Of a stretch of 45,889 bases of DNA, positions 1 through 45,889 are shown piece by piece. The stretch spans positions 1-45,889 of the forward strand of contig JAJYWL010000011.1 of assembly GCA_021791545.1 (NCBI GenBank). Reading direction: 5' to 3'. The notes beneath the pieces were generated by a model. The model ran no database searches. It was not told where the DNA came from and saw only the letters and a list, made by a program, of their open reading frames with translations. Every line of letters starts with the position of its first letter. Within the stretch, counting starts at the first letter, position 1. The translations under genes were made by a program, and so were the position numbers. The DNA comes from a bacterium. Lineage in GTDB: Bacteria > Patescibacteriota > Microgenomatia > Levybacterales > UBA12049.

Positions 1-321
1 TCATTTTTTGTCATGTTTATGTTTAATTCCTTTATCATGTTTATCGTTTCACTTTTGATGATGAGTCTTTCCAACTCAATAGTTCAACCTCTTACGGGAG
101 CAATAATTTCATTGGAGACGGATGCCAAATCCCAGGGTTCTATCTTAGGATTAAGTGTCTCGTATAGCAGTATAGGACAGATCTTAGGACCCATTGTTGG
201 AGCGGCTCTTTCCGGAATATCTCTTTCGGTTCCCTTTTTAGCAAGTTCAATCCTTGTTATTATTTGTGTTGCTATTTCTTTTAGGGCAATAAACCTTAAG
301 AGGAGAGAATCTTCTTTTTAA
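1..321 (+). CDS. MFS transporter, C-terminal part (gene starts before the window)
   Basis: Frame open from position 1; hydrophobic helices with the MFS/TetA-like C-terminal pattern QGSILGL...SIGQILGPIVG. Confidence 0.75.
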   Translation, partial: SFFVMFMFNSFIMFIVSLLMMSLSNSIVQPLTGAIISLETDAKSQGSILGLSVSYSSIGQILGPIVGAALSGISLSVPFLASSILVIICVAISFRAINLKRRESSF

Positions 322-771
322 TTATTTAATGTAGAGATAAATGTTATCTTTTATTTTCTTTTCTTTCCAATGAAGAAATGGGAAGTAATTAAGAACCACT
401 CTTGCTCCGGGTTTTAGTTCTCTTTTAAGTTTCTCTTCAAGTCTTCCCATTATATCCGGCATGGGGTAGCAGCAGATAATGTCATATTTGGATAAATTGG
501 AAAGCCAAAAATCTTCATTTAATAGATTTATATTTTCTAGTCTTTCTTTTACAATGTTTTCCTTTGTTAGAGCTCTTAGTTTTTCGTCTATTTCAAAAGC
601 ATCCATATTCACGCCTTTTTTGGCAAAAGCTATCGAGATTCTTCCGTCTCCTGTTCCTAAATCTGCGCCAAATTCGCCTTTTTGGGGGTTTGCCAAATCC
701 ACCATTGCACTAACCCTATAACGGGAAGTAGTGAAATATGGAATATGTGGTGCACTCGATACTATATCCAT
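322..771 (-). CDS. Small class I SAM-dependent methyltransferase
   Basis: Motif I DLGTGDGR, acidic FEID, and ELKPGARVV. Confidence 0.85.
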   Translation of the reverse strand: MDIVSSAPHIPYFTTSRYRVSAMVDLANPQKGEFGADLGTGDGRISIAFAKKGVNMDAFEIDEKLRALTKENIVKERLENINLLNEDFWLSNLSKYDIICCYPMPDIMGRLEEKLKRELKPGARVVLNYFPFLHWKEKKIKDNIYLYIK

Positions 772-862
772 TGATTAATTTTATCATCTTTCTAAATACT
801 TACTTAAAGTTGAATTGTTTCTGTAATTTTAAAGGTAATATTAATCTCAAAGGAGGTGTAGT

Positions 863-1021
863 ATGGTAGACTTTGGAAATATGGTTCAAGGAGGAGAGGA
901 CGAAATAAAAAATCAGATCGATAATTTGCAGCAAAAGCTTGATGATGCAAAAGACGAAGTTGAGAAAGAGCAATTACGGCAGCAAATTGATGATCTAAAA
1001 CAGAAACTTGAGAATATTTAG
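863..1021 (+). CDS. Unannotated 52-aa acidic coiled-coil microprotein (MVDFGNMVQGGEDEIKNQIDNLQQKLDDAKDEVEKEQLRQQIDDLKQKLENI)
   Basis: Read by hand: AGGAGGTG at 851-858, ATG 863, TAG 1019-1021; fills otherwise empty space; heptad pattern. Confidence 0.75.
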   Translation: MVDFGNMVQGGEDEIKNQIDNLQQKLDDAKDEVEKEQLRQQIDDLKQKLENI

Positions 1022-1236
1022 ATTATTTCAAAAGTCTTTATCTTCGAAGTTTCTCCTGACGTCAAAACCAGATTCGATTTTTTAGTATTTAGATATTTCG
1101 CCAGGGCTTCTAGTATGGCATGGTTTGCTTTTCCTTCAAGTGGAGGTTCTTTTACGTATACGTGAATTGTCCCCAAAAGATCTCCTTCCACTCTTGGTCT
1201 TTTGGAACCCGGATGAGCTATTACTGTTATTCTCAT
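1018..1236 (-). CDS. DUF167 (YggU/UPF0235) family protein
   Basis: VYVKEPPLEGKAN and GETSKIK are typical of DUF167. Confidence 0.9.
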   Translation of the reverse strand: MRITVIAHPGSKRPRVEGDLLGTIHVYVKEPPLEGKANHAILEALAKYLNTKKSNLVLTSGETSKIKTFEII

Positions 1237-1260
1237 TCTTCTATTTTACCACTTAGAGAG

Positions 1261-1902
1261 TTATTTTATGAGGTTTGTAAGAGTATTAAGGATGTCTTGA
1301 AGTCCTTTGACTATGCTACTGAAAGCTGTTTGTGGAACGTTTACTTCAAATTCGGGAGTTGGTGATGCAACTGGTGTTACGGTCGGTGTTGCGGTAGGAC
1401 TGACCGATGGTTCGGGAGTAACAGACGGTTCGGGAGTAACGGTTGGTGTAGAACTTGGTGTAATTGTAGGCGTTATGGTGGGAGTTACTGTTACTTTATT
1501 ATCGTCTTTGTCTTGGTCTTCGTCTTTATCTTCTTTATTTCTATTATCTACAACTATTCTAGTTGCAGTGTAGGTGGAATCTGTTACTGTTCCTTTTATC
1601 ATTGCATACATTCCTGTCGATATGTTTCCTGTTATTTTAGTATTGGAATCTATATTGATCTGAAGAGTACCTAATGTAATAGAGTTGGAAGAGGAAGCAG
1701 TAATCTTTCCTTTTACCATAAAGTTATCATCTTTTATTATTGACTGGAATTTTTCTTTTCCGAAGTCTTCTCTGGAAATCTGTAATCTATCTTGTGTATT
1801 TAATGTAGTTCTTTCCTGATCTTGTGCATACGATGCTGCGCTTATTAAAGAAAGAAATAGTGCTGTAGAGATTGTAAAAATTATTAAATATTTTTTGCTC
1901 AT
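1261..1902 (-). CDS. Secreted protein with DUF5666-like beta domain and Pro/Thr-rich repeat linker
   Basis: N-terminal signal peptide; VKGKITA...TKITG...IKG...ATRI pattern; repeated TPTITP/VTPEPS units. Confidence 0.7.
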   Translation of the reverse strand: MSKKYLIIFTISTALFLSLISAASYAQDQERTTLNTQDRLQISREDFGKEKFQSIIKDDNFMVKGKITASSSNSITLGTLQINIDSNTKITGNISTGMYAMIKGTVTDSTYTATRIVVDNRNKEDKDEDQDKDDNKVTVTPTITPTITPSSTPTVTPEPSVTPEPSVSPTATPTVTPVASPTPEFEVNVPQTAFSSIVKGLQDILNTLTNLIK

Positions 1903-1909
1903 GTAATAT

Positions 1910-1936
1910 ATAACGAAAGTTTAATTTTTTCGTTAC
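1910..1936. promoter_or_regulatory. Palindromic, potentially bidirectional ECF sigma promoter (TAAC-N16-CGTTA on both strands)
   Basis: TAACGAAA (1911-1918) and TTTCGTTA (1928-1935) form an inverted repeat; minus strand reads GTAAC-N16-CGTTA, plus strand ATAAC-N16-CGTTA. Confidence 0.65.
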
Positions 1937-1961
1937 ATGTATTAGTGATACAATATGCCGA

Positions 1962-2471
1962 ATGAGATTTTCAGAAGATTTCGACGCTATATATATAAGG
2001 TATTCCGACCAGTTATACAGATATATCTATACGAGTGTTAAGGATGCATATCTGGCAGAAGACCTTACGGGAGAAGTATTTCTGAGAGTTTGGAAAAAAT
2101 GGAAAGATATAAAGCAAGACTTTATACAAGCACTTTTATATAAAACGGCAAAGAATATAGTAATAGACTATTATAGAAGCCGTAAAAATAAAAAGAATGT
2201 ATCTTTGGAAGAGACTGTTGAGATGGGTCTTGAACCCTCTTACGACGAAGATCTGATAGAAAAAATTAATAAAGATACAAATATACAAATGATAACCGGT
2301 GCCATGAGTAAATTACCGGAAAATCTAAAAGAAGTTTTAGTTTTAAGATTTGTAAATGATTTATCGGCAAAAGAGGCAGGTGAAATCCTAAACATAAGCG
2401 AAGGTAATGTAAGAGTATTACAGTATAGGGCACTTAATAAATTAAAGGAGGTTTTAAAAAATGGAAAATGA
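1962..2471 (+). CDS. ECF-subfamily RNA polymerase sigma factor
   Basis: Region 2 AEDLTGEVFLRVW...LYKTAKNIVIDYYR and region 4 HTH LSAKEAGEILNISEGNVRVLQYRAL. Confidence 0.95.
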   Translation: MRFSEDFDAIYIRYSDQLYRYIYTSVKDAYLAEDLTGEVFLRVWKKWKDIKQDFIQALLYKTAKNIVIDYYRSRKNKKNVSLEETVEMGLEPSYDEDLIEKINKDTNIQMITGAMSKLPENLKEVLVLRFVNDLSAKEAGEILNISEGNVRVLQYRALNKLKEVLKNGK

Positions 2472-3111
2472 ACTTATTAAAGAATTATTAAAAAGCGGTG
2501 CTTCGTCTAAAGAAGCAGAAGAGCTTAGTCAGTTAACTAAAGTTTTTGACGGGCTAAAAGTAGAAAGAAGCTATCTTCTTAAAAGAAAATTTCTTGAAGG
2601 AGAGATACGGGAACAGAAAAGGTTTATCCCCAGATGGTTTCTTGCTCCTGCCCTTGCTTTTGCATTAGTTATCTTAGTGGGAGGACTTACTGCAGCTAAG
2701 GCTCAGTCAAGTCTTCCGGGAGATCCTCTTTATCCATTAAAAAGAGCAACAGAGGAAGCTATTTCCATAATTGATCCGTCTTTTAATAACCAGATTCTCC
2801 AAAGAAGAAGTGAGGAAGTAGAAAAAGTATCGCAACAAGAAAGTCCTAAAAAACTTAATAAAGCGGTAGGGGAATATAAGAAAGCTCTGGAAAATGAAAA
2901 TGTTTCAGACAAAACGATTGAAGAAAGCCAGAAAAAACTCGAGAAAGTAGAAGAGACTGTAAAAGAGCAGGATAAAGAAAAGATTAAGAATCTCATACAG
3001 GAATCCGAAAAGAAACAAGAGGAAGTTAAAAAGAAAATAGAAGATCAGAATAAAGACAATCAAATAAAAGATAACGAGGATTTAAAAATAAAAAACTCTA
3101 CAGAATTTTAA
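2461..3111 (+). CDS. Putative membrane anti-sigma factor with DUF5667-like domain
   Basis: Overlaps the sigma stop; single TM helix followed by AQSSLPGDPLYPLKRATE and a coiled coil. Confidence 0.75.
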   Translation: MENELIKELLKSGASSKEAEELSQLTKVFDGLKVERSYLLKRKFLEGEIREQKRFIPRWFLAPALAFALVILVGGLTAAKAQSSLPGDPLYPLKRATEEAISIIDPSFNNQILQRRSEEVEKVSQQESPKKLNKAVGEYKKALENENVSDKTIEESQKKLEKVEETVKEQDKEKIKNLIQESEKKQEEVKKKIEDQNKDNQIKDNEDLKIKNSTEF

Positions 3112-3644
3112 ATTGTTCCGCAAAGTTTAAGAAGTTTTTCTACGGTATTGAAATTTCTTATTGTTATTAATTTGTATGTAGGTTTTCCTATGTGTCTTGA
3201 AAGTCTGCTTTTAGTTATTCCTTCTAAGGTCGTAGACATATAGATTACTCCTGGACCCTTGTCTATTGAGTCTACGCCTTCTTTTGTCTCCATTTCTTTT
3301 ATGACATCTTCGGGTTTATTAGGTTTTTTGATAAAAGCTACATATTTTCTTAAATCATTTGTTTCCTTCCAGGTTTTTGGAGCGTTATCTGTTATATTTT
3401 TAAGTTCATCAGATGAGACCGTTACGATTGAAGATGAAACATTAAGATTCTTTAATATTTTTCTTTCTAGCTCTTCTGTTATTTTTTCTATATTCTCTTC
3501 TGTTTCAAAAAGTACATTCCCGCTATTGATATATGTTCTAACGTTTCTTAATCCTTCTTTCTCAAATATTATTTTAAGGTCCGACATTTTCACCTTATTA
3601 TTTCCGCCTACGTTAATGCCTCTTAAAAGTGCTACATATTTCAT
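3108..3644 (-). CDS. DUF1697 family protein
   Basis: MKYVALLRGINVGG...VRTYINSGN...TIRNFNTV signature. Confidence 0.92.
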   Translation of the reverse strand: MKYVALLRGINVGGNNKVKMSDLKIIFEKEGLRNVRTYINSGNVLFETEENIEKITEELERKILKNLNVSSSIVTVSSDELKNITDNAPKTWKETNDLRKYVAFIKKPNKPEDVIKEMETKEGVDSIDKGPGVIYMSTTLEGITKSRLSRHIGKPTYKLITIRNFNTVEKLLKLCGTI

Positions 3645-3695
3645 ATTTTAAGTTTAGCACACAATTTAAAGGGATCTTTTTGCTATAATCTTCAC

Positions 3696-4763
3696 ATGAG
3701 TTTATCTATCGGAATTGTAGGTCTTCCGAATGTAGGGAAGTCTACGTTATTTAACGCCTTATTAAAAAAACAAACTGCTTTTGTTGCTAATTATCCCTTT
3801 GCAACAATAGAACCCAATATTGGGGTGGTTCCTGTGAATGATAAAAGACTCATATTACTTAGCCAAATAACACAATCCGAACATAAAATGTCTACGCCTC
3901 CACCTATAATTCCTGCGACGGTTTCCTTTGTAGATATTGCCGGGTTGGTAAGAGGAGCCGCAGAGGGGGAAGGTTTGGGAAACAAGTTTTTATCCCATAT
4001 AAGAGAAGTGGATGCAATTGCACAGGTCGTAAGGCATTTTAAAAACGAAAACATAATAAGACATGAGAGTTCTGAAAATCCAAAATCTGATTTTGAAGTA
4101 GTAAATACAGAACTCATTCTTGCCGATTTGGAAACATTAAATAAACAACCAGAGCCAAGAGGAAATGCTTCTAAGGAAGATTTACTGCGCTTTTTAGCTG
4201 TTCAAAAACTAAAGGATGCTTTAAATCAGGGAAAACTTGCAAAAGATGTGGAACTTACCGATGACGAAAAAGAAGTGGCAAGAGATTTACATCTTTTAAC
4301 TTCAAAGCCAATGTTTATTATTGCAAACGTTGATGAAGAAGATTTAACAAAAGACTTCGGTCCTGACACTATTGCTGTCTGTGCAAAAACAGAACAGGAG
4401 CTTTCCGAACTTTCGGAAGAAGAGCAAAAAGATTATCTTAAATCTTTAGGAGTCGATGAATCAGGACTGGAAAGGGTAATTGCAGAAGGATATAAAATTC
4501 TTGATTTAATTTCATTCTTAACAGCAGGAGAAAAAGAGGTAAGGGCATGGACAATAAAGAAGGGAACAAACGCGCAAAACTCTGCAGGAGTAATCCATAC
4601 CGATTTCATTAAAGGTTTTATAAAAGCGGAAGTAGTAGCATATGACGACTTTGTAGAAAACAAGGGTTGGAAAGGATCAAGAGAAGCTGGAAAAACAAGA
4701 TTTGAAGGAAAAGAATATATTGTAAAAGACGGAGACGTTATAGAGTTTAAGATCAATTCTTAG
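3696..4763 (+). CDS. ychF: Redox-regulated ATPase YchF
   Basis: GIVGLPNVGKST, ANYPFATIEPN, DIAGLV, and C-terminal TGS EGKEYIVKDGD. Confidence 0.97.
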   Translation: MSLSIGIVGLPNVGKSTLFNALLKKQTAFVANYPFATIEPNIGVVPVNDKRLILLSQITQSEHKMSTPPPIIPATVSFVDIAGLVRGAAEGEGLGNKFLSHIREVDAIAQVVRHFKNENIIRHESSENPKSDFEVVNTELILADLETLNKQPEPRGNASKEDLLRFLAVQKLKDALNQGKLAKDVELTDDEKEVARDLHLLTSKPMFIIANVDEEDLTKDFGPDTIAVCAKTEQELSELSEEEQKDYLKSLGVDESGLERVIAEGYKILDLISFLTAGEKEVRAWTIKKGTNAQNSAGVIHTDFIKGFIKAEVVAYDDFVENKGWKGSREAGKTRFEGKEYIVKDGDVIEFKINS

Positions 4764-5311
4764 GGTTTTTCGAAATGCATGTAGTCAACTCTGTCTGTCC
4801 AATCTCCACCCCATTCCCACCCTCTTTCCTTGAAAAATTTAACAATAGGAGAATCACCAGTAAGTGTTCCAGATAGAGAAGGATTGTATTTTGCTCCCTC
4901 TGGCTTTCTGAAGTCTCCTCTTATGTATGGGTTAGTCATCGGATTGATGTCTATTGCTCGTCCGTACGCATGTTTAGATAATTCATTAGGGTTTGATGTG
5001 TTTACTCTATAAAAAAATCCTGCAGAAGTTTCAGTTGAGGTTGATGTTGGGTCGACAAGGGAGATAGGAAAGTGTGTTTCTCTTATAACCTTGAAAGCCT
5101 CCTTAACGTCTTCAGCAAGATCTTGATCTATCACATATTGTCCTTTATGTAGTTTTCCGTCAAAAGAATAATACTCAACAGGAATGAGTCTTTGTCTTTG
5201 TACTATTTCAATAGGAGGCGTGGAAGTCTGACAGTGAATTATTGCTTCTTCTAATGTGCATGAGGAATCAATTATTACATCTTGTTTTGCAATTTCATCT
5301 TCGGGAGTCAT
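4760..5311 (-). CDS. M15 family zinc metallopeptidase (peptidoglycan peptidase-like)
   Basis: SKHAYGRAIDINP and WGGDW...DYMHFE motifs. Confidence 0.88.
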   Translation of the reverse strand: MTPEDEIAKQDVIIDSSCTLEEAIIHCQTSTPPIEIVQRQRLIPVEYYSFDGKLHKGQYVIDQDLAEDVKEAFKVIRETHFPISLVDPTSTSTETSAGFFYRVNTSNPNELSKHAYGRAIDINPMTNPYIRGDFRKPEGAKYNPSLSGTLTGDSPIVKFFKERGWEWGGDWTDRVDYMHFEKP

Positions 5312-5348
5312 ATAATCACACTATAATAAGAGAAATTATTATAGTCAA

Positions 5349-6284
5349 ATGACAGAAGATACAGCAGAGCAGCAGAACATATTCTTAACAGAAATAAACC
5401 CTGATCAAAGTAAAGAAGATTATTATAGAGAAAAGCTTGGGGGGATGGTCCCCGAAGCTTTTTTTGTTTTAGGCGGAGGAAACAGAAGAATTGAGGAGAA
5501 AGGGGGAAGAGTGTGGTATAAAACTTCACCTTATAAAGGTGCCTTTTGGAACGGCAATGCAGGTAACGGGAATGGACAAGAAGTTAAACCGAAAGCAGGG
5601 GGAGCAAAACCAAGGCCGATTGCAGCAGTAGAGCTTAGTGGTTTTTATCCTAATGCAAAAATTGTAACAATGAGTCATAGACCGGGAACCTTGTATCAAA
5701 TGTCGGAACAGACAACACAAACTCAAGTGCAGCCTCCTTTTGCAGACGTCCTTGCAAGTGACATGGAAAGACTAGGATTACCTTCGGAGAGAGTAGTAAA
5801 AGAACCGGAATCAACGTCAACATTAACAGAAATGATGGAAGTGTTTAAGCTGGCTGCCGAAAATAATTGGGAAAATGTAGCTGTTATAACTAACGATTAT
5901 CAAATAGAAAGAGCGCAAACAATTATAGATATGCTAAAAGATGAAGGAAAATTACAGGGACTTAGGGATAGACTTGGTACTCTTTTTAACACTCGGGAAG
6001 AACAGGAGGCTTTTATGAGACAATGGCAAAAGCTTGAAGAGGCCATAGGAAAAACACGGGAGAAAGGCCTTAACATAAATTTTATCTCTGCTGAGGATGT
6101 CCTAAGAAAAAGAAATCATTTATATGACAGAATGATTAAAGGATTAATTGAGACTATACAGTATAAAAATGTAGTGGAAGGCGAGAGGGTAGGAAACGAT
6201 AATATCAAAGCAGGAACATATAACTGGGCTCAGCCTACTTTTAAGGAATATATTATGTCTTTGGAAAGCAAGGCATTTAACTAA
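5349..6284 (+). CDS. YdcF/DUF218-like protein (divergent)
   Basis: FFVLGGG, EPESTSTLTE and VITNDYQIERA resemble DUF218 motifs. Confidence 0.6.
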   Translation: MTEDTAEQQNIFLTEINPDQSKEDYYREKLGGMVPEAFFVLGGGNRRIEEKGGRVWYKTSPYKGAFWNGNAGNGNGQEVKPKAGGAKPRPIAAVELSGFYPNAKIVTMSHRPGTLYQMSEQTTQTQVQPPFADVLASDMERLGLPSERVVKEPESTSTLTEMMEVFKLAAENNWENVAVITNDYQIERAQTIIDMLKDEGKLQGLRDRLGTLFNTREEQEAFMRQWQKLEEAIGKTREKGLNINFISAEDVLRKRNHLYDRMIKGLIETIQYKNVVEGERVGNDNIKAGTYNWAQPTFKEYIMSLESKAFN

Positions 6285-6329
6285 CTTCTTATTGATTTAG
6301 AAGCTCATCTTTGATAACATATACAGGAC

Positions 6330-6605
6330 ATGCGAAAGTACGAATTAGTTTTGGTTTTGAAGACTTCATTGTCTGAAGCACAAAGAAAAAAAGTCATAGA
6401 TACTTTTAAAAGTTGGCTTAAAGACGCAAAGTTTACAAAAGAAGAAGAATGGGGACAAAAAGCCTTGGCTTACCCAATAAATAAAGAAGTTTCGGGATAC
6501 TATGTAGATTTTGTGGTAGAATTGGAAAATATTCCATCCGATTTTGAAAAAAGAGTTCAAACAAATGAAGATGTTTTAAGACATCTTTTGGTAAGAGTTA
6601 AATAA
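6330..6605 (+). CDS. rpsF: 30S ribosomal protein S6
   Basis: MRKYEL, WGQKALAYPINK, VLRHL; synteny with ssb and rpsR. Confidence 0.95.
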   Translation: MRKYELVLVLKTSLSEAQRKKVIDTFKSWLKDAKFTKEEEWGQKALAYPINKEVSGYYVDFVVELENIPSDFEKRVQTNEDVLRHLLVRVK

Positions 6606-6606
6606 T

Positions 6607-7080
6607 ATGGCAAGAAGCTTAAATAGAGTCCAATTAATAGGAAACTTAACAAGAGATCCTGAACTCAGGTACACACCTAGCGGATCCGCTGTTTGCTCTT
6701 TTAGTCTTGCAACAAACAGAAGCTGGACAACAGATACGGGTGAGAAAAAAGAAGAAGCAGAATTCCATAGAATCGTTGCCTGGAATAAGTTGGCAGAACT
6801 TTGTTCACAGTTTTTGACAAAGGGAAGAAAAGTATATCTAGAAGGAAGACTTTCAACAAGAAACTGGAACGCACAGGACGGAACACAAAAAACAACGACA
6901 GAGATAATAATAAACGACATGATTCTTTTGGACAATAAAGGAAAATCCGAAGGTGAAACCGAAGTCCATGAAGAACCAGTAGAGAAACAAGAGAAAAAAT
7001 CAAAGAAAGAAGAGGAGCCAGTAGAAGAGCCGGTTGAAACACCCTCGGAAGATATTGCTCCGGATGATATACCTTTCTAA
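6607..7080 (+). CDS. ssb: Single-stranded DNA-binding protein
   Basis: LNRVQLIGNLTRDPELRYT; C-terminal DDIPF. Confidence 0.97.
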   Translation: MARSLNRVQLIGNLTRDPELRYTPSGSAVCSFSLATNRSWTTDTGEKKEEAEFHRIVAWNKLAELCSQFLTKGRKVYLEGRLSTRNWNAQDGTQKTTTEIIINDMILLDNKGKSEGETEVHEEPVEKQEKKSKKEEEPVEEPVETPSEDIAPDDIPF

Positions 7081-7095
7081 TTAAGGAAATAAAAT

Positions 7096-7341
7096 ATGGC
7101 AAAGAAAAAGATAAAAAGAAGATTACAGAAAAATAATGCACCAAAGACGTGTTATTTTGACGTAGAGAAAAAAGAACCTACATTTGCTGATACAGCAGTC
7201 ATACAAAGATTTCTTACCGAAAGGGCAAAGATAATCCCAAGGTCAAGAAGTGGCCTCTGCGAAAAGCACCAGAAAAGATTAACTCTGGCAGTAAAACAGG
7301 CAAGATTTCTTGCTTTACTGCCTTTTGTTGTAAAGGTTTAA
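7096..7341 (+). CDS. rpsR: 30S ribosomal protein S18
   Basis: FLTERAKIIPR...HQKRLTLAVKQARFLALLPF. Confidence 0.95.
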   Translation: MAKKKIKRRLQKNNAPKTCYFDVEKKEPTFADTAVIQRFLTERAKIIPRSRSGLCEKHQKRLTLAVKQARFLALLPFVVKV

Positions 7342-7344
7342 CAA

Positions 7345-8085
7345 ATGAGTTTACTGCCTATACTTCTCCAAGACGGCGATTATGTTTTGAAAGTTAAAGC
7401 CGGAGATAAAGTTCAAGCCGGAGATATTCTTGCTCTCAAAAAAGCAAAACAAAAGGAAGAAGTAATACATCTTTTCAAAAATTACTCCATAAATCTTCAG
7501 AAAGACAAAAAATCATTAAAGAAAAACCTCGGTGATTTTATTGAAGAAAATGAAATATTAGCCGTAAAATCTTCATTTTTGGGAGGAAAAAAAGTTTTAA
7601 GCCCTTTCTCAGGAACAATAATAAAAATAGATGAAGAGCGCGGAGACGTATATATAAGGACAGCCTCCGAGGAAGTTGCGGAAAAAGTGATTTCTCCTGT
7701 AGACGGAGAAGTAGATTTCTGTAATAATGAAAAAATCGTTATTAAATCCTCGGGAGATGCAATCCATGCAGAGCTTGCGACGGGAGAAGATAGTGAGGGA
7801 GAGACCCAAGTTGTCGATAACGAAGATAAGCTTACAGAAACTTTAAAGGATAAAATAATTCTTGTAAGAAACGGCGGAAGATTGTTAACTTTTAAAGCGA
7901 TAGGAGTAGGGGCAAAAGGTTTAATCTTTGCCGATGCCGACCAGGATATTTTTGAAGAATTGTTGGAAAAGAGAATAAAAATACCTGTCCTTAAAGTCGG
8001 AGAAGAAAATTTTGAAAAATTACAGAAAAAAGCAGGGGAGAAAGTTATACTTAAACCCCAAGAAAAATCAATAACAAGAGTATGA
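7345..8085 (+). CDS. Hypothetical protein with repeated barrel-sandwich-hybrid (biotinyl/lipoyl-like) half-domains
   Basis: VKAGDKVQAGDILA, VLSPFSGTI and VISPVDGEV patterns. Confidence 0.55.
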   Translation: MSLLPILLQDGDYVLKVKAGDKVQAGDILALKKAKQKEEVIHLFKNYSINLQKDKKSLKKNLGDFIEENEILAVKSSFLGGKKVLSPFSGTIIKIDEERGDVYIRTASEEVAEKVISPVDGEVDFCNNEKIVIKSSGDAIHAELATGEDSEGETQVVDNEDKLTETLKDKIILVRNGGRLLTFKAIGVGAKGLIFADADQDIFEELLEKRIKIPVLKVGEENFEKLQKKAGEKVILKPQEKSITRV

Positions 8086-9368
8086 AGAATAGAAAAAGAA
8101 TAGGCGTTGCACAAATAGTTTTAATAGTCTTAATTTCGTTATTAGTAGGTTATTGGTTTGGAACAATTAAGGTAAATTTCGATTGGAATAACTATCATCC
8201 CGTCCTCAATGTTATAGGAAAAGAGCCTCCCTCAGGCGTTGTAAACATAGATTTTAACCCTTTCTGGAATGTTTGGGAAAGACTTCAAGCAGGATATTAC
8301 GATAAGTCAAAGTTAGATCAGCAGAAAATGCTCAACGGAGCAATTCAAGGAATGGTCCAAAGTCTGGGAGATCCATTTACCATGTATCTTCCTCCTGTTC
8401 AAAACGACAACTTTAAACAGGGATTAGCAGGACAATTCTCGGGAATCGGGGCAGAGCTCGGAACGGCATCAAATAATAAAGATGTAATAGTAATAGCGCC
8501 TTTGGATGGAAGTCCAGCAGAAAAAGCCGGGATTAAGGCCGGAGACACGATTCTTCGCGTAGACGGACAAATAGTAAACGGTACCGATTTGACTGCTGTC
8601 GTAAATAAGATAAGAGGACCCAAGGGAACAAAGGTTACATTAACTGTTTCGCATAAAGATTCTAACGGTAAGCAGCAGGATATAACTATTACAAGAGACA
8701 CGATAACATTAAAAAGCGTTACAGATTCAATAAAAACCTTTAATTGTTCTCAAACAGAATGTAAGGCCTCCGATGATAAGAGCGCAAACACAAAAATCGG
8801 ATATATAAGACTTTCTCAATTTGGAGATAACACAAACCAGGAATGGCTTGCAGCGGTAAAAGATCTAAATTCGAAAATGGCATCCGATAAAAACGTTAAA
8901 GGGATAATACTCGATTTAAGAAATAATCCCGGAGGATATCTTACAGATGCAACTTTTGTTGCCGGTGAATTCCTTCCACAGGGAACTCCGGTTGTAATAC
9001 AAGATGACGGACAGGGAAATACAAAGACTCTGTCGGTAGATAGAACCGGAACCTTGTTAAATGTACCCTTAATTGTTCTTATAAATAAGGGAAGTGCGTC
9101 AGCAAGCGAAATAGTTTCCGGGGCTTTAAGAGACAATAAGAGAGCCAAGCTTGTCGGAGATACTTCTTTTGGAAAAGGAACGATACAGCAGGCAGAAGAT
9201 TTGGGAGACGGAGCAGGTCTTCACGTAACTATTGCCAAATGGCTTACTCCAAATAAGACTTGGGTAAACGGAAAAGGTCTTACTCCCGATGTTAGTGTTT
9301 CGTTGGATCCCAAAGATCCCTCTAGAGACACTCAGCTTGAAAAAGGCGTTTACGAGTTGGTAAAATAG
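8082..9368 (+). CDS. ctpA: S41 family carboxyl-terminal processing protease (PDZ)
   Basis: LDLRNNPGG, SASASEI, SFGKG; N-terminal membrane anchor. Confidence 0.93.
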   Translation: MKNRKRIGVAQIVLIVLISLLVGYWFGTIKVNFDWNNYHPVLNVIGKEPPSGVVNIDFNPFWNVWERLQAGYYDKSKLDQQKMLNGAIQGMVQSLGDPFTMYLPPVQNDNFKQGLAGQFSGIGAELGTASNNKDVIVIAPLDGSPAEKAGIKAGDTILRVDGQIVNGTDLTAVVNKIRGPKGTKVTLTVSHKDSNGKQQDITITRDTITLKSVTDSIKTFNCSQTECKASDDKSANTKIGYIRLSQFGDNTNQEWLAAVKDLNSKMASDKNVKGIILDLRNNPGGYLTDATFVAGEFLPQGTPVVIQDDGQGNTKTLSVDRTGTLLNVPLIVLINKGSASASEIVSGALRDNKRAKLVGDTSFGKGTIQQAEDLGDGAGLHVTIAKWLTPNKTWVNGKGLTPDVSVSLDPKDPSRDTQLEKGVYELVK

Positions 9369-9372
9369 CGCT

Positions 9373-10515
9373 ATGAGAAGGTTGCTTGTATTACTTGGGG
9401 TTCTTCTAATATTATCAGGCGTCTTAAGCCTCGTATCTGATTACGCACCAAAATTTAACGGTTTCAATCTTAATAAACCACAGGAGCAGAAAGTTAAAGT
9501 AGTTACCGAGGAATCCGTTACTGTAAATGACGTCAAGGAGATAGGACCTTCGGTTGTTACAGTGCTTGAAGAGGCAGCTCCTCAGAGTAGTGGGCAAACC
9601 TTTAATTTCGGACCTTTCGGAATTTTTCAGGTACCTCAGGAAAGTCCAACTCCCGCTCAACCACAGGCAATAGGATCGGGTTTTATAGTTTCGTCTGACG
9701 GAATAGTTGTAACAAATAAACACGTCGTTGCAGACACAAGCGGTACATATCAGGTGGTAACAAGTAACGACAAAACATATACCGTCAAGAATATCTACAG
9801 GGATCCTCTAAATGATATAGCAATATTGAAAATTGATCCTTCTGAAAATCCCGGTCAGAATCTTAAGGCTGCAAAACTTGGAGATTCTTCAAAACTTGAA
9901 GTAGGACAATTTGTTGTAGCAATAGGAACAGCTCTTGGGGAATTTAGAAATACGGTAACTACAGGAGTGATTTCAGGTTTAGGAAGAGGGATCACTGCAG
10001 GAAGTGCTTTTCAGGGTTTTGTGGAAAGGTTGGATAATGTAATCCAGACAGATGCAGCCATAAATCCCGGAAATTCGGGAGGACCATTAGTAGATTCTTC
10101 GGGACAGGTTATAGGAATAAATACCGCGGTTTCACAAAGCGGACAAAACATAGGTTTTGCACTTCCCATAAATATTCTCAAGGATTCTTTAAATAACTTT
10201 AACCAGACAGGACAATTCAATAGGCCTTATTTGGGAATTGCCTATAAGATGGTAACCAAAGATTTGGCGCTAATAAACGGAGTAGCTCAGGGAGCATATA
10301 TTGAGAGCGTTGTTTCGGGATCTCCTGCAGAAAAAGCAGGAATTAAACAAGGAGATATAATTACAAAAATGGATGGGAAGGCTTTGGATGGAACAAAAGA
10401 ACCTTCAACAATAATAGCATCTAAAAAAGTAGGGGATAGTATTTCTATGACTATCTGGAGAAACGGAAAGACATTGGATACAACAGCAACGCTTGTAACT
10501 GCACCGGCTCAATAA
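9373..10515 (+). CDS. htrA: HtrA/DegP-like trypsin serine protease with PDZ domain
   Basis: GSGFI, TNKHVV, QTDAAINPGNSGGPL, C-terminal PDZ. Confidence 0.93.
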   Translation: MRRLLVLLGVLLILSGVLSLVSDYAPKFNGFNLNKPQEQKVKVVTEESVTVNDVKEIGPSVVTVLEEAAPQSSGQTFNFGPFGIFQVPQESPTPAQPQAIGSGFIVSSDGIVVTNKHVVADTSGTYQVVTSNDKTYTVKNIYRDPLNDIAILKIDPSENPGQNLKAAKLGDSSKLEVGQFVVAIGTALGEFRNTVTTGVISGLGRGITAGSAFQGFVERLDNVIQTDAAINPGNSGGPLVDSSGQVIGINTAVSQSGQNIGFALPINILKDSLNNFNQTGQFNRPYLGIAYKMVTKDLALINGVAQGAYIESVVSGSPAEKAGIKQGDIITKMDGKALDGTKEPSTIIASKKVGDSISMTIWRNGKTLDTTATLVTAPAQ

Positions 10516-10518
10516 TTT

Positions 10519-11457
10519 ATGTCAAAAATACAAAAAGACGTTCCTCTGAAAAATTACAGCAATTATAAGATAGGTGGAAATGCTTCATATTTTCTTGATG
10601 TAAGAACTAAGGAAGACCTTATTGAAGGCCTTAGGGAGTGGAGACAGAGGGGGGAGAATAAGGAGATTTTTATTCTTGGGGGAGGAACAAATATTCTTAT
10701 TTCCGATGACGGTTTTGACGGTTTAATAATTCATTGTTCTATAAAAGGTATTGAACTTAACGGTGAAGAGTTAACTGTTGGCGCAGGAGAGTCTATCTGG
10801 GACATAGACAAGTTTCTGGTAGAAAAGTCCCTTTCGGGTATGGAATGGTCTGGTGGACTTCCCGGAACGATAGGTGGAGCTGTGAGGGGCAATGCGGGAG
10901 CTTTTAGTGGAGAAACAAAAGACATTGTTAGTAGGGTGCAGAGTATAGACTTGGAAACTCTTGAGGAAAAAGAAAGAGATAATAAAGATTGCGAGTTTTC
11001 TTACAGGAATAGTATTTTTAAAAAGAATGGAGACAAGGAGCTTATTCTTTCGGTTACACTTTCGCTAAGAAAAGGCGAGAGAGATGAAATAGAGGAAAGA
11101 ACATTAAGAAATGTCCAGTACAGACAAGAAAGACACCCTCTTGAATATCCGAACATAGGAAGTACTTTTAAAAACATTCCTTGGGACAATGTACCGGAAG
11201 ATCTAAAAGTACACTGGAAAGTTTATTTAAAGGATGATCCGTTTCCTGTTGTTCCTGTTGCTAAAATTATTGCTCTTGCAGGATTAAAAGGAACGACTGT
11301 AGGTGAGGCAATGGTTTCCGATAAACACACTAATTTTATTGTTAATCTTGGTGGTGCTAAAGCTTCTGACGTAAAAGGAGTAATAGAAGAAGTGAAGGAT
11401 AAGGTTAAAGATAAGTTCGGAGTAAACCTGGAAGAAGAAGTAATGTATCTTAATTAA
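10519..11457 (+). CDS. murB: UDP-N-acetylenolpyruvoylglucosamine reductase
   Basis: GGGTNIL, PGTIGGAVRGNAGA, GSTFKN, HTNFIVN. Confidence 0.95.
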   Translation: MSKIQKDVPLKNYSNYKIGGNASYFLDVRTKEDLIEGLREWRQRGENKEIFILGGGTNILISDDGFDGLIIHCSIKGIELNGEELTVGAGESIWDIDKFLVEKSLSGMEWSGGLPGTIGGAVRGNAGAFSGETKDIVSRVQSIDLETLEEKERDNKDCEFSYRNSIFKKNGDKELILSVTLSLRKGERDEIEERTLRNVQYRQERHPLEYPNIGSTFKNIPWDNVPEDLKVHWKVYLKDDPFPVVPVAKIIALAGLKGTTVGEAMVSDKHTNFIVNLGGAKASDVKGVIEEVKDKVKDKFGVNLEEEVMYLN

Positions 11458-12122
11458 TCGTATCCGGGAAAATAGTCTTTTCTCATATTTTCTTTTTTAA
11501 TTCCTAACCCCAGAAGAATGTTATTTATTTCTTTTACCATTTGTTCAGGTCCCGAGATATAAATAATTCTTTCCTTAAAATCATCGACTGTTTTGATTAA
11601 ATTTTCATCTATTCTTTTTCCTACAACATATTCTATTTTAAGATTAGGATTTTTATAACTATCGAATTCTTCTTTAAAGGCAATATTGTCTGAAGAGTTA
11701 GAGTAAAGAAGAATTATATCTGCATTTAAATCTCCATGATTTAGCTCCGAAAGGATGGATCTGAATGGGGTAATTCCTATTCCTCCGGCAATAAATAGAT
11801 ATTTTTTCCCGGTTCCTTCAAAAATAAAATCTCCGTCAGGACCTTTTGCGTTTATTTTATCTCCTAGTTCTAATTCCATAAGAGCTTTTTTGAAAGTACT
11901 ACCATTCTCGGAAATTCTTGTTGTTATGTTGATTATATTTTCAAAAGGGGCGGAGGAGATGGTAAAAAATCTTTGTCTTCCTCTTACATCTTCATTTTCA
12001 TGTTTTAAAGAGTATATATTGAATTGTCCCGGATCCCAAGTAAAATTTTGAGGTAACTCAAAGGAAAATGTCCAGACGTCATTTGTTTCTTTTTTCTTCC
12101 CAAGAAATTTTAATTCCATCAT
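11454..12122 (-). CDS. FAD/NAD(P)-binding ferredoxin reductase-like oxidoreductase
   Basis: RFFTISS, GPDGDF, IAGGIGITPF, YISGP. Confidence 0.9.
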   Translation of the reverse strand: MMELKFLGKKKETNDVWTFSFELPQNFTWDPGQFNIYSLKHENEDVRGRQRFFTISSAPFENIINITTRISENGSTFKKALMELELGDKINAKGPDGDFIFEGTGKKYLFIAGGIGITPFRSILSELNHGDLNADIILLYSNSSDNIAFKEEFDSYKNPNLKIEYVVGKRIDENLIKTVDDFKERIIYISGPEQMVKEINNILLGLGIKKENMRKDYFPGYD

Positions 12123-12169
12123 CTTATATTAATACAATTTTGTAAGAAAACAATAAGGTTGAGCAAGTC

Positions 12170-13897
12170 TTGAAAAAGGATTACAAGCTCATGTATGATT
12201 TATTTGTGGAGAACATTTTCCTCGAATTTACGGTAATTATTTGTTTTGCAGCAGTAGTATCGTTGGTCTTCAGATTTTTTAAACAACCTGAAATATTGGC
12301 ATATATTCTTACTGGAATATTGATAGGCCCTTTCGGCTTATTTCATCTGACCAACCAGTCTACTTTCCAGACACTTTCACAGGTTGGAATTACTCTTCTT
12401 TTGTTTATGGTAGGTTTGGAAATAAAGCTTTCCGAGCACTTCCAGATAGGGAAGTCTCTTCTTTTGTCTGCCTTAGGACAGATAGCCTTAACTTTTGCCG
12501 CAGCTTACGGGCTTACTTTTGTTTTTGGCTTCAATCTTATTGAGGCACTTTATTTAAGCGTTGCCCTTACTTTTTCGAGCACCATAATAATTGTTAAGAT
12601 CCTTTCCGATAAAAGAGATCTTCATAGTCTTTATGCAAAAATTTCTCTTGGTATTCTTCTTGCTCAGGATTTGGTAGCGATTTTCATATTGATGTTTCTT
12701 TCGGCATTTAACCATGTAGCAAATCCCGCTGCTGCTCTTGGTCAGTTCGGTTTTGTTTTTCTAAAAGCAGTACTTGTATTCGGTGCGGTCATCTATCTTA
12801 GTAAAAGTGTATTCCCAAAGCTTGTAGAATTAATAGCAAAATCTCCGGAAACCTTATTCCTCGTAAGTCTTGCATGGGTATTTGGTTTCGCAGCTTTCAT
12901 AAGTTCACCGCTTATCGGTTTTTCTATTGAGATAGGGGGATTTTTAGCAGGTCTTGCGCTTGCTAATTCCATAGCAAACTATCAAATTATCGCAAAGGCA
13001 AAAATTTTAAGAGACTTTTTTATAGTTATATTTTTTGTGCTCTTAGGAGTTCAGATGACTTTTGGAAACATAGAAAGAGTCATTGTTCCGGCAATAGTGT
13101 TTTCGCTTTTTGTTCTACTACTTAAACCTCTTTTGGTAATGGGGCTTTTGGGAATTTTAGGATACAGGAAAAGAACTTCATTTTTGACCGGAATTTCTTT
13201 GTCTCAGATTTCCGAATTTTCTCTAATTCTTGTATTTTTAGGAAATAGATTGGGGCATGTCTCAAAAGATCTGGTAACACTTGTAACCCTTATCTGTATA
13301 ATAACATTCGTTGTTTCTACATATCTGATTACAAACGGTAATAAAATTTATCTTTCTGTAGGGAAGTGGTTTACTTTTTTGGAAAGAAAAAACCTTAAAA
13401 AAGATGAAGTAATCGAAGAGTTGGAAAATTTTGATTCTTTGAATGACCATGTGGTAATTATCGGTGGAGACCAGATGGGGCAGAGTATTTTGGACGCATT
13501 GGAAGACGGACATGACGAAGTTGTCGTTATAGACTTTGACCCCGCAATCGTAAAGAAATTGAAAGATAAAAAGATACATAGGTTATTTGGTGATATAGCA
13601 GATATTGATATACAGGAAAGAGCGAAACTTGATAGTGCGAAGCTTGTAATTTCAACAATCCCTGATGTAGAGGACAATCTATTATTGCTTCGTCTTCTTC
13701 ATAAGGAAAATAAAAAAGCAAAAGTAGTAGTGATGGCATTGGACGGAATTGATGCCAAATCATTGTATAAAGCAGGAGCAGATTATGTGGTTCTTCCTCA
13801 TTTAGCAGGAGGAAGACAAATAGCAAAGATAATAAGCGAGAATCATGTAGGCCACATTGAAGACTTGAGAAAGAAAGACAGAGAATACTTACTCTGA
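12170..13897 (+). CDS. CPA2/Kef-type cation:proton antiporter with TrkA-N (RCK) domain; true start probably slightly downstream
   Basis: [23 protein letters not shown]; C-terminal [13 protein letters not shown]. Confidence 0.9.
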
Positions 13898-14776
13898 GGT
13901 TTCCAGGCTTTTAAGTTCTTCTTCTACTTCGTCTAAATTTCCGTCAAGAATTCCTTCAAGGTTTCTCCAAGATTTGTTTATTCTGTGGTCTGTTAATCTG
14001 TCCTGGGGGAAATTATATGTCCTTATTTTTTCGGCTCTCATTCCGTGTCCTACCTGAGTGGATTTTATAGATGCAATCTCTCCGTGCTGTTTTTCAACTT
14101 CCATTTCCCAAAGCTTAGCCCTTAACATTTCGAGAGCAAGTTCACGGTTCTGGGCCTGGAATCTTTGTGTCTGACAGGATACTACAATTCCGGTAGGTTT
14201 GTGTTTTAATCTTACCGCGGTTGATACTTTATTTACATTTTGTCCGCCGTGTCCTCCCGATCTAAAGGCTTCAAATTCAATATCATCGGGATTAATATGT
14301 AAATCAATATCTTCAAGTTCAGGCAAGATTGATACGGTAGCTGTAGAAGTATGGACTCTTCCTCTTTTTTCAGTTACCGGAATTCTTTGTACTCTGTGTA
14401 CTCCTGCTTCATATTTGAAAGCTTCAAAAGCTCCATGTCCGGAAATCTTTATTACATCATCATCGAGCTGTTCTACCTGGAATCTTAGTTTTTCGGCATA
14501 TCTCATATACATTCTTAAGAGTTCTTCTCCCCAGAGTTTTGCTTCATCTCCACCTGCGGCACCGCTAATCTGAAGAATTACGTTTCTTTCTCCTAAGTCG
14601 TCTCCACCTGATTCTTCTTTTTCTTCCATAGAGGTTAGGATATCCTGTTTTTGTCTTTCGAGTTCTTCTATCTCTGTTTTTGCCATTTCAGAGAGTGAGG
14701 GATCTTCTAAAAGGGATTTTGTCTCTTCAATTTTTCGTTCGAGGTCCTGTATTTGTACTAATCTGTAATCTTCCAT
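13889..14776 (-). CDS. prfA: Peptide chain release factor 1 (short N-terminus)
   Basis: [14 protein letters not shown] (PxT of RF1), GGQ motif, RTYNFPQDR; follows rpmE. Confidence 0.93.
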
Positions 14777-14809
14777 AGGAAGCTTTTCCCAAATATAGGG
14801 ATAGGGTAG

Positions 14810-15103
14810 CTACTTAATTGCTTCGAGCATTTCGCGGAGTGTCTTTGGTCCTTCGGATTTTCTTTTTTCTTCTTTTTCTTTTTTCTTTGCAACATGAAGC
14901 TGTGCTACCTGTTGTTTCTTCTGGAATTTATCAATTCTTGAAGCACTGTCTACAAATCTTTGTTCTCCTGTATAGAAAGGATGGCATTTAGAGCAAAGTT
15001 CAACTCTAATTTCCGGCACAGTTGCACCTACGGTAAATGTATTTCCGCATGCGCAAACAACTTTAGCATCATCAAAATATTGTGGATGTATTGCCTGTTT
15101 CAT
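14810..15103 (-). CDS. rpmE: 50S ribosomal protein L31 (Zn-binding type)
   Basis: [23 protein letters not shown]. Confidence 0.97.
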
Positions 15104-15178
15104 AACCTAATAATTATACAAGATTATTGAAGCTAATACAAGTTAAAAACTGAAGAATCTTTTTGATATAATCTTTTT

Positions 15179-15751
15179 ATGGTAGAAATTACAGGAAGCG
15201 GTCCAATTCTGGGTCATGAATCTGTTTTAACAAGACAAACTGCAACTCCAAAATCGGGAGTAAGACATCTAGAACCTGTCGAGAATTACGATCCCAATAC
15301 TTATGTAGAGAAGGGGAGAACTGGAACTCTTGAATATTTTCAGCAGAAATTGGGAGAAGAAAGCCACAGTTTTCTTTGGAGAGGGTATGTTGCAGATGGA
15401 GCTAGAAGCGTTACGGGGGCAGTTATTCAAAGAGATGAAGGTAAATTTTTAATGTGGATTCCTCTAGAAAAATATACCTTGGGAAGTGCTCACTTACTTA
15501 ATTTAATTAGTAGAAAATATCCTACTGCGGAGGTAGTTGCTAAGTTTTATCTTTCCCGTGGAGGAGAGGGAACAAAGCCACTTTTATCGGTTGAAGCTGC
15601 AAGGGGAACCCAGGCAGAAGAGACAGAAGAGGTCGTAGATTATTTTGGAAGAAGTCTTAACTGGAATCAAAATGCAGCAAATCTGAGAGTAAGCTATGCA
15701 AACGAACAAAAACCATTTACTGGAGATTTACAGGGATTTTTAGCTAAATAA
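15179..15751 (+). CDS. Hypothetical protein
   Basis: 190-aa ORF with an extended -10 (TGATATAAT) 6 nt before the ATG; no recognised family. Confidence 0.6.
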   Translation: MVEITGSGPILGHESVLTRQTATPKSGVRHLEPVENYDPNTYVEKGRTGTLEYFQQKLGEESHSFLWRGYVADGARSVTGAVIQRDEGKFLMWIPLEKYTLGSAHLLNLISRKYPTAEVVAKFYLSRGGEGTKPLLSVEAARGTQAEETEEVVDYFGRSLNWNQNAANLRVSYANEQKPFTGDLQGFLAK

Positions 15752-15755
15752 CAAA

Positions 15756-16421
15756 ATGGCAGAGCAAATTGGTCAGCCGGATTCCCCGGTAAAAACATCT
15801 ATAAAACCTTCAACTGGTCTTTTAGGACAAAGGATAGAGGTTATAAAAGGTATGCCCGGAATTACACCTGAAAAAGCAAGAGAAAGACTCTCTCTTCTTG
15901 GTTATACTCCCGAACTTTGTGATCAAATGTTTGAGAGAAATTTAGGAAGCCATGAGACACGAGCTTTGATATATATATCAAGAGGTAAAAAACGTCAGAA
16001 ATTGGAAGATGTTTATAGAAAGCTTTTTCCGGAAACAGAAGAGCGTGAAGGACAACGTTTCCCATATAAAAGAGAAGAATTTACCGGTGAGAGTATCTCG
16101 GATGATTGGGAAAAAATTCTTGCAGATAGTGAAAGAGATCACATGGTTAAGGGAGTTCTCTGTAAGGGAGTAAGAGATAAAAGAGTAATTGCGTGGACAG
16201 AAGAGGGTGGTCATGGTTCACTTCTTGCCGAAGTAAAACTTCCTTCAGTTATAGATTTTACTTTACTGACAAACTTGAATGGTAGAAATTATTTAGAATT
16301 TAGGCAATTTCCTGAAGCAACAACAGAAGACGTAGAAAATCTTGTTAATTATTTTAAACAAAGTGCAGGAAGTCAAAGAGACAGTTTAGATATTAGAACA
16401 GGGGATCTTACTTTGCGCTAA
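15756..16421 (+). CDS. Hypothetical protein
   Basis: 221-aa ORF 4 nt downstream of the previous gene; no recognised family. Confidence 0.6.
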   Translation: MAEQIGQPDSPVKTSIKPSTGLLGQRIEVIKGMPGITPEKARERLSLLGYTPELCDQMFERNLGSHETRALIYISRGKKRQKLEDVYRKLFPETEEREGQRFPYKREEFTGESISDDWEKILADSERDHMVKGVLCKGVRDKRVIAWTEEGGHGSLLAEVKLPSVIDFTLLTNLNGRNYLEFRQFPEATTEDVENLVNYFKQSAGSQRDSLDIRTGDLTLR

Positions 16422-16758
16422 TGTGGATTGCAAAGCCGGGGGCACCTTCCTGAACTCCAATTATTCCCATTTCACATCCTTCAATATTCCAAACAGTTGT
16501 TGTCATGGTGTGATTCATAAAATCATTATTGGAGGCAATTCTTGTTGCCGCATAAGAGGGGAGAGAAGCGATAGCTTTGTTTTTCTCACCTAGGCAACCC
16601 ATAAGTGTCAGGTTGGCTTTAGTAGTGGGAATTCTAAAAGTTAAACCCAAGGATAGGCCTACATTCATTAAGAGCAAAACAAAACCTAGGGTTATTACTA
16701 CAAAAAAACCCGCAAATCCGAAATGTATATTTGAGTTATAACTACTTTTGTCTGCCAT
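16408..16758 (-). CDS. Hypothetical membrane protein (start moved to ATG 16758)
   Basis: One hydrophobic segment; TTGACA-N17-TATTCT upstream of MADKSS. Confidence 0.55.
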   Translation of the reverse strand: MADKSSYNSNIHFGFAGFFVVITLGFVLLLMNVGLSLGLTFRIPTTKANLTLMGCLGEKNKAIASLPSYAATRIASNNDFMNHTMTTTVWNIEGCEMGIIGVQEGAPGFAIHISAK

Positions 16759-16837
16759 ATATAGCTTAAGAATATATTTTCTTGTATTAGTTGTCAAACT
16801 TACCTTTCTTTAATAGAGATGTTATATAATTTAACTG

Positions 16838-17299
16838 ATGACAGAAATAATTCCTCCATCGAGTCCTGAAAAGCCTAGTTCATACTGGGAGTCTAATCCT
16901 CAACTTTTGGAACAAGTAAGAGAAACTGCACAAAGAGCATATTATGTTGATGAGACTATGGTTGAAAGAATGTCTTTGATATTTGGTAATTACCCAAGGG
17001 TAAGGATAGAAATGGCCCAAAGAAGGGGAGTATTTAACGAGATGTCAAAAAGACAAATTGATACGATGATTTCAATGTATTTTACTATTCCTCCCAAAAC
17101 ATCCGAGGAAATGGCAAGAATTTTAAGGGTATCGCCGGAAAGAGTAGGAAACATAGTATCAGGAATTTCAAGAAAACTGAGTATCGTCCGAAACAGAAAT
17201 CTTAAATATTTAGATGATGAAATGTCTGCTTTAAGAGCCCAGGAGGGTATGGATTTAATTAGAGGAAGACAGATTAGAAAAGCAGAATTGGGAGAATAA
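16838..17299 (+). CDS. Protein with a stand-alone sigma70 region-4-like HTH
   Basis: MSKRQIDTMISMYF...PKTSEEMARILRVSPERVGNIVSGISRKL parallels the sigma70 region 4 pattern. Confidence 0.6.
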   Translation: MTEIIPPSSPEKPSSYWESNPQLLEQVRETAQRAYYVDETMVERMSLIFGNYPRVRIEMAQRRGVFNEMSKRQIDTMISMYFTIPPKTSEEMARILRVSPERVGNIVSGISRKLSIVRNRNLKYLDDEMSALRAQEGMDLIRGRQIRKAELGE

Positions 17300-17367
17300 G
17301 TCAAAACTTACTTTTTTCTAATAGTCCTTTAGTTTTTTACTTTCATTTTTGAAATATACTAGGGAAA

Positions 17368-17850
17368 ATGAAAGAGTATAGCCCTCAAACCGCAATTAAA
17401 ATAGGTGAAATGCCCAGGCCTTACTATTATGCAAGGGAAAGACCGGGAAAACCTCAAAAGAGAATAGGAGTAGAAACTTTTTCCAGCGACGGAGAAATAA
17501 GAAGATTTTTCTTTTGGAGAAATTTTCATTTAGATTTGTCTTTTCAAGCAGGAGTTCATGATGCGGCAGCCTTTATTGCAAGATTAAAATTGGAAAAAGG
17601 TGTTGATTCTGCGGTAGGACCAGCAATAAATATTACTGATAGTGATCCAAGGGTAAATTATGTTGCCTTAAAAGAAGAGCATGGATTGATAGGAGTGTAT
17701 ATAAGAGAGGACCAGGGTGTACTTTTTGATTTTTCTTCTGATATAAATAAAATAAGGTCAGAGCAAGAATTAAAAGATATGTTTCCAGACAGATTTGAAG
17801 AGGAGTATGTAAGAGCTGCTATTTTTCTTCCGTCAGTCAATCCCTCTTGA
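17368..17850 (+). CDS. Hypothetical protein
   Basis: 160-aa ORF; TATACT 7 nt before the ATG. Confidence 0.6.
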   Translation: MKEYSPQTAIKIGEMPRPYYYARERPGKPQKRIGVETFSSDGEIRRFFFWRNFHLDLSFQAGVHDAAAFIARLKLEKGVDSAVGPAINITDSDPRVNYVALKEEHGLIGVYIREDQGVLFDFSSDINKIRSEQELKDMFPDRFEEEYVRAAIFLPSVNPS

Positions 17851-17883
17851 CAAATAGTTAAGTATACGTATAATATACGTATA
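17847..17883 (+). promoter_or_regulatory. Consensus sigma70 promoter overlapped by two TATACGTATA palindromes (putative operator)
   Basis: TTGACA 17847-17852, N16, TATAAT 17869-17874; palindromes at 17863-17872 and 17874-17883. Confidence 0.75.
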
Positions 17884-18392
17884 TGCCTAATAAAACTATT
17901 TATGTGAGTAAGGAAGATACCTCAATTTTTGAAGAAGCAAAACAAATAGCTGGAGAAGCGTTATCCTCTGTTATTGCAAAAGCCGTAAGAGAGTTTGTTG
18001 CCAATACTAAAATACAAAGAAAAGGAATGAAAGAAGTTTCACTTCTTGTAGGTCCAAACAACAATGAAAGAACTAAAAAATTTATCGCTTCCTTTGTGGG
18101 TGAGTGGAAGGGTTTTAGTGATGATAAAGAATGGTTTCAAAGGGCAGATATTTACAGGACACAAAAAGGTAATTGGGTAGTATATTTGGTGACAGTATGT
18201 AAGGCAAGTTTACTGACAGATAAGGGTAAATGGAAGACTAATGGAGATTATTTGGTTGATTCAAAAAGAAGCGATTTATATGTTGGTGGTTCTTTGGAAG
18301 AGTTTAAAAATAAACTTCCTGAAAAACTGTATTCTACACTTGAAGAACTTTTTGAAAAAGAAAAAAATCCAGTTGAATTTTTAGACATTTAA
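17883..18392 (+). CDS. EXLDI family protein (N-terminal ribbon-helix-helix-like regulator)
   Basis: MPNKTIYVS...LSSVIAKAVREFV N-terminus and C-terminal VEFLDI (ExLDI). Confidence 0.85.
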   Translation: MPNKTIYVSKEDTSIFEEAKQIAGEALSSVIAKAVREFVANTKIQRKGMKEVSLLVGPNNNERTKKFIASFVGEWKGFSDDKEWFQRADIYRTQKGNWVVYLVTVCKASLLTDKGKWKTNGDYLVDSKRSDLYVGGSLEEFKNKLPEKLYSTLEELFEKEKNPVEFLDI

Positions 18393-18406
18393 AGGAGGTG
18401 AGTAGG

Positions 18407-18562
18407 GTGGCAGATAAAGATTTTGATGATATAGCAAAGTATAATTCTTTAAGACACATGGGTAAATGGTATAGCTGGGATTCACCGGTAGGACTCTCAA
18501 TTTTCTTTTTAACATTGGTCTTAATGGCAGTATTAGTTAAATTGGTTTTCTTTGCGAGGTAA
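18407..18562 (+). CDS. Unannotated 51-aa single-pass membrane microprotein (MADKDFDDIAKYNSLRHMGKWYSWDSPVGLSIFFLTLVLMAVLVKLVFFAR)
   Basis: AGGAGGTG directly after the EXLDI stop, GTG start at 18407, TAA 18560-18562, C-terminal TM helix. Confidence 0.75.
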   Translation: MADKDFDDIAKYNSLRHMGKWYSWDSPVGLSIFFLTLVLMAVLVKLVFFAR

Positions 18563-18566
18563 GATA

Positions 18567-18582
18567 AAACTCGGCCGAGTTT
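18567..18582. terminator. Perfect palindrome AAACTCGGCCGAGTTT between convergent genes; possible bidirectional terminator
   Basis: 16-bp palindrome between the microprotein stop and the hisS stop. Confidence 0.5.
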
Positions 18583-19783
18583 ATTTAAATTTTTCTACAA
18601 CTTGTTCTAGTGTCAATGTTTCCTGTTTCCCCGTAGTCATGTCTTTAAGTAAAAATTTATCTTCATTTAAAATTAAGACATAGGGAATTCTTTTTTTATC
18701 CGCATATTTAAGTTGTTTTTCCAAATCCTTTTCATCAAGATAAAGTTCAGTGTTAATTCCTTCTTCTCTTAAAGTATTAACAATAGTTGGAGCGTAGTTA
18801 TTTGTATTAGTTACTAAGATTTTTGTCGAAGGTAACTCAGAGGGGAAGAGCTTAAATTCTTCCATTGCCTCCATTAATCTATCAAAGCCGAAAGCAAAAC
18901 CGACTGCGGGAACATCCTTTCCGGCAAAAATTCCAATCAAATTATCATATCTTCCTCCGCCGGCTACCGATCCAGTGTCATATCCGTCAATTTCTACTTC
19001 AAAAATCATTCCCGTGTAGTAATTCAATCCTCTTGCTAAGGTTGGTAAAAATTCTATAAATTTTTTGTCTACTTTCATTTTCTCCAAAGCTTCTAAAATG
19101 TCGTTGATTCTTTGGGTCGGTTTTTCATTTTCAAGAGTGTCTAAAGTATACGAGGCTTTCTGAGAATCGATTCCGTTTCTAACCAATTCTTCTATGACTT
19201 TTTCTCTTCCTATTTTCTTTAGCTTGTCTATAGCTCTTACAAACATTGGAACCTCTTCGTCGTTTATTCCAAGATTCGGAAGATTTGTAAAAAGCATCCT
19301 ATCATTTATTAATATTTTAAATTTCTTAAATCCTAATTCCTTTAAAGAAGTAATCGCTAAAGATATTATTTCGGCATCTGAAGTAGGGGAGTAACTTCCT
19401 ACTATATCTGCGTCGCATTGTAAGAATTCTCTGTATCTTCCTTTTTGGGTATTTTCCGCTCTCCAAACATTTTGCATTTGGTATCTTTTGAAAGGAAGAG
19501 GTAAATCATTTTGATATTGAGATATTACGCGAGCAAGGGGAACGGTCTGGTCATATCTTAATGCAACTTTTCTTTCTCCCTTATCCTGGAATTTGTACAT
19601 TAGTTGATCGCCTTCGTCTCCGTATTTTCCTGTCAATATTTCTTCATATTCTATTGCAGGAGTTTCTAATGGTTCAAAGCCATATAATTGAAACACCTTT
19701 TTCAAGGTGCTTATTACATAATCTCTTTTTCTGGCTTCAAAAGGTAAAAAATCCCTGAAGCCTTTAAGTGTCTGTACTTGCAT
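18581..19783 (-). CDS. hisS: Histidine--tRNA ligase (start moved to ATG 19783)
   Basis: LRYDQTVP, GRYREFLQCDADIVG, RGLNYYTG, GGGRYD. Confidence 0.96.
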   Translation of the reverse strand: MQVQTLKGFRDFLPFEARKRDYVISTLKKVFQLYGFEPLETPAIEYEEILTGKYGDEGDQLMYKFQDKGERKVALRYDQTVPLARVISQYQNDLPLPFKRYQMQNVWRAENTQKGRYREFLQCDADIVGSYSPTSDAEIISLAITSLKELGFKKFKILINDRMLFTNLPNLGINDEEVPMFVRAIDKLKKIGREKVIEELVRNGIDSQKASYTLDTLENEKPTQRINDILEALEKMKVDKKFIEFLPTLARGLNYYTGMIFEVEIDGYDTGSVAGGGRYDNLIGIFAGKDVPAVGFAFGFDRLMEAMEEFKLFPSELPSTKILVTNTNNYAPTIVNTLREEGINTELYLDEKDLEKQLKYADKKRIPYVLILNEDKFLLKDMTTGKQETLTLEQVVEKFK

Positions 19784-19809
19784 GAGTATATTATATAACA
19801 AAGAGGCTT

Positions 19810-20826
19810 TTATTGCTTCTGGAGACCACTAATAAAATGGTGACCTAATTCTCTTATTATTACTCCTATTATTCCGAGGACCGGGACTGCAAAGATAGAA
19901 CCGATTGGTCCTGCAACTTTGTATCCTATTAAGAAAGAGAGAAGAACAACGATAGGATGGAGTTTGAACGCTCTGCCCATGAGTTTAGGGCCTATGATAT
20001 TGTAAGCAAGTTGCTGCAAGAGAATAAGGATTCCTAAAATTATTACGGCCATTGTAGGATTGGAAGGATTAAATATTAACGTGATAACGGTGGGAGGAAT
20101 AACCGCTAGAACGGGCCCTATTAAAGGAATTACAGTTAATATTCCCGCCACCAGAGCCGTAGATGCAGCAAAGTCTACGTTAAAAATTCTTAGCACAATC
20201 CAAGTTATAAGTCCTGCAACTACTCCAAATATAACTTGAATTCTAAGAAAAGAGGCAAAGGTGTCATCGATAACTTGTTGTATAAACCTCATGTTTTCAT
20301 GCCATTTTTTAGGAGTAAGCTTATACATTTCTTCATTAATTCTTTCTTTATCCACAATAAGGTAGAAGGAAAGTATTAATGCAACGAGAAGGGAAACAAG
20401 AAATGATGCTACGGAAGGAGCATAAGAGAATATATTTATAAGAGATGCGGTGATGGAATCTACCCAGGTCTGGACAAACTTTGGAGCAGTAGCCAGGAAT
20501 ACGGGAAGAATTTTAGAGACCGATTGCAATTGAAAGCTTACCAGAGGAATGAAGAGAAAGATTATTATCGAGAACAAAACTGCAAAGAAAATATAGACTA
20601 AAATCGCTGAATATGTTTTTGAAAGTCTCGTAAATCTGGAAACGAGGTGGACGACCGGCTCGAGCATAAAACTTAGAAGCCAACCAAATACGGCAATCCA
20701 TATAACGTCAGAAAAATTCATTATTGCTTGCCAAATAAATTGGAACAGGTAGATCGATACTGCTACAGTTAGAAGAAGCGCAAGAAGTCTAAAAGAGGTA
20801 AGTTCTTTTTTAAATTCATCTATCAT
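19810..20826 (-). CDS. AI-2E family transporter
   Basis: Multi-TM; IPLIGP, LQQLAYNIIGPKLMG, LHPIVVL. Confidence 0.88.
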   Translation of the reverse strand: MIDEFKKELTSFRLLALLLTVAVSIYLFQFIWQAIMNFSDVIWIAVFGWLLSFMLEPVVHLVSRFTRLSKTYSAILVYIFFAVLFSIIIFLFIPLVSFQLQSVSKILPVFLATAPKFVQTWVDSITASLINIFSYAPSVASFLVSLLVALILSFYLIVDKERINEEMYKLTPKKWHENMRFIQQVIDDTFASFLRIQVIFGVVAGLITWIVLRIFNVDFAASTALVAGILTVIPLIGPVLAVIPPTVITLIFNPSNPTMAVIILGILILLQQLAYNIIGPKLMGRAFKLHPIVVLLSFLIGYKVAGPIGSIFAVPVLGIIGVIIRELGHHFISGLQKQ

Positions 20827-20855
20827 ACTTCCATTATATAATAGTGGAAGTAAAA

Positions 20856-21611
20856 TTACTTGACAATAGGGGTAAGTTTTTTTCCGCTTCCTGTAGAGGG
20901 AACCACGGGTGCTTCAATATTTATTTTTGGATTGAGGGAGATATCAGGAAATACTATTACTCTTCCTGCGGAAATCGTTTTATTATCTTTTTCAAGAAAA
21001 CCGGCTACAATAACATTAAGTCCCGTTGTCAATTTAGAAAATCCTGATTTGGTTAATGTTCCGCTTGAGAAGCTGTATGTTTTTGTTATGTCCTGGATAT
21101 CGACATTTGTATTTTTATTGTTTTCATCTTTAACCGTAAGGGTATAGTTGACTTTATCCATATCGGCTATACCGCCGATTAGAAATTTGGGGAGAGAGGT
21201 TATTTGGTCTACGCTTCTTGCAAGTAATCTTTTTGAATCTTTGTTATAAAGACCTATTACTCCGATAGTTGAACCCTTGGAAATGTCGGATATTCCGTAA
21301 GAATTTGATGACGAAGAATTAAATTTAGTAAGTTCGTCAACGTCTACAAATCTTGTGTTTCCATTTAAATCCGTAAGAGTTATTTGGGTATCCGATATAT
21401 CTGAAACTGTACCTATAATTCCTCTTTTTTCTACCAAATTTAATTGTGCTACTCTTGAAGCGATTTTGTTTTTTAAATCATCAATTTGATTTTGGATGGA
21501 GTCGGTAGGGGAAGGTGCATCTGTTGGTGTTGGGGTTATTGCGGCAAAAGCTTTAGGAAGTGAGATAAGAGAAAAAATTGCTAAAAATAATATAAAAAAA
21601 TATTTTTTCAT
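20856..21611 (-). CDS. Secreted hypothetical protein with a coiled coil and two DUF5666-like beta repeats (start moved to MKKYFF)
   Basis: Signal peptide MKKYFFILFLAIFSL; PTPT linker; repeated beta-rich units. Confidence 0.6.
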   Translation of the reverse strand: MKKYFFILFLAIFSLISLPKAFAAITPTPTDAPSPTDSIQNQIDDLKNKIASRVAQLNLVEKRGIIGTVSDISDTQITLTDLNGNTRFVDVDELTKFNSSSSNSYGISDISKGSTIGVIGLYNKDSKRLLARSVDQITSLPKFLIGGIADMDKVNYTLTVKDENNKNTNVDIQDITKTYSFSSGTLTKSGFSKLTTGLNVIVAGFLEKDNKTISAGRVIVFPDISLNPKINIEAPVVPSTGSGKKLTPIVK

Positions 21612-21612
21612 T

Positions 21613-22038
21613 TTAAAAATCAGCTGTCGTATATGATACTGTTCTCTCGATTCTTTGTGTCTGACCTGTAGGGGAAATTGCAATTACATCCAAGATATTT
21701 TCTCCGCTTGAAATAGTAACGGTCGTTGAGAAGTCACCTTGAGAAGATGGGTTTACTACTTGCTGGTCGCTTCCTGTTAAAACAACAACGGTTGCTGCCG
21801 GGTCGGTTTTGCCCGAAACAGTTACAGTTCTTGAGGAAGCAAGTGATTCATCGGTAGGTTGACTAAGTGTAAGAAAACCTTGTGGAGCAGGAGTTGGAGT
21901 TACTTGCTGTTTAGTAATGGTATCTTTTGTTCCCTGGGGTATTACCTTGGTGCTTTGGTAAAGAAAAAAACCAATGCCCGCAAATACGAGACCTATTAAA
22001 ATTCCCACAAAAGACAAAATAATTCTTTCTTGTTTCAT
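21613..22038 (-). CDS. Membrane-anchored protein with Ig-like domain
   Basis: N-terminal TM, PTP linker, VTVSGKT...GDFSTTVTISSGENIL. Confidence 0.7.
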   Translation of the reverse strand: MKQERIILSFVGILIGLVFAGIGFFLYQSTKVIPQGTKDTITKQQVTPTPAPQGFLTLSQPTDESLASSRTVTVSGKTDPAATVVVLTGSDQQVVNPSSQGDFSTTVTISSGENILDVIAISPTGQTQRIERTVSYTTADF

Positions 22039-22113
22039 TAGTTGGGCGAAATGATGATACGAAAAATAATTTATCTTGTCAAGGAAATAAAGATATGATA
22101 GTATTTGACAACA

Positions 22114-22635
22114 ATGGATGTGTTACTTCTTTCAAAAAATGCCATAAAAATCAGGAGCAAAAAAGCTTCATTAATAATTGATCCTGACAAGACAATGCCA
22201 AAAACTCCGGCAGACTGCGTAATACTCATGGACAAGGAAAGCGATGTCTCTAAAGTTTCGGATCAAAGGCTTTTAGTGTCGGGACCCGGTGAGTACGAAG
22301 TAGGAGGACTTAAAATAACGGGTATTTCTTTTGGGGGAAAAACTGCTTATGACTTAAGTGATGAAAATGTTTCTGATCTATTCTTAGCAAGAGCATCAGC
22401 TGTTGAAAATGTTAGTGAAAAAGTAAGAGACTACTCCGTAGCGGTAATAAATGCAGATGCCGCATTAAATCCCACACTTATCACGGCTTTAGAACCAAGA
22501 CTTTTAATTTTATACGGAGAGAAGGCAAGAGAAGGAGCAAAACTTTTGGGAAAAGACGAGTTTACAGTTTCCAATAAGTTTTCATTTACAGAAGATAAGT
22601 TAATGGAAGAAATGCAGGTTGTGGTATTGGAATAA
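22114..22635 (+). CDS. Degenerate metallo-beta-lactamase-fold protein
   Basis: SLIIDP and VSGPGEYEVGGLKITG resemble the MBL-fold family seen in CPR genomes; no HxHxDH. Confidence 0.6.
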   Translation: MDVLLLSKNAIKIRSKKASLIIDPDKTMPKTPADCVILMDKESDVSKVSDQRLLVSGPGEYEVGGLKITGISFGGKTAYDLSDENVSDLFLARASAVENVSEKVRDYSVAVINADAALNPTLITALEPRLLILYGEKAREGAKLLGKDEFTVSNKFSFTEDKLMEEMQVVVLE

Positions 22636-22664
22636 TTGAGGGCAGGAACCTCTTATAGTCGAAT

Positions 22665-24026
22665 ATGGCAAATTTAAAAACCCCTCCACACAATGACGAG
22701 GCCGAACAAAGCGTCTTAGGCGCTATTTTAATAGATAAGGACGCAATTGGAACAGTCTCGGAGATCATCTCTAAAGATGATTTTTATAGTGATTTAAACG
22801 GAATAATCTACGAAGCAATGCTTTCTTTATATGAAGAAAGAAAGCCTATTGATATTCTCACTCTTACTTCAAGATTAAAAAAGAATAAGACAGACGATAA
22901 AGTTGACTCATCTTATTTAAGTGATCTTTTAAATGCAGTTCCTACAGCAGCAAACGTTGAAGAATACGCGAATATAATTAAGGAAGCGGCGACAAAAAGG
23001 AATCTTATCTCCATAGGAACCAATATTGCCGAGAATGCATTTAAGGAAGATAAGGAAGTTCCCGAGCTTTTAGACAAAGCAGAGAGTTCAATCTTTGCAA
23101 TTTCTCAGGGGCATAAGATTAAAGGTTTTCAGCCTATCAAGAATAGACTTGCCGAAAGTTTTGACAGAATTGACGAACTTCATAAAAAGGGAGCAGGGTA
23201 TAGAGGAGTACAGACGGGCTTTAATGATTTGGATAATATTCTTTCAGGTATGCAGCCTTCAAATCTTCTAATCCTTGCAGCAAGACCAGGAACAGGAAAA
23301 ACAGCAATGATTATAAATATGGCTCAACACATTTCGATTCATGAGAAAAAAGGAGTTGGTATTTTTTCTTTGGAAATGAGCCAGGAAGAGCTGGTTGATA
23401 GACTTTTGGTGGGAACAGCAGACGTAGACGCCTGGAGACTAAAAACGGGTAAATTAGCAGAACCTGATTTTGCAAAACTTTCTCAGGCAATGGGAGAACT
23501 GGCCGAAGCTCCTATATATATCGATGATACTCCGGGAATTTCAATTTCGGAAATGAGGACAAAGGCAAGAAGACTTCAGATGGAGCATGGAATTTCTCTT
23601 CTGGTCGTAGATTATTTACAGCTTGCAAATCCCGGCAAAAGTTATGACAACAGAGTTCAGGAAGTTTCGGTAATTTCACAGGGATTAAAAAACCTTGCAA
23701 GAGAATTAAAAATTCCTGTCCTTGCAGTATCTCAACTTTCAAGAGCAGTTGAACATAGGGGAGGAGACAGGAAACCGCAATTGGCAGACTTAAGGGAATC
23801 TGGTGCAATTGAGCAAGATGCCGACGTTGTAATGTTTTTATACAGACAAGATGCTGATTTGGTTTCAAATGTTATACCAACAAAACTTTCGATAGCCAAA
23901 CACAGAAACGGTCCAATGGGAGAAGTAGATTTGTTATTTAGAGGAGACAGAATTAGGTTCTACAATGTTGAAAAACAAAGAGCGGGAGAAAGTTCACCTC
24001 CACCTCCTACGCAAGCTTCAATATAA
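22665..24026 (+). CDS. dnaB: Replicative DNA helicase
   Basis: AARPGTGKT, VDYLQL, SQLSR, DLRESGAIEQDAD, AKHRNGP; no intein. Confidence 0.97.
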   Translation: MANLKTPPHNDEAEQSVLGAILIDKDAIGTVSEIISKDDFYSDLNGIIYEAMLSLYEERKPIDILTLTSRLKKNKTDDKVDSSYLSDLLNAVPTAANVEEYANIIKEAATKRNLISIGTNIAENAFKEDKEVPELLDKAESSIFAISQGHKIKGFQPIKNRLAESFDRIDELHKKGAGYRGVQTGFNDLDNILSGMQPSNLLILAARPGTGKTAMIINMAQHISIHEKKGVGIFSLEMSQEELVDRLLVGTADVDAWRLKTGKLAEPDFAKLSQAMGELAEAPIYIDDTPGISISEMRTKARRLQMEHGISLLVVDYLQLANPGKSYDNRVQEVSVISQGLKNLARELKIPVLAVSQLSRAVEHRGGDRKPQLADLRESGAIEQDADVVMFLYRQDADLVSNVIPTKLSIAKHRNGPMGEVDLLFRGDRIRFYNVEKQRAGESSPPPPTQASI

Positions 24027-24096
24027 GTATTGCCTTCCTCAAGGATTTTTGATTACAATGGTAGTATAGTTTTTGTAAAAGAGGAGGTGATAAATA

Positions 24097-24417
24097 ATGG
24101 ATGATCAAAATCAGCAACCAGTAGTAAACCCGGGACAACCAGTTTCTCCAACGGAACCAGTTGTTCCACAACCGGAACCAGTAGCTCCACAAATGCCAAC
24201 AGAGGAACCACAAGTACCAGAAGTTCCTCCAATGCAGGAGCCAGTAGTTCCACAACCGGAACCAACACCTACACCTGAAGTCCCTCCAATGCCAGAGCCT
24301 CAGGCACCAGTTTCTGAACCGACACCAGCACCGGAACAACCAGTTGTTCCACCAGCAGGACCGGTACAAGAACCAGCGCCTGAACAACCAGCACAGGGAA
24401 CAGGTACGGTTATGTAG
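24097..24417 (+). CDS. Pro/Glu/Val/Gln-rich low-complexity protein
   Basis: AGGAGGTGA Shine-Dalgarno upstream; repeated EPVVPQPEP and PEVPPM; terminator downstream. Confidence 0.75.
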   Translation: MDDQNQQPVVNPGQPVSPTEPVVPQPEPVAPQMPTEEPQVPEVPPMQEPVVPQPEPTPTPEVPPMPEPQAPVSEPTPAPEQPVVPPAGPVQEPAPEQPAQGTGTVM

Positions 24418-24435
24418 TCCTTGGATTAGACAGGA

Positions 24436-24486
24436 AATTAAACTAGTCCTTAAGTTAAAAACTTTTGGATTAGTTTAATTTTTTTT
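24436..24486 (+). terminator. Intrinsic terminator
   Basis: AATTAAACTAGTCC / GGATTAGTTTAATT stem followed by a T run. Confidence 0.7.
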
Positions 24487-24524
24487 AATCTACTTTGAAC
24501 TTACTTATTAGGAGAATTAAAGGG

Positions 24525-25157
24525 TTAATTGCTTGTGGTGGCAGAATTTGTGGCGTTTTGAGTAGAACTTTTATAAATAAAATTCCTCGTTAAATCTGTC
24601 TCTTTTTGAACAACCGTACTTTGTACTCTTAAATCAAATTTAACATTACCATTGGGAAGATTATAGATGCATGGGTTGTTACTGTTAAAGTCGGACCATT
24701 GTCCTCCGTTAATCCTATATGACCAAACAACAGAACAAAAATTAGAATCAGAATAATTTATAGTGATGCAAACGGGATTATCCGAAATAGTTTGCCCTTC
24801 GGTAGGAGAGGTAATAGAAACAGGTCCCACATCTTTTTTGCAGGATGGAGCAGGAGTTATGGTTTGTGAATTATCGGTTGTAGGGGTAACAACAATTACC
24901 TTAGTCTCCGGAGTTTGATTTTGCTGAACCATGGGAGTTGGGGTTGGAGTTATTTTTTTAGATTTTTCCATGTTATTTATATTGTTGTAATTAAGGAAAA
25001 TAACAGAAAGAAGAACAGGAATTGTTAATAAGCCGGTTATCAAATCGAGATGTGGCTTGCCTTTGTGAAGCTTGTCCAGATAAACCGCGAATTTATGTAA
25101 TTTTAGTTGAATTTTTCTCTTCATAAGAAACGGAAGTAGTTTGCGGAACACATCCAT
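24525..25157 (-). CDS. Membrane-anchored protein with PT linker and Cys-containing Ig-like domain
   Basis: TM LLTIPVLLSVIFL; VSITSPTEG, WSYRINGGQWS, NLPNG; 4 Cys. Confidence 0.65.
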   Translation of the reverse strand: MDVFRKLLPFLMKRKIQLKLHKFAVYLDKLHKGKPHLDLITGLLTIPVLLSVIFLNYNNINNMEKSKKITPTPTPMVQQNQTPETKVIVVTPTTDNSQTITPAPSCKKDVGPVSITSPTEGQTISDNPVCITINYSDSNFCSVVWSYRINGGQWSDFNSNNPCIYNLPNGNVKFDLRVQSTVVQKETDLTRNFIYKSSTQNATNSATTSN

Positions 25158-25229
25158 TTAGATTATATATTATCAAAGGTTTTTGGGCAAGAACATCAAG
25201 CCTTAATTTTGGTATAATACTAAGGCTAA

Positions 25230-25312
25230 GGGCAAGTGGCGGAATGGTATACGCGGTAGTCTCAAAAACTACTGGTCGCAAGGCCATGAGGGTTCGACTC
25301 CCTCTTTGCCCA
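25230..25312 (+). tRNA. tRNA-Leu(CAA), CCA end not encoded
   Basis: GGGCAAG/TTTGCCC acceptor stem, anticodon arm GTAGT-CTCAAAA-ACTAC, long variable arm, GGTTCGACTCC T-arm. Confidence 0.95.
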
Positions 25313-25316
25313 CATG

Positions 25317-25351
25317 AAAAGATTTTTGGGATTTCCAAAAGTCTTTTTTTT
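25317..25351 (+). terminator. Intrinsic terminator after the tRNA
   Basis: AAAAGATTTTTGG / CCAAAAGTCTTTT hairpin followed by a T tract. Confidence 0.7.
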
Positions 25352-25409
25352 ATTGGAAGCTTCGGAATATGGGTTTATTTTAGCTTCTTTAAATGTTAAA
25401 ATAGTCACT

Positions 25410-26918
25410 ATGCAATTTGAATATACAAATAATTCTCTGGGTAAAATTTCTTCGGATGCTTTACTTTTTTTCGCCTTTTCTGATGGTAAAAAATATCTTC
25501 CTCTTGGTGAATTTAAATCGATAGACGAAATATTGGATGGGGAACTATCAAAAGTTTGTAATCTTGAAAGATTTAAGGGAGATAAAGGCGAACTTATAAC
25601 GGTAATTCCTGCTAAGGAAACACTTTTTAAAAGAGTCGTTATAGTAGGATTGGGAAAAGAAGATGAATTTATTCTTGATTTCCTAAGGAAAGCAGCCGGA
25701 CACTTTGCAAAGTTTAATAAACATAAGATTGATTCGGTGTCGTTAAAACTTCCAGGTGAACTTGAGAAAGATAATTCCTTAGAGCTTATATCTCAAGTAA
25801 TAGCTGAAGGTTTTATGTTGGGCTCTTATGAATTTAATAAGTATAAGGAGGCAAGGAAAGAGCAAAGAGACTTTTCTACAGTAATAATTTCTACAAAAGA
25901 TCAGGATTCGAAAGCAATTTCAAAAGGAGTAGAAAAGGCAAAACTTTTCTCCAATGCAACCATCTTGGCGAGAGATTTGGTAAATGAGCAAGCAAGTGTC
26001 GCAACTCCCTCATATCTTGCAGATCTTGCAAAACAAATAGCAAAAGAAAATCCTAAAAAAATTTCTTGTAAGGTTCTTGATAAGGGACAGGCAGAAAAGC
26101 TAGGACTAGAGGCGTTTTTATCCATAGCAAAAGCTTCGGATATCCCTCCCAAATTTATAGTTTTAGAATATAAATCACAAAAGAAAGCAAAAAGAAAAGT
26201 CGGAATAATAGGAAAAGGTATTACTTTTGATAGTGGAGGAATAAATGTAAAACCAGGGGATAGTATGCAGACAATGAAGTGTGATATGTCTGGAGCAGCA
26301 GCAGTTTTGGGAGCATTTTCCGTAATATCGGCTCTAGAACCCGAGTTTGACGTAATAGGAATAATCGCGGCAACTCCAAATCTTATTTCCGGCACTTCTA
26401 CTGTTCCGGGGGATGTTGCAAAAGCCTTAAACGGGAAAACTATAGAGATATTAAACACTGATGCTGAAGGAAGAGTAACAATGGCAGACAGTCTTTCATA
26501 CGCGGTGAAAATGGGTGCTACCGAACTTATTGATCTTGCCACCTTAACAGGTGCGGCAGAGGTTGCTTTGGGAACAGATATTACTGCTCTTTTTTCAAAT
26601 AATGCTAATCTGGCAGATAAGGTAAAGGCGGCAGCTTTTACAGCAGGAGAAAAAGTTTGGGAACTTCCTTTGGAAAAAGAATATAAGGATCTAAATAAGA
26701 GTGAAGTAGCTGATGTAGCAAACATTCCAAATACAAGATACGGTGGAGCAATAACAGCTGCTCTTTTTCTGGAAGAATTTGTAGACACAAAACCATGGGT
26801 TCACCTTGATATTGCCGGTCCTGCATTTATTACAAGCGGAAATGAAATAGGGCCAAAGGGTGGAACGGGTTTTGGAGTAAGAACACTACTAAATTTTTTT
26901 ATAGAAAATAAGATATAA
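25410..26918 (+). CDS. pepA: Leucyl aminopeptidase (M17); start moved to ATG 25410
   Basis: GKGITFDSGG, MKCDMSGAA, NTDAEGR, WVHLDIAG. Confidence 0.95.
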   Translation: MQFEYTNNSLGKISSDALLFFAFSDGKKYLPLGEFKSIDEILDGELSKVCNLERFKGDKGELITVIPAKETLFKRVVIVGLGKEDEFILDFLRKAAGHFAKFNKHKIDSVSLKLPGELEKDNSLELISQVIAEGFMLGSYEFNKYKEARKEQRDFSTVIISTKDQDSKAISKGVEKAKLFSNATILARDLVNEQASVATPSYLADLAKQIAKENPKKISCKVLDKGQAEKLGLEAFLSIAKASDIPPKFIVLEYKSQKKAKRKVGIIGKGITFDSGGINVKPGDSMQTMKCDMSGAAAVLGAFSVISALEPEFDVIGIIAATPNLISGTSTVPGDVAKALNGKTIEILNTDAEGRVTMADSLSYAVKMGATELIDLATLTGAAEVALGTDITALFSNNANLADKVKAAAFTAGEKVWELPLEKEYKDLNKSEVADVANIPNTRYGGAITAALFLEEFVDTKPWVHLDIAGPAFITSGNEIGPKGGTGFGVRTLLNFFIENKI

Positions 26919-26927
26919 TACATAAGT

Positions 26928-27485
26928 ATGATTTCAGTAACTGATTTAAGAGCAGGAACACTTTTCGAAGACCAAGGAAACATTTTCCAGGTTCTTTCCT
27001 ATGAGCATATTAAGATGGGGAGGGGAAGTGCCAATATTAAGGTAAAGGTCAAAAATATAAGGAGTGGCTCAACAACAGATAAATCCTTCATAAACGGAGC
27101 TAGGGTTAATGAAGTTTCAGTATTAAAGAAAGATCTTCAGTATCTCTACAAGGATGACGTAGTAGCTTTCTTTATGAATCCAAAGTCTTTTGAACAGGTA
27201 GAAGTTCCTCTAAAGATAATTCAGAATGAAGAACCATATCTTAAAGACGGAGAAGAATATTCAATAAGTTTCCTTGGAGAAGAACCTCTTTCTATAAATC
27301 TTCCTCCAAAGATGGAATTTGTCGTCGCGGAAGCAGCTCCTGGAGTAAAGGGAAATTCTGCTACTAATATATTTAAGGACGCAATTTTGGAAAACGGAAT
27401 GAAGACTAAAGTGCCTCTTTTTGTTAACACGGGTGACAAAATCCGCGTGGATACAAGAACAGGTGCTTATACCGAAAAAGCATAA
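26928..27485 (+). CDS. efp: Elongation factor P
   Basis: HIKMGRGSA loop, PGVKGNSA, VPLFV...VDTRTGAY. Confidence 0.95.
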   Translation: MISVTDLRAGTLFEDQGNIFQVLSYEHIKMGRGSANIKVKVKNIRSGSTTDKSFINGARVNEVSVLKKDLQYLYKDDVVAFFMNPKSFEQVEVPLKIIQNEEPYLKDGEEYSISFLGEEPLSINLPPKMEFVVAEAAPGVKGNSATNIFKDAILENGMKTKVPLFVNTGDKIRVDTRTGAYTEKA

Positions 27486-27487
27486 TT

Positions 27488-28765
27488 ATGAATAATAGAA
27501 TCCTCCAAGCTTTAAGGATAAGGCAATTTTCCTTTCTCCTAGCTGCTGAGTTTTTCTCTCAGATAGCGATGAACGTCTTCAACTTCGCATTGTTAATAGT
27601 AGTTTTTTCGGTTGCTAATTCAAACACTGCTGTATCTATAGTAGTCCTCATGTTCACACTTCCTTCAATTATTTTCGGAATATTTGCCGGAGTACTTGTA
27701 GATACTTGGAATAAAAGGAATGTTTTACTACTTACTAACATTTTAAGAGCACTTGTAATATTTCCCCTTGCTTTCTTTCATTCCAATCTTTTGCTAATTT
27801 ACCTTGCCACTTTTCTCGTGTCGTTAGTTACTCAGTTTTTCATTCCTGCAGAAACTCCAATTATCCCTAAACTTGTTGATAAAGAACTTCTTCTTCCCGC
27901 AAATGCGTTATTCAGTATGGGTATATATGCTTCCTTATTTATAGCTTATGCTTTATCAGGACCGATCTTAGTAGTTTTTGGTAAGTCAAATATATTCTTA
28001 TTCCTTACATCGTGTTTCTTAATTGCTGCGTTTTTTACTTACCTAATAAAAAAGGAAGTTGCTAAAAAAGAATTAAGCGAGAGAAGGGGAGAGAATACGC
28101 TCCCCGACATAATGAGCGAAGCAAAGACAGCTTTCTCACTTATTTCAAAAACAAAGAATATTTATCATGCTTTGTTTTCTCTTGCTCTTGCGCAGATAAT
28201 AATATTATCTCTTGCTGTTGTAGGACCGGGTTACGCAGAACATGTACTTAATATAAAAGTTGAAGATTTTCCTTTATTTTTTGTAACACCGGCAGTTGTA
28301 GGTATTGCAATTGGGGCAGTAATTATTGGTAATTATTTCCATAAACACTCAAAACCGAACCTTACAAAGTTCGGTTTATTAGTTTCGGGGGTAGCTATAC
28401 TTTTGCTTCCGTTTGGAGACAAAGTAGAATCAAGGAATTTCGTACAAGTAATCAATAATTTTCTACCACATTTTCTTACCATAAATATTCTTCATATAAT
28501 GGTTGTTCTGGCTTTTGTTTTAGGCTTTGCTTCGGCTTTTGTCTTTATCCCTGCAAATACAATTCTTCAAGAGGAGACTTCAGATGAAGTTAGGGGAAAG
28601 ATATATGGAGTTCTTAATTCTTTGGTAGGAGCAGTTTCTCTAATTCCAGTATTAATAGTGGGAGGGCTAGCAGATGTTATTGGCGTAAAGGCAGTTATTA
28701 CCGATGTAGGACTTGTTATAATTATGATTGCATTAATAAGAATACTAATTACAGATAGGGGATAA
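27488..28765 (+). CDS. MFS transporter (DHA3-like)
   Basis: About 12 TM helices; GVLVDTWNKRNVL, QFFIPAE, RGKIYG. Confidence 0.88.
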   Translation: MNNRILQALRIRQFSFLLAAEFFSQIAMNVFNFALLIVVFSVANSNTAVSIVVLMFTLPSIIFGIFAGVLVDTWNKRNVLLLTNILRALVIFPLAFFHSNLLLIYLATFLVSLVTQFFIPAETPIIPKLVDKELLLPANALFSMGIYASLFIAYALSGPILVVFGKSNIFLFLTSCFLIAAFFTYLIKKEVAKKELSERRGENTLPDIMSEAKTAFSLISKTKNIYHALFSLALAQIIILSLAVVGPGYAEHVLNIKVEDFPLFFVTPAVVGIAIGAVIIGNYFHKHSKPNLTKFGLLVSGVAILLLPFGDKVESRNFVQVINNFLPHFLTINILHIMVVLAFVLGFASAFVFIPANTILQEETSDEVRGKIYGVLNSLVGAVSLIPVLIVGGLADVIGVKAVITDVGLVIIMIALIRILITDRG

Positions 28766-28766
28766 T

Positions 28767-29453
28767 ATGAACTTTTTGATAATATTTTTAATTTTATGTT
28801 TTATACTTTTTCTATTTGTTCTTTACTCATTGTCAAAAGATGATTTTGTAATTTTGAGGAAAGATATATCAATGGAAACCATTTTTAATACTGCCTTTAT
28901 GGTTTCCTTAATCGCCCTTTTGATGGGAAGAATATTCTTTATATCATTGCACCCAAGACCTGTATTTTTTTCAGTACTGGGTTTTTTGCTTTTCCCATAT
29001 TTCCCAGGACTTTCATTAATCGGAGGAGTTTTGGGAGGAGTTTTCTTTCTCTTTCTGTACGCTACTTATAAGAAGCTTCCTCTTGGAAAGTTTTTTGATC
29101 TTTTTTCATTGAGTTTTCTTTTTGCTCTTCCATTCGGTTCTTTCTTTGTACTTCTTCTAATTCAGAATAGCCTAAAGTTATACGTTGCAATAGAAATGAT
29201 ACTTTTCCTTGTAGTGCTTCTTGTTTTTGTAAAATTGATTCTTCCTCTAAGCAATAGGGGAACCATAAGAGATGGATCTTTGGGTCTATCTTTTATTTCA
29301 GTTTTTTCATTGATCTCTATTTTCGGCTTACTTATAAAAACAGGAAGGTTCATATATTTTGATCCTGAAATAGCAATACTTCTTATTGTTTTTGCATCCT
29401 CATTCTTAGGATTGATAGTAAGAGAAATAAAGGAAAAAGATTCTTCTAAATGA
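28767..29453 (+). CDS. Lgt-like (prolipoprotein diacylglyceryl transferase-like) membrane protein, degenerate
   Basis: LLMGRIFFI, GLSLIGGVLGG and FFDLFS resemble the Lgt N-terminal half. Confidence 0.5.
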   Translation: MNFLIIFLILCFILFLFVLYSLSKDDFVILRKDISMETIFNTAFMVSLIALLMGRIFFISLHPRPVFFSVLGFLLFPYFPGLSLIGGVLGGVFFLFLYATYKKLPLGKFFDLFSLSFLFALPFGSFFVLLLIQNSLKLYVAIEMILFLVVLLVFVKLILPLSNRGTIRDGSLGLSFISVFSLISIFGLLIKTGRFIYFDPEIAILLIVFASSFLGLIVREIKEKDSSK

Positions 29454-30160
29454 AAGACAAGATTGGGATAATTTTTGAAGACAAAGATATACTGGTTTTG
29501 GATAAGCCTGCCGGAATAACCGTCAATAAATCGGATACTACCAAAGACGAATATACTCTTCAGGATTTTGTTGAAGAAAAATTTAATAAGGACGGAATTA
29601 AACTAAACACCGAAAATATAGATTTCAACCAAAGAGCGGGAATTGTCCATAGAATTGATAAGGAAACTTCAGGGATACTTATTGTTGCAAAAAATGTTGA
29701 ATCTTTTGAAAATTTACAGGCACAGTTTAAAGAAAGAAAAGTAAAGAAAACATATATAGCTCTTGCTCATGGATTGGTTGCTCCCGACGACGGAGAGATA
29801 AGAGTACCTGTCGGAAGACTTCCTTGGAATAGAAAAAGATTTGGTGTTTTGGCGGGAGGAAAAGACGCGATAACAAAGTACAGGGTAATTGAGAAAAAGA
29901 AAGGATTTACTCTTTTGGAGTTAAGTCCGGAGACCGGAAGGACACACCAGATAAGAGTTCATCTTAAATATATTAATCATCCGATTTTTGCAGATTATCT
30001 TTATGCTGGGAGAAAAACATCAAGGGATGATAGAAAAGTCCTGGAAAGGGTTTTTCTGCACGCACATAAAATATCTTTCTATCATCCCAAGACAAATGAA
30101 CTTATTTCTCTCGAGAGCCCCTTACCTTTGGAGTTAACAAATGTTTTAAACTCGATTTGA
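29450..30160 (+). CDS. RluA/RluD family pseudouridine synthase
   Basis: DKPAG, VHRIDKETSG, TGRTHQIRVH, FLHA. Confidence 0.95.
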   Translation: MKDKIGIIFEDKDILVLDKPAGITVNKSDTTKDEYTLQDFVEEKFNKDGIKLNTENIDFNQRAGIVHRIDKETSGILIVAKNVESFENLQAQFKERKVKKTYIALAHGLVAPDDGEIRVPVGRLPWNRKRFGVLAGGKDAITKYRVIEKKKGFTLLELSPETGRTHQIRVHLKYINHPIFADYLYAGRKTSRDDRKVLERVFLHAHKISFYHPKTNELISLESPLPLELTNVLNSI

Positions 30161-30210
30161 GTTGAACTTTAGGGTTAGTAAAGCTAAAATATAAACAGGA
30201 GGTGATTCTT

Positions 30211-30348
30211 ATGGGAAGTTTTGGAGGCTTCTATAAAGGAGAAAAGAAAAAACAAAAAAAAGACAAACAAGGTAAAGGTGCCATTAAGGATGTCTACACA
30301 GTTCAAATGCCTGAACTCGTAAAAAAGAAAAAAGACAGCTGGAGTTAG
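30211..30348 (+). CDS. Unannotated 45-aa lysine-rich microprotein (MGSFGGFYKGEKKKQKKDKQGKGAIKDVYTVQMPELVKKKKDSWS)
   Basis: AGGAGGTGA 5 nt upstream of ATG 30211; TAG ends 4 nt before the next ATG. Confidence 0.75.
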   Translation: MGSFGGFYKGEKKKQKKDKQGKGAIKDVYTVQMPELVKKKKDSWS

Positions 30349-30352
30349 TCTT

Positions 30353-31126
30353 ATGAAGTCAAAAGATAAAAGTAAAAATATCAATTTAGTCTTTTTATTT
30401 TTTGGCGTAGTTTTTCTGATTATCCTTTCTTCATTCATCTATAAACTTTTTTTAGTAGTAAAAAACAGTAAGTTTGACGGAAGCAATAATTACGTGCTTG
30501 CTTACATGAAAAGCAATGAATCGGATATTGTTTCTTTTTCTCCAAGTGCAAATTCTATTTCTATACTTAAAATAAAGGGCAATTTTAAAGGGAAAATAGT
30601 TTCTCTTGTTAAGGTCCCGGTTGACGGATATGTATATGGAGAGAAAAATCTTGAAAAACAAAATGTTCCAGGATTTATAGATTCCGCATTTTTTATGGAC
30701 AGAAATTCTCTTAATTACGTCGATCTTTTCAGACTTTCAATTTTTGCAAGGGGAGTGCCAAAACAAAATGTAAATCGGGATCAGGTAAATTCTTCTGACT
30801 GGAATAAGATAGAAGAACTTGCTCAAAGTTTATTTTCAGACCCTAAAATAGTATCGGAGAAAGAAAGCGTTGAAATAGTGAACTCGGCCGGGGTTTATGG
30901 TTTGGGAAATTCTTTTGCCCAAATTCTAGGTAACATTGGGGGAGACGTGGTCTTGGTTTCAACGGGAAATGACAGAAATGATAGCTCGATCACATATTTC
31001 GGAGAAAAAACTTACAGTGTAAAAAGATATTCGCAAATATTAGGAGTAGAACCGGTTCAATCCAAAGATAGGGGAATATCTGATATTATAATTACTATCG
31101 GAAAGGATAAGGCTCAAAACTATTAA
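30353..31126 (+). CDS. Membrane-anchored LytR C-terminal domain protein
   Basis: N-terminal TM; VEIVNSAGVYGLG...SDIIITIGKD (LytR_C-like). Confidence 0.75.
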   Translation: MKSKDKSKNINLVFLFFGVVFLIILSSFIYKLFLVVKNSKFDGSNNYVLAYMKSNESDIVSFSPSANSISILKIKGNFKGKIVSLVKVPVDGYVYGEKNLEKQNVPGFIDSAFFMDRNSLNYVDLFRLSIFARGVPKQNVNRDQVNSSDWNKIEELAQSLFSDPKIVSEKESVEIVNSAGVYGLGNSFAQILGNIGGDVVLVSTGNDRNDSSITYFGEKTYSVKRYSQILGVEPVQSKDRGISDIIITIGKDKAQNY

Positions 31127-31127
31127 T

Positions 31128-31295
31128 ATGTTTTTATATATAGTTATTATTTTAGCGGTGATATCTGTTTTACTTTCCTTGTTTTCTTTGAGAGAGCTTA
31201 CTGAAAAACCGGGTGTTACTGAGGTCAAAAAGAGCCTAAATAAAAGTAAAATTATCTATATGGGGAAGAATCATTCTTCGTCTTCGGATTCTTGA
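31128..31295 (+). CDS. Unannotated 55-aa membrane microprotein (MFLYIVIILAVISVLLSLFSLRELTEKPGVTEVKKSLNKSKIIYMGKNHSSSSDS)
   Basis: ATG 1 nt after the LytR stop (translational coupling); N-terminal TM then a basic tail. Confidence 0.6.
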   Translation: MFLYIVIILAVISVLLSLFSLRELTEKPGVTEVKKSLNKSKIIYMGKNHSSSSDS

Positions 31296-31996
31296 TAACT
31301 TTCTTCTTCCTCTTCATCTTCTTTTTCCTCGTCTCTTTTCTTAACAGAATTTTTTATTTTGTTGTTTTTGTCAAAAGCGAATGGACCCTGAACGGTAATA
31401 AAAGAGGGCTGGTCCTTATATCTTGCGCATCTTTTTACTTCTTTAATGAATACTATTACTTTATGTGGGGTTGAAGATTTGATGTAAGCCTCATACTTAT
31501 TCCCGCTCTTCATGAATTTTATGAGTCTGTTTCCAATGTCATCGGGAAGTACTCCTACATATTGTTTTTCTCCTTCTATGACAAATACCTTAAGTCTTTT
31601 TGTTACAAGGTTAACCATTTGACCGGTCCTTAAGCCTTCCGTTACGTTTGGTTGAGCAATATTTACGAGTTCTACAACTTTTGTTTTTCCTGTCTCTTCT
31701 AAGAATTTATTGTTTATCTGTGTAATGTTTCCATTTCCGTCAAGAGAGGAGAAGTTTTTATCTTTTACTTTCTTTAAGTTTTTGATTGCTATATGGTTTA
31801 AGGGATCTATGTTCAATACCTTTTGATAGGCGCTTTTTGCTTCTTTTATGTTTCCTGTTACGGTAAAGGCAAGTGCTAGTCTATTTAATGCATCTATGTC
31901 TTGAGGATTTTCTTGTAGAAGTTCTTTGTTTAGGACAATGGCGTTTTGCCAATCTCCTGTTAATGCGGTTTGAATAGCTTGATTTTTTATTGTCAT
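31271..31996 (-). CDS. TPR protein with HIRAN-like C-terminal domain and acidic tail
   Basis: TPR DIDALNRLALA...AYQKVLNIDPLN; YVGVLPDDIGNRL...GNKYEAYI. Confidence 0.7.
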   Translation of the reverse strand: MTIKNQAIQTALTGDWQNAIVLNKELLQENPQDIDALNRLALAFTVTGNIKEAKSAYQKVLNIDPLNHIAIKNLKKVKDKNFSSLDGNGNITQINNKFLEETGKTKVVELVNIAQPNVTEGLRTGQMVNLVTKRLKVFVIEGEKQYVGVLPDDIGNRLIKFMKSGNKYEAYIKSSTPHKVIVFIKEVKRCARYKDQPSFITVQGPFAFDKNNKIKNSVKKRDEEKEDEEEEESYQESEDEE

Positions 31997-32102
31997 GCTG
32001 GGCTTTTTAACTCAACTTAATCAAAAAATTCTACTATTATTTATTGCAAAAGTCAAGGAAGAAAAGGTATAATATGGTGTCGAAAGATAGGGAAATTTAA
32101 AC

Positions 32103-32837
32103 ATGAGCGGACATTCAAAGTGGGCACAAATAAAACGCCAAAAAGGTGTAAATGATCAGAAAAGGGGAGCAACTTTTACCAAGCTTGCCAATGCAATAAT
32201 GATTGCTGTAAGGCAGGGTGGGGGAATAGGCGATCCTAATCAAAACTTCAGGCTAAGGTTGGCAATTGATGCGGCTAGATCCTCAAACATGCCCAAGGAA
32301 AACATAGAAAGAGCAATCCAAAGAGCTATGGGAAAAGAAGCGGGGGCAATGGAGGAAGTTGTCTACGAAGGATTTGCTCCGGGCGGAGTTTCTGTAATAG
32401 TAGAAGCCGCAACAGACAATTCCATGAGAACAACGGCTGAAGTAAAAAGTATATTTAATAAAGCTGGTGCAAGCTTTGGTCAACCGGGTTCTGTCTCTTA
32501 TCAATTTAAACACATGGGAAGAATAATCCTTAAGAAAAATGATAAAGATTTTGACGAGATTTTTATGGAATGCGTGGATAGTGGAGCAGAGGATGTCGAA
32601 GATGTAGGGGATGAAGTATTCGTTTATACAGATATGCCAAGCCTTATGAAAGTAAAAGACGAACTTTCGGGTAAAGGTCTTGAAGTCTTGGAAGCGGATT
32701 ACGTAAGAGAACCTTCTGTGACTATTCCGATTGGAGATAAGGGACAGGCCGAGAAGATACATAATTTCCTCGAGACTTTAGAAAATCTTGACGATGTACA
32801 GAAAGTCTACACGAACATGCTTGAAACTTATGAATAA
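32103..32837 (+). CDS. yebC: YebC/PmpR family protein
   Basis: MSGHSKWAQIKRQK, YEGFAPGG, LDDVQKVYTN. Confidence 0.96.
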   Translation: MSGHSKWAQIKRQKGVNDQKRGATFTKLANAIMIAVRQGGGIGDPNQNFRLRLAIDAARSSNMPKENIERAIQRAMGKEAGAMEEVVYEGFAPGGVSVIVEAATDNSMRTTAEVKSIFNKAGASFGQPGSVSYQFKHMGRIILKKNDKDFDEIFMECVDSGAEDVEDVGDEVFVYTDMPSLMKVKDELSGKGLEVLEADYVREPSVTIPIGDKGQAEKIHNFLETLENLDDVQKVYTNMLETYE

Positions 32838-33651
32838 CATATTTGGGAAGCGTTCCCGTTTAAGAAGTTTCCTCAGAAGACTTGCCCTAAGTAAAAGGCA
32901 AAAATTCATAATATCCGTTCTTATACTTTCTTTATTCCTTTTTATATCCGAACACTTTTTTAGCGCAATCGGATTATACTTTGTCTTTTTTCTTTCCTTA
33001 TTCACAGATTTTTTCCTTTTCCTTTCCTTGAGAAACGATCTTAAGGAAAATTTTTCATGGAAGATATTTATTCTTCCATTTTTTTATAGTCTTGCGGTGG
33101 GGATGTTCTACTTACTTGTTCCAGCAAGGTTTCTAACCAGGATAGGAATGACTTCTTTGTATGCCTTGGGACTTTATTCGCTCTTTTTAAGTGAAAATAT
33201 ATTTACCGTATCGGCAATAAGAACGATTCAGCTTCTTTCTGGAGCAAGAACAGTAGCTTTTGCCCTGACTCTTCTTTCATATTTTTTCCTTTCCAATGTT
33301 ATTTTTTCCTTCCATATAAATGTATTTATAACTCTTCTTCTTGTTTTTGGTTACACTTTACCCATGGTAACTCATTCTCTTTGGATGTATACCTTTAACA
33401 AAGATATCCTTTCGGATATATCGTGGATATTTTCCCTTACTCTTTGTCTTGTCGAAGGAGCTCTTCTCCTTTGGTTCTGGCCAAGTACTCCCACGGTAAT
33501 TGCTCTTTTTCTTTCCGGATTTTTCTACATAATCGTAGGGCTTTCCCAGGTCTGGTTTGAAAAAAGATTATTTAGGAGCGTAATCCTAGAATATGCATGG
33601 GTTGCAATAGTTGTATTTGTAGTCCTCGTATTATTTACTTCTTGGAAATGA
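32830..33651 (+). CDS. Polytopic membrane protein (DUF5656-like); start probably ATG 32830
   Basis: About 9 hydrophobic segments; ENIFTVSAIRTIQLL. Confidence 0.6.
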   Translation: MNNIFGKRSRLRSFLRRLALSKRQKFIISVLILSLFLFISEHFFSAIGLYFVFFLSLFTDFFLFLSLRNDLKENFSWKIFILPFFYSLAVGMFYLLVPARFLTRIGMTSLYALGLYSLFLSENIFTVSAIRTIQLLSGARTVAFALTLLSYFFLSNVIFSFHINVFITLLLVFGYTLPMVTHSLWMYTFNKDILSDISWIFSLTLCLVEGALLLWFWPSTPTVIALFLSGFFYIIVGLSQVWFEKRLFRSVILEYAWVAIVVFVVLVLFTSWK

Positions 33652-33706
33652 TAATAGGGAAGAGTATTGCATCAAAGAGCCTATAGTTATATAATTATTA
33701 AGTTTT

Positions 33707-34330
33707 ATGGAAAGATCAGTAGCACTTATTGAAAATGAAGCTTATCGTATTGGAGAAATGGTAGATTTCATGGAAAGCCATGTAGTTGATATAGGAGGAA
33801 TGGCACAGATAAGGGGGGAGGTTGCTTCGGGAATTAGGCTTAGAGATGCTGCAGGCCTTATGATACAGCAAACTACAGAGCTTGCTATGCAGGATGCTAT
33901 TGCTTGGAGTATTTATTATTCTTCGGCTTATTTAAAACATCCATTGCCGGATGTTGTAAATTTCCTAGAAGATAGGATTGCTAATCCAACTAAAGATAAC
34001 CCTAACTATGTACTTGCTTGTTCATATAAGACAGTAGATCAGCCTAATGGAGTTATAAGTTTTTCTAAATATAATCTTGCTAACGTTGCTGCTAATATCG
34101 AAGGAAGGGGAGTTCCGCAGCATTTACCTCTTGCTAATCTCTCCGCTCATGAAGTTTATCATTTGCTTCAGGTAGACAGGTTTCCTGCTTGCAATTTAAG
34201 ACATACAGCAAAAATTAACTTAGATAATAACGATTATTGGAATAATACTTGGTCCGAAAGAGGAGCAAATATCTTTGGGCGTTATTTTGAAGAGGCAAGA
34301 GAGATTCTTATCGGTAAAATGTCTTTATAA
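33707..34330 (+). CDS. Hypothetical protein with HExxH zincin motif
   Basis: LSAHEVYHLLQ with a downstream E in WSERGA. Confidence 0.55.
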   Translation: MERSVALIENEAYRIGEMVDFMESHVVDIGGMAQIRGEVASGIRLRDAAGLMIQQTTELAMQDAIAWSIYYSSAYLKHPLPDVVNFLEDRIANPTKDNPNYVLACSYKTVDQPNGVISFSKYNLANVAANIEGRGVPQHLPLANLSAHEVYHLLQVDRFPACNLRHTAKINLDNNDYWNNTWSERGANIFGRYFEEAREILIGKMSL

Positions 34331-34440
34331 ATGATTTCTAAATTTCAATTTTTAGCCTCAACTTAGCTTCATAATCCTTTAAAAAAAACGACATAATTCA
34401 TTGGCAGGGAAGAGGAGAGGGTCATTTTAGCTTCAAATGA

Positions 34441-34496
34441 TATAGTTTGATATATGTTATAGTTTGATATAGTTATAGGCCTATAATAATTATAGG
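34441..34496. repeat. AT-rich direct repeats and palindromes
   Basis: TATAGTTTGATATA at 34441 and 34458; TTATAGGCCTATAA 34473-34486; CCTATAATAATTATAGG 34480-34496. Confidence 0.7.
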
Positions 34497-34515
34497 ATGT
34501 TTTTCAAATTCAAAA

Positions 34516-34524
34516 TGTGGATAA
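34516..34524 (-). promoter_or_regulatory. Perfect DnaA box (TTATCCACA)
   Basis: TGTGGATAA on the plus strand; single copy in this gap. Confidence 0.4.
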
Positions 34525-34825
34525 CTTATATTAGATTTCACGGAAAATCGGTAATAGTTTTCACGGAGTAGTAGGAAGCCTCTCTAGCCTAGGTATTTGA
34601 GCATAGATTCAAGCATACGAAAAAAATACGAATGTCTCTTTCTCATGTTGCCAGGGCTCCTCCTTAGGGAAGGGCTGCAAGATTTGTTATTAATAAAAAT
34701 TTGTTGTAGACCTCTAGAAGAGGGAGTAAAATTTCTATTTATATATTTAATTGTTCTTATATTTCCTCTCTCGGTGTCTAAGATAAAAAATGACATATTT
34801 GAGCGCTGGGAAAGAGAGAGTGATT

Positions 34826-34853
34826 ATGTCGTACAATAATACTTTTACGACAC
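34826..34853. other. Candidate dif (Xer recombination) site ATGTCGTACAA-TAATAC-TTTTACGACAC
   Basis: 11-6-11 layout with arms 9/11 inverted-identical and an AA-N6-TT core; lies between converging GGGNAGGG octamers. Confidence 0.6.
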
Positions 34854-35109
34854 GACTCATGGCTAGATCCGGGGGGAAGTGGTCTTTTTTGTCCAATTCT
34901 TTATTACATATTTGTTGAATTTTTTTAATGTTTATATTTCCTCTCCTATATATTGCTCTATTTTTCTCCAGGTCCAGAATTCAAGTCCCTCCCCCACTAT
35001 AGGTTATAAATATTTTTATAATTTGAGGCTAATTGAAGCTAATTTTTGTAATTTTTTATGGCTATTGCACACTCTTAGCCTCGAGATAGTGGTATAATCT
35101 ATCTCATCT

Positions 35110-35914
35110 ATGTCTAATTCACTTCCAATAGGTATATTTGATTCAGGCATTGGAGGTCTCACGGTAACTAAGGCCATTATGGAGCTTTTGCCTTCAGAAA
35201 ATTTAATTTACTTAGGAGACACTGCGAGAGTTCCTTATGGAATAAGAGACAAAAAAAACAATTACGGAATTTGCACTGGAGATTACAAATTTTCTTTTAA
35301 AAAAGAAAGTAAAAGTTCTGGTTGTTGCATGTAATACAATTTCTGCAACATCTTTAAATGAGATTAAGAAAGTTTCTAATGTTCCGGTAATTGATGTTAT
35401 CGATCCGACAGTCTGTAAGGCTCTAGAATCGTCTAAAAATAAAAAGATCGGAGTAATTGGTACAAGAGCAACAGTAGATAGTAAGGCTTATGATTTAGAG
35501 TTTGATAAAAAAGGTGCTAAGGTTACTTTTTCAAAAGCTTGTCCATTATTTGTTCCTTTAGCAGAAGAAGGTTTTATAAAACACAAAGCTTCTGAAATTA
35601 TTGCAAAAGAATACCTTTCAATTTTTAGAAAAAAAGTAGATGTTTTAATCTTGGGATGTACCCATTATCCTGTTCTTAAAGAATTAATACAGAAATCTGT
35701 AGGATCTGATATAGCATTGATCGACTCCGCAAATCCCACCGCAGAGGCTTTAAAGAATCTTTTAGAAGAAAAAAATTTATTAAATCCTTCTAAGTTTAAA
35801 GGTAAATTAAAATTTTATGTTACAGATGCCCCAGATCGTGTATATAAAATAGCGAACATATTTTTTAATGGAAATTTCCCTGGTAATTTAGAAAGAATTG
35901 ATCTTTCTAAATAA
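35110..35914 (+). pseudogene. murI: Glutamate racemase interrupted by a +1 frameshift in an A8 run (35251-35258)
   Basis: FDSGIGG...PYG in the first frame; VACNT and LGCTHYP in the shifted frame; deleting one A restores one ORF. Confidence 0.85.
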
Positions 35915-35923
35915 TCTTCTTTT

Positions 35924-36544
35924 TTAGTTTTGTTTTCCGCTTTCATCGTGGCATTTGTAGGCTTTCTTATCACACATATTTTGACATGTAGGATCGTTTT
36001 TGAAGGTAGCCGGACATTGACTCTGGGCGGGATTAGAATAGGCTATGCATGAGCCGCTGGGTGAACAAGCATAATATTTAACGCATCCTTCATCAAGTGA
36101 TACATTTGTGCTGGAAGTCCCATAATTGAAAGCGCACTGATTGCCACAGCCAAATCTACATCCGACATCATCTATGCTTTTATCTTTAGTATTTTCCAGA
36201 TTAGCCAGTAGTTTAAACCAGGTATGGCAGGAGTTATTATCTGTTTCGTATTCATAATCTTTTCCGCTGGGATTACAAGGAATTTTAGAAAAATAAGTGA
36301 CATTATTCTTTTCAAAAGCTTGACCACAAGCCGGTAAAGAATCAGGATAACATCCTTTGTTATCATCATTGTAAGCTGTAAGAGCATTCCTAATCTGTAT
36401 AAGATCTTCCTTTACTTTCGCATCTCTGGCTTTAGATATTTGAGGACCTATCGTTATAAAGGTAACAAAAGCAAGTATGGACATTATTCCGAGGGCTATG
36501 AGGAGTTCTATTAAAAGAAAGCCTTTTAAATTTCGCTTCTTCAT
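35924..36544 (-). CDS. Type IV pilin / pseudopilin (GspG-like) with Cys-rich C-terminus
   Basis: Class III signal KG|FLLIELLIALGI; KARDAKVKEDL; 14 Cys. Confidence 0.85.
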   Translation of the reverse strand: MKKRNLKGFLLIELLIALGIMSILAFVTFITIGPQISKARDAKVKEDLIQIRNALTAYNDDNKGCYPDSLPACGQAFEKNNVTYFSKIPCNPSGKDYEYETDNNSCHTWFKLLANLENTKDKSIDDVGCRFGCGNQCAFNYGTSSTNVSLDEGCVKYYACSPSGSCIAYSNPAQSQCPATFKNDPTCQNMCDKKAYKCHDESGKQN

Positions 36545-36581
36545 AGATAAATTATCTCATTATTTATCTTTTCGGACAACT

Positions 36582-37037
36582 TTAATAAATTTTCTTAATT
36601 ATGTAAATCTTTATTTTACTATTGGGAGCCATTATTTCTATACTTTGACTACTTTCTTTGTTCATTAATTCTTTCCCTAAAGGAGAGTTCTGAGATATCT
36701 TTCCTTCCCTTGGATTTGCTTCAAAGTCCCCTACGATTTCAAATTCTTTGGTCTCCCCTTCTGTTTCCAGTAAAATTTTTGATCCAAGATCTATTTTATT
36801 TTTTGAAACTTTTTTGATAGGAGTTGCATAGGTCAGAAAATATTTAATTCTTCTTAATTGTCTGTCTATATCGTAAAGTTCAGATTTAGCGGCTTTGTAG
36901 AGTCCGTTTTCCGAAAGATCTCCCATTTCTCTGGCACGAGAAACACTTTTTACTGTTTCTTTTCTTCTTTGGGTTAGTTCCTCTTGTTCTTTCTTAAGTT
37001 TTTCGAGGCCTTCTTCGGTAAAGGGAATCCTTTTCAT
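36582..37037 (-). CDS. greA: Transcription elongation factor GreA
   Basis: AREMGDLSENGLY, ISQNSPLGKEL. Confidence 0.93.
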   Translation of the reverse strand: MKRIPFTEEGLEKLKKEQEELTQRRKETVKSVSRAREMGDLSENGLYKAAKSELYDIDRQLRRIKYFLTYATPIKKVSKNKIDLGSKILLETEGETKEFEIVGDFEANPREGKISQNSPLGKELMNKESSQSIEIMAPNSKIKIYIIKKIY

Positions 37038-37038
37038 T

Positions 37039-37665
37039 TCAATTATTCGGAGGCTCTACAGAGACTTTACCAAGCTCATCTTCAGTTAATGTTTCTCCGT
37101 GAATATTGGCGACCATTTTTCCGTCTTGGTCTTGCTGAAGGTTAACAAATTCTCCTCCTTCGGGTTCAACAAAACCTGAAGTCATCTGTCCAATGCTGAT
37201 ATATAAATTTTCCTCTGTATCGATTCCCAGATTGTTTACCACAGCTGGTATAGTGATCCAGAGTCCCTGTTTTCTTGAGTCGGCAGCATTCTGTCCCTTT
37301 GTTATTTCAGGGTGTTCGATATAGAAGGTTGTTGCACCTTTAAGGTCTACGCCGTTCCATGATTTTACTTTCTCCCATGAGACAACATTACTTCCTGATT
37401 GACTACCGCCGGGAATATCGGGGCTTGTTCTTAAGTTAACTCCTTCCGATATTTTGAAATCTCCCGTATATGCTTCGCTTGGTTTTGGATCAAAACCCTT
37501 TAAGACTTCTCCTGCTCCTAACGCTACAGCTGCGGCTACTCCTGCGCCCGCAACTACTTTAAGAGCATTACCCCATCTTCTTCTTGAAAGTTCTCTTCTT
37601 CTTACAGGATCATAAGCATGTTCGCGACTTCTTGGGAGGTCTCTTCTTTCTGCGTATTCAGTCAT
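37039..37665 (-). CDS. Membrane-anchored hypothetical protein with SH3b-like segment
   Basis: Arg-rich N-terminus, TM VVAGAGVAAAVALGA, GVNLRTSP. Confidence 0.55.
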   Translation of the reverse strand: MTEYAERRDLPRSREHAYDPVRRRELSRRRWGNALKVVAGAGVAAAVALGAGEVLKGFDPKPSEAYTGDFKISEGVNLRTSPDIPGGSQSGSNVVSWEKVKSWNGVDLKGATTFYIEHPEITKGQNAADSRKQGLWITIPAVVNNLGIDTEENLYISIGQMTSGFVEPEGGEFVNLQQDQDGKMVANIHGETLTEDELGKVSVEPPNN

Positions 37666-37702
37666 ATATTCAGCCTAGCATGAGGCTATAAATTTGTCAA
37701 AC

Positions 37703-39160
37703 CTAATTAAAGAATTTATCTACTAAAAGTTTCTGTAGTTCGGTATCCATTCCGTCATATCCCAATGCCCATATTCCTACACCTTTAAGGGCCTTCTTAT
37801 TTATGAAGTCATATTTTATTCCCAATGACCTTACGTTATCAAAATGGACGACGTGCTGTTGGCCGTCAGTGTCTCTATACGTGTAGAAAGGTGTCTGCGA
37901 TGTGTCATTCCAGGATAGCTGGATATTTTTGCTGTTATCCTCAAGTACGGCATAAGGAAGTATTTGTGTAGTTGCGGCAGAAGGTGAAGCATCCGACGTT
38001 TCAAGCCAGTCATAGCCATAGTAAGGAACCGCAAGGATAAGTTTACTCGGAGGTACTTGTTCCAGATAATTTTGGACGTATCCGATTATATTCGTGTCTC
38101 CTCCCATAGCAGATACAGGTCCCGGGTTTCCTAGTGGCGTATGCATGTCGTAGCCCATTATTACGAATGCATCGATATTTGGTGCTAAAACAGGTATATC
38201 AAAAAGGTCTTTTTCCGAGCCTGATACAAGATACGTATCTACTGTCAAACTTGTGTTTGGGAATTGCCTTCTCATTTCGGCATTAAGATTTGTGATTAGT
38301 CTTGTAAAGCCGCTTCTGACTCCTTCCGAAGGTTCTCCTACATATTCAAAATCAATGTTTATTCCATCAAGGTTCTTGGAATTAAGAAGATATATGGCAT
38401 TTGAGATGAATGCTTTTTGAGAAGTATCGGATAACGAAAGTTTTTCTATATTATCGTTGTTAAAAGATTTGAGAGTAAGATAAACCTTGACGTTTTGGAG
38501 TTTTGCTCTTTTTATGAGTTTATCGACTTCCGGATTTTTCCACATAGCCCAACCGGGGTCCATCTGATCATTATTAGCCTTGGTGACTATATTTCCCTGG
38601 CTATCTGTCTCAAGACCGAAAAGACTTATTGAAGTAACAGTTTGCAGGTTAATTTTATCCTGTTCCGGGATCATCCAATATGGGAAAAATCCTAATACTT
38701 CTTTTTTTGGACTTCCCGTAATGGTAAGTTTAATATTGTTGCTTGGTACAGAAAAAGTTTTTGAAATATCTATTGGCTTAAGGTTTGCATAAACAATAGG
38801 GACAGCATTGGTTTTAAGAGTAATTGAAGTTGTTCCTGTCGTTTCTTGAGCAGGAGAGATGTTAATCTGGTCTTTACCTATGGAAATTTTTATAAAAGAA
38901 GGAATGGCTATAAGAAGTACGATTACGGCTGTTGCTACTATCCATCTTTTATTCAGTTTTATGTTTGGAAGTTTCTTAAATCCGATATGTTTCTCTTCTT
39001 TTTTGGGAGGAAGTGTCGCTCCACTTAGCGCAAGATTAAATTCTTCTTCCGTTGCTCCCACAGCCATCACATGTCTTTTTAATTCTTCTGTGTTTTGAGC
39101 GTATTCCGGCCTTACTTTAAGGTATTCTTTTATGAGCTTGATGTAATCTTCCCGCATCAT
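37703..39160 (-). CDS. Membrane-anchored glycoside hydrolase family 18
   Basis: LDGINIDFEY (DxxDxDxE-like), IMGYD, PYYGYDW, GVGIWALG. Confidence 0.92.
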   Translation of the reverse strand: MMREDYIKLIKEYLKVRPEYAQNTEELKRHVMAVGATEEEFNLALSGATLPPKKEEKHIGFKKLPNIKLNKRWIVATAVIVLLIAIPSFIKISIGKDQINISPAQETTGTTSITLKTNAVPIVYANLKPIDISKTFSVPSNNIKLTITGSPKKEVLGFFPYWMIPEQDKINLQTVTSISLFGLETDSQGNIVTKANNDQMDPGWAMWKNPEVDKLIKRAKLQNVKVYLTLKSFNNDNIEKLSLSDTSQKAFISNAIYLLNSKNLDGINIDFEYVGEPSEGVRSGFTRLITNLNAEMRRQFPNTSLTVDTYLVSGSEKDLFDIPVLAPNIDAFVIMGYDMHTPLGNPGPVSAMGGDTNIIGYVQNYLEQVPPSKLILAVPYYGYDWLETSDASPSAATTQILPYAVLEDNSKNIQLSWNDTSQTPFYTYRDTDGQQHVVHFDNVRSLGIKYDFINKKALKGVGIWALGYDGMDTELQKLLVDKFFN

Positions 39161-39242
39161 ATTTAGTATGCCTAATTTGATGCTCTTGTGTCAACCTGCT
39201 TGAGCTTGACAAACTTCTCCGCTGTGTCGCACAATTAAATTG

Positions 39243-40217
39243 ATGGACGAGAATAATACGCAGGGGAAAGAAGAAAAACCAAAGCTAAGAAATGAACTTT
39301 CCGGACTTATTGATCAATTTCTCGAATATTTGGAAATTGAGAAAAACTGCAGTAAGCTGACAATACGGGATTATAGGCATTATCTTGAGATATTCAACGA
39401 GTGGTTCTCCTCTACTCTTCCCGATAAATCATATGAAGATCTGGATCTTGCAACCGTTAGAAGATATAGGGTTTATCTTTCAAATAGAGTTGACGAGCAG
39501 GATATTCCTATTAAGCGTGTAACCCAAAATTATTATGTAATTGCCTTAAGATCATTTCTCCGTTTTCTTATAAAAAACGATTTTAAGACTCTTGAGCCTT
39601 CAAAAATTGATCTTCCTAAGACCGAAAGCAGAAGCCTTAAATTTCTGGAAAAAGAACAGGTAGATAGGCTCGTCACAAGTGTGGATACATCAACCGAAGA
39701 AGGAATCAGGGACAGGACAATTCTGGAGCTTCTCTTCTCCACCGGTCTTCGTGTATCCGAGCTTTGCAAATTAAATCATGCCCAGATTAATTTAGAGAGG
39801 CGTGAGTTCGGAGTCATCGGAAAAGGAGGAAGAGCAAGGGTCGTTTTTGTATCTGATAGGGCTGCCGATTGGATCAAAAGATATATGGATAAAAGAGAAG
39901 ATGACTATAAGCCTTTATTCATCAGATACTCTGGGTCTAAAAGTGAAGAGAATAACGGAGAGAAGATGAGACTTACTCCAAGAAGTGTCGAAAGGATAGT
40001 TAAAAAGTACGTGAGAGCAGCGAAAATACCTGTAGATGCGACCGTACATACATTAAGACATAGCTTTGCTACGGATTTGCTTACCAACGGAGCCGATCTT
40101 CGCTCTGTCCAGGAAATGCTAGGTCACAAGAATATCGCCACTACTCAAATATATACTCATATTACAAATAAACAGCTTCACGACGTCCATAAGAACTTCC
40201 ATTCAGGAAATAAGTAG
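39243..40217 (+). CDS. xerC: XerC/XerD-family tyrosine recombinase
   Basis: SAM-like N-domain; TGLRVSEL, GKGGRAR, HTLRHSFAT, LGH, TTQIYT; C versus D assignment is uncertain. Confidence 0.88.
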   Translation: MDENNTQGKEEKPKLRNELSGLIDQFLEYLEIEKNCSKLTIRDYRHYLEIFNEWFSSTLPDKSYEDLDLATVRRYRVYLSNRVDEQDIPIKRVTQNYYVIALRSFLRFLIKNDFKTLEPSKIDLPKTESRSLKFLEKEQVDRLVTSVDTSTEEGIRDRTILELLFSTGLRVSELCKLNHAQINLERREFGVIGKGGRARVVFVSDRAADWIKRYMDKREDDYKPLFIRYSGSKSEENNGEKMRLTPRSVERIVKKYVRAAKIPVDATVHTLRHSFATDLLTNGADLRSVQEMLGHKNIATTQIYTHITNKQLHDVHKNFHSGNK

Positions 40218-40341
40218 GCCTTTTTAGTAGCTTCCCTTTGCTTCGTATAAGGGTTAATTTACAAACTTATAGTGAAATTACTCCTTGCAGTGTCTTTTTT
40301 TGTCTGTTAAGATGCCAAACTTGTGTGCTGCCCGCACATTT

Positions 40342-40914
40342 ATGAGAAGAAAACCTTTTCGGAATATTTTATTAATATTAGCGGTAATTACTTTACTCTT
40401 CAATTCCTTTCAAATTGTTATTCCTCAAGCATCAGCCGATAACGGTGAATCTGCCGTACTTTCTAAAATGGGATCTTTCAATCCAAAATTAACCTCCGAT
40501 GTAAGCATGTATTATCCAATATATAAGGCCGTTGCAGATAAGTATGGAATAGATTGGTACCTTCTTTGGATCGTTCATGAGGCTGAGAGTGGAGCTTCGG
40601 ATTCTGTAAGAGCGTTTAACGGAGGAAGTGCTCCCTATTACGGAGCAATGCAAAGGAATGTTTACATCTGGTCTCAAAGTTATGTTAATACTGCAGCATC
40701 CGGTTTAGATTCTTTGGCTTCCCTTCCTCAAAGACATCCCGACGATTGGAGAGAAATAGCTGCTGCAGGACTTATGATAAGTACAAACATAAAGGATCAT
40801 TCATACTTAGGGCCTAATGGCTCCGTGCTCACTGCTCTTCTTCGGTATTCTGCAGCAGGACCTGCTTATCTTAGGTTCTATAAGTGGGAACAATACAAGC
40901 AAATCTTCGGTTGA
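40342..40914 (+). CDS. Secreted lysozyme-fold / lytic transglycosylase-like protein (start moved to MRRKPF)
   Basis: Signal peptide; YKAVADKYGIDWYLLWIVHEAES and YGAMQ. Confidence 0.65.
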   Translation: MRRKPFRNILLILAVITLLFNSFQIVIPQASADNGESAVLSKMGSFNPKLTSDVSMYYPIYKAVADKYGIDWYLLWIVHEAESGASDSVRAFNGGSAPYYGAMQRNVYIWSQSYVNTAASGLDSLASLPQRHPDDWREIAAAGLMISTNIKDHSYLGPNGSVLTALLRYSAAGPAYLRFYKWEQYKQIFG

Positions 40915-40978
40915 GCTTGACTTTGCTACTCCATTTATCCTATAATTTTTAACATCCTCTCTCCGGGATCTCACAAAT

Positions 40979-41755
40979 ATGAAAGAAAAACGAGATTTTA
41001 TTCTTATTGGTTCAGAGCTTGCATTTGCGGGTGCTCTTTTATTTACGGCTTCTCAAGTTGCCGGCAAATCTCCTACAAAAGAGCCGATAATTCCTGAAGA
41101 TGCATTCAAGCCTATGATCATGCCTTTGGAAACTGCACCTCCTACGCCGACTTTGGTTTTCGAATCCCCGATTATCTCTTCGGATTCTTCAGACACTTCA
41201 AATAAAAGACCAAGACAAGAAACCCAAGCTCTTTCTCCTACTGATTTAAAGCTGGAGACATATAGAAGTCAGCTTGATGACTTACTAATGCAGATGGAAA
41301 AAAGACCGGATGTTTTTGGGCCAAGACTGATTAAAGATATAACGATGTATTATCCGATGTATAAAGCAGTAGCCGATAAATATAATATTGACTGGAAGCT
41401 TTTATGGATAACTCATGAATATGAATCAGGTGCATCTAATAGCAAGAAAGCTTTCAACGGATCTACTTACCCTTACTTTGGAGGTATGCAAAGAAACGTA
41501 AATACTTGGTCTCAGTCATATGTTAACGGAGCTTTCAATGGTTTGGAATTTCTTAACGAATTACCCATGAGAAATAAGACAGATGCTATGGAAATAGCCG
41601 CAGCGGGAAAAACTCTTGCGGTAAATTATCATCATTATGAAGCAAGCGGAAATCAAAGAGCAATCTTTAATTCATTTAAACTCTACGTAGGTTCTTCTAG
41701 TATGGCTCAACTTCGCCTTGATAGATTGATGCTTTTTGCGGATGCTCTTTCCTAG
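40979..41755 (+). CDS. Paralogous lysozyme-fold / lytic transglycosylase-like protein
   Basis: YKAVADKYNIDWKLLWITHEYES, FGGMQRNV; clear similarity to the upstream gene. Confidence 0.65.
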   Translation: MKEKRDFILIGSELAFAGALLFTASQVAGKSPTKEPIIPEDAFKPMIMPLETAPPTPTLVFESPIISSDSSDTSNKRPRQETQALSPTDLKLETYRSQLDDLLMQMEKRPDVFGPRLIKDITMYYPMYKAVADKYNIDWKLLWITHEYESGASNSKKAFNGSTYPYFGGMQRNVNTWSQSYVNGAFNGLEFLNELPMRNKTDAMEIAAAGKTLAVNYHHYEASGNQRAIFNSFKLYVGSSSMAQLRLDRLMLFADALS

Positions 41756-42489
41756 AAAGTTTCGTAGGAGATAGTTACTGTAGTCGATACTGAATTTTCT
41801 CCGGGTTGTAATTGAGTAGGCGCTGAGTTATTAAGGGCTTTCATGTCAGCTGCTCCCATCCCTAGTGGCATTGGTCTTGGTGAGGAACTGTTTTCTGTAA
41901 CGTTAACTATCCTTCCTAAATTTATTCCCGCGGCTTTAGCAAGTGAGCCTGCTTTCTGCTTAGCTTCGGAAACTGCTTCTTCTCTTGCTTTGTTTTCAAG
42001 AGACTTCTGAAGCTCGTCGCTAAATGTAAAGTTAATTCCATTCACAAGATTTGCCCCGTTTGCAGTTGCTCCGTCTATTACGGAGTTTACTTTATCAATG
42101 GGTTTCACTTTAACTTCCAAAGTTGCAGTTACATTATATAGTTTTGTTTGGTAATCCTGATTTATTGAATATTGAGTTGTTTTTATATTTTTGTCTTCTA
42201 TTCCTTTAGATTTGATGTCTGAGATTATTTTATTGATAGAAGTATTTGTCTGGTTTTGTGCATCGAGTACGCTTCCCGATGATTTTGTCACTCCAAGATC
42301 TACGACTGCTTGGTCGGGGGCTGCGGTTTCCTCACCTGTTCCTGAAACACTAAATAGATCTGATTTGGTTGTCTGAACGCTATTGATAAAGAATGGAATT
42401 GGTCCTGCAAGTTTCGTATAAAGAAATAATCCGAGGAAAAGAATTACGATGAAAATAAATGGAGTCTTAATTGCTTCCCAATACTTCAT
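41752..42489 (-). CDS. SIMPL (DUF541) domain protein
   Basis: VSGTGEETAAPDQA, AREEAVSEAKQKA, PGENSVSTTVTISY. Confidence 0.9.
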   Translation of the reverse strand: MKYWEAIKTPFIFIVILFLGLFLYTKLAGPIPFFINSVQTTKSDLFSVSGTGEETAAPDQAVVDLGVTKSSGSVLDAQNQTNTSINKIISDIKSKGIEDKNIKTTQYSINQDYQTKLYNVTATLEVKVKPIDKVNSVIDGATANGANLVNGINFTFSDELQKSLENKAREEAVSEAKQKAGSLAKAAGINLGRIVNVTENSSSPRPMPLGMGAADMKALNNSAPTQLQPGENSVSTTVTISYETF

Positions 42490-42513
42490 AAAATATATAC
42501 TAGAGCCTTAAAA

Positions 42514-43332
42514 TTATTTTGTCAATTCCGAAGCCTCTACTAAATTCCGCATAAGCATTGTCACATTAACCGGTCCTACTCCTCCGGGTGTGGGAGTATA
42601 ATAGGAAGCAATATCTTTTATTTCATCTTCTTCGTAATCTCCCTTTAATTTACCCATTTCGTTTATATGCATTCCAATTCCAATAACGACAGTTCCTTGT
42701 TTAAGATATTCGGGATTAATTACTTTTTTTCCTACTGCTGAAATTACAATGTCAGAATTTTCCAAGATTTCTTTCTTTTGTTCTTCTGTTGTTTTGCTAT
42801 CAATTACGTTTGGTTCTATTCCAAGTTTTCCAAGATGCTCAATGGTTGGTTTTCCCGCGGTAATCCCCTTCCCTATTACGGTGATTTTTTTACCATCTAA
42901 TTGTTCAATTCCTACGCGTTTGAGAATTTCCATTACTGCTATTGCAACGGGAACTCCAAATCTTGAGGAAGGATTGAAACCGTCTATATCTTTTTCGGGA
43001 ACAACTGCTTCGGCAATTACTTCTTCGTTTATTTGTTTTGGCATCGGCCTTTGAACAATGATTCCGTTAATCTCACTATCTTTATTTGCATTTTCAATAA
43101 TTCTGAGAAGTTCTTCTTGAGTTGTGGTGTTTGGAAGTCTTTTAACAATAGCGACTGCTCCAATTTCTTCTGTTCTCAATAACTTTTGTTTTATATATGA
43201 TTCTGTCTGAGCGTCATCTATTAACATGACAATGAGAAAATGAGGGGTGATCCCTTTTTCTTTTAATTTATCTACTCTTTCCTTAAGTGAGGAAATAATT
43301 TCTGATGCTATTTGTTTGCCGTCAATTCTCAT
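42514..43332 (-). CDS. folD: Bifunctional methylenetetrahydrofolate dehydrogenase/cyclohydrolase
   Basis: IDGKQIA, GIIVQRP, KDIDG, TPTPGGVGP. Confidence 0.93.
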   Translation of the reverse strand: MRIDGKQIASEIISSLKERVDKLKEKGITPHFLIVMLIDDAQTESYIKQKLLRTEEIGAVAIVKRLPNTTTQEELLRIIENANKDSEINGIIVQRPMPKQINEEVIAEAVVPEKDIDGFNPSSRFGVPVAIAVMEILKRVGIEQLDGKKITVIGKGITAGKPTIEHLGKLGIEPNVIDSKTTEEQKKEILENSDIVISAVGKKVINPEYLKQGTVVIGIGMHINEMGKLKGDYEEDEIKDIASYYTPTPGGVGPVNVTMLMRNLVEASELTK

Positions 43333-43376
43333 TCAAAGATTATATCTTAAAACCGAGGCTATTCTCAACCTGGATG

Positions 43377-45848
43377 TTATTCGCTTTTTTCTATACAGGC
43401 AGCGGAAGCTACGTGATCACTTGTGTCCGAGAATCTCATTAGGATTACTCCCTGTGTTGCTCTTGATAATCTTGGGACAGAATCTACGGGAATTTTTACA
43501 ACTTGTCCTTTTTTGGATGTCATTAATATGTCTTCGCTATTTGCCGGAATGATTTGAGAGGAAACTACTTTTCCTGTTTTTGCCGTAATTTCTGCGACTT
43601 TTACTCCTTGACCTCCTCTTCCCTGTGCCGGGAATTGATCAACCGATGTTTTCTTTCCAAGACCATTTTCCATTATCGTGAATACGTCAGACTTGTCTCC
43701 CTTTTTGACTACGTCCATTTGTATGACCTGGTCGTCAGAGCCAATCTTTATTCCTCTTACTCCCATTGTGTTTCTTCCCATAGGTCTTACACTCTTCTCC
43801 GAAAATCTTATAGATTTACCGTTTCTTGTTACCAAGAGAATGTCATCTTCTCCACTCGTGAATTTACTCCAGACTAATTCATCATTCTTATCTAGTTTAA
43901 TAGCAAGTATTCCTGTTCTTCTTATATTTTCAAATTCCGATAATTTGGATTTCTTTACTGTTCCGTTTCTTGTTGTAAGGAATACATATTTATTCTCAGG
44001 ATCTTTTGCTTTGTAGTTAATGAATGCCTCAACTTTTTCACCCGATTCAATGTTAAGAAGATTTACTATTGCCGTTCCTTTACTTGTTCTTGAACTCTCA
44101 TCAATTTCAAATGCTCTTAGTTGATAGACTTTACCTTTATTTGTAAAGAAGAGTAAATTGTCATGTGTCTGTGCAGATCTAATATCTGCAATTGTATCCT
44201 CTTCTTTTGTTGTCATTCCCTTGATTCCTTTTCCTCCCCTTTGCTGTGTCTTAAAGGAAAGCATGCTTTGTCTTTTTATGTATCCCGTGTATGTTAATGT
44301 TATTACCGTAGGTTCGTTTGGAATAAGATCTTCCTCCGAGAATTCATCAACTTTACTCTTATATACTTTTGTTCTTCTTGGATCAGAGTATTTTTCTTTT
44401 AATTTATCGAGTTCACCTTTTACAACTTCCAATATTTTTAAAGGATGTGCCAGTAAATCTTCAAGATATGCGATTGTTTCTTTTACCATCTGGTATTCAT
44501 CTTCTATTTTTTGTCTTTCTAATGCAGCAAGTCTTCTTAACTGCAAATCCAAAATTGCTGTTGCCTGGATTTCGGAAAGCTTGAATCTTTCCATCAAGTT
44601 CTTCTTTGCAGTTTCCTGATCTTTTGATTCCCTAATTGTCTTAATTACGGCATCAATATTTTCTACAGCAATCTTTAAACCTTCCAGGATATGAAGTCTT
44701 GCTTTTGCCTGTTTAAGTTCGAATTCGCTTCTTCTTTTAACTACCTGAAATCTATGTTTAACAAACTCTTCAAGGATTGTCTTAAGGTTAAGCGTCTGAG
44801 GAGTACCGTCTACCAGGGCAACTATATTTGCCGGGAAAGATGTCTGAAGCGCGGTGTACTTATATAGATTGTTAAGAACCTTTTTAGGAGATGCGTCTCT
44901 TTTAAGTTCTACTACTACTCTTATTCCGTGCCTATCTGATTCGTCTCTTAAGTCTGAAATTCCTTCAATCTTTTTTTCTTTTGCCAAGTCTGCAATTCTT
45001 GCAACAAGAAGTGCTTTATTTACCTGATAAGGAAGTTCGGTTATTATGATTGCGCTTTTTCCCTGTCCTATATCTTCGATTTCTGCTTTTCCTCTTATTA
45101 ATATTCTTCCTCTTCCCGATGTATATACATTCTTTATTTCTGTCCAGTCGTATATCTGTCCTCCTGTTGGGAAATCTGGGCCTTTTATATACTCCAAAAG
45201 TTCGTCTACTGTTGCTTCCGAGGACATGCTAAAGCTTTCAGGATCTACCTTCATTTTGCTTATAAGAAATTCCGTTGCTTCTATTACTTCTCCAAGATTG
45301 TGTGGAGGGATTTTTGTTGCCATTCCTACAGCAATACCTTCTGAACCCATTAGTAAAAGATTTGGAAGAAGGCTTGGAAGAAAGACAGGTTCTTTAAGAG
45401 TTGCATCAAAGTTATCTGTAAAATCGACGGTATCTTTTTCTATATCCAAAAGCATTTCTGAGGTAATCGCTGCCATTCTTGCTTCTGTATAACGCATAGC
45501 AGCGGGCGGATCTCCATCCATTGATCCGAAGTTTCCCTGTCCGTCAATGAGAGGATATCTCATTGAAAAGTCCTGGGCCATTCTTACTAAAGAGTCATAA
45601 ATTGCAACGTCTCCGTGAGGATGGTATTTTCCCATTACTTCTCCGACTGTTGTTGCACTTTTTGAATACTTTGCGCTGTGAGATAAACCTTTTTCATGCA
45701 TTGCAAAGAGGATTCTTCGGTGAACCGGTTTAAGACCGTCTCTAACATCGGGGAGTGCTCTTGATACTATTACAGACATTGCGTAGTCTAAATACGCACG
45801 CTTCATTTCCGAGGCTATTTCAGCTTTTTGTAGTTTTCCGATATCCAT
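43377..45848 (-). CDS. gyrA: DNA gyrase subunit A
   Basis: [25 protein letters not shown], GyrA-box QQRGGKG. Confidence 0.97.
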
Positions 45849-45889
45849 AATTTCCGATTGCCTTCCTCAATCTAAGGAAGATTTAGAGG

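Follow-up and report, generated by a model that had tools for sequence, protein, structure and literature searches.

The window, a stretch of 45,889 nt that makes up the entire contig C3 of the 775-kb genome G000 (17 contigs, 96% complete), includes a 779-nt non-coding stretch (34331-35109) flanked by an ORF of 207 aa and by murI. Within it lies a 28-bp sequence with the layout of a dif-type core site, ATGTCGTACAA-TAATAC-TTTTACGACAC (34826-34853, plus strand), organized with a left arm of 11 bp (34826-34836), a 6-bp TAATAC centre (34837-34842), and a right arm of 11 bp (34843-34853). The original prediction singled out this 28-mer for its inverted arms, identical at 9 of 11 positions by eye, and both the sequence and the arms are exact on re-reading, as is a 14-nt direct repeat, TTATATTTCCTCTC, reported on either side of the site and present in exact plus-strand copies to its left (34757-34770) and right (34932-34945). 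The bare inverted repeat is not above chance; inverted repeats with an 11-6-11 layout and 9 or more of 11 positions matching number 13 in the window, compared with 13.8 in simulated sequence, and there are 231 genome-wide, of which 35 have an AA-N6-TT core. The direct repeat is likewise not above chance on its own, with three matches at up to two mismatches versus 1.34 expected. The site stands above chance because it is unique in its genome, with a single match in the 775 kb even when seven mismatches are allowed, and because it is conserved in other genomes. Arm-like half-sites with one mismatch are strewn across the genome, and none is near the site.

The long ORFs to the left of the site are mostly plus-strand, as first described, but the minus-strand orientation attributed to the right side is rough, with seven minus-strand and three plus-strand genes as well as a broken murI on the plus strand. 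The left flank is conserved among relatives and codes for a YebC-family protein and a protein of ∼280 aa, whereas the genes between the site and a recombinase gene to its right are variable. This gene, xer (39240-40217, plus strand; the frame opens with TTG at 39240, with an ATG at 39243), is the Xer gene that had been placed 4.4 kb from the site, and it does code for a tyrosine recombinase of the Xer type, with matches to Pfam Phage_integrase (4e-45) and SAM_1, and with the catalytic motifs GLRVSEL, GKGGRAR, HTLRHSFAT, and TQIYTH intact as read by eye. Among the NCBIfam models the product passes only the XerA_Arch cut-off (227.4 bits, cut-off 220), scoring 253.5 bits against XerD (cut-off 329.6), 246.9 against XerC (335.2), and 128.4 against XerS (267); its matches in the PDB are XerA of Pyrococcus (4a8e, E 3.9e-41), XerD (1a0p, 5e-37), and XerH (5jjv, 1e-11). 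The two genes that follow xer have no Pfam match, and by our own reading code for paralogous secreted proteins.

A degenerate form of the 28-mer, with the six central bases free and up to two mismatches allowed, was searched for in 41 genomes from three families of the order and matches in 34, compared with five for a backwards control pattern, so not all matches at two mismatches are genuine. The main match of every genome nonetheless has TAATAC at the unspecified centre and the same asymmetry (ACAA...TTTT), whereas four additional matches have neither. Among the seven genomes with no match to the pattern, four carry a slightly diverged copy upstream of xer, such that the 28-mer is present in single copy in 38 of the 41 genomes, in agreement with the original expectation of a conserved, single-copy motif. 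The other three are a genome in which the copy is lost at a contig start, one with no copy within 7 kb, and one for which only 700 nt are available. Across 53 distinct loci, 19 of the 28 columns show no variation and 52 loci have TAATAC as their centre, and all 53 share a fixed asymmetry, with C at position 9 versus T at position 20 and a centre that is itself asymmetric. Contigs from four other studies have no differences within the 28-mer although their flanks do differ, and contigs of other organisms in one sample match over ∼38 nt around the site and diverge beyond.

The site is also recognizable well outside the order. Of 401 genomes sampled from the phylum, 165 (a set that includes the unpublished genome G194) contain the pattern GTCGYACAA-N6-TTTTRCGAC with at most one mismatch, compared with three genomes for the control. 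The commonest forms in the phylum, such as ATGTCGCACAATGTATCTTATGCGACAT, share 19 of 28 bases and five of the six central ones with Escherichia coli dif (sequence taken from PMC3025954; hand count), whereas the site in the window shares 11 of 28 (hand count). The order therefore carries a diverged version of a dif type found across the CPR, one whose two arms are both similar to the left arm of the canonical site.

Orthologues of xer with 63 to 80% identity are present in 40 of the 41 genomes of the order, and where both gene and site are located they lie on the same contig 0.6 to 6.1 kb apart in 31 of 33 genomes, with xer on a constant side of the site and in a constant direction; the exceptions are G011, in which they are 78 kb apart, and G019, in which both are at contig ends. 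Starting instead from xer in named records, 23 of 26 loci with at least 1.3 kb of upstream sequence contain the site, always upstream and in a single orientation, although this set shares contigs with the 41 genomes and the two are not independent. The linkage extends to two further genomes of the same class, but 18 genomes from other classes lack an xer less than 10 kb from the site, and linkage is thus a trait of this class only.

The location of the site is consistent with a replication terminus. In the window the cumulative GC skew has its maximum at 36063, 1.2 kb from the site, although the right flank is just 11 kb long and weakly skewed (-0.03), and the sole strong skew minimum of the genome is at position 84654 of contig C10, inside dnaA (C10:84383-84865), where near-consensus DnaA boxes cluster. 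Weak turning points are present on contigs C8 and C12 as well, so that a second skew turn is possible in this 17-contig assembly. In 10 relatives of the order, examined with 20-kb flanks, the skew is higher to the left of the site than to the right in all 10, with a change of sign in eight, and in 20 genomes from other families of the phylum (10-kb flanks) a fall is likewise seen in each of the 19 for which a right flank is available, again with a sign change in eight. With order and phylum pooled, all 29 relatives whose flanks are usable thus show a falling skew at the site, although just 16 of 30 have a true sign change, and in only 12 of 30 is the local cumulative maximum found within 3 kb of it (four of 10 for the order and eight of 20 for the phylum, one of the latter without a right flank). 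Because the fall is consistent but the local maximum is often displaced, skew alone locates the terminus only roughly. The clearest case is G024, a genome assembled as one contig of 1.61 Mb, in which sampling in 40 windows of 20 kb gives a skew minimum at dnaA (1.25 Mb) and a maximum at 170 to 240 kb, with the site at 171,982. The skew inversion anticipated for the site is thus borne out to within 1.2 kb in the window, and the maximum coincides with the site in G024.

Short G-rich words are strongly oriented towards the site. With each flank read towards the site and 300 bp per side omitted, 11 genomes of the order contain RGGGGAG 88 times pointing inwards and 7 times outwards, and GGGNAGGG 32 times inwards and once outwards; the corresponding counts in 20 genomes of the phylum are 119:7 and 36:5, while the background word GGGG points towards the site in 69% of its occurrences. 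Genome by genome, the shorter RGGGGA is inward on both sides in 8 of 11 genomes of the order and 19 of 20 of the phylum, and the words TAGGGGA and TGGGGGAG are also strongly polar towards the site elsewhere. In G024 the plus-strand counts for RGGGGAG and GGGNAGGG, which can overlap and are summed here, are 38:1 on the path from dnaA to the site and 4:36 on the remaining path back to dnaA, and the windows with mixed word direction are exactly those containing the site and dnaA. In the window itself, RGGGGAG counts 15:0 to the left of the site and 0:3 to the right. The convergence of polar words was originally proposed from four GGGNAGGG octamers, at 27017 and 34667 on the plus strand and 34987 and 42866 on the minus strand; these are confirmed and are the only ones in the window, but their number is not above chance (2.94 expected; at least four in 35 of 100 shuffles), and although the words do flip at the site in relatives, four octamers could not have shown it. 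Two of them, at 34667 and 34987, are moreover parts of conserved blocks described below, and RGGGGAG is the better-supported polar word. The recognition word of Bacillus subtilis SpoIIIE, GAGAAGGG, is biased 24:1 on skew-oriented contigs of this genome; it was not adopted as the polar word, since its bias near the site is weaker in relatives (9:3 and 12:4). A search for ftsK, also suggested at the outset, identifies one FtsK, coded on contig C10, with alpha, motor, and gamma domains (FtsK_gamma, 92.9 bits), and the combination of a gamma-domain FtsK with words converging on the site argues for a role of FtsK here.

Taken together, these features make it very probable that 34826-34853 is the chromosomal dif site of this uncultured Levybacteria (CPR/Patescibacteria) bacterium. 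The site would be the meeting point of the two replication forks, and should an odd number of crossovers fuse the sister chromosomes into a dimer, the Xer coded 4.4 kb to the right would bind both 11-bp arms, two sites would synapse, and strand exchange at the edges of TAATAC would restore monomers. FtsK is predicted to read the G-rich polar words, RGGGGAG and GGGNAGGG, which are aimed at the site from both replichores, and would probably bring the two sites together and trigger the reaction. Binding and cleavage by Xer, the use of one protein on both arms, and the dependence on FtsK are steps that we infer from the sequences. The originally proposed role in dimer resolution is thus supported, while its attribution to one homomeric Xer stays an inference, since there are two tyrosine recombinases in the genome.

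The second recombinase is a protein of 286 aa coded on contig C10, with an Xer-type domain layout and ∼30% identity to the linked Xer, and a similarly related second copy is present in most genomes of the order. This raises the question of whether the site could be served by two proteins in the manner of XerC and XerD, with the linked Xer on one arm and the C10 protein on the other, and the asymmetry fixed in all 53 loci (C at position 9 versus T at position 20, and the asymmetric centre) is compatible with such an arrangement. The arms of XerC/XerD sites, which are bound by two proteins, differ from each other, however, whereas those in the window differ at 2 of 11 positions and those of the order's consensus at position 9 alone; the outer word is identical on both sides (TGTCGTA and TACGACA), and variation occurs at the same positions in both. 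Nor are there two equivalog-level paralogues, as neither protein reaches the XerC or XerD cut-off and the second, at 172.9 (XerD) and 172.1 (XerC) bits, fails every equivalog cut-off. The second gene is never near the site in the genomes of the order, and a Pfam search of five genomes found only the dif-linked recombinase in two, G029 (97% complete) and G026 (94% complete). A division of labour between two recombinases therefore appears unlikely, and a single homomeric Xer acting on both arms is the likely arrangement, favoured by the near-identical arms, which vary at the same positions, together with the lack of a Pfam match to the second recombinase in two of five genomes and its failure to reach the cut-offs.

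To our knowledge archaea lack FtsK, whereas the host here is a bacterium with a gamma-domain FtsK and polar words that converge on the site. These features set the system apart from archaeal XerA/dif (PMC2958812), with which it nonetheless shares the 11-6-11 layout, and to which the linked Xer is related in passing XerA_Arch and in having XerA as its closest solved structure (PDB 4a8e, 5hxy). A dif site is defined generically (PMC5357621) as a sequence of ∼28 to 31 bp with inverted arms of ∼11 bp and a centre of 6 to 11 bp, and the locus has the corresponding layout, a single copy at the terminus in conserved non-coding sequence, and an Xer with intact catalytic residues. With the XerC/XerD-dif systems of E. 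coli and B. subtilis (PMC3025954) it shares a 28-bp 11-6-11 site at the skew shift point, FtsK, and polar words, but it differs in its near-identical arms, its linked xer, and recombinases neither of which is at the XerC/XerD cut-off. XerS/difSL of streptococci and lactococci (PMC5357621) likewise forms a module of recombinase and site at the terminus, with FtsK present and with one protein on both arms, as is proposed here; difSL, however, is 31 bp long with an 11-bp centre and has xerS directly beside it, and the XerS score, the size of the centre, and the gene distance of 0.6 to 6.1 kb all place the present system outside that group. XerH/difH of Helicobacter and Campylobacter (PMC5357621, PMC3325230) also has a single recombinase, imperfectly inverted arms, and xer near the site, but the arm words are different and the Xer in the window is only distantly like XerH (5jjv, E 1e-11). 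The XerL/dif system of Legionellales (PMC9765430) is another lineage-specific single recombinase with a palindromic non-coding site of ∼30 bp near the terminus; compared by description, its flanking genes vary, while at the present locus conservation includes the left flank and several non-coding blocks. On the protein side, the Xer-related tyrosine recombinases of candidate phyla already have a named subgroup in print, 'Cand' (PMC8138268), although the passages that name it give no target site. Dif sites were predicted in 16 phyla in 2011 (PMC3025954), and the paper on growth-rate estimation (GRiD) relies on a database of older dif sequences; a search of the full-text literature for dif together with Patescibacteria, candidate phyla radiation, or Saccharibacteria, supplements aside, found no description of a CPR dif. 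The compact pairing of a recombinase with its putative site could be tested in vitro.

The CPR accounts for a large share of bacterial diversity, and we know of almost nothing about how its chromosomes are replicated and segregated. A dif site recognizable by sequence would provide a terminus anchor in fragmented metagenome bins, useful for ordering contigs and for estimating growth rates from origin-to-terminus ratios of read depth, and RGGGGAG is a candidate polar word for FtsK in these organisms.

Conservation reaches past the 28 bp into flanking blocks of fixed polarity, which is unusual for dif. To the left, block 1 (34667-34676, plus strand) is GGGAAGGGCT, a G-rich word aimed at the site that holds the octamer at 34667, and words of the type GGGGGAGNGG are present ∼160 nt left of the site in relatives, as read from alignments rather than formally counted. 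A second G-rich word, TGGGAAAGAG (34807-34816, plus strand), lies 10 to 20 nt left of the left arm, and (T/A)GGGAAGC-type words are at the equivalent place in relatives of the same family, again from alignment without a count; C/T-rich stretches are present in relatives at places similar to that of the left copy of TTATATTTCCTCTC. To the right, block 3 (34871-34890, plus strand) begins 18 nt past the right arm and consists of GGGGGGAAGTGG followed by a run of T; GGGAGAAGTGG, with up to two mismatches, recurs on the same strand no more than 60 nt rightward of the site in 25 of 53 loci (offset 18 in 18 of these) and on the opposite strand in none of the 53, and its G-rich word at +18 points away from the site. 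Block 4 (34987-35003, minus strand), CCTATAGTGGGGGAGGG, combines a G-rich polar word directed towards the site with a TATAG(G/T) element and holds the octamer at 34987. It corresponds to CCTACTATAGG, which with up to two mismatches recurs 130 to 149 nt beyond the site on its right side in 42 of the 53 loci, and to CCCCTACTATAGG, with the same distance and count, the opposite strand of which contains the polar word aimed at the site.

Further left is a single-copy cluster of motifs (34438-34632, plus strand) containing repeats of TGATATAGT at 34438 and 34465, the palindrome CCTATAATAATTATAGG (34480-34496), TGTGGATAA (34516-34524) located 310 nt left of the site, two copies of TTTCACGG at 34536 and 34559, and AAAAATACGAA at 34622. 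Neither the palindrome nor the TTTCACRG pair recurs elsewhere in the genome. TGTGGATAA, which we take to be a perfect DnaA-box 9-mer, occurs in the 800 nt upstream in 36 of 54 loci, invariably in this orientation. The upstream and flanking motifs look like protein-binding sites, and it is conceivable, if doubtful, that the dif site is the core of a conserved, polar module of ∼650 bp at the terminus. As part of the same doubtful proposal, the one-strand word of block 3 could be a landing pad at 18 nt for FtsK-gamma that marks the arm to be activated first, and the TATAGG palindrome, the DnaA-box 9-mer, and the two copies of TTTCACGG would tie the locus to replication status or fork arrest. If the landing pad were real, a homomeric Xer would gain the order of strand exchange that XerC and XerD obtain from being two proteins. 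Near-symmetric arms next to fixed asymmetric flanking motifs permit a direct test of how that order is set by a single Xer.

Several readings that do without chromosome dimer resolution appear highly improbable. In one, the palindrome belongs locally to xer, either as its operator or as the attachment or end site of an xer-bearing mobile or invertible segment. The co-occurrence of site and xer in one fixed orientation, the variable gene content between them, which resembles an insertion hot spot, and the 14-nt direct repeat that brackets the site would all fit, but an element would need two ends and there is a single copy per genome, and the four opposite-strand genes that separate the site from xer in G000 mean that it cannot be the xer operator there. 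In the 18 genomes of other classes with no xer within 10 kb, moreover, the site stays at the fall in skew and at the flip of the polar words, and it resembles canonical dif; the exact 28-mer was also sought in a collection of viral contigs, with no copies found.

There is similarly little prospect that the 28-mer is a terminator or a non-coding RNA hairpin belonging to a transcribed intergenic region of ∼650 nt. This reading draws on the size of the non-coding region (779 nt) with its conserved blocks of fixed spacing and polarity, on the TATAGT/TATAAT-like elements that face the site from both sides, and on the T run after block 3. A terminator scan gives none, however, and a promoter scan gives four promoter-like sites against 3.1 expected. 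RNAalifold, applied to ∼275 columns, folds only the palindrome on either strand (-3.7 and -8.8 kcal/mol) and finds no fold in the upstream cluster, and a structured RNA was rejected in the absence of a consensus fold on either strand or in that cluster. C stands opposite A at arm positions 7 and 22, leaving them unpaired, in at least 23 of 53 loci, and positions 2 and 27 place T opposite G in at least 16, so that in some loci neither strand keeps both pairs, and the invariant loop together with the invariant C/T mismatch points to selection on sequence rather than on pairing. Rfam gives no match at gathering score in the non-coding stretch, its two weak matches (E up to 10) being microRNA families, and in the window as a whole only a tRNA-Leu, which is also the only RNA reported by ARAGORN; RNase P RNA and tmRNA are elsewhere in the genome, on contig C10, and a search of G000 for 6S RNA did not find one.

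The chance that the site and its flanking motifs serve mainly as a Ter-like replication fork barrier for another protein, rather than in recombination, is equally slim. The terminus location and the neighbouring motifs that resemble protein-binding sites, including the DnaA-box 9-mer, are compatible with a barrier, but a fork trap requires opposed sites on both sides and the motif cluster is one-sided, while recombination agrees with the 11-6-11 layout, the resemblance to dif, and the linked Xer. A small protein was rejected, as the 77-codon minus-strand frame that crosses the site is not consistently long in 32 loci, and is disfavoured also by the distance from block 3 to the site, which varies from 21 to 23 nt as read from alignments. 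An origin of replication, suggested by the DnaA-box 9-mer 310 nt to the left, is rejected as well, since the DnaA-box cluster, dnaA, and the skew minimum are all on contig C10, and genes converge on the site.

The dif-type site (window positions 34826 to 34853, plus strand) sits in a non-coding module that is enclosed as a whole by tandem pairs of the 10-bp unit TTAGCYTCAA, one pair at either side (34352 to 34371 and 35023 to 35042) and the two mutually inverted. The sequence GAGGCTAA is present in 37 copies in the genome, where about 17 would be expected by a hand estimate, and it also occurs close to the module in several relatives. Left of the site is a conserved, single-copy cluster of motifs (34438 to 34632), which includes a DnaA-box 9-mer, a unique 17-bp palindrome, and two repeats of TTTCACGG, and the order of the motifs is kept in relatives. 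The 9-mer is a perfect DnaA-box match, located at the terminus. An RNA fold was looked for in this cluster and none was found.

To the right of the site, positions 35110 to 35914 probably correspond to murI, coding for glutamate racemase, judging from the N-terminus as read, with the frame broken after about 47 codons. The base at 35251 is missing from the contigs of three of four other studies when these are compared with the murI of the window, and the extra base is thus either peculiar to this assembly or strain, or an assembly error. Further right, the xer gene is followed immediately by two paralogous genes (40285 to 40914 and 40979 to 41755), whose products both have a signal-like N-terminus and share the block YYP.YKAVADKY.IDW.LLWI.HE.ESGAS; a Pfam match was sought for both genes, with none found. 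In one relative, G011, xer is on the same contig (C2; loci L091, L105, and L149) but as far as 78 kb from the site, and a search upstream of the G011 xer did not find a second site.

Contigs C8 (38 kb) and C12 (87 kb) of the genome under study differ from the rest of the genome in that their net GC skew is close to nil and their internal turning points are weak; RGGGGAG, a G-rich polar word pointing at the site from both flanks, stands at 3:14 on C12. These two contigs may be rearranged, or may be foreign to the bin. In the whole genome of the relative G024, the replichores from dnaA to the site are very unequal, at about 0.53 Mb versus 1.08 Mb, which is consistent with the skew and the polar words alike.

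A second tyrosine recombinase of 286 aa is encoded on the contig with dnaA (within locus L002, which spans C10 positions 36902 to 40375), and has a putative N in place of the expected first histidine of the HxxR motif. Its gene is flanked by genes for a predicted small coiled-coil membrane protein and a predicted P-loop ATPase, the latter on the other strand.
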